A DNA stretch of 64,000 bases from Promethearchaeota archaeon (GTDB lineage Archaea; Asgardarchaeota; Lokiarchaeia; Sigyniarchaeales; SOKP01), in NCBI GenBank assembly GCA_048938855.1, contig JBHLLT010000002.1:224001-288000 (forward strand), written 5' to 3'. Below are positions 1-64,000 of this stretch, piece after piece. The notes under the pieces were generated by a model. That model was given only the letters and a program-made list of their open reading frames with translations. It was not told the origin of the DNA and made no database searches. Within the stretch, counting starts at the first letter, position 1. Each line of letters opens with the position of its first letter. Made by a program: the position numbers and the translations under genes.

Positions 1-867
1 TTTAAAAAGTGAATAATACCATGGTGGTCTATATCTATTTTGAAACCATAAATATTCTACTAAAGTTCCTTTTTGAACATTAGTAGGATTAATTGAAATT
101 GAATTAACATCTAAATCTATTAATTTTTTTATTGAATATGTACAATCATCGATTGCTGCTTGTTCATTAAGAAATGGTGGTTTAAATAACAAATACACTT
201 TTACACCAATATCATTTTCTTTACATTTATTCACAACCCTCTTAAAATCTTTGAATAAAACTCCCTTGTTAATATAATTATTTCTGACATAATCATCAAC
301 ACTCTCAAGTCCAATAGCAATTTCAAGGTATTTCCTATTTAAGGTATCTCTTATTTCTGCCAATTTATCAGTTGTTATATATTCCATTCGCGATTCAATA
401 ACAACTTCTTCAATCTTTTCAACGTTTGATATTCTATTATAAATATGATTTCGAACTTCTTTAGATATCTCATTTTCATCTAAAAAACTCCCAGAATTAA
501 ATAGTTTGAGATTATATTTATAAATATCGCTCTCAATTTCATTCAGTTTATCGTTAAAAGCATAATCAAATTGATTAATAAGATTTGAAGATGATATCTT
601 TCTTTTTGCAGCATCTAGATAATATCCACACATGGAACATCCTCCGTGCTTACTTAAAGCCCAACTACACCCTTTTGTTCTTAAAATAATTGTGAATTCT
701 TTTCCAATTTTATCTCTGAGTCTATCATCTTTTGTCCAATAACTAATTGGACGTTTTAGTTGTTCTTCTCTTAAGTTAGTTTTTCGTTTAAGAGTATTTT
801 CACGAATAGAGTTTATTTTTTCAACAATACTACTATTTTCTTTAAAAACGTAATTTTGGTTATTCAT
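1..867 (-). CDS. Archaeosine biosynthesis radical SAM protein RaSEA (3' end outside window; absent from ORF track)
   Basis: Manual translation from ATG at 867: MNNQNYVFKENSSIVEKINS...TIILRTKGCSWALSKHGGCSMCGY, the RaSEA/TIGR01210-type extended Cx9Cx2C motif. Start overlaps the arcS stop (ATGAATAA). Confidence 0.85.
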   Translation of the reverse strand, partial: MNNQNYVFKENSSIVEKINSIRENTLKRKTNLREEQLKRPISYWTKDDRLRDKIGKEFTIILRTKGCSWALSKHGGCSMCGYYLDAAKRKISSSNLINQFDYAFNDKLNEIESDIYKYNLKLFNSGSFLDENEISKEVRNHIYNRISNVEKIEEVVIESRMEYITTDKLAEIRDTLNRKYLEIAIGLESVDDYVRNNYINKGVLFKDFKRVVNKCKENDIGVKVYLLFKPPFLNEQAAIDDCTYSIKKLIDLDVNSISINPTNVQKGTLVEYLWFQNRYRPPWYYSLFK

Positions 868-2935
868 TGATTTTTACAATTCTCCCGCTTTTAGATTGTC
901 TTATGAAATTAGATCCGACAATTAATTCTCCACTTCCAACAATTTTTTTCTTTTTTTTATCTAAGATTACTACTTGATTATCAGGGATAAGATCTAGGCT
1001 ATAATCTAAAACTCCAGCTCTAAACAAGGTATTACCTTTTATCTCTTCTCCATCAAAGACAATACAATTTGCGTCTATAGATTGGTATGATTGAATAAAT
1101 CTTTCCAAACCTAAATTGGCTAATTCGATTTGGCCTGTAGAATATTTAAATACTCCTATTTTTTCTTGAGTTTTTGAATCAATTAATTCAATTTGATTAC
1201 CGGATCTATTAAATTTAAGTTTTAAACTATTAGTAATAATTTTATTGCCTACAGCATCACCGAACTGATAATCTAAAATTTTAATAAATTTTCTAGTCCA
1301 TGTTTTGGAATAGGTTTCACTTTTCGGATAACTTTTCTTGGGTCTATATTTATCCTTATGTTCAATAATTAATTTCTCCAAAGATTGGAGAGATTCAGCA
1401 GAAGTTATATTACCAGATATTTCAGAAAAGATGAAATAGTTTGGTAATTTCGAAGCAGCTCTTTTTATAATTTCATGATATTCATTTTTTAAATGGCAAA
1501 TGATCGGTATTTTTGGGTCATATTTTTCAATTATTTTAATTAGCATGTCTGATGCAATATTTACTTCCTCGTTATCCCATTCACCAGTAACGGATATATC
1601 ATACGAATTGACTGGATAAATATTTTCTAATTGTATAGGAACACACCCTAATGGTGAGGTTAATATTATTTCTTGGAAATTAGGAAATTCTGGAAACTTT
1701 CTTATAATCCTATAAAATTTTTTATGAGATTTAGATTCTGAATAAGGCTTTTTAGCAGAACAGGGAAGAACAATAATTAAATTTGTCCAAGGTTCGGGGT
1801 TAAAAGTTTCAACTGCTTTTTCCCTAAACAGATGAAAATCTGGTCTATAGTAAGATGAGGGTCCAAGACATTTCACTATTTTTCCTTTTTGTTTTATTGG
1901 GGTTTCATATTTAATTACATCATAAAATTCTTTATCTAAAACCTTTAACATTGAAATTAAATTAGTATCATCAAGCGAAGACTTTTCCACAAATGCTCTA
2001 TAATCTTCAAAGTTCATATATTGCTTAATTTTATTCATATAATTGTTTGCCGTAATCAAATTATGTAAACTTAATAAATCAAGTTTTTCAGCAGAATATT
2101 TATTTTCTAATATTTTTGATAAATCCCCTCTACATGCTAAGCAAGAACAAGGGAAATGTTTTATTTTATAAATAGGTAATAAATATTCAATCGTATCATA
2201 AAAATTTTCAGCTGATAAAAACAACGAATATGAGGAATCAATCAAATCTATTCCTAGATATATGATCAATGGATAAAATTTTGGAATAATTCTCCCTGAT
2301 GCCATTATGACTAAATTGTTATCCAATTCTGTTTTGATTTTTACTATACTAGTTATTATATTTCTAAAATTGCTGAAGTTGTTAAAAAGATCTGATAGAT
2401 TTATGATTTTTATGTTAACAAATTCTTTGAAAATAAAGATATAAAGATCTAACAACTCAGCGTACTCAAAGAGTCTTAATGTTATACCAAAATTTAGATC
2501 AGGATGTGCTTTTAGAATTTTTTGAACATTATAAAGATAATTTCTTACTTCTGAACCTGCAAATTCCCTACTAATACTCGTTGTTGGAATATTAAATGGA
2601 ATAACTGATATTATATTGTCTTTAGACAAAATATTACTATTTTTTACTATAATTTCTTCAAATTTTTGTAAAGTACCTGTATATGTAAAAATAAATCCAT
2701 TATTCCTGAATTTCTCACGTATAAATCCCACTTTTAGAAAAAATTCTTTCGTAATTGTAAATAAATCATGATTTTCAAATTCTTGAACAAAATTAAAACG
2801 TTTCATTAAGGAACTTTTTATTGGGATTACAATATTGGGAGTATTGACATATAATTTTCGTTCTTTTGAGAAAATTATCCGCCCTATTCTTGAATATCCA
2901 ATCTTACTGGCAAGTACTTCAAAGAAATTAGTCAT
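860..2935 (-). CDS. arcS: Archaeosine synthase ArcS (TGT-like N-terminus, DUF5591, C-terminal PUA)
   Basis: SRIGRI...TPNI start, CSCLAC..H zinc site, LPCSAKKPYSESKSH, YDISVTGEW, C-terminal PUA-like domain; coupled to RaSEA. Confidence 0.88.
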   Translation of the reverse strand: MTNFFEVLASKIGYSRIGRIIFSKERKLYVNTPNIVIPIKSSLMKRFNFVQEFENHDLFTITKEFFLKVGFIREKFRNNGFIFTYTGTLQKFEEIIVKNSNILSKDNIISVIPFNIPTTSISREFAGSEVRNYLYNVQKILKAHPDLNFGITLRLFEYAELLDLYIFIFKEFVNIKIINLSDLFNNFSNFRNIITSIVKIKTELDNNLVIMASGRIIPKFYPLIIYLGIDLIDSSYSLFLSAENFYDTIEYLLPIYKIKHFPCSCLACRGDLSKILENKYSAEKLDLLSLHNLITANNYMNKIKQYMNFEDYRAFVEKSSLDDTNLISMLKVLDKEFYDVIKYETPIKQKGKIVKCLGPSSYYRPDFHLFREKAVETFNPEPWTNLIIVLPCSAKKPYSESKSHKKFYRIIRKFPEFPNFQEIILTSPLGCVPIQLENIYPVNSYDISVTGEWDNEEVNIASDMLIKIIEKYDPKIPIICHLKNEYHEIIKRAASKLPNYFIFSEISGNITSAESLQSLEKLIIEHKDKYRPKKSYPKSETYSKTWTRKFIKILDYQFGDAVGNKIITNSLKLKFNRSGNQIELIDSKTQEKIGVFKYSTGQIELANLGLERFIQSYQSIDANCIVFDGEEIKGNTLFRAGVLDYSLDLIPDNQVVILDKKKKKIVGSGELIVGSNFIRQSKSGRIVKINE

Positions 2936-3088
2936 ATTTTGATTAAAAGAAAGATTTGTTTTTATTAATTCAATCAGTACAAAATATGAAATCTCTCAAA
3001 GTTATTAAGAATTTAGTCATCGAAAACAAAAATAATGAGTGATGCAAGGATGACTTTTAGAGGTCATGGGTGTTAAAAATCAATTAGA

Positions 3089-4393
3089 CTAGAATATTAA
3101 GAAATTAGTGTATGGGATTAACTCATCCAAGACGAAATTTGTATAAGTATCTTCTATTTCCTCTGAAATATATAAATCTCTTATGAATGTAACGTAATCT
3201 TGAATCTCTTTTACTCTTATAATGGCAAAGAGACCATATTGCTCACCTATACGAAATAAATCTGTAATATTTTTGTTTCTCTCCAATCTAAGTGCTAAAT
3301 CATTATATTTTGAAGGATCTTTTGGCTTAATTCGAAGAAGATATTTTCCTTTAAAACCTAATTCTTTTGGTTGAAAATTTACTGTATAATTTAATATTAT
3401 ACCTTGCTGCTCAAGTCTTTTAATTCTGTTATGTATAGTTGATTGAGATATTTCCTCCTCATATCTATTTTTAAATATGTCTCTTATCTCATATGTGGAT
3501 ATTGGTTTAAGTCCTTGACACTCTCGTAAGATATTAAGGATAATATAATCATTATTATCTATTTCAAAATTTTTATCAAACCTATTGTTATCTAATTCAA
3601 TCCCAGTGTTTCTTAAGGCTTTAATAATTTGATCCATTAATAAGCCAGATTCTGAGAGATTGTTTAGGCCAGATATAACTATTTTACCGTTTGGAAAAAC
3701 TATAATTCTTATTGGGGTATTATCCATTTCAATAACAAGTCCAGGAAATTTTTTAGGATGATATTTAGTATTTGGATTTTTTTGAGCAAATTGGTTTAAA
3801 TCGATTTTTTCTCGGCTATCAATTTCAATATTATCTCTTTCGCTTCTCTCTTTTTCTTTTAGTTTATGAAATAACCTATCTCGAAGTAAATCCTCTAAGG
3901 TAAATTTTGCTTTCCTGAGGCTAATCCCATTAGTTTTAAACACTTTTATTGTTTCAATTATTTGATATTTTTTAAAGTATGATCTTGCCATTATTTCATC
4001 AATTATATTTAATATCTGATAATATTCTTCTGAGGATTTAAAAACCAATAAAGCAAATAAAGAAAAATCTCCAATTATGCCATCTAACATTCTTAATTGA
4101 GGAATTTCTAATAATTCTTTAACCAGATCTGGCTCTTTTGGGTTTGTTTTTATCTCAATCATTACATATTTTAAGTTGTTAGGCTGAATGTTTGGATTAA
4201 TATTAATTGTAAAATTTTTAATTATTTTTTGATCTCTCAGATTATCAAGTTTGTTTTGATATGTTTGTCTAGAGAGTCCAATCTCACGGGCGTTTCTTGA
4301 AATAATAAACTTGGTTTTTCCACTTAAATTTTTTATGAAGTGTTGAGCTCTTAATTCATCTTTAATATCATTCATTTTAAAACAAATTTGCAT
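3089..4393 (-). CDS. Tandem Lrp/AsnC transcription regulator with an inserted TBP repeat
   Basis: Two HTH+RAM units (AREIGLSRQTYQNKLDNL; ISQSTIHNRIKRLEQQGII) flank IDL..YHPKKFPGLVIEMDNTPIRIIVFPNGKIVISG, a TBP repeat. The true start may be Met7. Confidence 0.82.
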   Translation of the reverse strand: MQICFKMNDIKDELRAQHFIKNLSGKTKFIISRNAREIGLSRQTYQNKLDNLRDQKIIKNFTININPNIQPNNLKYVMIEIKTNPKEPDLVKELLEIPQLRMLDGIIGDFSLFALLVFKSSEEYYQILNIIDEIMARSYFKKYQIIETIKVFKTNGISLRKAKFTLEDLLRDRLFHKLKEKERSERDNIEIDSREKIDLNQFAQKNPNTKYHPKKFPGLVIEMDNTPIRIIVFPNGKIVISGLNNLSESGLLMDQIIKALRNTGIELDNNRFDKNFEIDNNDYIILNILRECQGLKPISTYEIRDIFKNRYEEEISQSTIHNRIKRLEQQGIILNYTVNFQPKELGFKGKYLLRIKPKDPSKYNDLALRLERNKNITDLFRIGEQYGLFAIIRVKEIQDYVTFIRDLYISEEIEDTYTNFVLDELIPYTNFLIF

Positions 4394-4511
4394 TTTTTTT
4401 TATGATTACTAATTAAATGTTAAATTAAATATATAAATATTTACATTCAACCAAAAAAAGCTTTATTAATTAATTAAAATTAATAATCTTACAAAAAAGA
4501 AAATGATTTAA

Positions 4512-5780
4512 ATGGTAAAATATAAAGTTGCAGATGAAAAATTGGCTGATCAAGGAAAGGAAGCACTCTATATTGCTGAAAGAGAAATGCCAGTCACATC
4601 AAAAATCATACGAGAACGATTTACTAAAGAAAAACCTTTAGAAGGAGTTGTTATTGCGGGATGTTTACATGTAACAAAAGAAACGGGGAATTTGGCTCGA
4701 ACATTGAAAGCTGGTGGGGCTGATGTATATCTCTGTGGCAGCAACCCTTTATCCACTCAAGATGATGTAGCAGCCGCGTTAGTACAAGAAGGAATTAACA
4801 TTTTTGCTTGGCACGGAAATACAGATGAAGAATTTTACTGGTGTATTAGACAATGCCTAAACGCCAAACCAAATATCTTGATTGACGATGGTGCTGATAT
4901 GATTGTTACTGCTCATCAAGAATATCAAGATTTGATTAATTCAGGTACAATCATAGCATGTCAAGAAGAAACCACAACAGGTGTTAAGAGATTTAGAGCA
5001 ATGGATAAAAATGGTGTTTTGAAAGTACCACTCTTCCCTGTTAACGATGCACGCTGTAAAAATCAATTTGATAATGAACTAGGAACTGGGCAAGGTATTA
5101 TAGCCGCAATTTATGGGATGCATGTATTGTTTGCTGGTAAATATGTGGTTATTGTTGGATATGGACATTGCTCTTCTGGTATGGCATTACGAGCGAGAGG
5201 TCTGGGTGCTAATGTAACCGTAACTGAGGTTGATCCAATAAAGGCCTTACAAGCAAAATTTGCAGGATTTAATGTAATGCCTATTGAAGAGACATTACCT
5301 TATGCAGATATAATTTTAACTGCTACTGGATGCAAGCATGTTATTGCACCCACTAAAGAAATGTTTGAAAAATTGAAGAATGGAGTTATTCTAGGGAATC
5401 TTGGACATTTTGATATAGAAATCCCAACTAAGGAAATTTACAATTATGCTAAAGAAATTAAACCTATTAGAAAAGATGTGGAAGAAATCACTTTTCCTAA
5501 TGGTAAAAAAATATATCTCCTTGCTAAAGGACGATTAGCAAATTTAGTTCTTTCTGAAGGTCATCCAGCTGAGATTATGGACATGTCATTTGGTTTACAG
5601 TCTTTAATGTCTGAGTACATCGTTAAAAATAAAGAAAAATTAAAACCTGGAATGCTCAATGTTCCCTCTGAAATTGATGATCGAGTTGGATTCTTAAAAC
5701 TTCAATCAATAGGTGTTAAGATTGATAGCTTAACCGAGGACCAATATAATTATATCCACGGTTTTCTTGAGGGTACATAG
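4512..5780 (+). CDS. ahcY: S-adenosyl-L-homocysteine hydrolase
   Basis: GCLHVTKET, SNPLSTQDDVAAAL, EETTTG, GHFDIEI, GHPAEIMDMSF. Confidence 0.97.
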   Translation: MVKYKVADEKLADQGKEALYIAEREMPVTSKIIRERFTKEKPLEGVVIAGCLHVTKETGNLARTLKAGGADVYLCGSNPLSTQDDVAAALVQEGINIFAWHGNTDEEFYWCIRQCLNAKPNILIDDGADMIVTAHQEYQDLINSGTIIACQEETTTGVKRFRAMDKNGVLKVPLFPVNDARCKNQFDNELGTGQGIIAAIYGMHVLFAGKYVVIVGYGHCSSGMALRARGLGANVTVTEVDPIKALQAKFAGFNVMPIEETLPYADIILTATGCKHVIAPTKEMFEKLKNGVILGNLGHFDIEIPTKEIYNYAKEIKPIRKDVEEITFPNGKKIYLLAKGRLANLVLSEGHPAEIMDMSFGLQSLMSEYIVKNKEKLKPGMLNVPSEIDDRVGFLKLQSIGVKIDSLTEDQYNYIHGFLEGT

Positions 5781-5967
5781 ATTCAAAGTATTTAAAAAAG
5801 GATTTTTTAATTTTTTATTTTAATTTTCCAATTTCCTATTTAGTAATCCCTTTTATTAATTTTATCTTTCATGGTCGATTAGGACACAAAATAACAAAAA
5901 TAATAAAAAGGAACTTAAAATTTATTAAATTTCTAGTTTTATTCATTCTATATTAAATCATAATTAA

Positions 5968-6477
5968 GTGTTAAAAATGGAAGAAAATATAGAACTGGAT
6001 TCAGAAGAATTACTGGAATTAATGCGATATGCTTTTCTAAGGTTGGATGGTGCCTGGTTTATGGCTTCAGTAGAAAAACTCGATTTGGAGACTGCGACAG
6101 AATTAGATCTAAAAGCATGGGAGATGTTTTCTGAAAGGTTGGGGAAAAAGATCGCTTCAATAACAAATTTGAAAGGTAATTTTTCTCAAACATTACCAAA
6201 ACTAATGAAGATCCAACATACGCTTATGAATATGAATTCAGAAATAGAGATCATTAATGAGGGTAAAATGATTCACAGAGTTTTGGAATGTGAAGTTTGG
6301 AATATGGTTCAAAAAGTATGGCCTCAGGATGCAATTCCTTGTCACAAAGTTACACTAGCAAGCATTAGGGGGTTGCTAAAGGGAGCTTTTCCAGAAAAAG
6401 AGTTTGTTTTAAAACATACAAAGAAAATTCCTCTGGGAGATTCTTGCTGTGAGATTGAAATTTCCACTAAAAACTGA
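5968..6477 (+). CDS. DUF6125-like / V4R-related ligand-binding protein
   Basis: LDGAWF..D..AW N-terminal motif; C-x-W, PC and GDSCCEI cysteines. Confidence 0.6.
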   Translation: MLKMEENIELDSEELLELMRYAFLRLDGAWFMASVEKLDLETATELDLKAWEMFSERLGKKIASITNLKGNFSQTLPKLMKIQHTLMNMNSEIEIINEGKMIHRVLECEVWNMVQKVWPQDAIPCHKVTLASIRGLLKGAFPEKEFVLKHTKKIPLGDSCCEIEISTKN

Positions 6478-6559
6478 TAAGTCTAGCTTTGATTTATTGT
6501 GAAGCTTTACATACTTCTTTTAATTTTATTCATATAATCAATAAGTTTGAGTTAGATAG

Positions 6560-7660
6560 ATGAATTCTGGAGATACAATTCAAGACAAAGCGGTAATAAT
6601 TGATCTTGAAAATCGTGATATCTCAAAAAGTTTATATGATGCTTTTCTACAAGCAGGGATTTTACCAATCATTAATCAATCTCATGAAATATGCGTACAT
6701 GTACCATTAGGAGCCACTTTTTTCAAAAATAAACAACCTATAGAAGGAACATACCTTGATGTTAAATTTGCTGAATCTATAATATTAGCTAGTGGTGATA
6801 AACCAGTTATTTTCTATGAAACACCTGCAACAAGTAATAGAAATATTGAATTTCTATTTGAAAAATTTGGTTACACTCAACTTGCGAAAAAATATTCACA
6901 AGTCCGAGTTCTTTGTTTAAAAGAAGATTCATTAGAAACTGAAAATTCAGTAAGTTTGAATTATGGGTTTGACTACCCCCCAGTTAGGCTCCCTAAGTTT
7001 CTCTTCAATAATAAAAATTTGATTATAAGTTTTAGTAATCCTAAAGCGCCATTTTCCGAATTTGTTGCAGGTTTTAAGGGACTTCCTTTTTCTCTGAGTG
7101 GTAAATCGCTTATTATCGGATCAACATTATTCCAAAAAAAAAATTTATTACATCTTGCTTTCTCTGATATTGGATTAGGATTAAAGGATTATATAGTGGA
7201 TGCATTAGAAAGGATACATAAAGCAGGTGTTGTTTGTATTGGAATCAATGGAGGACGCTTCGCAGGTGCTTTGCTTGATCAAGTAAAAGTAAAACCAATT
7301 GAGTGGAATTTGCTTGTAGTTTCTAAAAACATCGGAATTTCAGATGCTGTGACGGCTGAATTAATGGGATTTAATCCACAAAAAATAGAATTCTTCACAA
7401 AATTAGCTCAAAAAGGGCTTATTCCTTTTAATATTAGTACTATTCCTATCATTGAAATCGGAAATAGTCGTAATCGTTTAAAGGAAAAATTAAAAATAAA
7501 TAACCCGTTTTCACCACAAGAAATACCAATAACAACACGTCAATGGATATTTGGACTCCTTAAGCAAGTTTCATTTATAGATAGGTTACACCTAATTGGC
7601 AAAATTATCCCTTCCATAATTAGATATAAATTTACAAGGAAAAATAAATCCAACAACTAA
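6560..7660 (+). CDS. Hypothetical protein, weak DUF362-like
   Basis: SDAVTAELMGFNPQKI resembles the DUF362 C-terminal motif; the rest is divergent. Confidence 0.4.
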   Translation: MNSGDTIQDKAVIIDLENRDISKSLYDAFLQAGILPIINQSHEICVHVPLGATFFKNKQPIEGTYLDVKFAESIILASGDKPVIFYETPATSNRNIEFLFEKFGYTQLAKKYSQVRVLCLKEDSLETENSVSLNYGFDYPPVRLPKFLFNNKNLIISFSNPKAPFSEFVAGFKGLPFSLSGKSLIIGSTLFQKKNLLHLAFSDIGLGLKDYIVDALERIHKAGVVCIGINGGRFAGALLDQVKVKPIEWNLLVVSKNIGISDAVTAELMGFNPQKIEFFTKLAQKGLIPFNISTIPIIEIGNSRNRLKEKLKINNPFSPQEIPITTRQWIFGLLKQVSFIDRLHLIGKIIPSIIRYKFTRKNKSNN

Positions 7661-7704
7661 TTTCATTTTATTTCATACTTTTTTACTAAAAGTTATAACT
7701 TAAA

Positions 7705-8730
7705 TTAGGGATTTAAGATATCCTCTATATTTATGTTTTTGCTATAGACTTCATAAGCAAGAGCTCTTAATCCATCTAATCCAATAGGTTCCTCCCGAAG
7801 CCTTTCTGATTCCCAAATTTTTAGTTTTCTAAATTCTTTTTTAATTTCTGCGATGTATTTTAGTTGTTGTGATCTAACTTCACTACAAAAGTCACATTTT
7901 TTAGGTTCTGGTATAATCATATTAATATGTACTCCTTCTAGTTTAATATATCGCTCTGTTAAATCTCTAGCTCTTTTAATTTCCTCAAAACTTGGCTTTT
8001 CTGCTATAGTTACGAGTCTGAGAGAACCTATATTATGGATTAACTCTGAAATTCTTTCTCCACGTTTTTCTAATTCTACAACCATATTAAAAATTTCTCT
8101 TCCTAATTCACGTCTTTCCTCATAATTATCAAATGGTTTAATAATATTTCTCCACATTTTAGAAATATTTCGAATTGCCCCTTTAATAGAATTATAGAAA
8201 TTCAACGAGTATTTAAGAACGACTTTAACCTGGTCTTCAGGTATTTCAAAAAGAGTAATCATATTTGCAGTTGGAGGAAAATCTGCAACAATTACATCAA
8301 ATTGAATATCTTGAGAACTGGTATCTTCGGCATCTAAAATTTTTTGAAAAAACATAGCATTTTTTAACGCTAATGGAATAGAATCAGCAGTAAATGTTGT
8401 ATCTATAAACTTTTCAACTTGCGGTATCATTCCTACAAGAGGCATTTGCTTACTAAGGGTCTTCATTTTCTCTATTAGATTTTTTGTATATTTTATTGCA
8501 TACTCATCTGCATCTGGTTCAATCGCCCATAAATTTTCTGTTAATGGTGTTATTTTGCTTCCAATTTTCACTTTAAATAAATCAGTAAGATTATGAGCCA
8601 TATCAAAAGAAATCAAAAGAAATCTTTTATCAGGTAGTAAATCGGAGAGTAAAACTGCTGTTGCTGCGCTAATGGAACTCTTTCCTACCCCACCTTTTCC
8701 CCCTAGAATGATAATTCTTTCCATAGTCAA
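7705..8730 (-). CDS. ArsA/Get3 (TRC40) family ATPase, single domain
   Basis: GGKGGVGKSS P-loop, SFDMAHNL switch I, DFPPTA switch II, C-terminal CDFC. Confidence 0.88.
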   Translation of the reverse strand: MTMERIIILGGKGGVGKSSISAATAVLLSDLLPDKRFLLISFDMAHNLTDLFKVKIGSKITPLTENLWAIEPDADEYAIKYTKNLIEKMKTLSKQMPLVGMIPQVEKFIDTTFTADSIPLALKNAMFFQKILDAEDTSSQDIQFDVIVADFPPTANMITLFEIPEDQVKVVLKYSLNFYNSIKGAIRNISKMWRNIIKPFDNYEERRELGREIFNMVVELEKRGERISELIHNIGSLRLVTIAEKPSFEEIKRARDLTERYIKLEGVHINMIIPEPKKCDFCSEVRSQQLKYIAEIKKEFRKLKIWESERLREEPIGLDGLRALAYEVYSKNINIEDILNP

Positions 8731-9250
8731 ATCTACATCAAAAACTCTAAATAATATACCAAAAACAAAAATAACATAAAAAACTAATCAAATAAATTAG
8801 ATTATCAATAATATTCAATTAGCAAAAAATAAATTACATGTTTAATTTTATAAGGATATAACATTAAAAAATTTCAATAATTATTATCAAAATATTAATT
8901 TATTCAATCAATCATATCAAGGTATAATTAAAATTAAAATTAAATTTATATACTTCAAATAGATTCACAAAATAACAAAAATAATAAAATTAATAGCAAA
9001 TATATAATCAGTTGTTCAGTATATCAAAATTATTGTTCAGACGGATAAATCCAAATAAGAAGTAGGTTCATAAGTCAAGTTTAAAAAAATTATAATTATA
9101 ATCCAAAAGAGTAAATAATTAAGAATTCAATTCGAAATAATTTTTTAGTTTAATCATATTCAATTTATTTCATTAGATTCTACTTCTTTTTTATAAGTCT
9201 TCCTTTAGATTTTGATTTATTGTACATAAAAAATATAAATAAAAAAGGAA

Positions 9251-10438
9251 GTGATTAAGATTACAAGCCAAAATGAATTTACTACTAAATACATTATAGA
9301 AGTTAAATGTGTTATTAAAGGTGTTGTTGAGAAGTCTGATATTGTTGGAGCTATTTTTGGACAGACTGAAGGTTTGCTTTTGGACCTAGACTTGAGAGAT
9401 CTCCAAAAATCAGGTCGAATTGGAAGAATAGAAGTAGAAACTGAAGCACAAGAAGGAATGTCCAAGGGAATTATTAAAATCCCATCTTCATTAACTAGAA
9501 AGGAGACTGCATTGTTAGCTGCAACTGTTGAAACTGTATCTCGAGTTGGTCCATGTGAGGCAGAATTTTCACTTATGGATATTCGGGATGTGCGTGAAAG
9601 GAAAAGAAAAAAAATCATAGAACGCGCAACAGAACTTCTTAAAGAATGGGATCAAAAATCGTTAGAACAGAGTGAAATTGAAGAAAAAATCGATAAGGAT
9701 ATCAAACTTGGAGAAATAATCGCATGGGGTTCAGAGAATCTTCCTGCAGGCCCAGAAGTAGAAAGTAATCCCGATCTAATTATAGTAGAAGGTCGAGCTG
9801 ATGTCTTAAACTTATTAAGAATAAGTGTTAAGAACACAATAGCAGTACAAGGGACTCAAATCCCAAAATCAGTAATCGATCTTTCTAAACGAAAAAAGTC
9901 AGTAACAGCTTTTGTAGATGGAGATCGAGGAGGAACCATTATTCTTAACGAGCTTTTGCAAACTACTAAAATTGATTATGTTGCTAAAGCTCCTGATGGT
10001 TTTGAAGTTGAAGAACTTACAAGGAAACAATTGATTAAATCATTACAAAATGCAAAAACAGCAACGGATTTTAAAAATGGTAAATCTAAAGAAATCCAAG
10101 AAATTGAACATAAAGGTATTAATGGAGACCTCCAAAAAATATTAAAAAAATTTAAAATTAAAAATGAAACCATAATTTTTGATGCGATTAAGAATATTGG
10201 AAATGGTTTTGCTATAGGGTTTAACAAGAATCTCGAAAAATTATTTGAAATTCCCGTTGGAGAACTTTTCGAAAAAATCCGTAACTTTAAGGATACTCAA
10301 TATATGATTATTGATGGTATTTTAACTAAAAGACTTCTCTCACTTTCAATAAATATGAAAATAAAATTTATTGCTTGCAGAAATAAAGAAGAAGAATTAG
10401 CTATTCCTGGGCAAATTTCAGTATTTTATTATAAGTAA
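9251..10438 (+). CDS. dnaG: Archaeal DnaG-like primase / exosome-associated protein
   Basis: GVVEKSDIVGAIFGQTEGLL, IVEGRADV and DGDRGG Toprim motifs. Confidence 0.96.
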   Translation: MIKITSQNEFTTKYIIEVKCVIKGVVEKSDIVGAIFGQTEGLLLDLDLRDLQKSGRIGRIEVETEAQEGMSKGIIKIPSSLTRKETALLAATVETVSRVGPCEAEFSLMDIRDVRERKRKKIIERATELLKEWDQKSLEQSEIEEKIDKDIKLGEIIAWGSENLPAGPEVESNPDLIIVEGRADVLNLLRISVKNTIAVQGTQIPKSVIDLSKRKKSVTAFVDGDRGGTIILNELLQTTKIDYVAKAPDGFEVEELTRKQLIKSLQNAKTATDFKNGKSKEIQEIEHKGINGDLQKILKKFKIKNETIIFDAIKNIGNGFAIGFNKNLEKLFEIPVGELFEKIRNFKDTQYMIIDGILTKRLLSLSINMKIKFIACRNKEEELAIPGQISVFYYK

Positions 10439-10456
10439 TCTCCCTTTTCAAAATAA

Positions 10457-10699
10457 TTATGACCCAATAGGGAGCACTACAGAAAAGATCGCTTGAATTA
10501 TGTAAGAAAGAACACCTAAAATCAATAATCCTATAACACATATCTTAAAAACTAAGAGATAATCTTTTCTTTTTGGTTTATTTGCAATTTTGATTATTCT
10601 TTTTGTATTTTGAAAAAAAGTGACGATTCTATCGTAAAGACTCTGCTTTTTTTGTTGCTCACTTGTAGTATAACTTTCATATTTTGGGTAGTTAGACAC
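10457..10699 (-). CDS. secE: Protein translocase SecE / Sec61-gamma
   Basis: RIIKIANKPKRKDY followed by a C-terminal TM helix; downstream of ftsY. Start moved to the in-frame GTG at 10699 (ORF track gives 10765). Confidence 0.88.
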   Translation of the reverse strand: MSNYPKYESYTTSEQQKKQSLYDRIVTFFQNTKRIIKIANKPKRKDYLLVFKICVIGLLILGVLSYIIQAIFSVVLPIGS

Positions 10700-10761
10700 A
10701 AGAAAAAAGAAAGCACTGTAAGATAAAAAGTTATCTTTCAAGAAATTTATTTGAGTATAAA

Positions 10762-11652
10762 TCAAGAAATATCAAGTATCTTAGAAATAAATAAATCTCG
10801 ATCAAATAGCTCTAGATCTTCATAACCTTGCCCAGTACCAACGAAAATGATCGGTTTTTTTGTTTCAAACGATATAGATAATGCTGCACCTCCTTTAGCA
10901 TCAGCATCCAACTTAGTCAAAATATTAGAATCTATTCCCACATGTTTTTTGAATTCCTTTGCTTGGAAAAGAGCATCATTTCCAGCTAAACTATCACCAA
11001 TAAATATTACTTGATCAGGCTGAGCTATTCTACATATTTTTTGTATTTCAATCATTAAATTTTTATCAGTTACTTGGCGACCAGCAGTATCTACCAAAAC
11101 CACATCTATTTTTTTGGCCTTAGCATGCTCAATTGCGTCAAAGGCGACTGAAGCGGGATCAGATTTATAATCATGCTTTATTACTCGGATTCCGACATTA
11201 TCCATATGATAGGACAATTGCTCGATAGCTGCTGCTCGAAATGTATCAGCAGCAGCAGCAACAATCGAGAATCCATTTATTTTTAAGAAATGAGCAATTT
11301 TTGCCATAGTTGTAGTTTTCCCAGTTCCATTCACACCAAGAAATACAATTACATAGGGTAAACTCTTTTGTTTAATCAGTTCTATTAGATCAATTTCTTT
11401 TTCAGGAGTTAAGATCTCTTTAATAATTTCTTTTAATACATCAAATAGGATTTTTGGGGTTGAAGTAAAACGCCCTATTTGCTCGTCTTTAAAAAATTCG
11501 GTTATTCTATTACATATTTCATCAGCAGTATCAATTGCTACATCATTACTCAAAAGAAGTAATTTAAGCTCGTTAATCGCTTTATCCAACTTTTTTTCTG
11601 TTAATGTTTTTTTAACGAATGATGAAAATGCATTTTTTAATTTTTCAAGCAT
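10762..11652 (-). CDS. ftsY: SRP receptor FtsY
   Basis: GVNGTGKTT, DTFRAAA, DTAGR, TKLDADAKGG. Confidence 0.97.
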   Translation of the reverse strand: MLEKLKNAFSSFVKKTLTEKKLDKAINELKLLLLSNDVAIDTADEICNRITEFFKDEQIGRFTSTPKILFDVLKEIIKEILTPEKEIDLIELIKQKSLPYVIVFLGVNGTGKTTTMAKIAHFLKINGFSIVAAAADTFRAAAIEQLSYHMDNVGIRVIKHDYKSDPASVAFDAIEHAKAKKIDVVLVDTAGRQVTDKNLMIEIQKICRIAQPDQVIFIGDSLAGNDALFQAKEFKKHVGIDSNILTKLDADAKGGAALSISFETKKPIIFVGTGQGYEDLELFDRDLFISKILDIS

Positions 11653-11717
11653 TTGCTTCTCCGTAGTTCTTTAAAATTTGATTGAATAAATAACGAGAAT
11701 TAGTAAAAAATCTAATT

Positions 11718-12128
11718 TTAAGTATAAACATTTTGGAAATTTTGAGAAAGCTGTTGTAGGGCTTGATCTCTTTGTTGTATTTGAGTTGCTAAAAATTGAA
11801 TTTGTTGATTATGTTGTTCTATTAGGTTATCCAAATATTCTTTTGCGCTTTCTAAATCTTTCTCAATTACTACATCTTGTGAAACAGCTAGCAATATTTT
11901 ATTTGTATCTTTAATGGATGCTTTCACAAATATATGCCCCCCGATTGGTACCAAAATTTCATCATCTACATTGACTCCCTCCTTCAAATTTTCCACAGTT
12001 TTTTTTGTATTTATAACATTGGATAAAGAAACATTAACAAATTCTAATTGATTCTGAAGCATGTCACGATGCTCCTTTAGCTCTTGAAATCTCATGAGCT
12101 GAGCTTGATATTCTTGAGAAGGTTCCAT
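11718..12128 (-). CDS. pfdA: Prefoldin subunit alpha
   Basis: Coiled coils flanking EILVPIGG..FVKA; conserved operon position. Confidence 0.93.
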   Translation of the reverse strand: MEPSQEYQAQLMRFQELKEHRDMLQNQLEFVNVSLSNVINTKKTVENLKEGVNVDDEILVPIGGHIFVKASIKDTNKILLAVSQDVVIEKDLESAKEYLDNLIEQHNQQIQFLATQIQQRDQALQQLSQNFQNVYT

Positions 12129-12160
12129 TTAAATCAAATCTGTAAAATAATATTTTGTAA

Positions 12161-12388
12161 TTATTCTGATAATTCTCGAATAAGATGATCTTGAGATTCT
12201 TCCAGACTTAGTTCTTTGACCTCTTGAATGTTGATCTGACGTCTATATATTCCGATTGAAGTAATCTGACTTAAAACTTTTTCGAGAGCATCCTTTTCCT
12301 TTAAAGCTCGTACTTCTTTTCGAAATAAATACTTTTTATGATTCTTTCTGTAATTCCCGATAATTCTGAAAATTTTAATCTCTGACAT
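12161..12388 (-). CDS. rpl18a: 50S ribosomal protein eL20 (L18Ae/LX)
   Basis: KIFRIIG..FRKEVRALKEKDALEKV..RRQINI; conserved operon position. Confidence 0.92.
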   Translation of the reverse strand: MSEIKIFRIIGNYRKNHKKYLFRKEVRALKEKDALEKVLSQITSIGIYRRQINIQEVKELSLEESQDHLIRELSE

Positions 12389-12521
12389 AATTATTTTTAA
12401 TCATGTTTTCAAAGCTATTAAAATAGCATAATATGCTAAAAAATATTAAATTTTTTATTTTATCTTCTACAAGAATCTTAAGAAAATTATTTTCTGAAAA
12501 ATGAAATGTATCTCATGTTTA

Positions 12522-13193
12522 TCATAAACCTAATACGCTCGTAATTCTCATCATTTCAGGACCAGTACATTCGCTCCCAAAAATCCCGCTTTTATCATTT
12601 ACAACTGCTCCTGATCTTAAATAAGGTACTCCACGGTTAACGGTAGAAACATCAACTTCTTTAACTTTTAAAATTGAGGAAATATTTTCAATTTCTTCAT
12701 CTGTAGATAAAGGATGAATTAAACAGCCGTAATTATTAGCTAAAGATATTGAACCAGGAAGGTAATAATCAGCAAATTCGTAAACAACAGTCTCAACATT
12801 TAAAATATCTTCAATAGTAGTTTTATAATTTTTCAGGAAAGAGCTAACTATAGCTCCTTTATCATTGCATAAAATTAAATTTCCAAAAGCATTATCGATT
12901 GAATTCAGAACTCCGACATTATAAGAGTCATCCAAATATGATTTTAGATTATTAAGTTCATCCTCTCTAATGATGTGGGGTACAATTATTCCATATTTAT
13001 TTGAAGTAGTATATACTCCTAATAAATTAGAATTATTAATTGTAAGGGGAATAAACGGTTGCTCAAAAATAGTTTTAAATTTTATTAGTAATGGTTTTAT
13101 TAGTGTAGAAGGATAAAGAATATAAGAATTGTTTGCAGTTAAATATACTCCTACTAAACTTCTTCCAAAAATTTGAGTTCTGAGAATTGGCAA
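12522..13193 (-). CDS. eif6: Translation initiation factor 6 (aIF6)
   Basis: GNLILCNDKGA, TVNRGVPYLRSG, TGPEMMRI. Confidence 0.96.
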   Translation of the reverse strand: MPILRTQIFGRSLVGVYLTANNSYILYPSTLIKPLLIKFKTIFEQPFIPLTINNSNLLGVYTTSNKYGIIVPHIIREDELNNLKSYLDDSYNVGVLNSIDNAFGNLILCNDKGAIVSSFLKNYKTTIEDILNVETVVYEFADYYLPGSISLANNYGCLIHPLSTDEEIENISSILKVKEVDVSTVNRGVPYLRSGAVVNDKSGIFGSECTGPEMMRITSVLGL

Positions 13194-13266
13194 TTCTTTT
13201 CCTTTAATTTTATATTTCTAAAAAAGAGAAGATCGTATTCATAATTCTTTAAAAGTCTAGAGAAAA

Positions 13267-13713
13267 TTATGCTAAATAAACTACTACTAGACCATCAATA
13301 TTCTTGGTTGCTCTTACCTTTATTTTTCTTGGAGGTTTTTGAATTGACCTCTCCCATATCTTTTCATTAACTTCTTGAGTAATAACCAATGATTCTGGCT
13401 TAAAATGCCGTGAAATATACTCCTTTAAGTACCTGATTGCTTTTTTTGTTCTTTTATTTCTTGGACCTTTACGTGCTTTTGAGAGGGGAACAATGTATAT
13501 CCTCTCATCAATAATTTCTTCTTTAGGAGCCTCTTCCTCCTCAAATTCCTCTCGTTCTTCAATTTCCTCTTCAAATATCTCACTGATTTCTTCTTCTTCA
13601 GATATCTCATCTAAACTAAATTCTTCGATCTCTTCAATTTCTTCTTCTTCTTTAGAATCTCCTAATTCTTCCTCTAAATCATCCAAATCTATTTCTTTTT
13701 CCTTTTTTGCCAT
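13267..13713 (-). CDS. rpl31e: 50S ribosomal protein eL31 with acidic N-terminal extension
   Basis: ERIYIVPL..KRTKKAI..VNEKIWERSIQKPPRKIKV. Confidence 0.95.
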   Translation of the reverse strand: MAKKEKEIDLDDLEEELGDSKEEEEIEEIEEFSLDEISEEEEISEIFEEEIEEREEFEEEEAPKEEIIDERIYIVPLSKARKGPRNKRTKKAIRYLKEYISRHFKPESLVITQEVNEKIWERSIQKPPRKIKVRATKNIDGLVVVYLA

Positions 13714-13741
13714 AATATTTCAATTTTACAATTAATTGTTT

Positions 13742-13903
13742 TTAATCTCGTTTTAATCTTTTATTCCGCCATGTTCTGTTTGTATATGGGCTACTTTTTA
13801 CATTACGATTTGTTTTTAAGGTCACCCAATTTGGAATTGATTGGCTTTGTTTCATTCTTTTTGCTCTACGTAACTTTGAACCTAAACTTTTATTGCGTGC
13901 CAT
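13742..13903 (-). CDS. rpl39e: 50S ribosomal protein eL39 (53 aa; absent from ORF track)
   Basis: Manual translation MARNKSLGSKLRRAKRMKQSQSIPNWVTLKTNRNVKSSPYTNRTWRNKRLKRD. Confidence 0.95.
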   Translation of the reverse strand: MARNKSLGSKLRRAKRMKQSQSIPNWVTLKTNRNVKSSPYTNRTWRNKRLKRD

Positions 13904-13923
13904 TTTTTTAATCACTATTTTAA

Positions 13924-14265
13924 TTATTTTTTGATATTAAATTCTTTTTTTCTCCCTAAGGATGCAATTTGTTCTAAAAGTTTTTTGAATGCTTTATCAG
14001 GTAGAGGCGTTGCTCCTCTTAATTTTCCTGCTTGAAAGAGTTGAATTAATTGTATTTCTATTTGTTCAGCAAATTCAGGTTTAACTATTCGAATATTTTC
14101 TAATCTTTGTCTCCCTTCTGGTGATAAAATCTTTCGCATTAATTGATATTTTTTTGCTTCAAATTGTCTTTCCTGAGCTTCTGCTAATTGTTGTTGTACT
14201 GCTTGTTGTTTTAATTCTTCTAACTTTCTTCTTCTGATCTTCTCTAGATCTTCGTCATTACTCAC
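13924..14265 (-). CDS. PDCD5/TFAR19 family DNA-binding protein
   Basis: DLEKIRRRKLEEL, LSPEGRQRLENIRIVKPEFA. Confidence 0.93.
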   Translation of the reverse strand: MSNDEDLEKIRRRKLEELKQQAVQQQLAEAQERQFEAKKYQLMRKILSPEGRQRLENIRIVKPEFAEQIEIQLIQLFQAGKLRGATPLPDKAFKKLLEQIASLGRKKEFNIKK

Positions 14266-14290
14266 TCTATATCCCTATAAAACGCATTTT

Positions 14291-14716
14291 TTATGATTTC
14301 TGTCTTGAGATTACATGTGCCATTCTTTCTAACAAACTTGTACCTTCTGCAGAAACAACTCTTCCCTCTTTTTCCATCGGTTCAAGCAATTTTGCATTTT
14401 CTAATTGTTGCAATGCTACTCTTATTATTTTCCCACTTCCTTTAGCAGAATGATTTAGTCCAGGACCTTTTCGATTTCTTCCTCCATAAAATTTCCTAAG
14501 TTTATTCACTCCAATTGGACCATACTTCTTCACTTTTCTGAGAATTGAAGCACACCTTGTATACCAGAAATTCTCAGAATCTTGTGGAGCTAACTCTTTG
14601 AAAAAGGCCGTTTTCCAAAATTCTGAACCTTGAGGGGGTGAAATTTCAGGATACTCCTTTAATTTTTCTGCGATTGCCTCAATAAGCATTTGTGCGTTTA
14701 CTAGAAAAATCGACAT
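14291..14716 (-). CDS. rps19e: 30S ribosomal protein eS19
   Basis: WYTRCASILRK, GVNKLRKFYGG, GSGKIIRVALQQLE. Confidence 0.96.
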   Translation of the reverse strand: MSIFLVNAQMLIEAIAEKLKEYPEISPPQGSEFWKTAFFKELAPQDSENFWYTRCASILRKVKKYGPIGVNKLRKFYGGRNRKGPGLNHSAKGSGKIIRVALQQLENAKLLEPMEKEGRVVSAEGTSLLERMAHVISRQKS

Positions 14717-14811
14717 ATTAATCTTTAATTCTATCCTTCTTTAATAAATATGATACGTTTTAAAAGTCAGAATAGATTAAAAATTTTTCGTATTTTCTGT
14801 GTTCTGGAACC

Positions 14812-15072
14812 ATGAGTTATCAAAAAGAATTTAAACAAGCTTTACTGTCTCAACCACATTGCATTTTAGGCAAACACGGAGTTTCAGATGAATTTGTCAA
14901 ACACGTAACCAATTTATTAAAGAGATATAAAATTATAAAAGTTAAAGCATTGAAGTCTGTAGCAACTAAAACAAATATTAAAGAATTAGCTCAAAAGATT
15001 TCTAAATTAACTAACTCTTATTTAATAGATATCAGAGGAAGAATTTTTATACTTTCCCTCAATAAAATTTAA
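14812..15072 (+). CDS. YhbY/CRS1 RNA-binding protein
   Basis: LGKHGV..IIKVK..IDIRGRIFIL. Confidence 0.88.
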   Translation: MSYQKEFKQALLSQPHCILGKHGVSDEFVKHVTNLLKRYKIIKVKALKSVATKTNIKELAQKISKLTNSYLIDIRGRIFILSLNKI

Positions 15073-15104
15073 AAAATCATATAAAAATTTGATTAAAAGA
15101 ATAA

Positions 15105-15449
15105 ATGCCAAAACGTAATCGAAAAGTTAAATTTATTGTCAAAGATATCGCAAAATCCCGAATGCTTTATTTATTTCAAAAAGCTCATGAAGTATTTCCA
15201 GAAAATAAAAGTTTGGCAAATCGATATGTATATTTAGCAAGAAGATATTCTCAACGAGCTAAGATAAAAGTACCATTTGAATGGAAAAAACGTATATGCA
15301 ATAAATGTAAAATGTTTTTATACCCTGGTCAAAATTGTAGAGTCAGAATGCATTCACAGAAAGGAAAAGGTTCTCATATTTCACTAACTTGTTTTGAGTG
15401 TAATAAAACTACAAGGTATTTTATTAAATCGAAAAATAATAAATTTTAA
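15105..15449 (+). CDS. rnp4: RNase P protein component 4 (Rpp21)
   Basis: ANRYVYLARR, KRICNKC..PG..RVR..TCFEC. Confidence 0.93.
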   Translation: MPKRNRKVKFIVKDIAKSRMLYLFQKAHEVFPENKSLANRYVYLARRYSQRAKIKVPFEWKKRICNKCKMFLYPGQNCRVRMHSQKGKGSHISLTCFECNKTTRYFIKSKNNKF

Positions 15450-15459
15450 GAAGCTGAAG

Positions 15460-16134
15460 ATGCCACTAATATTGATATTGGTTGAATGTGGATTAGAATT
15501 AATTCCAAAACATATAAGAGATCATCCATCCGTTAAAAAAAACTTGTCATCAAAAATATATTCTTCACAACTTTTAGATAATGCATTACATCACTCCGCA
15601 ATGAAAAAATTAGTAAATTTAGAAAAAAGAGGGCGTCCTGATATTGCTCATCTATGCCTACTTAATGCTTTAGGATCTCCATTAAATAAGACTGGTAATT
15701 TAAAGCTATTCATACATACTATAAAAAATCGAATATTTGAATTTAATCCAGAAATTAGAATAACAAGAAACTACAATCGATTTAAAGGGTTAATGGCGAA
15801 ACTTTTAATCGATAATAGTATCAATGCTAATGGGAGCCAATTAATTTCTCAATTTAATGGTAATATATCTACTTTAATTAATACGTTCAAAACTACAGAT
15901 ATTTCACTATTTTCAAGCAAAGGTAAATTTATTCAGGATTATAAACAACTCTTTAAAGATGATTTTTCTAAAAATATTGTTTGTATAATAGGAGGGTTTC
16001 AGAAAAGAAACTATTCAGAAGAAATATTAAAATTATCAAAAAACATAATATCTTTATCAAAATATTCTTTAGATGCATGGGTAGTCATAAGTAAGATTAT
16101 TAATTTCTATGAACTTTATCATAACATAACGTAA
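15460..16134 (+). CDS. nep1: Nep1/Emg1 rRNA pseudouridine N1-methyltransferase
   Basis: LLDNALH, RGRPDIAH, RNYNRFKGL, IGGFQ. Start moved to ATG 15460. Confidence 0.93.
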   Translation: MPLILILVECGLELIPKHIRDHPSVKKNLSSKIYSSQLLDNALHHSAMKKLVNLEKRGRPDIAHLCLLNALGSPLNKTGNLKLFIHTIKNRIFEFNPEIRITRNYNRFKGLMAKLLIDNSINANGSQLISQFNGNISTLINTFKTTDISLFSSKGKFIQDYKQLFKDDFSKNIVCIIGGFQKRNYSEEILKLSKNIISLSKYSLDAWVVISKIINFYELYHNIT

Positions 16135-16208
16135 GTTTCCCAAAAACAGAAAAGTTATAAGAAATTAAATACTTTATTTAATACTAATTTAAATCAAATC
16201 AACAATTT

Positions 16209-16280
16209 GCGCTCGTTGTGTAGAGGTTATCATCCAGGACTTCCAATTCTGGGACCCGGGTTCAATTCCCGGCGGGCGCA
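16209..16280 (+). tRNA. tRNA-Gly(TCC), intronless
   Basis: Acceptor GCGCTCG/CGGGCGC-A, anticodon arm CAGGA-CTTCCAA-TTCTG, T arm CCGGG-TTCAATT-CCCGG. Confidence 0.95.
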
Positions 16281-16321
16281 TACTTTGAACAAATTTATTA
16301 CTGTACAATTTTGAATATAGG

Positions 16322-16351
16322 TTCGTGAAAGGATGGTTTCACGAATTTTTT
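16322..16351 (+). terminator. Hairpin plus T tract downstream of tRNA-Gly
   Basis: Perfect 9-bp inverted repeat TTCGTGAAA-ggatgg-TTTCACGAA followed by T6. Confidence 0.5.
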
Positions 16352-16590
16352 GATTTTCTTTGGAGTTCAAAGAATTTTATTTGTCATCCAAATACAAAAA
16401 GTTATATGTACAAATTTGTATGTTACTGTTGAAAAAGCGCCTGTTAAATACATTCCATTTCCATATTAGATCACTTTAATATTTGTATTAGAAAGGCGTT
16501 TTTTCATCTTTTATTTAGAAATATTCTTTACTCAATAATCTTAAATTTTTAATTAAATTATTGACCAATACTGAAAAATCAATCATTATA

Positions 16591-17727
16591 ATGGTCAATT
16601 ACATTTATAAAGAATTCAAATCAGTTTTTAATAAGTTAAAGTATCCTGATTCATGGTTTTGGTCACGTTATACTCTAAATTCCTATTCTGGATGTGCTCA
16701 TGCATGTATTTATTGTGATGCACGAAGTCAGAGATATTATTTAGAAGATTTTGAAAATGAGGTAATTATTAAAAAAAATTTTGAAAAGAAATTAGATCTA
16801 AGGCTAAAAAGAGCACGAACCTTACTACCTGATGTAATTACTCCAGGTGGCGTTAATGACGCATATCAACCGATTGAAGAAAAAATTGAACTAACTAATA
16901 AAGTCATTCAAGTCATTGCTAAATATAAATATCCAATAAATATTGCTACAAAATCAAAATTGATAACCCGAGATATTGGTATTCTTAAAAAAATTGCTTT
17001 TGATACTTGGTGTACAGTAGGATTCTCAATAACAACCACTAATGAAGAAATGGCAAAATTCTTAGAGCCATACTCTTCAAATCCATCTGAAAGGTTTGAG
17101 GCTTTAAAAGATATTAAAAAGCAAGCTCCAAATATACAAGGGGGAATGTATCTAATTCCAATAATTCCATTTTTAACTGATAGTGAGGAGAATTTAGAGA
17201 ATGTTATTAGAAAATCTAAAGAAGCAGGAGCTGATTTTGTATTATTTTCACCAGGGTTAACATTACGAGACTCACAAGCTCAATATTTCATAAATAAATT
17301 GAAAAGAAGTAAGTTTGCCAATATAATTAAACCTCTTTTGAATTTATATAAAGGAGAGATGCATCCCCCTTCTAATTATTGCAAAATCATTAATGCTAAA
17401 GCTTTGAAATTATGCCAAAAATATAAAATTAATGTACGACTAAAGCGTTGGATACCCTCAGATTATCGTAAATGGAACTATAAAATTTCAGAATTACTTC
17501 TAAATAAAGGATATATGGATTCATTAAGAACTGGAAAATCAAATAAAACTATGATGTGGGCGGGATTGAACCTTAATAATCTTGAAGAATCAATATTAAA
17601 TGTATATGAAAGAAACGAATTACATACATTGAAAAATTTTAATTCAAAGGTAATAGAATTTATTAAACCTTATTTAGAAGGAGGTAAAGATTTAAAGCAA
17701 AAAAGTGGGTTAGAGAAGTTTTTATGA
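16591..17727 (+). CDS. Spore photoproduct lyase-like (Rv2578c-type) radical SAM protein
   Basis: LNSYSGCAHACIYCDAR, DAYQPIE, IATKS. Start taken at ATG 16591 (track gives TTG 16561). Confidence 0.85.
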   Translation: MVNYIYKEFKSVFNKLKYPDSWFWSRYTLNSYSGCAHACIYCDARSQRYYLEDFENEVIIKKNFEKKLDLRLKRARTLLPDVITPGGVNDAYQPIEEKIELTNKVIQVIAKYKYPINIATKSKLITRDIGILKKIAFDTWCTVGFSITTTNEEMAKFLEPYSSNPSERFEALKDIKKQAPNIQGGMYLIPIIPFLTDSEENLENVIRKSKEAGADFVLFSPGLTLRDSQAQYFINKLKRSKFANIIKPLLNLYKGEMHPPSNYCKIINAKALKLCQKYKINVRLKRWIPSDYRKWNYKISELLLNKGYMDSLRTGKSNKTMMWAGLNLNNLEESILNVYERNELHTLKNFNSKVIEFIKPYLEGGKDLKQKSGLEKFL

Positions 17728-18461
17728 TAAGGAAAATAGTCCAGGAAGTAATAGAAGATTTGAAAATAACTGCTCCTGAATTAACATTTGAGCAAATTAA
17801 TCGAAGAAATAAAATAATTAACTCCGATAATCCCATGTTTATTTACTATGGGCACAAGATATCTGAAATTGAAAAAATTGCAAGAGCAATAGACAATAAA
17901 TATCAACTTAGTTATGAAGATTCTCTTGATGTTTTTAAAATACTTGTTAAATCTAATGTTCACGAAGAAAAATTCGCTGGGATTTTTTTTTTAAACTGCT
18001 CTAAAGTTCATTTTAATGAAACGGTTATAACAGTTTTTAAGAATGCACTTTCTAAATATTGTGATACATGGGCTTTTTGTGATACCAGTTGTATTAGAGT
18101 TCTAGGTCCATTCCTAGGGAAAAATAGGAATCAAGCATTAGCTGAATTAACTATTGATAATTGGTCTAAATCTGAATATTTATGGGTTAAACGAGCATCA
18201 TTGGTCATTCTTCTTAAGATTATTATGATTCACAGAGTATTTGATGATAAATATATTTATGATTTTGTTAACAACATGCTCAAACATCATGAAGTTTATA
18301 TTCAAAAAGGAATCGGATGGCTTTTAAAAACATGTTCTAGATATAATCCAGAATCAGTCTTTAAATATTTAATGAATAATAGAGAAAACCTCTCCAGTTT
18401 AATTCTTAGATATGCAAGTGAAAAGTTTCCCAAAGAAAAGAGAAAACTCCTTTTTAAATAA
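17724..18461 (+). CDS. AlkD-family DNA alkylation repair protein
   Basis: DTWAFCD, WSKSEYLWVKRAS, YIQKGIGWLLK; ATGA overlap with the upstream radical SAM gene. Confidence 0.88.
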   Translation: MIRKIVQEVIEDLKITAPELTFEQINRRNKIINSDNPMFIYYGHKISEIEKIARAIDNKYQLSYEDSLDVFKILVKSNVHEEKFAGIFFLNCSKVHFNETVITVFKNALSKYCDTWAFCDTSCIRVLGPFLGKNRNQALAELTIDNWSKSEYLWVKRASLVILLKIIMIHRVFDDKYIYDFVNNMLKHHEVYIQKGIGWLLKTCSRYNPESVFKYLMNNRENLSSLILRYASEKFPKEKRKLLFK

Positions 18462-18553
18462 CTTATTTTAACACTTATATAATTCTAACAAAAATATTAT
18501 AAGGAAATTATCGTTTAATAAAAACTAACTCCAAGATTTCTTGAGAACATCAA

Positions 18554-20587
18554 ATGAGATCACAATTTAAATTTGATAAAAAAAAAGGAACTATTTTACC
18601 AATTTTATTCTCTCTTTTATGTATAAGTATTATAACTTTTAATATCTCGCAAGTTAATAGCGATAAAAACCTACTACCTTATAATAATGATAATATAATT
18701 GAGCATAATTTAAAAATATCTGAATTATCGGAAAAAATATATATCAACAACAATTGGACTACCATTAAAAATGCTGGAATATGTACAGGGAATGGTACGC
18801 CTTCCGATCCATATATTATAAAAGATTTAATAATTGATGGTAAAGGTTCAGGAAGCTGTATTTGGATAGAAAACTCTAATGCTTATTTCAAAATTAAAAA
18901 CTGTACACTTTTTAATTCAGGAAATGGATGGGGTGATTCAGGAATCTGTTTGTTTTTTGTAAATAATTCTCAAATCCTTAATAATACATGTTTAAATAAT
19001 TTCTACGGGATTTACTTGTATAGTAGTTATAATAACCATATTAAAGAAAATAAGGTAAATAGTAATCAAGATGGAATATATTTAAGCGGTGGAGCTTTTA
19101 ATAATGTATCACAAAATAACGCTTATGGTAATGAAAACTATGGGATTACTTTATTTTCTAATCAGAACAATACTATATCAAAAAATTTATTAATGAATAA
19201 TCTCTATGGGATAGAATTGGATACAAGCAATGATAATAGAATTTTAAAGAATACTCTAAATAAGAATGATGAACGAGGAATTAGTTTATACTACGTAGAG
19301 AATAATTCCATCACTGAAAATTACATAGGTGATAGCTATTTTGGAATATACTTATTTGTAAGTAAGAATAACAACATCTCTAATAATAAAGTAAATAACA
19401 ACCAAATAGGAGTATTTTTATATTTATGTTATAATGACTTAATCTTAGGAAATAATGTGAGTGATAATGAAGTTGCATTATTTTTACGCGACTGCGAGAA
19501 TACTGTCGCTTCAAGCAATTTTTTTAATAATTGTGGAATTTTTCTCTCGGGGGAGCTAAATCTTCTGATTTCCCATGATCTTGATACTTCAAATCTAATT
19601 AATGGAAGACCACTATATTTTTATACTAGTAGATTGAATTTAGGGTCAAATGATTTCTTTAATGCAGGACAAGTAATATTAGTAGATTGTAATGATTCAA
19701 AAATATCTGATTTACATATTTCTGATGCTTCCCTTGGAATTTCACTTTATTATTGCAATAATATTAATATTTCGAGAAATGAGATTAAATATAATAAGGT
19801 TCATGGGTTCAACTTAAATTATTGTTTCAATATTAGTTTATGTAATAACAATATGAGTGAGAATGAGAATGGAGTTTACTTAGAAAATAGTGATTTTAAT
19901 TTGATTTTTGACAATTTAATATTTAGAAATAACAAAGGAATACATTTGATAAATAGTACTGAAAATAGAATATCAGAAAACATAATATATAATGAAAATG
20001 TTAATGGGATATATTTAGAGGCAAGTATTGGTAATTCAGTTTTAGATAATAACATTTTTGAGAATAATATTGGAATTTATTTTAGTTCTTATAGCAATTA
20101 CAATACTATTTCAGGAAATATTGTTAATTACAATACGTGGGGTATTTATTTAGAAGTTAGTGATTACAATTCTGTTTTCGATAATACCGCAAATTCTAAT
20201 ACAGAATCTGGGATTTATATCACTTTGAGTTTTGACAATACTATTTCGGAAAACACCGCAAATAATAATAATGGATCAGGTATATTTCTCTTCAAAAGTG
20301 ATTATACTGTTGTTTCGAGGAATACAGTAAATAATAACAATAGGGGGATCTATTTATATTTCAGTGATTATAACAGAATTTTTGGAAATACACTAATAGG
20401 AAATAATGAATGTATCGCAGAAGATCAATGTCAAGAAAATGTATTTAGAAATAATGGTTCATGTTCCTATGGTATCATAATATCAGATATTTCAATGTAT
20501 ATTCTATTTGCGGCACTTGGTATTGTCTCTGCTGTGATTCTTATCATAAGTGTATTCGTGAAAAAATCTTCAAAAGCAAAATCGTAA
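18554..20587 (+). CDS. NosD/CASH right-handed beta-helix surface protein
   Basis: N-terminal signal/TM segment, GNGTPSDPYII, many GIYL..S..N.I..N repeats, C-terminal TM and basic tail. Confidence 0.88.
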   Translation: MRSQFKFDKKKGTILPILFSLLCISIITFNISQVNSDKNLLPYNNDNIIEHNLKISELSEKIYINNNWTTIKNAGICTGNGTPSDPYIIKDLIIDGKGSGSCIWIENSNAYFKIKNCTLFNSGNGWGDSGICLFFVNNSQILNNTCLNNFYGIYLYSSYNNHIKENKVNSNQDGIYLSGGAFNNVSQNNAYGNENYGITLFSNQNNTISKNLLMNNLYGIELDTSNDNRILKNTLNKNDERGISLYYVENNSITENYIGDSYFGIYLFVSKNNNISNNKVNNNQIGVFLYLCYNDLILGNNVSDNEVALFLRDCENTVASSNFFNNCGIFLSGELNLLISHDLDTSNLINGRPLYFYTSRLNLGSNDFFNAGQVILVDCNDSKISDLHISDASLGISLYYCNNINISRNEIKYNKVHGFNLNYCFNISLCNNNMSENENGVYLENSDFNLIFDNLIFRNNKGIHLINSTENRISENIIYNENVNGIYLEASIGNSVLDNNIFENNIGIYFSSYSNYNTISGNIVNYNTWGIYLEVSDYNSVFDNTANSNTESGIYITLSFDNTISENTANNNNGSGIFLFKSDYTVVSRNTVNNNNRGIYLYFSDYNRIFGNTLIGNNECIAEDQCQENVFRNNGSCSYGIIISDISMYILFAALGIVSAVILIISVFVKKSSKAKS

Positions 20588-20714
20588 TGAGATTAGTTTA
20601 AATAAGCATTACACATACATGAAAAAACTTTATATGATATTTTTTCCTTTTTAAATTACGAATTTTGATATTTTGAAAACTTAAACGTTTTATAAAATAT
20701 AAATTCTCAGTACC

Positions 20715-20819
20715 GGCAAAGTGGCGTAGCCCGGAGTGCATTGGAATATTCCCGATGACGGGTAGGAACGCACTAGACTGAAGATCTAGGTATCGTGAGT
20801 TCAAATCTCACCTTTGCCA
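20715..20819 (+). tRNA. tRNA-Phe(GAA) with a 29-nt D-loop intron (20736-20764)
   Basis: Acceptor GGCAAAG/CTTTGCC-A, CTAGA-CTGAAGA-TCTAG, GTGAG-TTCAAAT-CTCAC; central helix CCCG/CGGG with GAG and TAG bulges. Confidence 0.92.
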
Positions 20820-20950
20820 TATTATTTTTCATTTCTGTTTAACCTTGATTGAATGTCACTCATGGCAAAGCTCTTTTTTGATTGTTAAATTAATATTACT
20901 AATCTATTAAAAATATAATAAAGATATTTAATCAAGATGTTTAGATTAAG

Positions 20951-22144
20951 ATGAAATACAATTTTGATAGAGTTATCGATCGTTCTCAAACTAATTCAGT
21001 TAAGTGGAACAAAAACTTTTTAAAAGAGGAGTTTGGATCGGATGATGTCTTACCACTTTGGGTAGCAGATATGGATTTTCAATGCCCCCAATCTATTATA
21101 GATGCTTTAAAGAGACGGATTGATGAAGAAATTTTTGGGTATTGCTGGTATAAAACTCCCAACTATTTGAATGCAGTTTCAGACTGGATGAAACGAAGAC
21201 ATGGATGGAAAATTGATGATGATTGGATAATCCCTAGTCCTGGCATTGTTTCCGCTATTTATATGCTTGTTCAGACTTTTACAAATGTGGGAGAAAAAGT
21301 TATCATCCAACCACCAGTTTATTATCCATTTTTCAGTGCTATAGAAAATAATGGACGTAATTTAGCACTAAATCAATTAGTTTATGAGAACAAGAGGTAT
21401 ACATTTGATTTTGATGATTTCGAGAAAAAAGCTAAGGATCCATTAACTAAAATGTTTATCCTCTGTAGTCCTCATAATCCTGTAGGGCGGGTATGGACTG
21501 AAAAAGAACTCAAAGAACTAGGAGATATTTGTTTAGAAAATGATGTATTAATTATTTCAGATGAAATTCATCACGACCTAATTCTTTCGGGACATAAGCA
21601 TACTCTTTTTTCAACAATATCGAAAGAATTTGAGAATAATACTATCATGTGTACAGCGCCAAGTAAAACTTTTAATATCGCTGGGTTAAAAACCTCAAAT
21701 ATAATAATTCCAGATGAAAAATTAAGAGGTTCTTTCTTAAATACGATATCCAAGAGAAATAGTGTTATGAGTCCTAATGTATTTGGTATAACCGCATTAA
21801 TAGCTGCTTATAATGAAGGAGAGGAGTGGTTAACTCAAGTAATAAGTTATATCGAAGCAAATTTTAGTTTTTTAAAAGAATTTATCAATGAAAACCTACC
21901 TGACATTGACTTTATTGAACCAGAGGGGACCTATCTTGCCTGGTTAGATTGTAATAGATTGAGAATGAACGATGAAACACTTAATGAGTTTATTTTAAAA
22001 AAAGCAAAGGTAGCTCTTGATGATGGCAAAATTTTTGGTCCTGGAGGAGAAGGATTTGAAAGAATAAATGTAGGATGTCCACAATCAATATTGAAGGAGT
22101 GTGTGACTAGAATCAATGAAGCTTTAAAAAAAGAAGCTAAATAA
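20951..22144 (+). CDS. MalY/PatB family PLP-dependent C-S lyase
   Basis: LPLWVADMDF, CSPHNPVGRVW, SDEIH, APSKTFNIAG. Confidence 0.93.
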   Translation: MKYNFDRVIDRSQTNSVKWNKNFLKEEFGSDDVLPLWVADMDFQCPQSIIDALKRRIDEEIFGYCWYKTPNYLNAVSDWMKRRHGWKIDDDWIIPSPGIVSAIYMLVQTFTNVGEKVIIQPPVYYPFFSAIENNGRNLALNQLVYENKRYTFDFDDFEKKAKDPLTKMFILCSPHNPVGRVWTEKELKELGDICLENDVLIISDEIHHDLILSGHKHTLFSTISKEFENNTIMCTAPSKTFNIAGLKTSNIIIPDEKLRGSFLNTISKRNSVMSPNVFGITALIAAYNEGEEWLTQVISYIEANFSFLKEFINENLPDIDFIEPEGTYLAWLDCNRLRMNDETLNEFILKKAKVALDDGKIFGPGGEGFERINVGCPQSILKECVTRINEALKKEAK

Positions 22145-22152
22145 TCCTTATA

Positions 22153-22680
22153 TCATAAATTAGATAGCAATGGAGTGTGATTCCTGCGTGAATCAAGGAA
22201 AATTAATCCCTTGAAATCCTCGTTATTATCATCAATAAATTCCCAGAATTCATCATAAATTTCTTTAAGAGACATTTTTTTCTTGTGGAACTCTTTTTTA
22301 TGCTGTTCTTGACTTATTTTATTTTTAGAAATGGTAGGTTTATACTCAAGATAATTACCTTCAAGTATTAGATTTTCAAAAATGTCTTCTTCATTTCTTT
22401 TAGAATTCTTAAATTTGGAACCTATTTCTTGAGATGATTTGTTTTCAAACTCAAAATCTACTCTTTGATATCCGCGTACTTGAAATTGTTTATCTACGAA
22501 AGCTTGAAACTGGTGTTGGCACACTAAACCTCTAGCAATTGACATTGTGGTAAGTTGTTTTGATTCAGCAATGACAGATTTAGGAACATTCAATAATTTT
22601 TTTGATTTGCAAACTGGACAAATAAATTCAACCTTTGAGGTTTCAAATGAAATTTTGCCTTTAAATTCTGTAACTGCCAT
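22153..22680 (-). CDS. Hypothetical zinc-ribbon protein
   Basis: CPVC...CQHQF..VDKQF.VRGYQ; AGGTG SD-like sequence upstream. Confidence 0.6.
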   Translation of the reverse strand: MAVTEFKGKISFETSKVEFICPVCKSKKLLNVPKSVIAESKQLTTMSIARGLVCQHQFQAFVDKQFQVRGYQRVDFEFENKSSQEIGSKFKNSKRNEEDIFENLILEGNYLEYKPTISKNKISQEQHKKEFHKKKMSLKEIYDEFWEFIDDNNEDFKGLIFLDSRRNHTPLLSNL

Positions 22681-22800
22681 TAAAACACCTTCTTGAGATA
22701 TTCTAAAATTATTAATAAAAACCCCATTTAATTGCTAGAAAAAAGATTAAAATTTAAGATTAAAGAGATAAAACATTAAGTAATTTATTAATAACTATAA

Positions 22801-23343
22801 TTAAGCATTACCAGGATTAAATTTAATATTCATATTAGTCTCATCCAACTCAAATGTTATTTCTAAATTAGTTATAAAATCACTTTCTATTTTGAATACA
22901 TGTAAACCTTTAGTGAATTTTTTTGCTGTATTATCGTCTATTTTTATTAAAAGACCAATACTATCACCTACGTTAATCAGACGTCCACTAAGTTTACCTT
23001 GTAAAATATCATTAATCTTAAACGACTCACCTTTATGATAAATCAACAAACGATTCTCAACACTGTTCTTATTAAAACTTTGCTTAGTAAAATCTAAAGG
23101 TAAATCATCTAATAGAAACTTGCCATATTGTGAAATATCAAAACTGCTTGAGTCAATATCTTTTAGACTGAAGTCTCCTATCTCAATTTCTTCTGGAATA
23201 GCAAAAGGTATTATTAAATTTAGAACTTTTATTTGGAGAGAATCGACATTCCCATCCCCATTAGTATCAACAGTATATACACTTTCCTTTAGGGGAAGCA
23301 TTTTCCTTATAAGTACTTTGAAGGCAGATAGATCATAGGGCAT
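22801..23343 (-). CDS. Hypothetical protein with a DxNxDG calcium-loop-like motif
   Basis: 180-aa ORF containing VDTNGDGNVD. Confidence 0.55.
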   Translation of the reverse strand: MPYDLSAFKVLIRKMLPLKESVYTVDTNGDGNVDSLQIKVLNLIIPFAIPEEIEIGDFSLKDIDSSSFDISQYGKFLLDDLPLDFTKQSFNKNSVENRLLIYHKGESFKINDILQGKLSGRLINVGDSIGLLIKIDDNTAKKFTKGLHVFKIESDFITNLEITFELDETNMNIKFNPGNA

Positions 23344-23396
23344 AAGTCGTTAACCTATTAATTTTTTATGAATGAATAATTTAACTATTTAAAATA

Positions 23397-24437
23397 TTAA
23401 TATTTTTCTACTTCAGAAATCCTTACAGGACGATTTTCTTTATATGATTTATGAGCAGCTAGTGCTATTAGAACATTTTGTAATCCATCTTCCCCATTTG
23501 GTTTAGGCTCAGCATTTTTACGTAAGCATTGGAAAAAGTATTTCAATTCAGTTGAATAAGATTCCATATATCTGTCTATGAAAAAATAGGGAATTTTATC
23601 AATATTTGTACATTCAGAAGTATAAATACGAACTGTATTTGTTGCCTCATTATCTGCTATAACACATCCTTTTGAGCCAAATACTTCAACACGTTGATCA
23701 TACCCATAAACTGCCTGACGCGTATTATCTATTATTCCAAAAGCACCGTTTTCGAATTTTAATACAGCTACAGCAGTATCTATATCTCCTACATTGCCAA
23801 TTTCATTATCAATAAGAACTGCTCCAGTAGCATATACTTCCTTTACTTCACTCCTAACTTGGTATCTTGCCATATCCCAATCGTGAATGGTCATATCAAA
23901 AAAAATTCCCCCTGAAGCCTTAATATAATCAATAGGTGGAGGTGCAGGGTCTCGGGAAGTAATTTTAACAATTTGAGGTTCACCAATTTGACCAGAAGAG
24001 ACTGTTTCATAGCATCTTAAAAAGTTACGATCAAAACGACGATTAAAACCCACCATAAGTTTAACTTCTTTTCTATTAACGATTGAAAGAGTTTCTTGAA
24101 TGCGTTTTATATCTGTACCTATAGGTTTTTCGCAGAAGATATGTTTTTTTACTTTTGCTGCTTTTTGAATAAATTTTGCATGGGTATTTGTAGGGGAACA
24201 AATTAAAACAATTTCAATTTCGGGATCTGTAAAAATTTCGTTGGGATCATTAGTGAGTCTGGGAACACCCCTATCTAATGCCCATTTTCTCATAGTCTCA
24301 TCAATTTTAATATCTGCGACAATTTTTAGCTTTACTTCTGAAATTTTCTGTAATAAATTCTCAATATGAATTTTACCAATTCTACCAGCTCCTATTAAAC
24401 CTACACAAAAGGATTTCGTCAATAAATAACACTTCAA
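23397..24437 (-). CDS. iolG: Inositol 2-dehydrogenase (Gfo/Idh/MocA)
   Basis: GAGRIG, CEKP, GFNRRFD, SGGIFFDMTIHDWD, YGYDQRVEVFG. Confidence 0.9.
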   Translation of the reverse strand: MKCYLLTKSFCVGLIGAGRIGKIHIENLLQKISEVKLKIVADIKIDETMRKWALDRGVPRLTNDPNEIFTDPEIEIVLICSPTNTHAKFIQKAAKVKKHIFCEKPIGTDIKRIQETLSIVNRKEVKLMVGFNRRFDRNFLRCYETVSSGQIGEPQIVKITSRDPAPPPIDYIKASGGIFFDMTIHDWDMARYQVRSEVKEVYATGAVLIDNEIGNVGDIDTAVAVLKFENGAFGIIDNTRQAVYGYDQRVEVFGSKGCVIADNEATNTVRIYTSECTNIDKIPYFFIDRYMESYSTELKYFFQCLRKNAEPKPNGEDGLQNVLIALAAHKSYKENRPVRISEVEKY

Positions 24438-24545
24438 ACCTTTGCAAATTTGTTAATTTTAAATTTTCTTAAGAAGAATAATATATTTATATTTAACTAA
24501 GGTTAAATTGAATTAATTAATTAAAATTTTTTAAAAAGTGTTGTT

Positions 24546-25754
24546 ATGAGTGAAGAAAAAATAAAAGTTTATGGATATCGATGGGTTGTGCTGTTGTTGT
24601 TTATGTTATTAAATATAACAGTACAAATACTTTGGATAACTTTTGCCGCTGTTACTGTACCAGCGCAAGTATACTTTGGAGGGGTTGATGAGTTATCTAT
24701 ATTTCTGCTATCTGCTATTTATATGATAATCTATATCCCAGATACTTTTTTAGCTTCTTGGTTGATCGATAAGTATGATTTTAAAATAGGATGTGGTATA
24801 GGAGCGGTATTAGTGGCAATTTTCGGTTTTTTACGTTTTTTTGCTGGGCCAGATTATTTATTGATGCTGATTTTTACAATTGGTATAGCAATTGGACAAC
24901 CATTTGTTATGAATAGTATAACTAAATTATCTGGTAATTGGTTTCCTAAAAGTGAACGAACTACTGCAACTGGCCTTGGTACACTTTCAATGTTCATTGG
25001 AATTCTGTTAGGGGTTCTCTTAACACCATTTCTTATAGTAGGTAATGATCTTGGCATTATGTTATTCATCTATGGAATCTTAAGCTTGATAATTGGAGCC
25101 CTTTTTGTAATTTTTGCAAAGAGTAGACCCTTAACACCCGCTTCTTCGGAACCTGTTAGTGAAAGAGTTTTAATGGGGGCAGGTTTGAGGAAATTATTTA
25201 CAAATAAATCATTTTGGATTTTGGTTTTCTTATTCTTCATAGGGTTAGGGATTTTTAATATGATAACAACATATATTCAAGTAATTTTGAATCCTTTAAT
25301 TTATGGAGATATTTTTGCGGGGATTGTTGGTGGAATTATGCTTCTTGGAGGAATTCTAGGAGCTATTATCTTATCAGCTCTTTCTGATAAATTTCAAAAA
25401 AAAGTAATAATAACGATAATTGCTTTAGCAATTGCTACTATTTCTTTATTCATTTTTACATTTGTGGCTGATGAAATTTCTCTAATTATCACAGCATTCT
25501 TATTTGGATTTGGATTGCTTGGTGCTGCCCCTGTAGCGTTAGAATATGCAGTAGACATCACCAAACCAGTTCCAGAAGCAAGTTCAAATGGAATATTGAT
25601 GATGGTTGGACAAATCGGGGGTATAGTTTTTATATTAGGATTAGCAGATCTAAAGTTACCAAGTGGAGATTATTTTCCAGCACTACTCTTAGAAGCTATT
25701 TTAATAGGTATTGCTTTAATATTGTCATTCTTCCTTAAAAAAGTGAAGCAATGA
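24546..25754 (+). CDS. MFS transporter (FLVCR-like)
   Basis: About 12 TM helices; KVYGYRWVVL, WFPKSERTTATG. Confidence 0.9.
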   Translation: MSEEKIKVYGYRWVVLLLFMLLNITVQILWITFAAVTVPAQVYFGGVDELSIFLLSAIYMIIYIPDTFLASWLIDKYDFKIGCGIGAVLVAIFGFLRFFAGPDYLLMLIFTIGIAIGQPFVMNSITKLSGNWFPKSERTTATGLGTLSMFIGILLGVLLTPFLIVGNDLGIMLFIYGILSLIIGALFVIFAKSRPLTPASSEPVSERVLMGAGLRKLFTNKSFWILVFLFFIGLGIFNMITTYIQVILNPLIYGDIFAGIVGGIMLLGGILGAIILSALSDKFQKKVIITIIALAIATISLFIFTFVADEISLIITAFLFGFGLLGAAPVALEYAVDITKPVPEASSNGILMMVGQIGGIVFILGLADLKLPSGDYFPALLLEAILIGIALILSFFLKKVKQ

Positions 25755-25874
25755 TTCATAAATTCCTCTTTTATTTCTTTTTTTAATTTTCTAACTAATG
25801 ATACTTTATTATTACGAAATAAAACATTTAGAATTTTGAATACACTTGAGTACTAAAAATTAAAATAGGTACAA

Positions 25875-26231
25875 CTAATTAGTCCTCACGCATTCATTTA
25901 TAACATCAAAAATCTGAGAAAAATCTAATTGATCATCCAATAAAGTTATTATAATTTTCCCCATAAATTTAATTGAAAATAGATAATAGTTGCTAGCATG
26001 AATTAAGTTAAAATCTGGGTTATGAACTCCTATTTCCGAAGTAATTTCTTCAGCTAATTCATACAACTGTGACATGTTCAATCCTATTGATGTTTTATTA
26101 AATTCTTCGTTAATATATGATTTGATTACAGCACCATTCTCAGAAGTGATTATAACAAAATATAAACCCGATTCTCCAAACTTTTTGATTAAAGAGTCAA
26201 GAACTAAATCGACTTCTAGAGATGCAGTCAT
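25875..26231 (-). CDS. Roadblock/LC7-like protein
   Basis: 118 aa, alpha-beta-beta-alpha-beta-beta-beta-alpha pattern, VIITSENGAVIKS. Confidence 0.65.
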   Translation of the reverse strand: MTASLEVDLVLDSLIKKFGESGLYFVIITSENGAVIKSYINEEFNKTSIGLNMSQLYELAEEITSEIGVHNPDFNLIHASNYYLFSIKFMGKIIITLLDDQLDFSQIFDVINECVRTN

Positions 26232-26354
26232 TGTAATATAATTTAATGGTTTGCTTATTTATAATTTTAGGTAAAATTAAATATTTCTACCTAAAATCTT
26301 TTAGTTTTTCTTTAATACTAAAAGCAAATTTTTTAATAATGATTTTAGAGAGTT

Positions 26355-27173
26355 TTATATCTCAAAATATTGCTCAATAACATTTTCGAATTCATGAAAT
26401 GGACTTAAATCCCCTTTAAATCCTATTACATGAGACTTATAGTACGTGTCTAAGAATTCTTCTACAACCAATTGCATATATCTTTTAATATTTTCAGTTC
26501 TTTTATCTTTATCAATTATATATGCAAAAATGACATCTTTCTTAGTTTTTAAGAATAAATGACAACCCCCAAGATTTATATCCTCAAGTTTTAAGCCATA
26601 TTCTTCACCAGCAATAAAGTCTTGAGCATAAATCAATATTGCTGAAATAAAACCTGCGATTTGGAAGTTATTATTTGCCATATTGGGTCTATCTTTTTTC
26701 ACTTTTGAAAAATATAAAAATCCTGCTTTATCTATGATAAATATCCCAATTAATCCCTTTGCTTTGGGAATAGTGATACTGCTAATACAAAATTGTCTTA
26801 ACTCTGTGTCTAATATATCTGAGCACATACATTGGAAAATTCTTTTTGATAAATAATATAAGTTAGTATAGTTCATTTGATTTTCTGTTTTATCAATATA
26901 CATAAAAATTATTTTGCTTTTTTGTTTCTTTTCAAAGAAATTTATATATACTGTAAGGCTTCCAATATTATCTTTTATATATCCTTGCCTTTTATTATAA
27001 ATTTGATCTTTGTATAAGTCAATTATTTTCATTGTAAGTGTGATACCAATACCTTTTTGGAAAAGGATATCAAAATTACCACCAATGTTTAATTCTGAGA
27101 TAGTAAAACCTCTTAAGTGAAAATTCTGGGAGGTTTCCTCTAAATTTTGATAGTTATCATTTATGGTAATCAT
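26355..27173 (-). CDS. Longin-domain protein
   Basis: C-terminal IFIIDKAGFLYFSK..IAGFISAI..F..FEEF-like helix..F.GDLSPFHEFE longin pattern. Confidence 0.7.
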   Translation of the reverse strand: MITINDNYQNLEETSQNFHLRGFTISELNIGGNFDILFQKGIGITLTMKIIDLYKDQIYNKRQGYIKDNIGSLTVYINFFEKKQKSKIIFMYIDKTENQMNYTNLYYLSKRIFQCMCSDILDTELRQFCISSITIPKAKGLIGIFIIDKAGFLYFSKVKKDRPNMANNNFQIAGFISAILIYAQDFIAGEEYGLKLEDINLGGCHLFLKTKKDVIFAYIIDKDKRTENIKRYMQLVVEEFLDTYYKSHVIGFKGDLSPFHEFENVIEQYFEI

Positions 27174-27356
27174 ATGCTTACAATTATTTTTTGTGCTATT
27201 TTATGATTTTGTGTTAATAAAATAATCATGATTAACATATTTAAATCTATTTGGAATAAAAAACTTTAAATAATATAGATTTTTGACAACAAAAAATAAA
27301 TTATATATTTTAATACTTTAATACTAAAAACAGATAAAAGATACTTCAAATAATTA

Positions 27357-28247
27357 CTAATTCAAATAATTGTGTAAAACTTCAAAATCTGATAAATTAA
27401 ATGGTTTCAAGATTACTCCTGTAGCACCTAAATCTTTAACTTTTTGTTCGATCTCGATATTAGGAATTGCTGTTAAGAAAAATACTGGGATCTCCTTCAA
27501 TTTTCTATCTGAATTAATTCTTTTTAAAATCTCATAACCATTAATATCTGGTAAAATTATGTCAAGAAGGATTACTTTAGGAATATAATTCTTTAGTTCC
27601 TTGAGCCCTTTAAATCCACTTAATACACCTTTACAAGAAATTCCCAACGATTCAAAATAACTTGTTAATAAATTAACAGTTTCAATATCATCCTCTATTA
27701 ACAATATATCATAGTCCATTACCCCATCAACCAATTCTTCTTTTTCCGTCTCAAATTTATCTAGGTGCTCAACAATTTTCTTCTCAAGAATTTGACATTG
27801 ACTTAACACATTTTTTATAATTGAGATCACCTTATCATTCAATTCAGTGGCATGTGCTTCCATAACTAACTGTAAATATCCTTTAATTGATGTTAAAGGT
27901 TCTTTTAAATCATGGGATAAACTAGAAAGGAGATCAATATCTACATTTTTATTTTTTAGAATAATTTTTGATCTATATTCAATAAAGAATTTTAATGCTT
28001 CTCTTATTAATTTGGATAAAGTGGAATAGTTATTACTATTTGCAAAATTTAACCATTCTTCCTTTGCATCTTTAGAAACATACAAGGAGATTCTTTCCTT
28101 ATCAGTAATAAAATCATCCTTACCAGTTTGCCATTTTCTAAAACTTTCAGTAACACTTCCCCGCCAAATAGCTTTCTTACCTGTTTCCCTTTCAAATTCT
28201 TCCATTTCTTTAGTTATTTTTTGGCGATCTGAAATTTTGCCCACCAA
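27357..28247 (-). CDS. Hybrid regulator: RHH + HisKA + receiver, no HATPase domain
   Basis: RISLYVS..W..LSKLIREAL (RHH), SHDLKEPLTSIKG (H-box), LLIEDD/LLDIILP/LTA/KPF (REC). Confidence 0.85.
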   Translation of the reverse strand: MVGKISDRQKITKEMEEFERETGKKAIWRGSVTESFRKWQTGKDDFITDKERISLYVSKDAKEEWLNFANSNNYSTLSKLIREALKFFIEYRSKIILKNKNVDIDLLSSLSHDLKEPLTSIKGYLQLVMEAHATELNDKVISIIKNVLSQCQILEKKIVEHLDKFETEKEELVDGVMDYDILLIEDDIETVNLLTSYFESLGISCKGVLSGFKGLKELKNYIPKVILLDIILPDINGYEILKRINSDRKLKEIPVFFLTAIPNIEIEQKVKDLGATGVILKPFNLSDFEVLHNYLN

Positions 28248-28472
28248 TATTTTTAACTTTTATACATATCTATCAGTTTTTACATATTTAAATCTTTTTT
28301 TACACTAAAACTTATATAATCAAAAATAGTGAAAAAAAGAGCTTATCTAAAAATGGTATGCCCTATTGATAAAAGATTAGTCTAGGATTTGGATTTATAA
28401 GCTTAATATCTAATGAATGGAAAATAAAAATAATAAATAAAAAAAAAATGTAAAATATTATCATTGAATACT

Positions 28473-29306
28473 TTACTTTTTATCAAGTGTTAATGAATTT
28501 TTTAATTCTTCTGCTAACGACCCTAATTTATGAGCTGTAGAAGTTACTTCTTCCATCGAAGCAGTTTGTTGTTCTGCAGAAGCACTTATCCCTTCCATTG
28601 CACTAAAGGAGAAATTTATTTTATCAATTACTTCTTTAATTTTATCGTTTGTATCTCGTACAGCTCCTTTTGATTCCTCGGCTAACTTTCTAACTTCATC
28701 TGCTACAACAGCAAATCCTCTTCCTTGTTCACCAGCTCTTCCTGCTTCTATACTAGCATTCAAAGCCAATAAATTCGTTTGATCTGAAATGTTTGTAATG
28801 ATACTCATTACACTGTTAATTTCATTAGTAGACCTCATAACATCTTGAGTATTTGATGTCATTTCTAGGGTTGACGAGGCAATTTCTTCTGAAGCAGCAT
28901 TTACTTCACTAGCACTAGCAGCAAGTTCATTCGCTATATTTGCAACATTAATACTGGCATTTGAGGCTGCATCTATTACACCTTTCATATCATTGGAAGA
29001 TTTTTCAAGTTTTTGTTCCAAGAAAGGAATTACCGCGAAAAATAATGCGACTACTCCAATAAATAAGGCAAAACTTTCTCCAAAAGAGTCTGCATAATCA
29101 GAATTCCAAAGTTGCCACTTATCAAGAAGATTACCCATTGTATATAGAGCCCCTCCAAATACAGAAAATACATATATAGCGTTTGTAGGTGTTCTTTTCT
29201 TGTAATAAATAAATATAGCTACTATTGTTGCTATAAAAAAGAAGAGCATACCTACTAGATTAAAGCCACCATCAAGTAAATCTGCTGGATCGATTTGTAA
29301 AAACAT
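28473..29306 (-). CDS. Short methyl-accepting chemotaxis-like protein with 3 N-terminal TM helices
   Basis: [38 protein letters not shown] hairpin tip. Confidence 0.92.
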
Positions 29307-29314
29307 TTATTTTC

Positions 29315-29623
29315 TCACCGCTCCACCTTTTTAGTAGGTAATTTGATTTGTTTACCTTTTAAAACTTTGCTATAGTATTCATAGATTGCTGCGAGACAAA
29401 ACAAGATTCCTGCTAACATTGCAAAAAAGTGTTCCATAAAATTAAAAAAATCAGGTAGTATGAAAGCCTCTAAATTCGTTGAAAGGAAAGTTATAAATAC
29501 TGAATAATAACCTGGAAACCACTTCATTATATCACGTCTTCTTTTTAAGAGAATAGGAGAAAACGCAACAGGAATGGCCAAGATTATTAAAACTGTTAAT
29601 TCATTGATTTCTAAACTTGGCAT
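29315..29623 (-). CDS. Small 3-TM membrane protein
   Basis: Hydrophobic; TNLE..FNFMEH motif; 8 bp upstream of the MCP gene. Confidence 0.65.
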   Translation of the reverse strand: MPSLEINELTVLIILAIPVAFSPILLKRRRDIMKWFPGYYSVFITFLSTNLEAFILPDFFNFMEHFFAMLAGILFCLAAIYEYYSKVLKGKQIKLPTKKVER

Positions 29624-30148
29624 TTATTACTCATTTCTTATTTTTTATATAAAACAAATCTAAAAGCAAAATCCCTTCCGAAGAAATTGCTTTAAGATGT
29701 TTTTTTATAACTAGTAAAAGTTTTTGTATATAAACATTCTTTTTTTGATCATTTTCTGTTTTTCCGTACACAAAAAAAAGTATTATAATGTAAGGATATA
29801 TTATTTTAAAATTATAATATTTTATTCTATACTTAGGAAGAGTTGCCCTATTAATTCTTTAAGATTAAAAACAATGAAATTTTAATGAATATGATACTTT
29901 TCCATTAAGTTAAATTCGGGAAAAGGTAAATATTTAAATAAACCAAATTTTTAAATTTATGTAAAAATTTTTAAAATTGATAACTTTATTTTATTTTTAA
30001 TCAATTTTAGTTTTTTATATTAAAAGTTACTAATAAAATAGAAATTAGGGGAAAAATTAGTGATTCAGTTTTGAAACAATCAAAATAGATACTTAATAAG
30101 GAGACAAAACTGCACCTTTAATTTAAAAAAAGGCTAGAGGGTAATGAA

Positions 30149-31729
30149 ATGGAAAAAATTGAAGAATTATTAAAGAAAGATAAAGAATATAAATCAAATA
30201 TAATCGATAAGGAAGGTACATTCAATTTAGAACAGAAATTAAAAGATTCTGAGAAAAAATTCCGAGTTTTATTTAACAATTCAACAAGCGGAATCGCTTA
30301 CCACAGAATAATATATGATGAAGCAAAAAATCCCATTAATTACGTAATTACAGATGTGAATAACCAGTACCAAGAAATTTTATCATTTAATAAGAAAGAT
30401 ATTTTAAACAAAACTGCAACACAAATATATGGAGTTAAACAAGCGCCATATTTAGAAATATATTCAAACGTAGCTGCAACCCAAGAATCAATTTCATTTG
30501 AATCTTATTTCGCACCAATGGATAAATACTTTAAAATCTCTGTAATATCCTCCCAAAAAGGGGAATTTATCACTATTTTTAATGACATAACAAAACGTAA
30601 ACTTTCAGAGCAAAAAATATTAGAATCTGAAGAAAAATTTAGAACTATTACCGAACAGTCTTTTATAGGCATAGCTATTTTACAAGATTTTCAATTTAAG
30701 TATGTTAATCAACAATTCTCAGATACATTAGGATATACCACTGATGAGATTTTAAATTGGAAGCCAAAAGAATTTTACAAACTTATTCATCCTGATGATC
30801 GCAAAATGGTTTATAATCTTACTGAACAAAAATATCATAGCAGAAATACAGAAATTGCAAATTTACAATTTAGAATACTTAAAAAAAATAATGAAGTCAT
30901 TTGGTTAGAAATTATCTCAAAAACAATATCTTATAAAGGCAAGCTAGCGAATTTGATTGCTACATTAAATATAACAGAAAAAAGAGAAGCAGAAAGGATT
31001 GTTCTAGAAGAAAATAAGAAATTGCTTGAATTGAATAAAATGAGAAAGGATATAATTACACGTGTGTCTCATGAATTAAAAACCCCATTGACTTCAATAT
31101 ATGGCGCATCTCAAATTCTAATAAAACATCTTAGAGAAAAACTTGATGATGATGTAATGAATTTTGTTGAAATTTCTCATAGAGGTGCTATACGTTTGAA
31201 AAAATTGGTAGAAAATTTAATTGATGCTTCAAGAATAGAAACTGGAAAATTAATGCTAAAATTATCTGTTCAAAATATCTCAAATCTAGTTAGAGAATGC
31301 GTTGATGAGATGAAGTATCTTACTTACAATCGCAAACAATCTATTAATTTAAAACTTCCTGAAGAAATATACTTTTATGTTGATAAAATCCGGCTCCAAC
31401 AAGTAATAACTAACATTTTATCAAATGCAATTAAAAATACCCCCAAAAATGGATCTATAAATATCACCCTTACAGAAAAATCAGGATATATTGATATTAG
31501 AATAAAGGATAATGGAATTGGGTTAACCGAAAAAGAAAAAGAAATTATTTTTGAAAAATTTGGTAAAATTGAACGGTATGGGATGGATTTAGGGGTTGAC
31601 ATTGAAGGTTCGGGACTTGGATTATACATCTCTAAGGAGATAATCGAATCGCACGGGGGACATATTCTTGTAGAATCAAAAGGAAGACATCAGGGAGCTT
31701 TATTTACGATTAGATTATTTAAAAACTGA
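30149..31729 (+). CDS. Cytoplasmic PAS-PAS sensor histidine kinase
   Basis: Two PAS domains (IHPDD), SHELKTPLTSI, NILSNAIK, DNGIG, GSGLGL. Confidence 0.95.
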   Translation: MEKIEELLKKDKEYKSNIIDKEGTFNLEQKLKDSEKKFRVLFNNSTSGIAYHRIIYDEAKNPINYVITDVNNQYQEILSFNKKDILNKTATQIYGVKQAPYLEIYSNVAATQESISFESYFAPMDKYFKISVISSQKGEFITIFNDITKRKLSEQKILESEEKFRTITEQSFIGIAILQDFQFKYVNQQFSDTLGYTTDEILNWKPKEFYKLIHPDDRKMVYNLTEQKYHSRNTEIANLQFRILKKNNEVIWLEIISKTISYKGKLANLIATLNITEKREAERIVLEENKKLLELNKMRKDIITRVSHELKTPLTSIYGASQILIKHLREKLDDDVMNFVEISHRGAIRLKKLVENLIDASRIETGKLMLKLSVQNISNLVRECVDEMKYLTYNRKQSINLKLPEEIYFYVDKIRLQQVITNILSNAIKNTPKNGSINITLTEKSGYIDIRIKDNGIGLTEKEKEIIFEKFGKIERYGMDLGVDIEGSGLGLYISKEIIESHGGHILVESKGRHQGALFTIRLFKN

Positions 31730-31875
31730 TCAATTGGCTAAAAGTGAATTACCTTTATTTTGCTCCTCATGCTTATCAATTAAACATTAACAATTAAATT
31801 GTCATTCTCCTTATTAAAAACTATTAATCCAAATTTTATATCAATAAGATATAATAATTTTATTGGTAAAATCAT

Positions 31876-32487
31876 ATGAAAAATGCTATAAATATAGCAC
31901 AGAGTACACTTTATATCGCCTGCATAATTGCAGTCGTATTATTGGTAAATGATTATTTCATTAAAATTCATGTTCTATTAGATTATTTATTAATCTTTAT
32001 AATTAGCACAATTAGCTCAATTTTTACAAAGGATAGGGAAGATGGAGCATTGGCAGGATTCTATGGCAGTTCTTTAGCATTAGCTTTATGGTTATTTATT
32101 CCATTTATTTTATCCTACTTTCTTAACTTTATTACAGTATTATTCTTAATTCCTGATTTTTTACTCAATTTATTAATGATTATACTACATTTTGCATTAA
32201 CGATTTTGATGATATTTATATTATACAAACAAAAACTTCGTATACTCCTATACGTTTTAATCATTCTGATTTTAATCGGATATGTTTTTCCCATTACAAT
32301 GAGTATATTAGTAGAGTTTGGATATATGATCGATTTGGAAGGAATAATGCAAATCCTTTTAGATTTTTTATTAAATTTTGTTGGAATAATTATTATATCT
32401 ACAATTAGTGGTTTAATTGGAGGATGGTTTGGAATGAAATTGTTGAAAAAATACCAATCCGAAAATATAAATGTTCAACAAAAATAA
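31876..32487 (+). CDS. Hypothetical multi-pass membrane protein
   Basis: Six or more hydrophobic segments; DGALAGF and GLIGGWFG motifs. Confidence 0.65.
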   Translation: MKNAINIAQSTLYIACIIAVVLLVNDYFIKIHVLLDYLLIFIISTISSIFTKDREDGALAGFYGSSLALALWLFIPFILSYFLNFITVLFLIPDFLLNLLMIILHFALTILMIFILYKQKLRILLYVLIILILIGYVFPITMSILVEFGYMIDLEGIMQILLDFLLNFVGIIIISTISGLIGGWFGMKLLKKYQSENINVQQK

Positions 32488-32494
32488 TAATCTG

Positions 32495-32599
32495 TGGGCC
32501 TGGCAGGATTCGAACCTGCGACATCCCAGTCCGAAGCCGGGCACCTAAGACTTTCTTCGGTGAAACCGAAAAAACCTATCCAGACTAGATTACAGGCCC
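32495..32599 (-). tRNA. tRNA-Arg(TCG) with a 30-nt D-arm intron (32546-32575)
   Basis: Reverse complement: GGGCCTG/CAGGCCC-A, CCCGG-CTTCGGA-CTGGG, GCAGG-TTCGAAT-CCTGC, A20 identity element; central helix GGAT/GTCT, intron hairpin TTTTTTCGG/CCGAAGAAA. Confidence 0.9.
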
Positions 32600-32733
32600 T
32601 AAAATTAAAGGAAAAAACTTGTAGGTTTAATTAGTTTCATTCATTATTTCTAAAAAATATTTTTATTTAACTATAATAAAAGCACAAATCTATTTGTGAG
32701 TTCGTATAAAAAAGTAAATGAAGCTAAATTATT

Positions 32734-33183
32734 TCACTTTTTAAACCCATTGTTTAGATAAACTAGGAACATCCGAAATAATTTTGTAAATCTTAATCCT
32801 TGAGAGAGATCTCCATCAACTTTGATTAAACCTTTCATATACGCATCAGAACCATATATCTCTCGTCTTAGAATCTTGATAAATATATCCTTAGTGTATT
32901 TTACTGTAAATGATGCTCCTCTATTAATTCCTTTTTGATAAATTATTGAATTATTCGAGATGTTTAACCAAAAATTAAAATTCAAGTCAGAAACTATGAT
33001 TTGGTAAATATCATTATATTCTTCAATTTCTTCTCGTAAATCTTGGGTGTTTTTGAATTTATCTACTGCGAACTTAATGAATTTATCTAAAACCAAAATT
33101 AATTCATCATTATGGCTTTCTAAATTAGCAAGGACTGAATTGAGCCTTTTTGAATTAAGCATTGTATATATACTTGCCACCAA
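32734..33183 (-). CDS. SCP2 sterol/lipid-binding domain protein
   Basis: DAYMKGLIKVDGDLSQGLRF; start codon uncertain. Confidence 0.85.
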   Translation of the reverse strand: MVASIYTMLNSKRLNSVLANLESHNDELILVLDKFIKFAVDKFKNTQDLREEIEEYNDIYQIIVSDLNFNFWLNISNNSIIYQKGINRGASFTVKYTKDIFIKILRREIYGSDAYMKGLIKVDGDLSQGLRFTKLFRMFLVYLNNGFKK

Positions 33184-33372
33184 TTCAAATGTTTAATATA
33201 TTTATACCTAAATATACCTTATAATCTACAACGCTTTTAAGCCATATAAATGTTTCTGTTCTGTGTTTTCATCTGAGTTCCTTATCTAAAATGTCTCAGA
33301 ATAAAATTTTTAAGCTTGTTTTTATTTCATTTTTTATAGAATTTTTTTTTCTAACACTAATAATCTTATAAT

Positions 33373-33480
33373 GCCCACATAGTGTAGCCCGGTCTAGCAT
33401 TCGGGACTGTCACTCCTGCGACTATGAGTGACAACACGTTGCTTATCGTGAAGCGGGTTCAAATCCCGCTGTGGGCGCCA
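33373..33480 (+). tRNA. tRNA-Asp(GTC) with a 30-nt intron at the variable loop/T-stem junction (33423-33452); CCA encoded
   Basis: GCCCACA/TGTGGGC-G-CCA, CGGGA-CTGTCAC-TCCTG, GCGGG-TTCAAAT-CCCGC; removing the intron restores the 4-nt variable loop CGAC. Confidence 0.92.
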
Positions 33481-33794
33481 CCATAAATCCAATCAGTAGA
33501 TTTATTTTAGTTAGTGGCTTTAAAAATTCTCAAAATTTTGTAGATTTTCAATTTTAAGTGAAGAAAAAATACAATTTAAAAAACAAAGTTAGGAAGATTT
33601 TTAAAAAAATGAGAAGTCAATTAAACTTCTTGAAATCTCTTTTTAATTTTGAAATTTTGACCTTTTTTAAGAAGCGACACAAATAAAACCTTTTTATATC
33701 ATTATAACCTTTTAATATTGTTATTTATAGAATATTTTCTAAAATAATTTTCATAATAAAAGAGGAAAATTATACAAAAAGGTTGAAAATTAAA

Positions 33795-34229
33795 ATGGTT
33801 GACGAATCATTATTGAAGGACATAAAAGCTGCTCAAGATGCTGGTGCATCTGCTGCTTCAGCTGAAGACGTAATGAGAATGTACGAATTTATTAAGCAAA
33901 TCTCGAAAGAGAATGAAGATCTCAAAGAAGAATTAGAGGACATGGATATTGCCATAAGTATGATAATTACTGACACAGATAAGAAGTATTGGCTTACAGT
34001 TAAGGAAGGAGATTTGGATTTTGGAGAAGGTGATGTAGATAATCCTTCATTTACAATGTCTAGTACATTGGAGGTTGGTGCAGGAATCCTCATGGGAGAA
34101 GTAGATGCAACTTCAGCATATATGGCCGGAGATATAACTGTAGAAGGAAATCTTCAGGATGCTATGGCCTTCCAAGAGATTGTAGAGCTTGCTTTAGAAG
34201 CTTATGAAGATCTCGCAGAAGATCTATAA
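33795..34229 (+). CDS. SCP2 sterol/lipid-binding domain protein (acidic)
   Basis: GEVDATSAYMAGDITVEGNLQDAMAF; start taken at ATG 33795. Confidence 0.9.
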   Translation: MVDESLLKDIKAAQDAGASAASAEDVMRMYEFIKQISKENEDLKEELEDMDIAISMIITDTDKKYWLTVKEGDLDFGEGDVDNPSFTMSSTLEVGAGILMGEVDATSAYMAGDITVEGNLQDAMAFQEIVELALEAYEDLAEDL

Positions 34230-34243
34230 AATTACTAACAATC

Positions 34244-34278
34244 CATTGAACTTTCAATGAATCTTTTCTTTTTTTTTT
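34244..34278 (+). terminator. Short hairpin and poly-T terminator after the SCP2 gene
   Basis: CATTGAA-ct-TTCAATG followed by TTTTCTTTTTTTTTT. Confidence 0.5.
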
Positions 34279-34517
34279 ATTACTAATTTTAGATTTATTT
34301 TCTTAAATCGTATTTCTTTTATTCTATTTTATTCAATAGGTGACAATCGCATCAATTTGATAGTTGAAATAACACCAAAGAGTATATTATTCTCATATTA
34401 GTGTACCTTAAAACAACAGTTTAAAAAATTTAATTAGGAATTGCATAAAATTAAATCTAAGTAATTATATTAATTGAATGATAAAAAGCGACAAAATTTG
34501 GTATCAGGTGTCTGAAT

Positions 34518-35141
34518 ATAAAATTAGTTTTAGAAAGACTATATGAAAGCACAGATAACCTTGTAAATCAGCAGTTTTATAAAGATGGGAGAGATATCAT
34601 AATTGGAAGAACTCCAGAAATTTCTCTAAAAATAAGCAATTCAGGGCAAATTATAAGGAAATTTAAAAATTTATTCAATGAAAATTTAGAATTATTTCTG
34701 GAGGGTAAATATTTAGAGTTTCTTCGTCTTTTTAAAAGAATCAAGGGTTTAGATGAAAATTATATAAAAGAAATATACCAAGATCTCCAGCTTAAATTTG
34801 AAAACTTAAAGGGTGCAGATCACATTAATACCGTCATTTTGTACTCTCTTTTATTGAATTCACTTATTTCAAGTATAAGAGATCTGAACTTTGAAGAGTC
34901 AATTAAAGAACTTAAGAGACGTATATTAAAAAAGTTAAAGATCTCTGAAAACACGATTCAAGGCGAACTAGACAAATTATTTATGAGAAATGATAAAAAT
35001 ATATCAATCCTATATAATCTCTCATATCTAGACACACTGGCAGAGTCTTTTAATTATCATAAAGTTGCCCATATATGTAAGATTCAAAAAAGTAAATTTA
35101 TAAATCGAATAGTGAAACTTATCTCTTCATCAAGGGATTAG
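34518..35141 (+). CDS. Hypothetical protein, about 207 aa, non-canonical or frameshifted start
   Basis: The frame of track ORF 34839..35141 is open back to 34485 with protein-like sequence (KLVLERLYESTDNLVNQQFYKDGRDIIIGRTPEI...) but has no ATG/GTG/TTG; AGGTG lies 7 nt before ATA at 34518. Confidence 0.6.
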   Translation: MKLVLERLYESTDNLVNQQFYKDGRDIIIGRTPEISLKISNSGQIIRKFKNLFNENLELFLEGKYLEFLRLFKRIKGLDENYIKEIYQDLQLKFENLKGADHINTVILYSLLLNSLISSIRDLNFEESIKELKRRILKKLKISENTIQGELDKLFMRNDKNISILYNLSYLDTLAESFNYHKVAHICKIQKSKFINRIVKLISSSRD

Positions 35142-35895
35142 ATCCAAGTAACTCTTCAAATAATATGTGTGCAAGAGTTTTAATAGCTTTTTTTCTTAAA
35201 CTCTTATCAAATAAACGTAGGCGATCTGAAAATTCAATCTGAATTGTTTGGCTCTTTAAGAATCGAGAAGCTCCATATTGTGTTGTTATATATCCTCCAG
35301 TTAACACATATTCTTTCCTTCTGGGATGCCCCGGCGCAACTGGTATACCTAATTGAAGCATACTATTGATAATATTCCCCCTAATGTTTTTATCCCAATC
35401 TCTCTTTTTAACGGGTTTGGAAAAAAGGGATTCTAAATTATTTGTGCCTAAAATTATATCCACATCTCGAAATCCCTGAGGTCGATCGGCACTTTCAAAT
35501 CCGTGTATATCAATGAGTAAAGAGCGATTATATATCTTTAAATTTCTAAGAATCAATTCTTCAATTTTATAATGATAAAATCTATAAATTTCCCTTGCTA
35601 AAAATGAGTTTTGGTTAAATGCTTCATACTCTATTCGATTTAAATCAATTTTACTTCGTCGTACTCTAGAAATAATATTAAAAGGTGACTTGAATCCCTC
35701 ATTACTATTTTCAAATTCGATAGAAATTTGTTTAATTAAGTTTTTAGTTAAATCTATAGTTCCTCTATCAATTCCTAAGACACCTACAGTCCTCTGGGGG
35801 ATAGAATCACATTTTAATTGCCCACCATGAGGAACAGATAAAATAAGTGGTATGTTACCCGCTTCATATTCTATATACTTATTTAATTCGTACAT
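35119..35895 (-). CDS. N-formylglutamate amidohydrolase family protein
   Basis: LILSVPHGG, KIDLNR, YH, IDIHG, GGYIT, QIEF. Confidence 0.85.
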   Translation of the reverse strand: MYELNKYIEYEAGNIPLILSVPHGGQLKCDSIPQRTVGVLGIDRGTIDLTKNLIKQISIEFENSNEGFKSPFNIISRVRRSKIDLNRIEYEAFNQNSFLAREIYRFYHYKIEELILRNLKIYNRSLLIDIHGFESADRPQGFRDVDIILGTNNLESLFSKPVKKRDWDKNIRGNIINSMLQLGIPVAPGHPRRKEYVLTGGYITTQYGASRFLKSQTIQIEFSDRLRLFDKSLRKKAIKTLAHILFEELLGSNPLMKR

Positions 35896-35920
35896 TTCTT
35901 CTTAAATAATAAAAAAAAGA

Positions 35921-36385
35921 TTAAATTATTGGAGAATTTTGAAAAGTTAAATATCGAAGTATAATAAAAACACTAATCCACACACCAAATCCGATTATCC
36001 CAAATGTGTAATAAGCAAATGCACTTCTCTCCTTTTCAAATGTAAGATAGGCAAACAACCATGTTCCAAGACCCCCTACACCACATAAAAGAATATCAGA
36101 TGTCATATTCATCCAACTATCTGGGCGGTTTTCAAATTTCCAACCTAATGGAAGAAATAACACGTTTTCAATGATTTCCCAAATAATAGCACATACAATA
36201 GTAAGGATAAAAACAAATAATAATGAGAAGATTGGAACTTTCCCTTTTTTTTTTGGAATGGTATAAAACAGCGACCAAAAAAGGAATAATCCTATTCCAA
36301 AACATATATGCCCTATCGAATAAAAATCAAAAACCGAAATCCCTACTTCATCAGTCGTTGTTGCAAACCATAAATTGAGTAACAT
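35921..36385 (-). CDS. Membrane protein, DUF2585-like
   Basis: DFYSIGHI, WEIIEN, DSWMNMTSD motifs within TM helices. Confidence 0.6.
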   Translation of the reverse strand: MLLNLWFATTTDEVGISVFDFYSIGHICFGIGLFLFWSLFYTIPKKKGKVPIFSLLFVFILTIVCAIIWEIIENVLFLPLGWKFENRPDSWMNMTSDILLCGVGGLGTWLFAYLTFEKERSAFAYYTFGIIGFGVWISVFIILRYLTFQNSPII

Positions 36386-36526
36386 GTTTCTAACTCCTTA
36401 TGAGATTTTAAGTAATAAATCACGTAATACTAATATAAGTTTAAGTATTATACTCCACTGGAAACTCTTTTTAGAAAAATTATAAGAACTGTAGATATTT
36501 AGAATTTATTTGAGATATTTAATAGG

Positions 36527-37825
36527 ATGATAAATTTGCCTAAAGATGTTGCTTTTGTTGTATATTATCATAAAAATAATATATATAGTATTAATGCAAT
36601 AATCGGGGCATTAGAAACAGATGAATTTTTTGATAATTTTAAAATTTACCTTATTCCAAAAAAACAAGATCTAATTAGAGGTTTAGAAAAGATCATTAAA
36701 AACCACGATTTAGTCATAATCGGATTTTCTTTTTTCACTTCTCAATTATGGGAAATTTATCATTTAATTTCTGAATTAAAACATAAATATGGGAATCGTA
36801 TCATTTATATAGCAGGAGGTCCGCATGCTACTGGTGATCCCTTAGGAGTACTTAAACTAGGATTTGATTATGTTGTTGCAGGTGAGGGTGAAGAAACAAT
36901 TATTCAATTATTAAAGCATCTTGTTTTAAACTCTGATTATAAAAGCATAAAAGGAATTGCTTTTTACGATGAGGATAATGAATATTTTTTTACAGGAAAA
37001 AGAGATCCTATTGATTTGGATGATTATCCTCCATTTCCTTTAAAAATTCGAAGATTTGGAGCAATTGAAATAACAAGGGGTTGTCCATATGTCTGTTATT
37101 TTTGTCAGACCCCATATATTTCTGGTACAAAACCACGACATAGAAGTATTGAATCAATATGTAAATATGTACAAGTAATGTATAATTATTATGGAGATTT
37201 GACAGATGTAAGATTTGTCACCCCAAATGCTTTTTCTTATGGCTCTCTTGACGGAAAAGTGTTAAATCTTACTATCCTTGAAGAATTATTAATAAAAATA
37301 AGGGAGATTATAGGAAAAAAAAGTCGTATATTTCTGGGGACATTTCCATCGGAAGTGAGACCTGAACACGTAACTCCTGAAACATTAAGTTTAATTTTAA
37401 AATATGCTAATAACGATAATATAACAATTGGCGCACAATCAGGTAGTCAAAGAATCTTAGATTTATGTCATAGAGATCATTCAATTGAAGATATATTTAA
37501 TGCTGTTGAATTAACATTAGAAAATAATTTAAAAGTAAATGTAGACTTTATTTTCGGTTTACCTGGAGAAGGAGAAGAAGATGTAAAACTCACAATTTCT
37601 ATGATGAGAAAATTGTCTAGAAATGGTGTTCGAATGCATGCCCATTCCTTTATTCCTTTACCTCAGACTCCATTCGCTAAGGCCCCTGTTAGTAAAATAA
37701 AAGATTTGTATAAGTATGAAATTACAAAATTAATCTCCCAAGGATTTGCATTTGGGGAGTGGAAGAAACAAGAAAAAATTGCTATTAAGATTGCAAAATA
37801 CATGAAATCAATGAAATTGGATTAA
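36527..37825 (+). CDS. B12-binding radical SAM protein (TIGR04013-like)
   Basis: IAGGPHATG, GEGE, EITRGCPYVCYFCQTP, FPSEVRPE. Confidence 0.9.
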   Translation: MINLPKDVAFVVYYHKNNIYSINAIIGALETDEFFDNFKIYLIPKKQDLIRGLEKIIKNHDLVIIGFSFFTSQLWEIYHLISELKHKYGNRIIYIAGGPHATGDPLGVLKLGFDYVVAGEGEETIIQLLKHLVLNSDYKSIKGIAFYDEDNEYFFTGKRDPIDLDDYPPFPLKIRRFGAIEITRGCPYVCYFCQTPYISGTKPRHRSIESICKYVQVMYNYYGDLTDVRFVTPNAFSYGSLDGKVLNLTILEELLIKIREIIGKKSRIFLGTFPSEVRPEHVTPETLSLILKYANNDNITIGAQSGSQRILDLCHRDHSIEDIFNAVELTLENNLKVNVDFIFGLPGEGEEDVKLTISMMRKLSRNGVRMHAHSFIPLPQTPFAKAPVSKIKDLYKYEITKLISQGFAFGEWKKQEKIAIKIAKYMKSMKLD

Positions 37826-37828
37826 AGT

Positions 37829-38692
37829 TTATTTTTTATTTAACCTAATAATTTCATTTGTAATCTCTAGAAAACCTTCTTTCCTTAGCTGATTCAATGC
37901 ACCTATAATCGTTTTATAATCTATATTGCCAAGTTGTGTTTGAATATTCTTTAGATCCATCTTTCCTTTGTTAATCAATAGATCTAGAATTTTTCCTCTA
38001 ACTTCTCTTGTAGATCCTTTAAATGGTGCTTGTTTTCTATAATGTGTGCTTTTTTTATTCAGATCTGGATGAGTTTTTTTAAGCATAACACCATAATCCA
38101 TTAGTGCATAGTACCAATCTCGAGGGTTAGAACTGTCAAGAGTCTTTTTAACGATCGGCAAAATTTCTTTATCATTAATCTTATTTCTATTTGGGAAGAA
38201 AAAGTAAATATAAACTCTTCTTATATTAGTTTCAATAAAAGCAGCAGGCTTATTAAAAGCAAATGTAATAATTGATGAAGCTGTATTATATCCTATCTGA
38301 GGGAAGGATTTTAAAATGTCTATTGATTCTGGAAGTTTTCCATTAAAATCCTTAATGATTGTATCCGCTATTTTTTTTAATGCTATAGCTCTTCTATTAT
38401 ATCCTAATCCTTTCCATTCTTTAAGAATATCTTCAAGCGGGGATTTAGATAGAGATGAGAAACTTGGAAACTTTTTTGTAAATTTTAAAAATTTTTCAGT
38501 TACTTGCCCTGTTTGAGTTTGTTGGAGCATGATTTCTGATACAAGAACATTGTATGGAGTAATATTTTCTCTAAAGGGAAATTTTCTCTTATGATTTTTG
38601 TAATAATTATAAATAAATTTTTGAAATAGCTGTACCACTTCAGGATTTACACCACTTTTTTTAAAGCGCTTATGAAAGTCATTAATAAACAA
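37829..38692 (-). CDS. mutY: A/G-specific adenine glycosylase MutY-like, lacking the Fe-S motif
   Basis: PYNVLVSEIMLQQTQ, WKGLGYNRRA, HhH, ETNIRRV, ALMDYG with no following Cys cluster. Confidence 0.85.
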   Translation of the reverse strand: MFINDFHKRFKKSGVNPEVVQLFQKFIYNYYKNHKRKFPFRENITPYNVLVSEIMLQQTQTGQVTEKFLKFTKKFPSFSSLSKSPLEDILKEWKGLGYNRRAIALKKIADTIIKDFNGKLPESIDILKSFPQIGYNTASSIITFAFNKPAAFIETNIRRVYIYFFFPNRNKINDKEILPIVKKTLDSSNPRDWYYALMDYGVMLKKTHPDLNKKSTHYRKQAPFKGSTREVRGKILDLLINKGKMDLKNIQTQLGNIDYKTIIGALNQLRKEGFLEITNEIIRLNKK

Positions 38693-38809
38693 GTCTTCAC
38701 TAATTTTTAAACACAGAGAAATTATTAATTATACAGTATTTAGGAATAACCGATTCTTAAAATTATATTTATGGATTTTAAAATATAACTCTTGCTTTGA
38801 CCTACTTAG

Positions 38810-40717
38810 TTAAGAAAGATCGAATGCAAATATTGTAATTCCACTTTCGATTCTTTTTAATTTTAGCATGTATCCTGAACTATTAATAATATGAAGCATT
38901 GGAGTATTTTCGAGTAGAATTGATCCCGTAAATGTCTTATAATTAAGCTCTTTACCAATCTGTACTAAATATTTTAATAAAAATTTGGTTATACCTAATC
39001 CCCTCCAATCTTTATGAACAACAAATGCTAGTTCGGCTATAGATGGCTGGACTGTCTTAAAAAACGCACCTAGTGCAACAATTTTATCTTCTCCATTTTC
39101 ACTGTATTCTCCTACCAAAATCATATCTGTTGAGTAATCAATATTGACCATCGGTTGGATTTTTGTATGTCGAAAATCCTTAATTGGAGTAAAGAATCTC
39201 AAATATCTGTCTTGTTCATCTAATGAATAATGAAGTTCTTGAATCATTCTTTCATCAGTTGGTTTCACAGGGCGAACTTTTATCTTCTTTCCCTTTTGGA
39301 GTTTTAAAGAAGATTCATATTTTTCAGGATAGACACTTATCCTTCCATCTATAGATATTGGTAATTTTTGATCTGAATACACATATTTCCACTTTTTTGC
39401 ATGTTCTAACAGCTCTTCACGGAAGTCTGGATGTGCAATATTAATCATTTCAAGTACTCTTTCTCGAATATTTTTTCCATATAGATATGCGATTCCCCAT
39501 TCAGTTACAATATAATGGATATCTCCTCTAGTTATTACCACACCAGATCCGGGCTGGAGGAAAGGTACTATTCTAGAAACTATTGTTCCATCTTGTAAAG
39601 TTGCTGTAGATGGCAGTGTCATAATCGGCTTTCCTTCAATGGCTCTCCCCGCTCCTCTAACAAAATCAACTTGTCCACCAATACCACTATAAAATTGGTG
39701 CCCTAAGGAATCAGAATTTACTTGTCCTGTTAAATCAACACTTAAGGCTGCATTTATTGCAACTTGTTTTTTATTTTGGCTAATAATGTAAGGATCATTT
39801 GTATAATCACATGGATGAAATTCTACCATAGGATTATCATTAACAAAGTCGTATAACCTTTTAGATCCCATTACAAAAGAACAAATGATTTTATCTTTGT
39901 GAATAGACTTTTTCTTACATGTGATTACCCCCTCCTCAACAAGATCGACTATTCCATCAGAAAACACTTCACTATGAACGCCTAAGTCTCTTTTTCCCAC
40001 TAATTCTTTTGTAACTGCATTTGGAATTTGGCCAATTCCCATTTGGATTGTTGATTCATCTTCAATTAAAGAAGCTACAAATTTAGCTATTTTAGTAGAA
40101 ATCTCATCAAGTTCACCATAGGTGAATTCAATAATATCATGATTGCTTAAGATATAAGCATTGATATCATCCAAATGAATAAAGGAATCACCTAATGTAC
40201 GTGGCATATTTGGATTTATTTCTGCTACTACATATTCAGCAGACTCAGCAATTGGTTTAACTATGTCTACATTAATTCCATAACTACAAAACCCATATCG
40301 ATCTGGTGGACTCACTTGAATAAGGGCAGTGTCTAAATGTATTTTTCCAGATTTAAATAAATTTGGTATCTCTGAAAGGAGCATTGGAGTGTAATCTGCT
40401 TGACCGGTTTCCACATATTTCCGTAGTGATTTTCCAATAAAGAATGCATTATGTCTGAATAGATCTTCTATTCCGCCAGCAGTTTCATAATAATCTAAAT
40501 CACTAAGGCTCAGAAAATGTAGTATCTCAACATCAGGAAGTTTAATTCCAAGCTCGATTAACTTCTTAGTAAGATCAACGGGTTCTGAACAGCCAGAATC
40601 AATAAAAATGCGATTCCCTGGTTTTATATACTTTAATATAGCTTGATCTATAGACACTTGTTTTTTTTCATATCCTGCTAATAAACTTGAGATATCGTGA
40701 TTGGTGGTGTTTGGCAT
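38810..40717 (-). CDS. Acetyl-CoA hydrolase/CoA transferase fused to a C-terminal GNAT domain
   Basis: QMGIGQIP, GVHSE, SGIGGQVDFVRGA, VTEWG; GNAT AELAFVVHKDWRGLG. Confidence 0.92.
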   Translation of the reverse strand: MPNTTNHDISSLLAGYEKKQVSIDQAILKYIKPGNRIFIDSGCSEPVDLTKKLIELGIKLPDVEILHFLSLSDLDYYETAGGIEDLFRHNAFFIGKSLRKYVETGQADYTPMLLSEIPNLFKSGKIHLDTALIQVSPPDRYGFCSYGINVDIVKPIAESAEYVVAEINPNMPRTLGDSFIHLDDINAYILSNHDIIEFTYGELDEISTKIAKFVASLIEDESTIQMGIGQIPNAVTKELVGKRDLGVHSEVFSDGIVDLVEEGVITCKKKSIHKDKIICSFVMGSKRLYDFVNDNPMVEFHPCDYTNDPYIISQNKKQVAINAALSVDLTGQVNSDSLGHQFYSGIGGQVDFVRGAGRAIEGKPIMTLPSTATLQDGTIVSRIVPFLQPGSGVVITRGDIHYIVTEWGIAYLYGKNIRERVLEMINIAHPDFREELLEHAKKWKYVYSDQKLPISIDGRISVYPEKYESSLKLQKGKKIKVRPVKPTDERMIQELHYSLDEQDRYLRFFTPIKDFRHTKIQPMVNIDYSTDMILVGEYSENGEDKIVALGAFFKTVQPSIAELAFVVHKDWRGLGITKFLLKYLVQIGKELNYKTFTGSILLENTPMLHIINSSGYMLKLKRIESGITIFAFDLS

Positions 40718-41016
40718 CTAGATTATTTAATTTTTATGGGATTTTAAATGTAATTATAAGATATACTAATTAATATAGGCTCTAAAATTCTATAACATTT
40801 TAATTTTTTCTACCGCGTTGTTACACCTGCGTTTATCTTATTATTATACCATCTTCTTGTAAAAACATGTTAATTTCTTAATTTTCTCTTTTTAGAATGG
40901 CTATTCTATGATAGATAATCAATCATTTACTTTTTTAAAGTAAAATAATCAATAATAAATATTTGATTTCCTTCTAGAACTTATATTTTTATTAAAATCA
41001 ATTCCTAGAATTACCT

Positions 41017-41355
41017 ATGGCAAAAGATAAAGTCGACATTGAAGATCTAGAAGCGTTTATTAGTGGTTTAAAGCATTCTTTTGACACTTTACAAGAGATT
41101 GATCCAAATCAATCAAAAGGATTCCAAGCACAATTAGCAAAAGCAATATCAGATCTAAGATTAAAACGGGCTGCTCAAATTGAACCACTGCCAAAACAAA
41201 TTGGGCAATTATCTAAGGAAGATCTTAAGAATTTAATGCTAAAGGAGTTAGAATCTTTACAAAATGATTTAGAAACTTTTGAGTATAATTGGAGAAAAAA
41301 GTTTGAATTAGTAAAAAAGATTGCTCATGTGCGAGAGCAGGTAAATAATATGTAA
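41017..41355 (+). CDS. Hypothetical helical/coiled-coil protein
   Basis: 112-aa ORF with heptad pattern. Confidence 0.6.
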   Translation: MAKDKVDIEDLEAFISGLKHSFDTLQEIDPNQSKGFQAQLAKAISDLRLKRAAQIEPLPKQIGQLSKEDLKNLMLKELESLQNDLETFEYNWRKKFELVKKIAHVREQVNNM

Positions 41356-41402
41356 CTTTTTTCTTCCAACTATTTTTTACATGAAATTATAAGGTTTTAA
41401 GT

Positions 41403-42158
41403 ATGTTAATAGATATCCATTGTCATGCAAATCTTTATCTAGTTCTCGAAGAAATTGTAAATGAAGCAAAAAAAGCTGGAGTAGAAAAAATTATTTCTGT
41501 CGGGATGAGTTTTACAAGTTTGAAAAGAATATTAGAATTATCTGAAAGGTTTGAAATAATTTATCCTGCATTGGGGATCCATCCTGAGGAAGTAAGCATG
41601 AATAAAGAAATTAAAAACCAACTTGAGTCAGTAATAGATCTTATAAAAAAAAATGATGATAAAATTTGTGCTATAGGTGAAATTGGTTTAGATCATCATT
41701 TTGTTAAAGAAAAGGGATTGTATCCTCTTCAAAAAGAAATTTTTGAGGTAATGCTTGGTTTAGCTCAGGACCTAAATTTACCTGTAAATTTGCATACCAA
41801 AGGTGCAGAAAAATTAGTTTTTGAGATGCTTCCCTCTTATACTATTCCCAGCGTCAATATACATTGGTATTCTGGACCTGAAGAATTCCTAAATATAGGA
41901 ATAGATCGAGGTTACTACTTCTCAATTACACCCGCTATTAGTTATTCCCCTGCCGTGAAAAATACAGTTTTAAAAGTCGATAAAGAGTTTCTCCTCCTCG
42001 AAAGTGATGGTCCAGTAAAATATTCTGGAATCATTGGAACTCCTGCAATGATAAAAGATGTGTTAAGTTCGATTTCTAAATTAAAGGAAATTGATTCTAA
42101 AGAATTAGAAATGCAAATAGAGAGTAATACTAAAAAGATTTTTCCTAAGCTATTTTAA
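41403..42158 (+). CDS. tatD: TatD family DNase
   Basis: DIHCH, GIHP, IGEIGLD, LH, HW, ESDGP. Confidence 0.93.
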   Translation: MLIDIHCHANLYLVLEEIVNEAKKAGVEKIISVGMSFTSLKRILELSERFEIIYPALGIHPEEVSMNKEIKNQLESVIDLIKKNDDKICAIGEIGLDHHFVKEKGLYPLQKEIFEVMLGLAQDLNLPVNLHTKGAEKLVFEMLPSYTIPSVNIHWYSGPEEFLNIGIDRGYYFSITPAISYSPAVKNTVLKVDKEFLLLESDGPVKYSGIIGTPAMIKDVLSSISKLKEIDSKELEMQIESNTKKIFPKLF

Positions 42159-42177
42159 GCAATAATGAAGTAATTAT

Positions 42178-43182
42178 TTACTCTCTTTCCATAAAATTAA
42201 TAATTTCTTCAGGAAGTTCTTTTTTATTTTTCATACGGTTTAACATATCTTTTACTTCAGAGATAGAGTTTCCATAAATATGTAATGAGTTACTAAAATC
42301 TAAATAATGACCAATTTGGACGCCAAGTTGATCTGCAACGTATTTTTGAATTCTAATCATTCCATTTACATTAGCTTCCCAAGCTCTGAATAAATCTCTA
42401 CTTCTCCAAGTTGTTTGCATTATTAACTTATCCTCTTTAATACGCATATAAATCCTTTGTAAGCAAGGAGGATCTATATGAAAAGGATCAACTAATGGTC
42501 TCCATGTAATTGCTTGAGCTCTACGACTGTATGGTTTTTCTTGTAACTTTTCAATAATGTAATTGATTTGATTGATTCTCGGAAATTCAAAAAGACCCAT
42601 TGGAATTTCTTCCAAACCAATTTGTTCTGAAATTTCCTTATCTAAGTCTAATTCAAAACCACTCTTCAAATTCCAGATATTAGAATCACCTATACTTTTC
42701 ACTTTTTCAGCTTTTATTAATTTCTGATGTTTTTTCACAACTTCTTTATCAATAGTTTTGAGATCATAATTTTTATGAATTGTATCTTCAATAGAGTAAG
42801 GAGCATAATTATAAATTCTGTCATGATAAGAGTAGGGAAAGCTTACATCAGAGTCACTTAACAAATTATCGTTTATCCCCTCCATAATTTCTTCAATATA
42901 TCCACTCTGGATAGAGCCTATCAAGTAAGTGTCAGCCAAACATCCATAAACCTCATATGAATTACCAAATTTCGATCGAATTTTCATGATCTTATTGTTA
43001 CGCATAATAGGATTGCTCAAAGGTTCTGTGATTTCTATTAAAACAGTAGCATCTTTTGAAGGTGGGTCTTCTGGTCTATCATATTCAGTTTTTATATCAT
43101 CACCTAAGAATAAAACCTTTCCAACAGCAGAAAGCCAGGCATCTCCAATATTATTTTTAGAAATAAAAAAAACTTTAGCCAT
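42178..43182 (-). CDS. thyA: Thymidylate synthase (archaeal ThyA type) with an insertion
   Basis: YSYHDRI, SRRAQAITW, DPPCLQ, WRSRD..AN, SLHIY. Confidence 0.88.
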   Translation of the reverse strand: MAKVFFISKNNIGDAWLSAVGKVLFLGDDIKTEYDRPEDPPSKDATVLIEITEPLSNPIMRNNKIMKIRSKFGNSYEVYGCLADTYLIGSIQSGYIEEIMEGINDNLLSDSDVSFPYSYHDRIYNYAPYSIEDTIHKNYDLKTIDKEVVKKHQKLIKAEKVKSIGDSNIWNLKSGFELDLDKEISEQIGLEEIPMGLFEFPRINQINYIIEKLQEKPYSRRAQAITWRPLVDPFHIDPPCLQRIYMRIKEDKLIMQTTWRSRDLFRAWEANVNGMIRIQKYVADQLGVQIGHYLDFSNSLHIYGNSISEVKDMLNRMKNKKELPEEIINFMERE

Positions 43183-43243
43183 TTTTAAACAACTATAGAT
43201 ATAATTCAGTTTAGAATGATATTGATATTTAATAATTAAATTA

Positions 43244-43280
43244 TTAGAATTTTATTATTACAAATTTAATAAAATTCTAA
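43244..43280. promoter_or_regulatory. 14-bp perfect inverted repeat, candidate operator
   Basis: TTAGAATTTTATTA-n9-TAATAAAATTCTAA between divergent thyA and the small peptide gene. Confidence 0.45.
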
Positions 43281-43401
43281 AGAGTATAATAAATTATCAT
43301 TTAAGCTTTATACAAATATTTAAAAAAACCAAATTTTCATTATTTTATTAAGAAGAATATATTTTTTAAATCAAAGTATTGTAAAAAAGAGTGAAAGAAT
43401 T

Positions 43402-43572
43402 ATGGGTGGATTCGGCAAGAAACTCAAGAAGGGCTTCGCAAAAGTTGCTGGGGGGATTGTGGAAGATGTTACGGGATCAGAGGCAGCGGGAAAAGGTGTG
43501 AAAAAGGCTGTTAAAAAAGGCAGTGTAAAAAAAGGTGTCAAGAAAGCAATTGAAGAAGCACAAGATGATTAA
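43402..43572 (+). CDS. Small Lys/Gly-rich amphipathic protein (56 aa; absent from ORF track)
   Basis: MGGFGKKLKKGFAKVAGGIVEDVTGSEAAGKGVKKAVKKGSVKKGVKKAIEEAQDD; GC-richer than its flanks, followed by T tracts. Confidence 0.72.
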   Translation: MGGFGKKLKKGFAKVAGGIVEDVTGSEAAGKGVKKAVKKGSVKKGVKKAIEEAQDD

Positions 43573-43690
43573 AACCAAATTATTATTTAAAAACTTCTTT
43601 ATTCTTTTTATTTTTTATTAACATCAAATTTTTAATCATATAATACTTTTAAAATCATAATTCAATTCAATAGAAGGGTTTAATAAAAAA

Positions 43691-43981
43691 TTGAAGTTAA
43701 ATCTTGAATTTTCTCCACCATTTAATGAGGTAACTAAAAATATTAATGTAAGTTTTGAATTTGATAATGAATTGACTTTAAATAAATTAATAGAATTTTT
43801 TGGACAGAAGTTTGGAGACAAATTTTTAGATTTAGTTTGGGAAAATGGAGAGAAAGGAAAATTTAACAAACTTCTTTCAATTATTATTAATGGGAGAAGT
43901 TATCGGCATGATAATTTTTTGGAAACTAAGTTAAAAGATGGAGACCAAGTTGTCTTTATTTACATATATTTTGGTGGATAA
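43691..43981 (+). CDS. MoaD/ThiS/SAMP ubiquitin-like protein
   Basis: IIINGR..LETKLKDGDQV..FGG C-terminus. Confidence 0.9.
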   Translation: MKLNLEFSPPFNEVTKNINVSFEFDNELTLNKLIEFFGQKFGDKFLDLVWENGEKGKFNKLLSIIINGRSYRHDNFLETKLKDGDQVVFIYIYFGG

Positions 43982-44004
43982 AATTATCAAAAAGAATTAA
44001 TTTT

Positions 44005-45036
44005 TTAAAGTAAATATATTATCCACATAGCAATTCCTGTTAACAGAGGATTTAGAATATTATCAGAGATATTCTTGATATAAGCATCTATAAGCATAAA
44101 CACAATTGTTGCTGCAAAACTCATAAATATAATTCTTTCAATAGTTACTGGCATCCAAGGATAATAGAAAATCAAAATCAGGAATACTATTATAAATGTT
44201 GATAAACCTCCTGCAACAAGACCTTCCACAGTTTTTTTAGAATTAGTCCTGAGATGATGCTTACCAAATTTTTTTCCTATAATGCAAGCTACGCCATCTG
44301 AACCAGTAGTAATTAGGGCAACAGCAATAAATATAGGAAAGGGGGCAAAAATAAATGGTGAAAACGATAAAACTAGTGGTGTAGAAGCTATAAATGTATG
44401 TAATTCGCTCTGTTTCATATCTGAATACCACTTCCTTGCCCAGTTAGGCAGCATATAATATTTACTCAACCGAGTAAGGTCTGCTACTTGAAACATGAAG
44501 ACAAAGCCATAACCAATAGTAATTATTAACCAATATGAAAAACTATAATTATCTAAACCCCAATCAGTTAAAACTCCTAGATCATTCAGTATAATACCCA
44601 AAGTCCAGAAGATAAAAATCACTAGGAAGGTGAATAAATGTAGAAATTTTCTTCCTAATTCACTTTTTATGTCATCTACCCAATTCTTGTTAAATTCTTC
44701 ACAAAATTTATCATAATCTCTTTCTGCCATAATTTCAGGGTTTTTTTTTGAAATAATTGCATTATATATTAATACAAACGACCAAACAACCATTTCAATT
44801 ATAAAAAAAATAGAAGTCGTAGTCCATAAGAAATTTAAAGAATTTTGACTTAAACTAGGAGAATGAGATTGATACATGAAAGGAAACAAGATACCTGCTA
44901 TTAGAAATAGTAATGCAATCAAAATTTCATTTGTAAAAATGTGATTCTCTATCTTTATTTTTATATTTTTCAGCGTATAAATTAATGTTAAAACTGAATA
45001 TCCGATTAAAATTAGGATGGGAGCTATAAAGAACAT
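44005..45036 (-). CDS. CTP-dependent polyprenol/diacylglycerol kinase family (CTP_transf_1)
   Basis: ELGRKFLH, SDGVACIIGKKFG, KKTVEG, SDNI. Confidence 0.82.
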   Translation of the reverse strand: MFFIAPILILIGYSVLTLIYTLKNIKIKIENHIFTNEILIALLFLIAGILFPFMYQSHSPSLSQNSLNFLWTTTSIFFIIEMVVWSFVLIYNAIISKKNPEIMAERDYDKFCEEFNKNWVDDIKSELGRKFLHLFTFLVIFIFWTLGIILNDLGVLTDWGLDNYSFSYWLIITIGYGFVFMFQVADLTRLSKYYMLPNWARKWYSDMKQSELHTFIASTPLVLSFSPFIFAPFPIFIAVALITTGSDGVACIIGKKFGKHHLRTNSKKTVEGLVAGGLSTFIIVFLILIFYYPWMPVTIERIIFMSFAATIVFMLIDAYIKNISDNILNPLLTGIAMWIIYLL

Positions 45037-45040
45037 TGTT

Positions 45041-46144
45041 TCAAATCCAAAATATTATGATTGTATAATAATCTAAATTAAAAAAGAACCGTACAATTAG
45101 ATATATAAGACTAAAACTTATCGGTATTAATAAATTATCTGATATCTTAAATGGTTTAGCTGTGAAAATATCAATTAATAAAAATACCACAGTAAAAATT
45201 AACGACCAATAAAAACCAACAAATAAAAATCCAATAACTAATGTAATTAGTGTACCTGCAATCGTACCTTCCCAGGTCTTTTTTTGATTCCATTTAATAC
45301 GACTTTTTCCAAATCTTATCCCAATTTGACTCGTCATTAAATCACTAATTGAAGCAGTACCTAATATCATAAAATAAACCATAGGAGGACAGACGAAAGC
45401 AGCAAACATCTGCCCAATTGAGAAATATAAATATGTTCCATAATTTTGTTTCTCATATTCAGAAAGATAAATTTTGGTGAAAAATGTAAATGGAAAAGAA
45501 AATCTTTTGGATTTACGGGCAAATTCATTTGATAACATAAACATACTCATAATATAGAAAAAGAAAAATAGGATATAATAAAACCACCCTAATGAAAAAA
45601 GTACATTTTTAATTGAATATGGTTCGCTCCAAATTCTCAAATATAATAAAATCATATTATTCTCTTCTGGAATCATTCCTGTTGAGGATCCAGAAAATAT
45701 ATTAGCAATAACTAACCCGATATACCACACAAATAGAAGACCTAAAAATATTAAAACATGATTTATTTTCCTAAGAGTATCTTTCTTAGCTTTACTCCAG
45801 TTTTTTCTTTTTTCCTGTAATTTATTACTTAACTCTCCAAATACTCTTTGAAAATCCCCTTTTGTCAATTTTATAACTCCTGTGGAAATTAATACTAGAA
45901 TTCCCACAAGTAACATAGGAACTCCCAACATTAGCAACCATAGTGGAATGAAAAATGGTTGAAGAGATAGATCTAAATTCATAATTATTAGAAATAATAA
46001 TATATGGAAAAAAACGCATAATAATGATGTAAATCCAAATAAGTTATTCAAATAGTCTGGTTTATACGAAAAATGAATGTATAAATAAAGAATAAATGAA
46101 TAAGATAGGATTAATAAATATAAACAGACAGCAAAGAGCAACAT
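45041..46144 (-). CDS. CTP-dependent polyprenol/diacylglycerol kinase family (paralog)
   Basis: LRKINH, SDLMTSQIGIRFG, KKTWEG, SDNLLIP. Confidence 0.82.
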   Translation of the reverse strand: MLLFAVCLYLLILSYSFILYLYIHFSYKPDYLNNLFGFTSLLCVFFHILLFLIIMNLDLSLQPFFIPLWLLMLGVPMLLVGILVLISTGVIKLTKGDFQRVFGELSNKLQEKRKNWSKAKKDTLRKINHVLIFLGLLFVWYIGLVIANIFSGSSTGMIPEENNMILLYLRIWSEPYSIKNVLFSLGWFYYILFFFFYIMSMFMLSNEFARKSKRFSFPFTFFTKIYLSEYEKQNYGTYLYFSIGQMFAAFVCPPMVYFMILGTASISDLMTSQIGIRFGKSRIKWNQKKTWEGTIAGTLITLVIGFLFVGFYWSLIFTVVFLLIDIFTAKPFKISDNLLIPISFSLIYLIVRFFFNLDYYTIIIFWI

Positions 46145-46294
46145 TATTCTTAGTACTTATGTTTTGTTTATTATATATTTGTACTTTGAAATTAATTAAA
46201 TTTTTAATTTAGAAATTAATTGGATAAAAAAATTTACAAAAAAAATACTCTTATAGTAATTTAGTCTTCAATTGTAAAAAATCTGGAATAACAA

Positions 46295-46903
46295 ATGAAA
46301 AAAATCATTTTAGCCTCAAAATCAAATGATCGAAGTGAAATCCTTAAACGAGCGGGGATTCCATTTGAAGTATTTGTAACTCACGTGGAGGAACAGAAGT
46401 ATAAAAAAAAATATTCAAACCCTATAATACTCGTAAAAAAACTCGCAAAAGCGAAAGCAAATTTTGCAAGAAAAGAAGTTTCAAAGAAGAAACTTGACGC
46501 AATAATTATTGCTGCTGATACAATAGTTGTCCTTGATGGTGAAGTTATTGGTAAACCACAAAGTGAGGAAGAAGCATTTAAAATGTTAAAAAAGTTAATC
46601 GGACGGAATCATGAATTAATAACTGGAATAGCTATAACAGAAACAAATAACTCAAAGATAATTATTGATTCTGATGTTACTTATGTTCAATTTCTTAAAC
46701 TTTCTGACCAAGAAATTAGATCTTATATGAAGTTTAATGAATGGAGAGGACGAGCTGGAGCATACTCAATAAGAGATAAAGCAAGTTTGTTTATAGAGAA
46801 GATTGAAGGATCTTCGTCCAATGTAATTGGCTTTCCTATGCATAAATTGTTTGAAATATTAAAAGAAGATTTTAAACTAAATCTTTTGCAGTTAAAGCGA
46901 TAA
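46295..46903 (+). CDS. maf: Maf family nucleotide pyrophosphatase
   Basis: IILASKS, AADTIV, GKP, RAGAYSI, NVIGFP. Confidence 0.93.
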   Translation: MKKIILASKSNDRSEILKRAGIPFEVFVTHVEEQKYKKKYSNPIILVKKLAKAKANFARKEVSKKKLDAIIIAADTIVVLDGEVIGKPQSEEEAFKMLKKLIGRNHELITGIAITETNNSKIIIDSDVTYVQFLKLSDQEIRSYMKFNEWRGRAGAYSIRDKASLFIEKIEGSSSNVIGFPMHKLFEILKEDFKLNLLQLKR

Positions 46904-46932
46904 TAATAATAATCCTAAAGAGAAATTTCAGT

Positions 46933-47103
46933 TTAGATCTCTGAATATTTCTTCCACAACTTTAAATCTTCATAAAATTTTAAGATTCTTTCAAATTTGG
47001 AAATTAAATCGTTATAATAATCAAGATCTGCATACTTTTTTGTTGAAATTTCTTTTGCGAGATCAATACTATTTTTGTACCTTATGATTTTTTCTTCAAT
47101 CAC
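46933..47103 (-). CDS. Small hypothetical protein (56 aa; absent from ORF track)
   Basis: GTG start; MIEEKIIRYKNSIDLAKEISTKKYADLDYYNDLISKFERILKFYEDLKLWKKYSEI; fills the gap co-oriented with the DUF1028 gene. Confidence 0.55.
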   Translation of the reverse strand: MIEEKIIRYKNSIDLAKEISTKKYADLDYYNDLISKFERILKFYEDLKLWKKYSEI

Positions 47104-47180
47104 ATTTCTTTCTCAAACGTGATCCTATTTAAAACACAAAGATATCACCATAATATTAAATTAAAAAAAATTTGGTTATG

Positions 47181-48125
47181 CTACCGTAGGGATAATATTT
47201 TTTTCAAATCATTCTTATTTACATTTAGTAATTCTGAATGAGGAAGCCTTTCTGTAAGTGACCGCCAATTATTATCTTTTTTAAATATTTTTTTAAATAA
47301 TTTTAACGCTTCTTCCAACTTGTTTTGGTTAGCTAATGAAACTGCTGTCCAGTAAGTCATTTCAAGATTTTCTGGAAACATATTTTGTGCAGCATCATAT
47401 TCTTTAAGCGCTTTTGCCATATCGCCTTTTTCTATAGCGAGATCTCCATTATTCATATGTTCATATGCCCTAAATATAGTTAATAATCTGTTTAATTCTT
47501 TCAATGGATCAATATGATCCTCTACTCGGAGATCAATAATTGGATCCTCCCATTTATTTTCAGTAGGGTTACCAGCAACTATTAATAACGCAGCAGATTG
47601 CTTACCTCTTATATCTCCTCCGACAGACTCAGCTGCATCTAAGCATTTAATAATTCGCTCTGGCAATGGTAAAATTTTAAATTTTTCAAAAGCCTCCGCC
47701 ATCGCTGCCCATACTTTTTCAGAAAACATCATATTTGCTTGAACGGAAACATTATCACCAATTTTATGACCGGCATGCTTAATACATTTTGATCCCGTAT
47801 GAGTAGCCACACGACCTTGATAATCTAGTATTGCTAATTGTCTTACTTCTCTTCCTTCATCATCAGAAAGTAGTATATCTATTGCTTCTTGTGGTGATTT
47901 GCCCTGCTTTAACAGATCAAGCCCTCTTAAACCAAAAGATTTGTTAACTAATGATTGCGTTGCTACAACTCCTACTCCTGCTTCTCCCCATGAAACAACA
48001 CTCCCAACTGAAAACCAATGACTTTGGACACCAACCCCCATTTCTCCCGTCTTAGGATCTCTAGCAACTATAGAATAGGTATGTGTGAAAATGTTCTTTT
48101 TAGATTGATTACTCTTAAAAATCAT
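47181..48125 (-). CDS. DUF1028 (Ntn-hydrolase-like) protein with C-terminal TPR
   Basis: HTYSIVARD, GVVATQS, GGDIRGKQSAAL, DLRVEDH; TPR-like C-terminus. Confidence 0.9.
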   Translation of the reverse strand: MIFKSNQSKKNIFTHTYSIVARDPKTGEMGVGVQSHWFSVGSVVSWGEAGVGVVATQSLVNKSFGLRGLDLLKQGKSPQEAIDILLSDDEGREVRQLAILDYQGRVATHTGSKCIKHAGHKIGDNVSVQANMMFSEKVWAAMAEAFEKFKILPLPERIIKCLDAAESVGGDIRGKQSAALLIVAGNPTENKWEDPIIDLRVEDHIDPLKELNRLLTIFRAYEHMNNGDLAIEKGDMAKALKEYDAAQNMFPENLEMTYWTAVSLANQNKLEEALKLFKKIFKKDNNWRSLTERLPHSELLNVNKNDLKKILSLR

Positions 48126-48246
48126 AATTATTAGATTGGTTATATCGTAAATAAAGTTTTATTATTTATTTAGAAGGGAAAACATTAAATTCTTGTATAA
48201 TTTAGAAAATTAATAAAAATCAATATTTCAAATGAGATGATACAAA

Positions 48247-48576
48247 GTGACTAAGAAATATAAAAATGAAAATTTAATGAAATTTCTAACTGTTGTCGGG
48301 GGTTTAGTAGCTTTAGCCAGTCAAATATTTGCAATTGCTGGAATTCAATGGATAATTCCACATTATGTAGGATTCTATGATCTTATTTATGCTATTATCG
48401 GAATTGTTATTTCAGTTATCACAATTTATACTGCTATTAAACCTAATAATCCCTTTCCATTTCATTGGTTATTTCTATTTGTTTTAGGAATACTCCTTGT
48501 GATTTTTGCTGGGGGAATAATAGCTTGCGTACTTTTAGTTATTGCCGCTCTTATTGGATTAATTGAAGTATTATAG
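48247..48576 (+). CDS. Small 4-TM membrane protein
   Basis: Hydrophobic 109-aa ORF. Confidence 0.65.
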   Translation: MTKKYKNENLMKFLTVVGGLVALASQIFAIAGIQWIIPHYVGFYDLIYAIIGIVISVITIYTAIKPNNPFPFHWLFLFVLGILLVIFAGGIIACVLLVIAALIGLIEVL

Positions 48577-48641
48577 TAAAGATTTATAAAATTGTTTCTG
48601 GAAATAATTTAAAATCCTTTCTTTTTATTATATTTTAATGA

Positions 48642-49514
48642 TTAAATATTTACGCGTTGTAAAAAGTAATTCACAATTTCACTCGCGAGATTCTTATCAG
48701 TAACCCTTTGTAAGCCAGTAAATCCTGGAATCGAATTAACTTCTAGCACCATATATCCTTTTTCTGACTCAATTATATCTACTCCAGCAATTTCAGTACC
48801 AGTTATTTTTGCTGAATTAATTGCTAGATTCTCCAATTCTTTTGTTATTTCTATGGATTTAGCTTCTGCTCCAGCAGAAATATTAGTTTTCCAGTTATCA
48901 CTTATTCTATACATTCCAGCAATTGCATTTTCTCCCAAAACAAGAATTCTTATGTCTCGATTGTAATGTTCAATAAACTCTTGTAAATAAAATACTTGGT
49001 TTAGTTTCCCTAGAGAATATATTACATTTTCCGCAAAAGCCTTATCATTCAGTCGCACTATTCCGACTCCTTTTGAACCATATAGAGGTTTTAGCACACA
49101 ATCCCCGCCTAACTCATCAAAGGCATCTAATGCTTTATATGGATCCTCACAAATTATTGTTTTAGGTGTAGGAATATTGTAATTCTCTAAAAAAACTGAT
49201 GTTAGAAACTTATCACTCGCGATCTCTAAGGATTCTCTTGAGTTGATTAATTTAACATTAAATTCCTCTATAGCACGTAAAATATCAAGCCTAAAGAATA
49301 TTTTTTGGGTAACTCCTGCTCCAAAACCTCTTACCAGTGCTGCTTTAGGCTTTATAGATTCAAATTGCTTGTAAAAGCTACGTTGGAGTCCAACATCTAC
49401 CATAATAGATGAGGGAACAAAGTATTGGACATTATATCCAAGTTTTTTAAACTCCGCAGAGAGAAGCTGCACTTCGGGGTCGTCCGAATTTGGAGTTATA
49501 ATCATTGATTTCAT
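48642..49514 (-). CDS. RimK/MptN-family ATP-grasp alpha-L-glutamate ligase
   Basis: DKFLT, VLKPLYGSKG, QEFI, WKTN, AGVD, LEVNSIPGF; QKIFFRLDIL resembles MptN. Confidence 0.88.
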   Translation of the reverse strand: MKSMIITPNSDDPEVQLLSAEFKKLGYNVQYFVPSSIMVDVGLQRSFYKQFESIKPKAALVRGFGAGVTQKIFFRLDILRAIEEFNVKLINSRESLEIASDKFLTSVFLENYNIPTPKTIICEDPYKALDAFDELGGDCVLKPLYGSKGVGIVRLNDKAFAENVIYSLGKLNQVFYLQEFIEHYNRDIRILVLGENAIAGMYRISDNWKTNISAGAEAKSIEITKELENLAINSAKITGTEIAGVDIIESEKGYMVLEVNSIPGFTGLQRVTDKNLASEIVNYFLQRVNI

Positions 49515-49595
49515 TTCAATTTCACTTTAAAATAAATTACTTAATTAATTTATAGCACTAATTTTTAAATAAATTTAAGTTCTTAAAAAACATAT

Positions 49596-50225
49596 ATGAA
49601 ATCAATGGATCCTAAAGACACTGAAAAAGAAATTGAGAAACTATCAAGTATGCTAAGTAAGATTCAGAATATATATTATAAAAAGAAAGAAGATCTTGAA
49701 GAATTAAAATTAGAAATAGATGAATTAAGGGATGTATTAAATGTATTAAATACTCTTGTTTCAGGGAAATCATTTCAAAGCGCAGATGAGATTTATTCAA
49801 AAGTACTGGCTAAAAAAACAGATCTACAAACTGATGATGAATATTTCGTTGAAGAAATTTCAAGAGAAAAGGTTGAGGGTACGAACATTAAAAGAAAAAT
49901 TTTTTCTAAAAATAAGGATAATGATGAGGAGTTATTATGCGTTTTAAATTTCTATGATTTTAATAGAGTTGAAATTAAATTTATTGATCCAGAGAAGAGA
50001 ACAGTTAAAGAAACTTCCGAAGATTTTATTCAAATCTTTTTAAAAGGAGCCTTGATCAAAATAAAGGAAAATAATCCTCAGTTAAGTGTAGATTATGATT
50101 ATTTTAGAAAGACTGGATTTATTGAAAAAATGTCTATTAAAGGCTTAAAATCAATTAAAGATTATGATATTATCACCTCAAAAATGAGAGAGCTTTTAGC
50201 TAAAGAAATAAGTTTGAATAGCTAA
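49596..50225 (+). CDS. Hypothetical protein with N-terminal coiled coil
   Basis: 209-aa ORF with heptads then SFQSADE. Confidence 0.65.
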   Translation: MKSMDPKDTEKEIEKLSSMLSKIQNIYYKKKEDLEELKLEIDELRDVLNVLNTLVSGKSFQSADEIYSKVLAKKTDLQTDDEYFVEEISREKVEGTNIKRKIFSKNKDNDEELLCVLNFYDFNRVEIKFIDPEKRTVKETSEDFIQIFLKGALIKIKENNPQLSVDYDYFRKTGFIEKMSIKGLKSIKDYDIITSKMRELLAKEISLNS

Positions 50226-50400
50226 AATATATTATTACGTTTTTGAATTATATAAATTGAGAAAAACTCAATTAAGCTGACACTTTTTATATACAAAATA
50301 TTATATTGAGATAATATATTGTTTAATTAAAATACAAAAAATTAATTATTCAGCAACTTTTTTTTAATTTAACCAATTTACCATAAGGAAAATATTAACT

Positions 50401-51213
50401 ATGGCAAAAAAAAAATTGTTATTACCCATGCCAGTGGTGCATTCTAGATTTCATGATGAGAAATTAGAGAGTGTCTTAATTAGAAAGTCATTAGATTTTT
50501 TAACTGGTGAAAAAGCTGATGCACCTTCATTCTTATTTCTTTCGGGAGCTTTTTTTGATGTAAAATCATTTGCGTATTCTGGATTAAGGGCTTGGAAAGG
50601 TGCGGTAAAACCCTCAGAAGATGATGGAGGAAGGAGACCAGTACTGGAAGCCACATTTGCTTCATTATCTGTGTATTTAAGCTCATTATTAGCATTACAA
50701 TCAGATTTTTACTTCGCATATGATGAAATAAAAGAGATCTTGCTTGAAAAAAAAAGGGAAGATCTCTGGACCATTGTCTCAGAAAAGTTACCTTTCATTT
50801 CCATACCTCCAAAAGAAATGTATGGAACTCAAGTATCACCAATTTCCCCATATTTCATAATTAAACAAGATGAAGAGTTGACATTAGGGGAGATTTATCC
50901 ATCTGCTTATTTAACTCAAGTTATAAGAAATATTAAAACAAGATTTTTCATCTTTTTCCAATATCAAGGATATTCTGCTTTTGGATTTTTCAATGCTCTC
51001 CCTGATTTATCAAAATTTGGATTTGATGAGCATGTGAATGATTTTACTGATGAACCTACAGCAGAGAATTTAATTAAATATTCAAAAAATGCAAAAAATG
51101 TAAAAGAAATACTAGTTGCATTAATTCATGCGCACAATAATGCTTTACTTGAACAGTTTCTAATACCAGATTATGAACTACTCTTGAATAAACTATTGGA
51201 GGGTGAAGGATAA
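50401..51213 (+). CDS. Hypothetical protein coupled to the small GTPase gene
   Basis: 270-aa ORF ending 2 bp before the GTPase start; no family recognised. Confidence 0.7.
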   Translation: MAKKKLLLPMPVVHSRFHDEKLESVLIRKSLDFLTGEKADAPSFLFLSGAFFDVKSFAYSGLRAWKGAVKPSEDDGGRRPVLEATFASLSVYLSSLLALQSDFYFAYDEIKEILLEKKREDLWTIVSEKLPFISIPPKEMYGTQVSPISPYFIIKQDEELTLGEIYPSAYLTQVIRNIKTRFFIFFQYQGYSAFGFFNALPDLSKFGFDEHVNDFTDEPTAENLIKYSKNAKNVKEILVALIHAHNNALLEQFLIPDYELLLNKLLEGEG

Positions 51214-51215
51214 AA

Positions 51216-51851
51216 ATGGTAAATATTGGACTTTTAGGTGATGTGAGCGTTGGTAAAACCAGCATCCTCCGATTATTCGTTCGCTACTTAAAAAAAGGTG
51301 ATATTGAGAAGGTAAAAGGTGGTATAAAATGTTCTGTTGTTAAAGCTGATTTTTCTGGCGAAGCAACCGTTCCTGGTGGTGATAAAGAAGATGCACTTAA
51401 TGAAAAGGAAACAAAGACAATTCATCCTAACCGGATTGTATTTAGAGAGGATGAAACAAACAAAGCACATACAATTTTTGCCCCAGGAGGTGATAGGGCG
51501 AGGGCTGTAGTGAAAATGGGAATAATAACAATATCACGTATAGCTACACAAATTATAGCTGTGTTTTCACTTGACAGAGATCTTAAACCACAGTTTGAAT
51601 TTTTCAATGATGTACGATTTTTCCCCGATAAAATTTATGTGTGTATAAACAAAATTGACTTAGTAGAAGGAAATAAAGAGAAAAAACTTGAAACTGTTAA
51701 AAAACAAATTATTGACTTTTTTGACAAGCGAAAAATAGCAATTAATGATACATTTATTACTTGTGGTGAAACCGTGGAAGGATTTGAAGATATTGAAACT
51801 TATAATAACCGAGTTGCAGAAATGATTTTAGAAATCACTACTAAACATTGA
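51216..51851 (+). CDS. Atypical Ras-superfamily small GTPase
   Basis: G1 GDVSVGKT, G4 NKID, G5-like TCG; G3 reads APGG instead of DxxG. Confidence 0.82.
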   Translation: MVNIGLLGDVSVGKTSILRLFVRYLKKGDIEKVKGGIKCSVVKADFSGEATVPGGDKEDALNEKETKTIHPNRIVFREDETNKAHTIFAPGGDRARAVVKMGIITISRIATQIIAVFSLDRDLKPQFEFFNDVRFFPDKIYVCINKIDLVEGNKEKKLETVKKQIIDFFDKRKIAINDTFITCGETVEGFEDIETYNNRVAEMILEITTKH

Positions 51852-51873
51852 AACTTTTTACATTCTTTTGATT

Positions 51874-52386
51874 TTACTTTTTTAATTCTAATGCAAGTTT
51901 TAAAAATACCTTTTCTAAATCTAAAAGGTACCCAATTAATGGAGTTAGAGTTACTTTATTTAGATGCTTGTCATAGTTAACAAATCCCAAGTTTTCTAAT
52001 TCCTTAATATCCTCAATAATTCCCTCTTTCTTTCTAATTTCTTTTATCTTTTGAATTGTGGTTTCTCCAGAATTAGTAAAACAATTAATCAGAGCACAAT
52101 ATAAAGTTGCAGCTAATCTAGGATTCCCTTCAAATGGATTCGCTGAGATTATTTCAGTTATTCCACTTTCAAAAGAAATATACCAACGAGAATTAAGGGG
52201 ATTAAATCTGACTTGAAGACCTAATGTCTTTAAATAATTAGCTAAATTACTTATAATCCTTTGGAAATATATTGATTTATTCTTATCTTTTACATTCAAA
52301 GCTTTTAGAATCTCCTCTTGGGTTGCTCCCATTTCAAATTTGTTTTTTTTGCTTAATAAATGCATCAAAATTGTCAATTCATTCAT
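51874..52386 (-). CDS. KITE subunit (tandem winged helix, Nse1/Nse3/ScpB-like)
   Basis: FQRIISNLANYLKTLGLQVR..WYI; second wH IKELENLGFV..VTLTP; last gene of the SMC-kleisin operon. Confidence 0.7.
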   Translation of the reverse strand: MNELTILMHLLSKKNKFEMGATQEEILKALNVKDKNKSIYFQRIISNLANYLKTLGLQVRFNPLNSRWYISFESGITEIISANPFEGNPRLAATLYCALINCFTNSGETTIQKIKEIRKKEGIIEDIKELENLGFVNYDKHLNKVTLTPLIGYLLDLEKVFLKLALELKK

Positions 52387-52402
52387 AATTTTTTCCCCTC
52401 TT

Positions 52403-53050
52403 CTATAAATACAAAAAATTTGTTTCTTTTTGATATTTAATTTTACCTAATTGGAGTAGATGTAAAAGAAATACGAAATTCTCATAGATCTCTAATTGTT
52501 TAACATAATCAATAAATAATTCATCATAAGAGCATGGTAATTTATTTTTTATTTCTTTAAAGAATGCCATCATCTTTTCAGTGAATTTTTTATCTGGGAT
52601 TTCTAGTAAAAAATTTTCTTTTACTTCTACTCTGTTAATTGGCTTAATTTTTATGGGTATGATTTTACCATTGATTAACCTATTCTTGGAATATTCAAGA
52701 AACTTCAATGATAAAGCTTCAATATTGAATGGCTTTATCCAACAATCACTAAATAATTCATAAATATTAGAGTCTTTTGGATTTTTTTTTAAAAATGTTA
52801 GAAATTTATCCTTATTATCCAAATAACTAAGTAATGCTTTTAATTCCTCAAATTTTTGAATCAATAGTTGGAAAGCCCTCTGATATGTTGTAGAATATTT
52901 ATTGATATTATAAATGTTAAGAGAATCCTTCATCGATTCAAAAAGAGAAACTAATTCAACATCTAACAGCGAAATTTCTCCCGAAAGAACACTGTTTTTA
53001 ATATTTTCAATTTTTTTGTTTATTTCTTTGGAGAAATCCTTATATTCCAT
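52403..53050 (-). CDS. scpA: Kleisin (ScpA/Nse4-like)
   Basis: N-terminal ISLLDVEL (cf. ScpA IDPWDID); C-terminal wH FVFLLHLLQLGKIKYQ. Confidence 0.75.
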   Translation of the reverse strand: MEYKDFSKEINKKIENIKNSVLSGEISLLDVELVSLFESMKDSLNIYNINKYSTTYQRAFQLLIQKFEELKALLSYLDNKDKFLTFLKKNPKDSNIYELFSDCWIKPFNIEALSLKFLEYSKNRLINGKIIPIKIKPINRVEVKENFLLEIPDKKFTEKMMAFFKEIKNKLPCSYDELFIDYVKQLEIYENFVFLLHLLQLGKIKYQKETNFLYL

Positions 53051-53064
53051 GATTTTTTAATCTC

Positions 53065-56000
53065 TCATTTCTTTTTTACTATTTTAGGCTTGAAAACTGA
53101 GGAAATTTCATTTTTTCCTACTCTAGCAATTCCTATTAACTTTTCAGCTAATAAAAATAACGAATTAGATGATTTTGGTAAAAACATAAATAATTGTATT
53201 GGATTTTGTTCTAATGTTGCTTTTATTAGTTGATAAACCACTTCAGAATTTTTTTCATCTAAAAACATGCCTGGTTCATCAAATAAACAGAGGGGAGAAG
53301 GTTTAATTTCTTGTAGAGATAAGATTAAACATATGGAAATTAAAGATACTTGTCCACCACTAAGAGCTGTAAATGATTTTAACTGGTCTTTTGAGGTAGC
53401 TGCTTTAATATCAACACCAAGATCTTCAATTTCACCGATTAATTCAAGTGAACAGTAAGATTTGATTTGGGAATCCTCAAATTTCTGATTTACACTATTT
53501 TGGAGTTTTTCTAGCAAAACCCTAAACTTATTATAATAAGTTTTTTCCATTTTTTTTTCAGTTTTAGTTGCCGCTTTAATATCATTTTCCAAATCTTTCT
53601 GATTGTTTGAAATCTCCTTAAGTGAAGATAAAATTTGATCCCTTTCAATTAATAGTGAGTTATCAACATCTAAATATTTAATCAGTTGTTTATCTATTCT
53701 GGAAATATCTGATATAATATCCTCTATTGAACGGATTTTTAGTATTTCCTCTGAAATTAGAGGACTTATTTCAGAATTAATTCGGTTTAAATCATTATTC
53801 TTGATCTCAAGATCTTGATTATATTTATTTAGTTTAATATTTTCTTGTTCATAGTTTAGTGTTATTTGAATATTTTTTCGCTCTAGATCACTCTTCTTGT
53901 TTTGTAGGATTAATATATCTCTTTTTACATCTGAAATTTCGTGTTCTGTAGTTTTAAGCTCTTCTTCAGTATTTTCTAATAGCCGAAAAATATTAAATGC
54001 ATTTTTATCCGCTTTCTGAAAAGCATCTCGCTTTATATCATATTCTTTCTGTATAGAATCCAAATTATATTTATGTTCATTCAATTTATCTCTAATTTCC
54101 TTTAAAATAACAGAGTTTTCATTTAATTTTAAATCCCATTTTTTCTTTTCTTCATTTAGGATGGCTAATTCATCAGGAATTTCTTTAATTCTATCATTCC
54201 ACTTAAGAAATTCTGGATCTGTTTGAGATTTTAGAACTGCAATTTCTTTCTCTAATTCAAATAATTCAGTTTTGAGATCATTATTTATTTTTTCTAAGTT
54301 ATGAATTTGGTCATATAAATGATTTTTTTTCGATGTAATTCTTTGTTTCTGATTAAAGTTATAAAGAAGATCATTGAAAGAGTCTTTTTTCTTAAATAAT
54401 TCTTTTTGGTTTGAATCTAATTTACCTTGATCGACTTTTAAGTCTATAATTTTTTCATTCAAAGTCTTAATTTCAGATTCTAAAACTTTTGATTGCTCTT
54501 TTTGAGTACCAGCACTTAGTAACCCTTTCAATCTTTTTAAATATGGTGTTTCAAATACATATTTGTATGAAATTATTTGTTCTCCCTTTAATGTAACACA
54601 TTTTCCTTTAAAGTTTAGTTTACGATATAAATCTCTTCCTGATCGATAATCAGTTACAACAAGGCAATTTTTAATCTTAGAATAAATAACCTTCTTGATA
54701 TCAAGATCATTATCAATAATCTTTATTAAGTCTGCTAAATACCCAAGAACTCCATCTGCAGAAACTTTATTCATCGGAATAATATTTACATTTTTAGAGA
54801 GATAAATGTTGCAGTACGCTCCATATTTCTCTTTTATTTTTTTAAGTAAGTTTAATGTATCCCAATCTTCAGCAACATAACTATATAATAATTTCTCACC
54901 GAGGACGGATTCAATCGCATAACTTAGACTATCATCATATTTTAAATAATCAATTATAGGACCTTTAACTTTAAGCCCTCTTTTCTTAATTTCCTCTTTT
55001 AGGATAGAAATGTTTGGAGGAAGAATAATACGGCGTTCTTTAAGTGAAGCTTGAAGTATTTTTAATTTATTTAGTTTTTTAGCCTTTAAGACCTCTAATT
55101 GATTTATTTCGGAATCTAAATCATAAATTTTTAATGAAATTCTCTTAAGATCTTTATCAAGCTGGATCAAAAGATTTTTAGTCGGATTTTCTAAGAACCA
55201 CCTATTCTTTTCTAATTCGTGTTCAATATCTTTAAAGCTTTGAAATAATTGATTAATCTCATCATTGTATACTGCGATTATTCTTTCATTTTCTTGGATA
55301 TTGCTTATTCCTTCTTGCTTCTCATGATTAATTCGATTGTATTTGTCGAAGAGGTCTTTATTAGCCTTAATTTTTTTTATCAATTGGTTTTGTTCAGTTA
55401 TTAATTTATCAATGTTTAAACCTGTGTTTTTACTTTCTTTTCTTATAGATGTTAAATCTTTACTAATTTTTTCATCTTGTTTTTCAAAATTTTCTTTTAC
55501 TTTTTTGATCTCATTGATTTTTGCTGACAAAGCATCTAATTCTTGTTTTGCCGCGATTTTCTCGTTCTGCCAATTTTGAATTTTTAGTGTTAACTCTTGT
55601 TTCTTGTAACTCAATTCACCTAATCTTTTAGATAAATCATGAATTGTTGATTCTTGTTTTGAGATTTTTTTAGAGTATGCATTTATTTCTCGTTCAGAAA
55701 ATTCCTTTTTCTTCTTGATTCCCTCTAGTACTAATTTAATATTATTAATAATTTCTTTAACACTAGTAATTTCCTTTTCTAACTTATCCTTATTTGCCCA
55801 TAAGAGTTCATCGTTGTATTTGTTTTTAATTTCTACTAACTCATTTTTTTTTTTAAGGCGTTCTAGTTTTGGATTTAACAGATCTAAACTAAAATTTAAA
55901 GTATTTCTTCTACTTTTTAGAGATTGAAGATCTTTACTCAAATTTTGAACATTGGACTTTTGTTCTAGAATTTCTTCTCGTAATTTTTTTAAACCAATAC

Positions 56001-56529
56001 CCTCTTCCAGGAAAGAACATAACTCTGAAGGTTTTAAATTTTTAATCGCATCAATTTTTCCTTGGCTAACAAAAGCAAATTGATTATCTGGGTTCAAATT
56101 TAAAGCTGAAATTAATTGCTGAGTATCTTGAACAGAAAGCTTTTTAAAATCTTGATCTTCTCCCCTTTGAACGTTATAATATGGAGATTGCCCTCGAATG
56201 ACATATCTTCTTAATTTTATAATTTCTTCTCCATTTTGAATGTGAATTTCGACCATAGCATGGTCTTGCCCATTTCTTATGAAATCGGACCATTTTTTAT
56301 AACGCTCATCTCTTTCATTACTGCCTAATGCAAATTTTATTGCTTGAAATACTGATGTTTTCCCACTCCAATTCGGTCCAACTATAATTACAAATTTAGA
56401 TTTACCAAAATTGACTTCATCTTTCTGGAAAGATAAAAAGTTCTCTAATATAACTTTTGTAATAAAAATCTCTCTATTTTCCTCTAATACTTTATTCTCT
56501 TCTTCTAAAGAATGTGTTATATTAGCCAA
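53065..56529 (-). CDS. smc: SMC ATPase, SMC5/6-like
   Basis: LENFLSF, GPNWSGKT, Q-loop FVSQG, long coiled coils, hinge KGPII..AIESVLG, LSGGQ, LFDE..FLD. Confidence 0.93.
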   Translation of the reverse strand: MANITHSLEEENKVLEENREIFITKVILENFLSFQKDEVNFGKSKFVIIVGPNWSGKTSVFQAIKFALGSNERDERYKKWSDFIRNGQDHAMVEIHIQNGEEIIKLRRYVIRGQSPYYNVQRGEDQDFKKLSVQDTQQLISALNLNPDNQFAFVSQGKIDAIKNLKPSELCSFLEEGIGLKKLREEILEQKSNVQNLSKDLQSLKSRRNTLNFSLDLLNPKLERLKKKNELVEIKNKYNDELLWANKDKLEKEITSVKEIINNIKLVLEGIKKKKEFSEREINAYSKKISKQESTIHDLSKRLGELSYKKQELTLKIQNWQNEKIAAKQELDALSAKINEIKKVKENFEKQDEKISKDLTSIRKESKNTGLNIDKLITEQNQLIKKIKANKDLFDKYNRINHEKQEGISNIQENERIIAVYNDEINQLFQSFKDIEHELEKNRWFLENPTKNLLIQLDKDLKRISLKIYDLDSEINQLEVLKAKKLNKLKILQASLKERRIILPPNISILKEEIKKRGLKVKGPIIDYLKYDDSLSYAIESVLGEKLLYSYVAEDWDTLNLLKKIKEKYGAYCNIYLSKNVNIIPMNKVSADGVLGYLADLIKIIDNDLDIKKVIYSKIKNCLVVTDYRSGRDLYRKLNFKGKCVTLKGEQIISYKYVFETPYLKRLKGLLSAGTQKEQSKVLESEIKTLNEKIIDLKVDQGKLDSNQKELFKKKDSFNDLLYNFNQKQRITSKKNHLYDQIHNLEKINNDLKTELFELEKEIAVLKSQTDPEFLKWNDRIKEIPDELAILNEEKKKWDLKLNENSVILKEIRDKLNEHKYNLDSIQKEYDIKRDAFQKADKNAFNIFRLLENTEEELKTTEHEISDVKRDILILQNKKSDLERKNIQITLNYEQENIKLNKYNQDLEIKNNDLNRINSEISPLISEEILKIRSIEDIISDISRIDKQLIKYLDVDNSLLIERDQILSSLKEISNNQKDLENDIKAATKTEKKMEKTYYNKFRVLLEKLQNSVNQKFEDSQIKSYCSLELIGEIEDLGVDIKAATSKDQLKSFTALSGGQVSLISICLILSLQEIKPSPLCLFDEPGMFLDEKNSEVVYQLIKATLEQNPIQLFMFLPKSSNSLFLLAEKLIGIARVGKNEISSVFKPKIVKKK

Positions 56530-56548
56530 AATTTTTCATCTGTCAGTA

Positions 56549-57799
56549 TTATTTACCAAAAGCTTGCTTTATTAAGTCTATTCTCTTTTTCGCTTTCTCT
56601 AAATTCATCTGCGCTTGATTTGGAGAATCATTTAAAATAAAGGGGTGTTGTGACAATAATTTTAAATCATTCTCTTCCAATTGCTCCTTCTTATTTAACT
56701 TATCAATGATAATTGTGAGTTCAGTATAATTTTTTGATACAGCATCTTCATAAAGTTGATTTAGCATAAAATCTGAGATTCTGGATTCACGAATTCCTTC
56801 AATCACGCTACTTATATCTTTTGGTGTTTCATTTGTATGTGTCTCCTTCTCATAATCAATCTTTTGGTTTTGCATTATATCATCCTTCATTTGCACTTTT
56901 GAATTTCCTTGTCTTAGAATCTTTTGAGGGATTGGGATATACTCACCTGATTCAATTAAATCAATTAATATATCTGTTATTTCATTACTCGTCTCATTTA
57001 ATTCAGAGTTTAAAAAATGTTTAAATATTCCAACTTTTAATAGCTGTTTGATATCGTTAACTTCCCAATATTCAGTATAATTTAATATATCATTTACATC
57101 AAAAACTATCTTTGGATTAATTTCTAAATAATCTTTTAAAACGGTTTCCCGTTGTATTCTACTTAGCAAAGGAATTTTTATAAAAAGATCAAACATCTCA
57201 TATAAATTACTTGATATCTCATTAATATCTTCCATATCGTAATTTACCCACACTAAAATGATATTAGATTTAATGTAATTAAAATTGTTTCCCTCATTTT
57301 GCCAGACATTCAAAGGAACTTCCAATAAATTTTTATCATCAAATACCTCCTTAAATTTTAAGTCCTGGTTAATCAATAATAATTTTTTTTCTTCAATTTT
57401 ATCGGGATCTCGATTGCTTGGCCCCATATCCTCTTCTTCTTCATTAGATTTATTTAAAACTTTAAAAATTGAAATTAGACTATTTATAAATTTATTTGGG
57501 TTGTTATTAATTCCTATTTCATTAAATTCTATCAAATCTAAGTAATAATTCTTAGCTATTAATCGTATGTAATCTAAAATATCTGTCCCAGGACTAGCGT
57601 TAATCAAGACTGTTCCCTTTGGTTCTAAGTAACCATTCAAAACAGTATCATCATAATTGGTTAACATTACTTTAAGATAATTCATTATATCATTGTATTT
57701 CTCCCGATAGAAAATATTTTCTTTGTTAATCTTAATTTCTGAAGGTTTAATAATCTCAAAATACTTTGAGAATTCCGGAATGTCATTTAAATCTTTCAT
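56549..57799 (-). CDS. Degenerate (pseudo) AAA+ ATPase of the PAN/Cdc48 clade
   Basis: Colinear with PAN motifs, but Walker A is ASPGTDIL, Walker B is LLINQ, and the Arg finger is absent; FDLFIKIPLLSRIQRETVL is retained. Confidence 0.7.
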   Translation of the reverse strand: MKDLNDIPEFSKYFEIIKPSEIKINKENIFYREKYNDIMNYLKVMLTNYDDTVLNGYLEPKGTVLINASPGTDILDYIRLIAKNYYLDLIEFNEIGINNNPNKFINSLISIFKVLNKSNEEEEDMGPSNRDPDKIEEKKLLLINQDLKFKEVFDDKNLLEVPLNVWQNEGNNFNYIKSNIILVWVNYDMEDINEISSNLYEMFDLFIKIPLLSRIQRETVLKDYLEINPKIVFDVNDILNYTEYWEVNDIKQLLKVGIFKHFLNSELNETSNEITDILIDLIESGEYIPIPQKILRQGNSKVQMKDDIMQNQKIDYEKETHTNETPKDISSVIEGIRESRISDFMLNQLYEDAVSKNYTELTIIIDKLNKKEQLEENDLKLLSQHPFILNDSPNQAQMNLEKAKKRIDLIKQAFGK

Positions 57800-57990
57800 T
57801 GAAAAATTTCCTTTATAATCATGCTATTTTTATAAACATTATTTACATGGGAATGAGGTATATTTATATTTAGCGGGTGTCATATATAGATCTCCGACAT
57901 AAATCGTAAAGTTTATAAAAGCGTATTTTCTAAAAGAAAATCAAAAATAAATTATAAATTTCAACCATGTTTAGCTAAATATCAAATAAA

Positions 57991-58440
57991 CTAAATTTTA
58001 TCTAGAATAAATGAGGGTAACCGACCTTCATCAACCAGAATTTTTACTAAATTAGGCATACTATTCCATTGTTGAATAGCTAGATCAAATTCTTCTTCGG
58101 TAATGTCTTTAAATCGGCCTACTCCATATGTCAGCATGCTAATAGAAGATCCCAAAAGATTTTTTAATTTATTACATGGGAATTCATTGCATTGAGCGCA
58201 ACTTTCAAATCCTTTTTCCCGAGCACAAGGACGAACTTGACAATTCTTATCAGCTATTTTATTTCCTTTACTTTTACATCCATCACAAGCAACATTTTCC
58301 GCAGTATACATTTCATGGCCCAAATACTTCCTCCATGCGTTAACCAGTTTTTCTCGTAGTTTGATATCATCTGATCGAGCAGCACATAAATAGCAGTTAT
58401 ACCCACAATATCCAATCATTTTTTCTTTATCTTCACTCAT
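57991..58440 (-). CDS. DUF3795 Cys-rich protein
   Basis: YCGYNCYLC, CDGC, CQVRPC, CAQCNEFPC. Confidence 0.85.
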   Translation of the reverse strand: MSEDKEKMIGYCGYNCYLCAARSDDIKLREKLVNAWRKYLGHEMYTAENVACDGCKSKGNKIADKNCQVRPCAREKGFESCAQCNEFPCNKLKNLLGSSISMLTYGVGRFKDITEEEFDLAIQQWNSMPNLVKILVDEGRLPSFILDKI

Positions 58441-58573
58441 AAGATTAACACCTTAGAGGTAGCAATTAATATTTTTTTTAATATATTTTCAAAATTACTA
58501 GAATATGTATGCATATTATGTCAAATTGAGATATTAAAGCTATTAAACTGTAAGACTTAACTTTGAGAGAATT

Positions 58574-58987
58574 TTATATTAATTCTTTAAGTAATAAATT
58601 TAAATATACTTCTAATTGCGTCTTAATAAGATCATAATGAGTGAATTTCCCTTTTTTCCAACCCCTTATTATACCCGCATCTTCAAGTATTTTTAAATGG
58701 TGCGAAATAGATGGTTGCGACTCATCTAATGCTGCTTCTAATTCACAGACACATCTATCTTTTTCTTTTAGGATATTGAGGATAATCATTCGTTTCTTAT
58801 TTGATAAAGCATTCAAAAACTCAATCAAACTATTAATCCTTGATTCTTGAAATAAATTATCTCCTAATTTTCTTAGTTGTGTAAAATGAAGATCTACATT
58901 TTCTACATCTTCACATTTAATTAACTTATCCTTAATTTCAGTTTCATGTTCAATATCCATTATAATCACTTTTCCTCTATTTTTCAA
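58574..58987 (-). CDS. arsR: ArsR/SmtB metalloregulator
   Basis: ALS..R..IL..CVCEL..SQPSISHHLKIL..GKFTHY; divergent from acr3. Confidence 0.92.
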   Translation of the reverse strand: MKNRGKVIIMDIEHETEIKDKLIKCEDVENVDLHFTQLRKLGDNLFQESRINSLIEFLNALSNKKRMIILNILKEKDRCVCELEAALDESQPSISHHLKILEDAGIIRGWKKGKFTHYDLIKTQLEVYLNLLLKELI

Positions 58988-59110
58988 ATATTATAAAGAA
59001 AGACAAATTTATAACAATTAATTCAAATCAATAAATTTTTATTTGAATAAAAATTTTATTATCTCAGAATCATTAAGATCAATAAATAATATAAATTAGT
59101 TGAGAAAGAA

Positions 59111-60193
59111 ATGAGTGAGGAAGAAAGTAGCACAATGATTGTAAAGGAAACAGAAGAAAATTTAACAGAAACAGAAGAAAAAGCTAAGGAACTTGGATTC
59201 TTTGAGAAATTTCTTACATTATGGGTTGGTCTATGCATTTTAATTGGAATTCTTCTTTCAATATATATCCCAGGTATAGGGCAAGTGTTTAATTCTTTTA
59301 CTATAGGCCAGATTTCAATACCGATAGGTATTTGCTTATTTTTAATGATGTACCCCGCTATGCTAAATTTACAGGTTTCAGAATTGAAAAAATTAGGTAG
59401 AAATCCGAAACCAATAATTCTGACGATTATATCTAATTGGTTAGTTGCTCCATTTGTTGGTTTACTTATGGCTCGTATATTCTTACAAGGAAGTGAACAA
59501 TTAATAGTCGCTGTAATATTATTAAGTTCAAGTCCATGCACTGCCATGGTTTTAGTCTGGGGATGGATGGCAAAAGGAAATCAAGAACAAAACGTGGTAA
59601 ATACAAGCTTAAATACAATCACAATAATATTTGGTTATGCTCCTATGGTTACGTTATTGACAGGTATTCAGAACATTCCAATTAATTGGATTCTTTTATT
59701 AGCATCAAGTTTCATATTTATTGGATTACCAATGTTGCTTGGAATACTAAGTAAAAGACTATTAGTATCAACTAAAGGTGAAGATTGGTTTAAAAATAAA
59801 TACCGACCTATCGTAGGAAAAGTATCAATCATCGCTCTCCTAACAACTCTGGTAGTACTTTTCTCAATGAATGGTGAGGTTCTAATCCAAAATCCAGATT
59901 TACTGTTATTGGTATCAGTTCCACTATTAGTCGGGTTTGTAATCGTAGTTGGATATAATATTTTGATAACTAAGCTTGCTAAATTGAAATATAAAGAAGC
60001 AGTCATTACAGTTATCATTGGTTCCTCCAGCCATTTCGAAATTGCTATTGCTACTGCCATTGCAATATATGGAATAGGTTCTATCGCGGCTTTAGGAACA
60101 ACAATGGGCCTTTTTTGGGAAGTTCCTGTAATGCTTTCAATTGTTTACTTGGGAAGATTCCTAAGAAAACGGGGATTTTGGAAATCAGAATAA
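59111..60193 (+). CDS. acr3: Acr3 family arsenite efflux transporter
   Basis: FFEKFLTLWV, MMYP, NWLVAP, PCTAMVLVW, HFEIAIATA, EVPVML. Confidence 0.95.
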   Translation: MSEEESSTMIVKETEENLTETEEKAKELGFFEKFLTLWVGLCILIGILLSIYIPGIGQVFNSFTIGQISIPIGICLFLMMYPAMLNLQVSELKKLGRNPKPIILTIISNWLVAPFVGLLMARIFLQGSEQLIVAVILLSSSPCTAMVLVWGWMAKGNQEQNVVNTSLNTITIIFGYAPMVTLLTGIQNIPINWILLLASSFIFIGLPMLLGILSKRLLVSTKGEDWFKNKYRPIVGKVSIIALLTTLVVLFSMNGEVLIQNPDLLLLVSVPLLVGFVIVVGYNILITKLAKLKYKEAVITVIIGSSSHFEIAIATAIAIYGIGSIAALGTTMGLFWEVPVMLSIVYLGRFLRKRGFWKSE

Positions 60194-60251
60194 ATAAAAG
60201 TATCCAAAAAATATATTGGTCAGAAGAAATATTATAATTAAAAAAAAGAAG

Positions 60252-60443
60252 ATGTTTAATAAAATGTCCGAGAAAGATATTGATAAAACCGTTGAAAAAA
60301 TCATGAAAGAGCTGCGTGCATCCCCAGATTATCAAGGATATGCTTGTAGTGCTAATTCTAATTCGAATTCCTCCCATGAGGAACTATGCGACTCAGAGAA
60401 TCCTAAACATTGTGGAATAAATTCACATTGTGAACAAAAATAA
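60252..60443 (+). CDS. Small Cys/His-containing protein in the ars cluster
   Basis: ..YACS..HEELCDSENPKHCGINSHCEQK; start uncertain (60216, 60252 or 60264). Confidence 0.55.
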   Translation: MFNKMSEKDIDKTVEKIMKELRASPDYQGYACSANSNSNSSHEELCDSENPKHCGINSHCEQK

Positions 60444-60488
60444 ATTGTTAATGAAAATAATTAAATAATTATTAGAGTTGTTTTTGAG

Positions 60489-60770
60489 ATGGAAATGGAA
60501 GAAAAGAATGGGAAATTAAAAGTAGATATTTATGTTCCTTTAGATGCATGTGCTTGTGAATGGGATAAATTTATGAATAGAGTCTTCATGGAACTTACTC
60601 CATATATAAAACACATAGATTACGATACTAAAAACTTAAACAGTGATCAAGCAAGACAACTGAATCTAAGGAGTAAATCCATTGTTATTGATGGAGAAAA
60701 AATATTTACTTCTGCTTTCACGCTCAAGAAAGAATTACCTAGACTCCTTAAAGCAAAGGGTCTAATTTAA
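60489..60770 (+). CDS. Small thioredoxin-fold-like protein with a CAC motif
   Basis: VDIYVPLDACACEWD..SIVIDGE. Confidence 0.6.
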   Translation: MEMEEKNGKLKVDIYVPLDACACEWDKFMNRVFMELTPYIKHIDYDTKNLNSDQARQLNLRSKSIVIDGEKIFTSAFTLKKELPRLLKAKGLI

Positions 60771-60802
60771 AGTATTAATTTATATTTTTTATTTTATAAG
60801 GG

Positions 60803-61159
60803 GTGATAATTAATATTAAAAAAGTAAAATTAACAATTTTTGCTCCAGATCCTGAAAAAAAATTATCAAATGGGCTTGAAAACAATATAGTTATAAATGA
60901 TAATGGAACAATCATTGATGCATTAACCACTTTGGATAAAAAGACTTATAATGATCCCAACTCTTCTATTTTTCCAATTTATAAAGGTTTAATTCACAGC
61001 TACCTTCAATTAATTTGGGATGCGGAGGATAATGCCATTTACGATGATTGCGCTGTCAATGCTTATGGCCCAAATAAAGAATTCATGCCTTTACGTGAGG
61101 ATATCAATTTTAACTTATATCCTAATAGTGAAATTACAATAGTTGTCCACGCTGATTGA
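60803..61159 (+). CDS. Putative ubiquitin-like (beta-grasp) protein without C-terminal GG
   Basis: VKLTIF..TIIDALTTL..NLYPNSEITIV pattern; ends in TGA-TGA. Confidence 0.5.
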   Translation: MIINIKKVKLTIFAPDPEKKLSNGLENNIVINDNGTIIDALTTLDKKTYNDPNSSIFPIYKGLIHSYLQLIWDAEDNAIYDDCAVNAYGPNKEFMPLREDINFNLYPNSEITIVVHAD

Positions 61160-61530
61160 TGAGCTGATGTAATGAAAGAACGACCAGATTATGGAAAATT
61201 TAAGAGAGTAATAATGAAAACGTACGGAAAAAACCATGAATTATTTGCCCATTATTTTGAATTTCAGAGAAATTATTAAGAAATTGGATGATGCCTTTCA
61301 AAAAAAGCTAGTGAAAGGTTAACAATAGGATTGCTTCCTATAAGAAATAAATATATTTGACTCATTACCCAAGTGTTATAGGACTTTATTAATTCCAAAT
61401 AAAAATTTTAAAATAAATAATTAAGAAGCATTAAAAAGATTAAATTACTTCCAAATTTGTCTTAGATAAAAATAAATGTAAGGACTTTCTATAGAATCAT
61501 AAGGATAAAATAAAGTTCTATCACATAATT

Positions 61531-62745
61531 ATGGAATCAATTCCTAGAGATACTAAAAAAGAAAGAGATACTAAAAATGAAGAACATTTAGTTGTCTACA
61601 CTAAACATCTTGAAAAAAGGCTTCGAAATCTTGAAAGTGAAATAAGTTTATTAGAAACTGAAAGGAGAAACTTGGAACAAGAATTAAATGTTCTGCGAAA
61701 TGATTTTGATCAAATTAGAAAGCCCGCCTTAATGCATGCCACCGTAATCGATGTCTTAGATGATAGAAATGAAAGAATAATTGTAAATAGTTCTTCTGGA
61801 CCTAGTTTTGTAGTAAACGTAAGTAATAACCTAAAATACGAAAAATTTACTCCGGGTTTGAGTGTAGCCTTGAATCAAAATACATTAAAAATAGTGGAAA
61901 TACTTCCAACAAATCTAGATCCCTTTGTTAAAGGAATGGAATTGAGTGATTCAATTCCAGATATTTCTTATGATGATATTGGTGGTTTGGAAGAACAAAT
62001 TCAAGAAGTTAAGGAAACGGTTGAAATACCACTAAAAAATCCAAATTTGTTTAGTAAAATAGGTATTGACCCTCCTAAAGGGGTATTATTCCATGGACCC
62101 CCTGGTACAGGTAAAACTTTATTAGCTAAAGCAGTTGCTCATGAAACAAATGCAACATTTATTAGGGTTATTAGTTCGGAACTAGTGCAAAAATTCATTG
62201 GAGAAGGTGCCCGTTATGTTAGAGAAATTTTTAATTTAGCGAGACAAAAAGCTCCAACAATATTATTTATTGATGAATTAGACGCAATTGCAGCTGAAAG
62301 AATGGACGATGCTACTTCTGGTGATAGAGAAGTTCAACGAACTCTAATGCAATTGATGGCGGAATTAGATGGATTTGATAATAGAGGCGACGTTAAATTT
62401 ATTGGTGCCACCAATAGAGCAGATATATTAGATCCTGCTTTATTAAGACCTGGACGTTTTGATAGAATAGTTGAATTTCCCATTCCAAATGAAAAGGCTA
62501 GAAAAGCAATCTTTGAAATTCATATGAAATCATTAAATATTCAGGATGATGTAAACTTGAACGTTCTAGTTGAAATCACTGGTGAAGCTACTGGTGCAGA
62601 TATTAAAGCCATTTGTACTGAAGCTGGAATGTTTGCTATCAGAAGAGATGCTGATATTATATCAAAAGAAGATTTTACTAATGCGATACAAAAAGTTATG
62701 AAGATAGAAAAAGGTAGATCATCAATACCAGAATTTTTTGTATAA
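61531..62745 (+). CDS. pan: Proteasome-activating nucleotidase
   Basis: Coiled coil and OB N-terminus, GPPGTGKT, KFIGEG, FIDELD, ATNR..LDPALLRPGRFDR. Confidence 0.96.
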   Translation: MESIPRDTKKERDTKNEEHLVVYTKHLEKRLRNLESEISLLETERRNLEQELNVLRNDFDQIRKPALMHATVIDVLDDRNERIIVNSSSGPSFVVNVSNNLKYEKFTPGLSVALNQNTLKIVEILPTNLDPFVKGMELSDSIPDISYDDIGGLEEQIQEVKETVEIPLKNPNLFSKIGIDPPKGVLFHGPPGTGKTLLAKAVAHETNATFIRVISSELVQKFIGEGARYVREIFNLARQKAPTILFIDELDAIAAERMDDATSGDREVQRTLMQLMAELDGFDNRGDVKFIGATNRADILDPALLRPGRFDRIVEFPIPNEKARKAIFEIHMKSLNIQDDVNLNVLVEITGEATGADIKAICTEAGMFAIRRDADIISKEDFTNAIQKVMKIEKGRSSIPEFFV

Positions 62746-62845
62746 AAATTACTCTCAAACATCTTAAATCCAAAGTAACATATTAAATTAAAGTGTTTTT
62801 AAGAGATTAATTCAAAATTTCTCAAATTTTAAAAAAATTAATCTT

Positions 62846-63439
62846 ATGTTGGATGATAAAACTTTTACTTTAATTAGAGACTTTGCTATAAGGAATTCAG
62901 AAAAAGATGATATCCATGGATTTTCCCATGTTGAGAGAGTTTATGATTTATGTCTTAAATTTGGTAAGATTTTAAAAGCAAATTTAAAAATACTACAAAT
63001 TGCGGCTCTTCTTCATGATATTGGTAGAATACATGAAAACTCTACAATTAAAAATAAAGAAAATCATGCCGAATTATCTGCTAAAATTGCTAATGAGTTT
63101 TTAATTTCACTTGATGTTTCACTTTCTCAAGAAGAGAGCAGGCATATAATCCATTGTATCAGATCGCATTCTTTCTCAAATAAATCAAATCCTCAAACTC
63201 TCGAAGCAAAAATATTATCCGATGTTGATAAGTTAGATGCTCTTGGTGCAATTGGCTTGTACAGAACTATTGGATTTACAGTAAAAAAAGATGGTGGGCT
63301 AGATCAAGTAATCGAGCATTTAGAGAATAAAATAATGAAGCTAAAAAATCAATTGCAATTAGATATTTCTAAAGATATGGCTCAAGAACGTGAAAAAATT
63401 ATATATGATTTTTATCAAAAAATATTGAAGCAAAAATAA
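62846..63439 (+). CDS. HD-domain phosphohydrolase
   Basis: HGFSHVERV, LLHDIG, SHS, DVDKLDALGAIG. Confidence 0.9.
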   Translation: MLDDKTFTLIRDFAIRNSEKDDIHGFSHVERVYDLCLKFGKILKANLKILQIAALLHDIGRIHENSTIKNKENHAELSAKIANEFLISLDVSLSQEESRHIIHCIRSHSFSNKSNPQTLEAKILSDVDKLDALGAIGLYRTIGFTVKKDGGLDQVIEHLENKIMKLKNQLQLDISKDMAQEREKIIYDFYQKILKQK

Positions 63440-63543
63440 ATTTGAAATGAATTGTTAATAAATGTTTATGAACCATTAGCAATTAATGGATTTAATTCTG
63501 AGACAATATGTGATTGCATCATCACAAACACATAGAAAAAACA

Positions 63544-63951
63544 TTATTTTAAGGATGATATTTGCTTATATTGATCTTCTGAGACCTTATTTTTTACTAC
63601 TTCAAAAAGCTCTAGAAGTACATTATCGGGAGCTGCCGCCATAATATATTTCAAAGGACCAAAATCCTTTATCTTTTTAATGAATTGAAACCCTTTATCT
63701 TTCATATGTATTACTAGAGCTTCTAAATTATCAGTCTCAATACCCAAATGATGAATAGCACCCCTTCCTTGGTCTTTAGGAGCTTGATCATAAAAATTAA
63801 TTTTCGAACTTCCAATTGAAATCATTACATTTCTAGCTCCTGCCATTTTTAAATCAAATAATATTTCAGCCCCAAACATATCCTGATAAAATTTAATGCT
63901 AGTATCAAGGTTTGAAGCAAATAAATGCGCATGATGGAGTGTTGTTTTCAT
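63544..63951 (-). CDS. VOC/glyoxalase family protein
   Basis: LHHAHL, IHHLGI, APDNVLLELFE. Confidence 0.9.
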   Translation of the reverse strand: MKTTLHHAHLFASNLDTSIKFYQDMFGAEILFDLKMAGARNVMISIGSSKINFYDQAPKDQGRGAIHHLGIETDNLEALVIHMKDKGFQFIKKIKDFGPLKYIMAAAPDNVLLELFEVVKNKVSEDQYKQISSLK

Positions 63952-64000
63952 AAATTTTCCCTCTCAAACTTGTGAAATTAATGATATAAATACAAATGCA

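Follow-up and report, generated by a model that had tools for sequence, protein, structure and literature searches.

What is a protein that has kept the AAA+ fold and lost the catalytic residues doing at the head of an operon for an SMC complex? The question arises from a 64,000-nt stretch of a Promethearchaeota contig (Lokiarchaeia; GenBank assembly GCA_048938855.1), which we call the window, in which four genes follow one another on the reverse strand and encode, in order, a pseudo-AAA+ protein of 416 aa, an SMC of 1154 aa and two proteins of 215 and 170 aa (Table 1). The SMC start lies 19 nt downstream of the end of the pseudo-AAA+ gene, of which the window genome has one copy. A sequence-only reading had described this gene as a catalytically dead AAA+ protein of the PAN/Cdc48 clade heading the SMC operon; its place as first gene, its fold and the loss of catalysis were all borne out, and the clade was not. 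A promoter and terminator scan at the operon stayed at chance level, its models being of the sigma-70 type and uninformative for an archaeon.

Table 1. Coordinates of the operon genes and of the parts of the pseudo-AAA+ protein; coordinates are those of the window, residues those of the pseudo-AAA+ protein
Feature	Coordinates	Strand	Evidence
Pseudo-AAA+ gene, 416 aa, first in operon	56549..57799	-	ORF, fold and profile evidence
Degenerate classic-clade AAA+ module (alpha/beta domain and lid), residues ~10-290	56930..57772	-	Fold matches residues 4-305; dN/dS 0.14-0.17
Dead Walker A, ASPGTDIL replacing GPPGTGKT, residues 68-75	57575..57598	-	Alignment to intact ortholog
Dead Walker B, LLLINQ replacing hhhhDE, residues 140-145	57365..57382	-	Alignment to intact ortholog
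Arg-finger region without arginines, YEMFD replacing WRRFD, residues 200-204	57188..57202	-	Alignment to intact ortholog
Variable, probably disordered linker, residues ~291-335	56795..56929	-	pLDDT <50; dN/dS 0.4-0.6
Family-specific helical C-terminal domain, residues ~336-416	56552..56794	-	Most conserved part; pLDDT 87; dN/dS 0.04-0.09
Non-canonical SMC, 1154 aa, hinge present	53065..56529	-	Walker A, signature and Walker B motifs present
Probable kleisin, 215 aa	52403..53050	-	Profile weakly matches ScpA C-domain structures, E 0.025; matches operon-B kleisin
Probable kite, tandem winged helix, 170 aa	51874..52386	-	Family matches winged-helix models; fixed position after kleisin

The AAA+ call had been made by eye from four motifs, which we located at residues 58, 138, 195 and 239, with counterparts in the PAN of the window. 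Searches of Pfam, NCBIfam and PDB sequences with the pseudo-AAA+ protein alone gave no real match, and in pairwise BLASTP the best E against that PAN was 0.2, short of significance. Even so, the protein is a true AAA+ homolog. A profile built from 36 orthologs matches Cdc48/p97 domains at E~1e-18, 18 of its 36 members match Pfam AAA, and the window protein scores 12.4 bits with a profile of active AAA+ domains, the highest of 300 shuffled sequences reaching 5.6. Its AF2 model (pLDDT 74.7) retrieves classic AAA+ structures with Foldseek (E~1e-7) and gives a VIA fold match of Z 14.3 (rmsd 3.9, 245 aligned), the top matches being tied between Trip13 (6p8v, Z 14.3) and p97-like structures (Z 13.6) and covering residues 4-305. 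The model has the alpha/beta nucleotide-binding domain followed by a helical lid that defines the classic clade; a charged, variable insertion lies inside the module at residues ~116-137.

Catalysis is another matter. Relative to an intact ortholog described below (P0270), the Lys and Thr of Walker A are I74 and L75, the Asp and Glu of Walker B are N144 and Q145, the sensor-1 Asn is Y187, the paired arginines are E201 and M202, and the pore loop is deleted. The pattern GxxxxGK[TS] occurs in 0 of 120 close homologs, and the Walker A Lys is absent from 36 of 36 dead orthologs. Judged by these residues, the protein itself cannot be a motor or an unfoldase.

The fold superfamily is common to PAN, Cdc48/p97, Vps4 and TRIP13, but the window protein differs from the classic remodellers in lacking their Walker, pore-loop and Arg-finger residues and a substrate-recruiting N-domain, and it falls in a separate clade. 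Its module starts near residue 10, without the N-terminal coiled coil and OB domain of PAN, and it is single, with neither the N-domain nor the tandem arrangement of Cdc48/p97. In an AAA tree PAN, Cdc48 and a Vps4-like protein form a clade (100/100) without the pseudo-AAA+ family. AU tests, weakened by the long branches of the dead forms, reject a grouping of the dead forms with PAN (p=0.0016) or with Cdc48 (p=0.0027) and do not reject one clade for all orthologs (p=0.21). The window genome encodes two PAN paralogs (window:61531-62745; G000:C81:31258-32466) and three Cdc48 paralogs.

By sequence comparison, the closest active relatives of the family appear to be IetA-type ATPases. The top families for P0270 are the IetA models (E 3e-60 in NCBIfam, 4e-66 in PADLOC), with a score of 204 bits that is under the curated IetA cut-off of 510. 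IetA is also narrowly top for one dead protein of Thor type; neither the NCBIfam nor the PADLOC IetA model matches the window protein itself. The intact ortholog carries the GEIKR..N, ATNH and WRRF signature of the IetA/Y4kL type (NF042959, PADLOC IetA), and the family shares with that type a single AAA+ module lacking MIT, OB or Cdc48-N domains. It differs from IetA in having a private C-terminal domain and, in the window, a catalytically dead copy, and from IetAS in its partner, which is an SMC in all mapped loci and not an S8 peptidase; the nearest bacterial relatives of P0270 do adjoin S8 peptidases. The AAA tree does not separate the branching order of the family relative to the IetA clade and the clade of operon-B proteins (see below). 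Given the tree, the AU tests and the IetA matches of the intact ortholog, the earlier PAN/Cdc48 label is wrong and the earlier fold call right. The high scores of Cdc48 and PAN structures in the PDB probably reflect the absence of an IetA-type structure.

The intact ortholog came from a deep profile search. P0270, labelled Ca. Odinarchaeota at NCBI, has the C-terminal domain and all motifs (Walker A, a YLG pore loop, FLDEFD, ATNH and WRRFD) and lies directly before SMC, 244-aa and 175-aa genes. Between it and the window protein stand intermediates: in Ca. Freyarchaeum orthologs Walker A and one of the arginines survive, but Walker B contains DN and the pore loop is missing, and P0164 (labelled Helarchaeales) and a protein of genome G240 keep Walker A alone. 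Fully dead forms come from Thor-type, Jordarchaeales, Baldrarchaeia and Loki-type proteins. Intact and intermediate orthologs hold the same operon position, and in a tree of SMC heads all dead forms and P0164 share a clade (99/96) whose sister (97/95) is the SMC of the P0270 operon. A metagenome scan with P0270 found no further intact ortholog. With P0164 added to the tree, the loss of Walker B and the arginines fits one event; the simplest history suggested by these sequences starts from an active enzyme, with hydrolysis lost once and Walker A lost one to three times. Because P0270 is intact and the Freyarchaeum and Helarchaeales proteins are intermediate, an SMC-linked active ATPase must have decayed by steps into a pseudoenzyme.

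Some of these loci have peculiarities of their own. In Ca. Freyarchaeum deiterrae (L088:8070-10577) the operon SMC is shortened to about 835 aa and the AAA+ protein has an extra, coiled-coil-like N-terminal segment of about 100 aa. In G240 (L092:5912-12326) the 560-aa AAA+ protein, of the same type as that of the window operon, is followed by an SMC whose branch lies outside the non-canonical clade, while the kite matches the non-canonical profile; subunit shuffling or a tree artefact is possible.

The sequence-only reading had also asked whether selection maintains the degenerate motifs, and had taken orthologs with intact Walker motifs to mean a decaying copy. Such orthologs do exist, but the dead form is strongly constrained: between close orthologs dN/dS reaches 0.14-0.17 in the AAA+ module, 0.04-0.09 in the C-terminal domain and 0.4-0.6 in the linkers, and over whole genes, window against closest relative, it is 0.18 for the pseudo-AAA+ gene, 0.12 for the SMC and 0.165 for the kleisin. 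We therefore regard the gene as a fixed pseudoenzyme. It is found in 135 of 301 Asgard genomes by protein search and in 139 of 301 by C-domain profile, nearly always as one match, including 63 of the 68 genomes of the window genome's family, 7/7 of the sister family and 59-60 of 76 genomes of a family (f9) taken as Thorarchaeia from its Atlas cluster label; these counts are not independent, since the genomes are kin. Labels on the homologs read Lokiarchaeia or Promethearchaeota. In every locus fetched the gene lies directly upstream of the same SMC, kleisin and kite genes, with a median gap to the SMC of 14 nt (41 loci) and overlapping frames in nine, and the genes flanking the operon differ between families.

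Most conserved of all is the C-terminal end. What had been read as an unassigned helical tail of about 130 aa is in its first part a variable linker modelled at low confidence, and only the last ~80 residues are helical, well folded and conserved. Modelled alone, this domain gives a confident fold. It is common to dead and intact orthologs, was not found in the operon-B paralog or in IetA relatives, and was not found in the 231 Thermoproteota genomes searched; its Atlas match is its own cluster only. Fold searches gave a best Z of 5.8 and no Foldseek hit at E<0.001, which does not in itself establish a novel fold, and the domain is an unannotated, Asgard-restricted fold candidate. The last helix of the protein is basic (+4).

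What kind of SMC complex does the gene head? Van Hooff et al. (10.1101/2024.01.07.573240) identify as SMC5/6-related a further SMC operon, the second one carried by TACK and Asgard archaea, which they describe with three subunits and no mention of an AAA+ gene; the same study found no hawk proteins in prokaryotes. The window operon shares with that operon the order SMC, kleisin, kite and its distinctness from Smc-ScpAB, and differs in the fourth, AAA+-derived gene at its head. A canonical SMC-ScpA-ScpB operon is present elsewhere in the window genome (C45). In an SMC tree of prokaryotic sequences, the window SMC falls, apart from the canonical SMC, in one group (100/99) with further non-canonical SMCs of Asgard archaea and the short ones of TACK archaea, and its head profiles match Pyrococcus Smc first among PDB structures, with yeast Smc5 second for the N-lobe and low for the C-lobe. 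One member of the kite family matches SMC_ScpB (1.2e-6), and the operon-B kleisin, which the window kleisin matches, weakly matches Nse4_C (E 0.0013). We infer that the window SMC is SMC5/6-related. Its motifs include a GPNWSGKT Walker A, an LSGGQ signature and, at the position of the H-loop His, a Pro (QLFMFLPK).

The fourth gene is far from universal in such operons. Families f7, f8, f14, f27 and f29 have related SMC-kleisin-kite operons without an upstream AAA+ gene, and the gene is absent at the TACK kleisin-kite loci examined; it is therefore an Asgard add-on and not an obligatory or core subunit. Four loci lacking it (L102, L103, L105, L106) encode an SMC of 940-1010 aa, a kleisin and a kite with an extra gene of ~155 aa after the kite, and at two Thermoproteota loci without an AAA+ gene (L137:5535-10019, L140:5136-10303) a short SMC (~590 aa) is divergent from the kleisin-kite pair. 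Several f9 genomes (L042, L065, L066, L068, L070, L074) have genes of 380-460 aa between kleisin and kite, or in place of the adjacent kite. In literature searches, subscription papers lying mostly outside them, an AAA+ gene in this SMC operon was nowhere described. The locus is a previously undescribed four-gene variant of a known SMC operon with a conserved pseudoenzyme. This analysis establishes the run of orthologs from intact to dead and the conserved C-terminal domain, and points to an ancestry of IetA type.

The window genome has a second operon of related make-up, operon B (L086:4620-12416; G000:C81:72619-80415). It encodes proteins of 322, 379 and 432 aa, an intact IetA-type AAA+ protein (369 aa), a 349-aa coiled coil, an SMC-like protein and a kite-like protein. 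Its AAA+ protein belongs to the same subfamily as the pseudo-AAA+ protein, with motifs intact and no C-terminal domain; the SMC-like protein, one open frame of ~540 aa, has no Walker A or signature motif. Operon B occurs in 61-64 of the 68 genomes of the window genome's family and in 6/7 of the sister family. In Ca. Harpocratesius and in families f30, f24 and f18, a B-type AAA+ gene stands directly before a long SMC with intact Walker A; the Ca. Harpocratesius operon (L122:4824-14941) has an intact 1057-aa SMC, a 322-aa gene, a 313-aa kleisin (weak Nse4_C match) and a 176-aa gene, and that genome has four SMC-like ORFs in all (1057-1492 aa). As AAA+ directly precedes SMC in this paralogous operon too, the pairing predates the operon duplication. 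The B-type protein was not found in the Thor-type, Jordarchaeales and Freyarchaeum genomes searched: at E<1e-27 families f9, f10, f11 and f28 gave none, a direct search of three f9 genomes and one f10 genome gave weak generic AAA+ matches only, and no third SMC was seen in a single-contig f9 genome or in an f10 genome. It was thus not always available as a partner of the dead protein.

With the AAA+ fold kept, catalysis lost, purifying selection acting and the tie to the SMC operon tight, a non-catalytic accessory role is plausible. The reading that we favour, with moderate confidence and on grounds of gene context and selection, makes the pseudo-AAA+ protein a partner without catalysis of its own, dedicated to the SMC5/6-related SMC-kleisin-kite complex of Asgard archaea. 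In the ancestor, the private C-terminal domain may have docked the ATPase on the complex, which would then have been remodelled at the expense of ATP (by loading, opening or unloading); hydrolysis and pore-loop residues would then have been lost, docking and a steric role remaining, and the dead protein would now be a stoichiometric binder of SMC-kleisin-kite that gates its ATPase or its loading onto DNA, a role that Nse5/6, with an unrelated fold, has in eukaryotes. The earlier suggestion of an Nse5/6-like regulator survives as a functional analogy: the likeness is one of proposed role, that of a non-catalytic regulator of an SMC5/6-type ATPase and its DNA loading, whereas Nse5 and Nse6 are alpha-solenoids and the protein here has an AAA+ fold plus a small helical domain, with no homology detected. 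Complex prediction with the SMC head lobes and kleisin scored 0.00, which is no answer and weighs neither way.

Several other explanations deserve consideration. The protein could be the dead subunit of a mixed AAA+ ring completed by the operon-B ATPase, the two operons being complementary halves of one machine. Operon B does supply an intact AAA+ protein of the same subfamily, an SMC-like protein without ATPase motifs and a kite; it is kept in the two families in which the dead protein is most eroded, and two kite types have been reported in such Lokis (van Hooff et al., 10.1101/2024.01.07.573240). We think the mixed ring unlikely, however, because the dead protein is also kept where the B-type ATPase was not found (f9, f10, f11 and f28), because it has no Arg fingers to supply to the active site of a neighbouring subunit, and because Ca. 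Harpocratesius combines a dead AAA+ protein of the window type with an intact B-type SMC. Contact cannot be read from gene context, and the protein might instead be a separate factor that is co-regulated with the SMC complex and works in its pathway without contacting it, for example by binding DNA, for which the basic last helix could serve, or by self-oligomerising through its retained fold. That many related SMC operons do without the gene fits such a factor, which we nonetheless consider distinctly unlikely: subunits or dedicated partners typically show what is seen here, a gene that is always first, in both operons and in Asgard classes far apart, with frames that overlap or nearly touch.

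An IetA ancestry raises the prospect of a Wadjet- or Lamassu-like defence operon, in which the protein would hold the SMC inactive as IetA-type ATPases restrain S8 protease toxins; IetA-type ATPase/S8 peptidase pairs are antitoxin-toxin modules (PMC8562856), and both the top family of the intact ortholog and the S8 neighbours of its bacterial relatives point that way. The near-universal, single-copy presence of the gene in these families, the families' cohesion in trees and a four-gene operon lacking a nuclease, protease or other effector make this very improbable. Less probable still is a role as adaptor between the SMC complex and PAN or Cdc48, as the sequence-only reading had proposed along with a scaffold or loader. 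Cdc48 and PAN domains score high with the ortholog profile and a PAN gene lies 3.7 kb away, but trees reject PAN or Cdc48 ancestry and among mapped loci PAN is near the operon only in the window genome and its closest relative; of that proposal the accessory role stands and the bridge to an active unfoldase is left without support. A functionless, decaying copy of an active gene, to which the long branches of the dead forms and the existence of intact orthologs might point, can practically be dismissed, refuted by the low dN/dS of the folded parts (0.04-0.17) and by length and reading frame conserved in more than 500 homologs and across classes.

If the dedicated-partner reading is carried further back, Asgard SMC5/6-related complexes may ancestrally have had their own AAA+ remodeller, whose copies, once the operon had duplicated, would have lost complementary activities in Lokiarchaeia (a live SMC with a dead AAA+ protein in one operon, a dead SMC with a live AAA+ protein in the other), the pseudo-ATPase coming to act as a loader or regulator in the Nse5/6 role before eukaryotes; we put this forward only tentatively. 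If true, an AAA+ remodeller would be a previously undescribed kind of SMC subunit, and with orthologs that run from intact to dead the change from motor to scaffold could be tested directly. The conserved fourth gene is a candidate SMC regulator in the lineage closest to eukaryotes, and it bears on how three-subunit prokaryotic SMC complexes gained regulators en route to eukaryotic SMC5/6. Since natural forms run from an intact ATPase, through ones that probably only bind, to a fully dead scaffold, reconstitution could test what the gene product does and also how a pseudoenzyme arises.

The surroundings of the window operon are of more local interest. Upstream of it, on the forward strand (window:58574-60770), lie genes that by eye encode an ArsR-like regulator, an Acr3-like arsenite transporter membrane protein and a small thioredoxin-like protein; these are not kept beside the operon in other genera. 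Converging on the operon from the other side, also on the forward strand (window:49596-51851), are genes for a 209-aa coiled coil, a 270-aa protein and a 211-aa small GTPase, which adjoin the operon in the window genome's family only and among which conservation is very high for the 270-aa protein and the GTPase.
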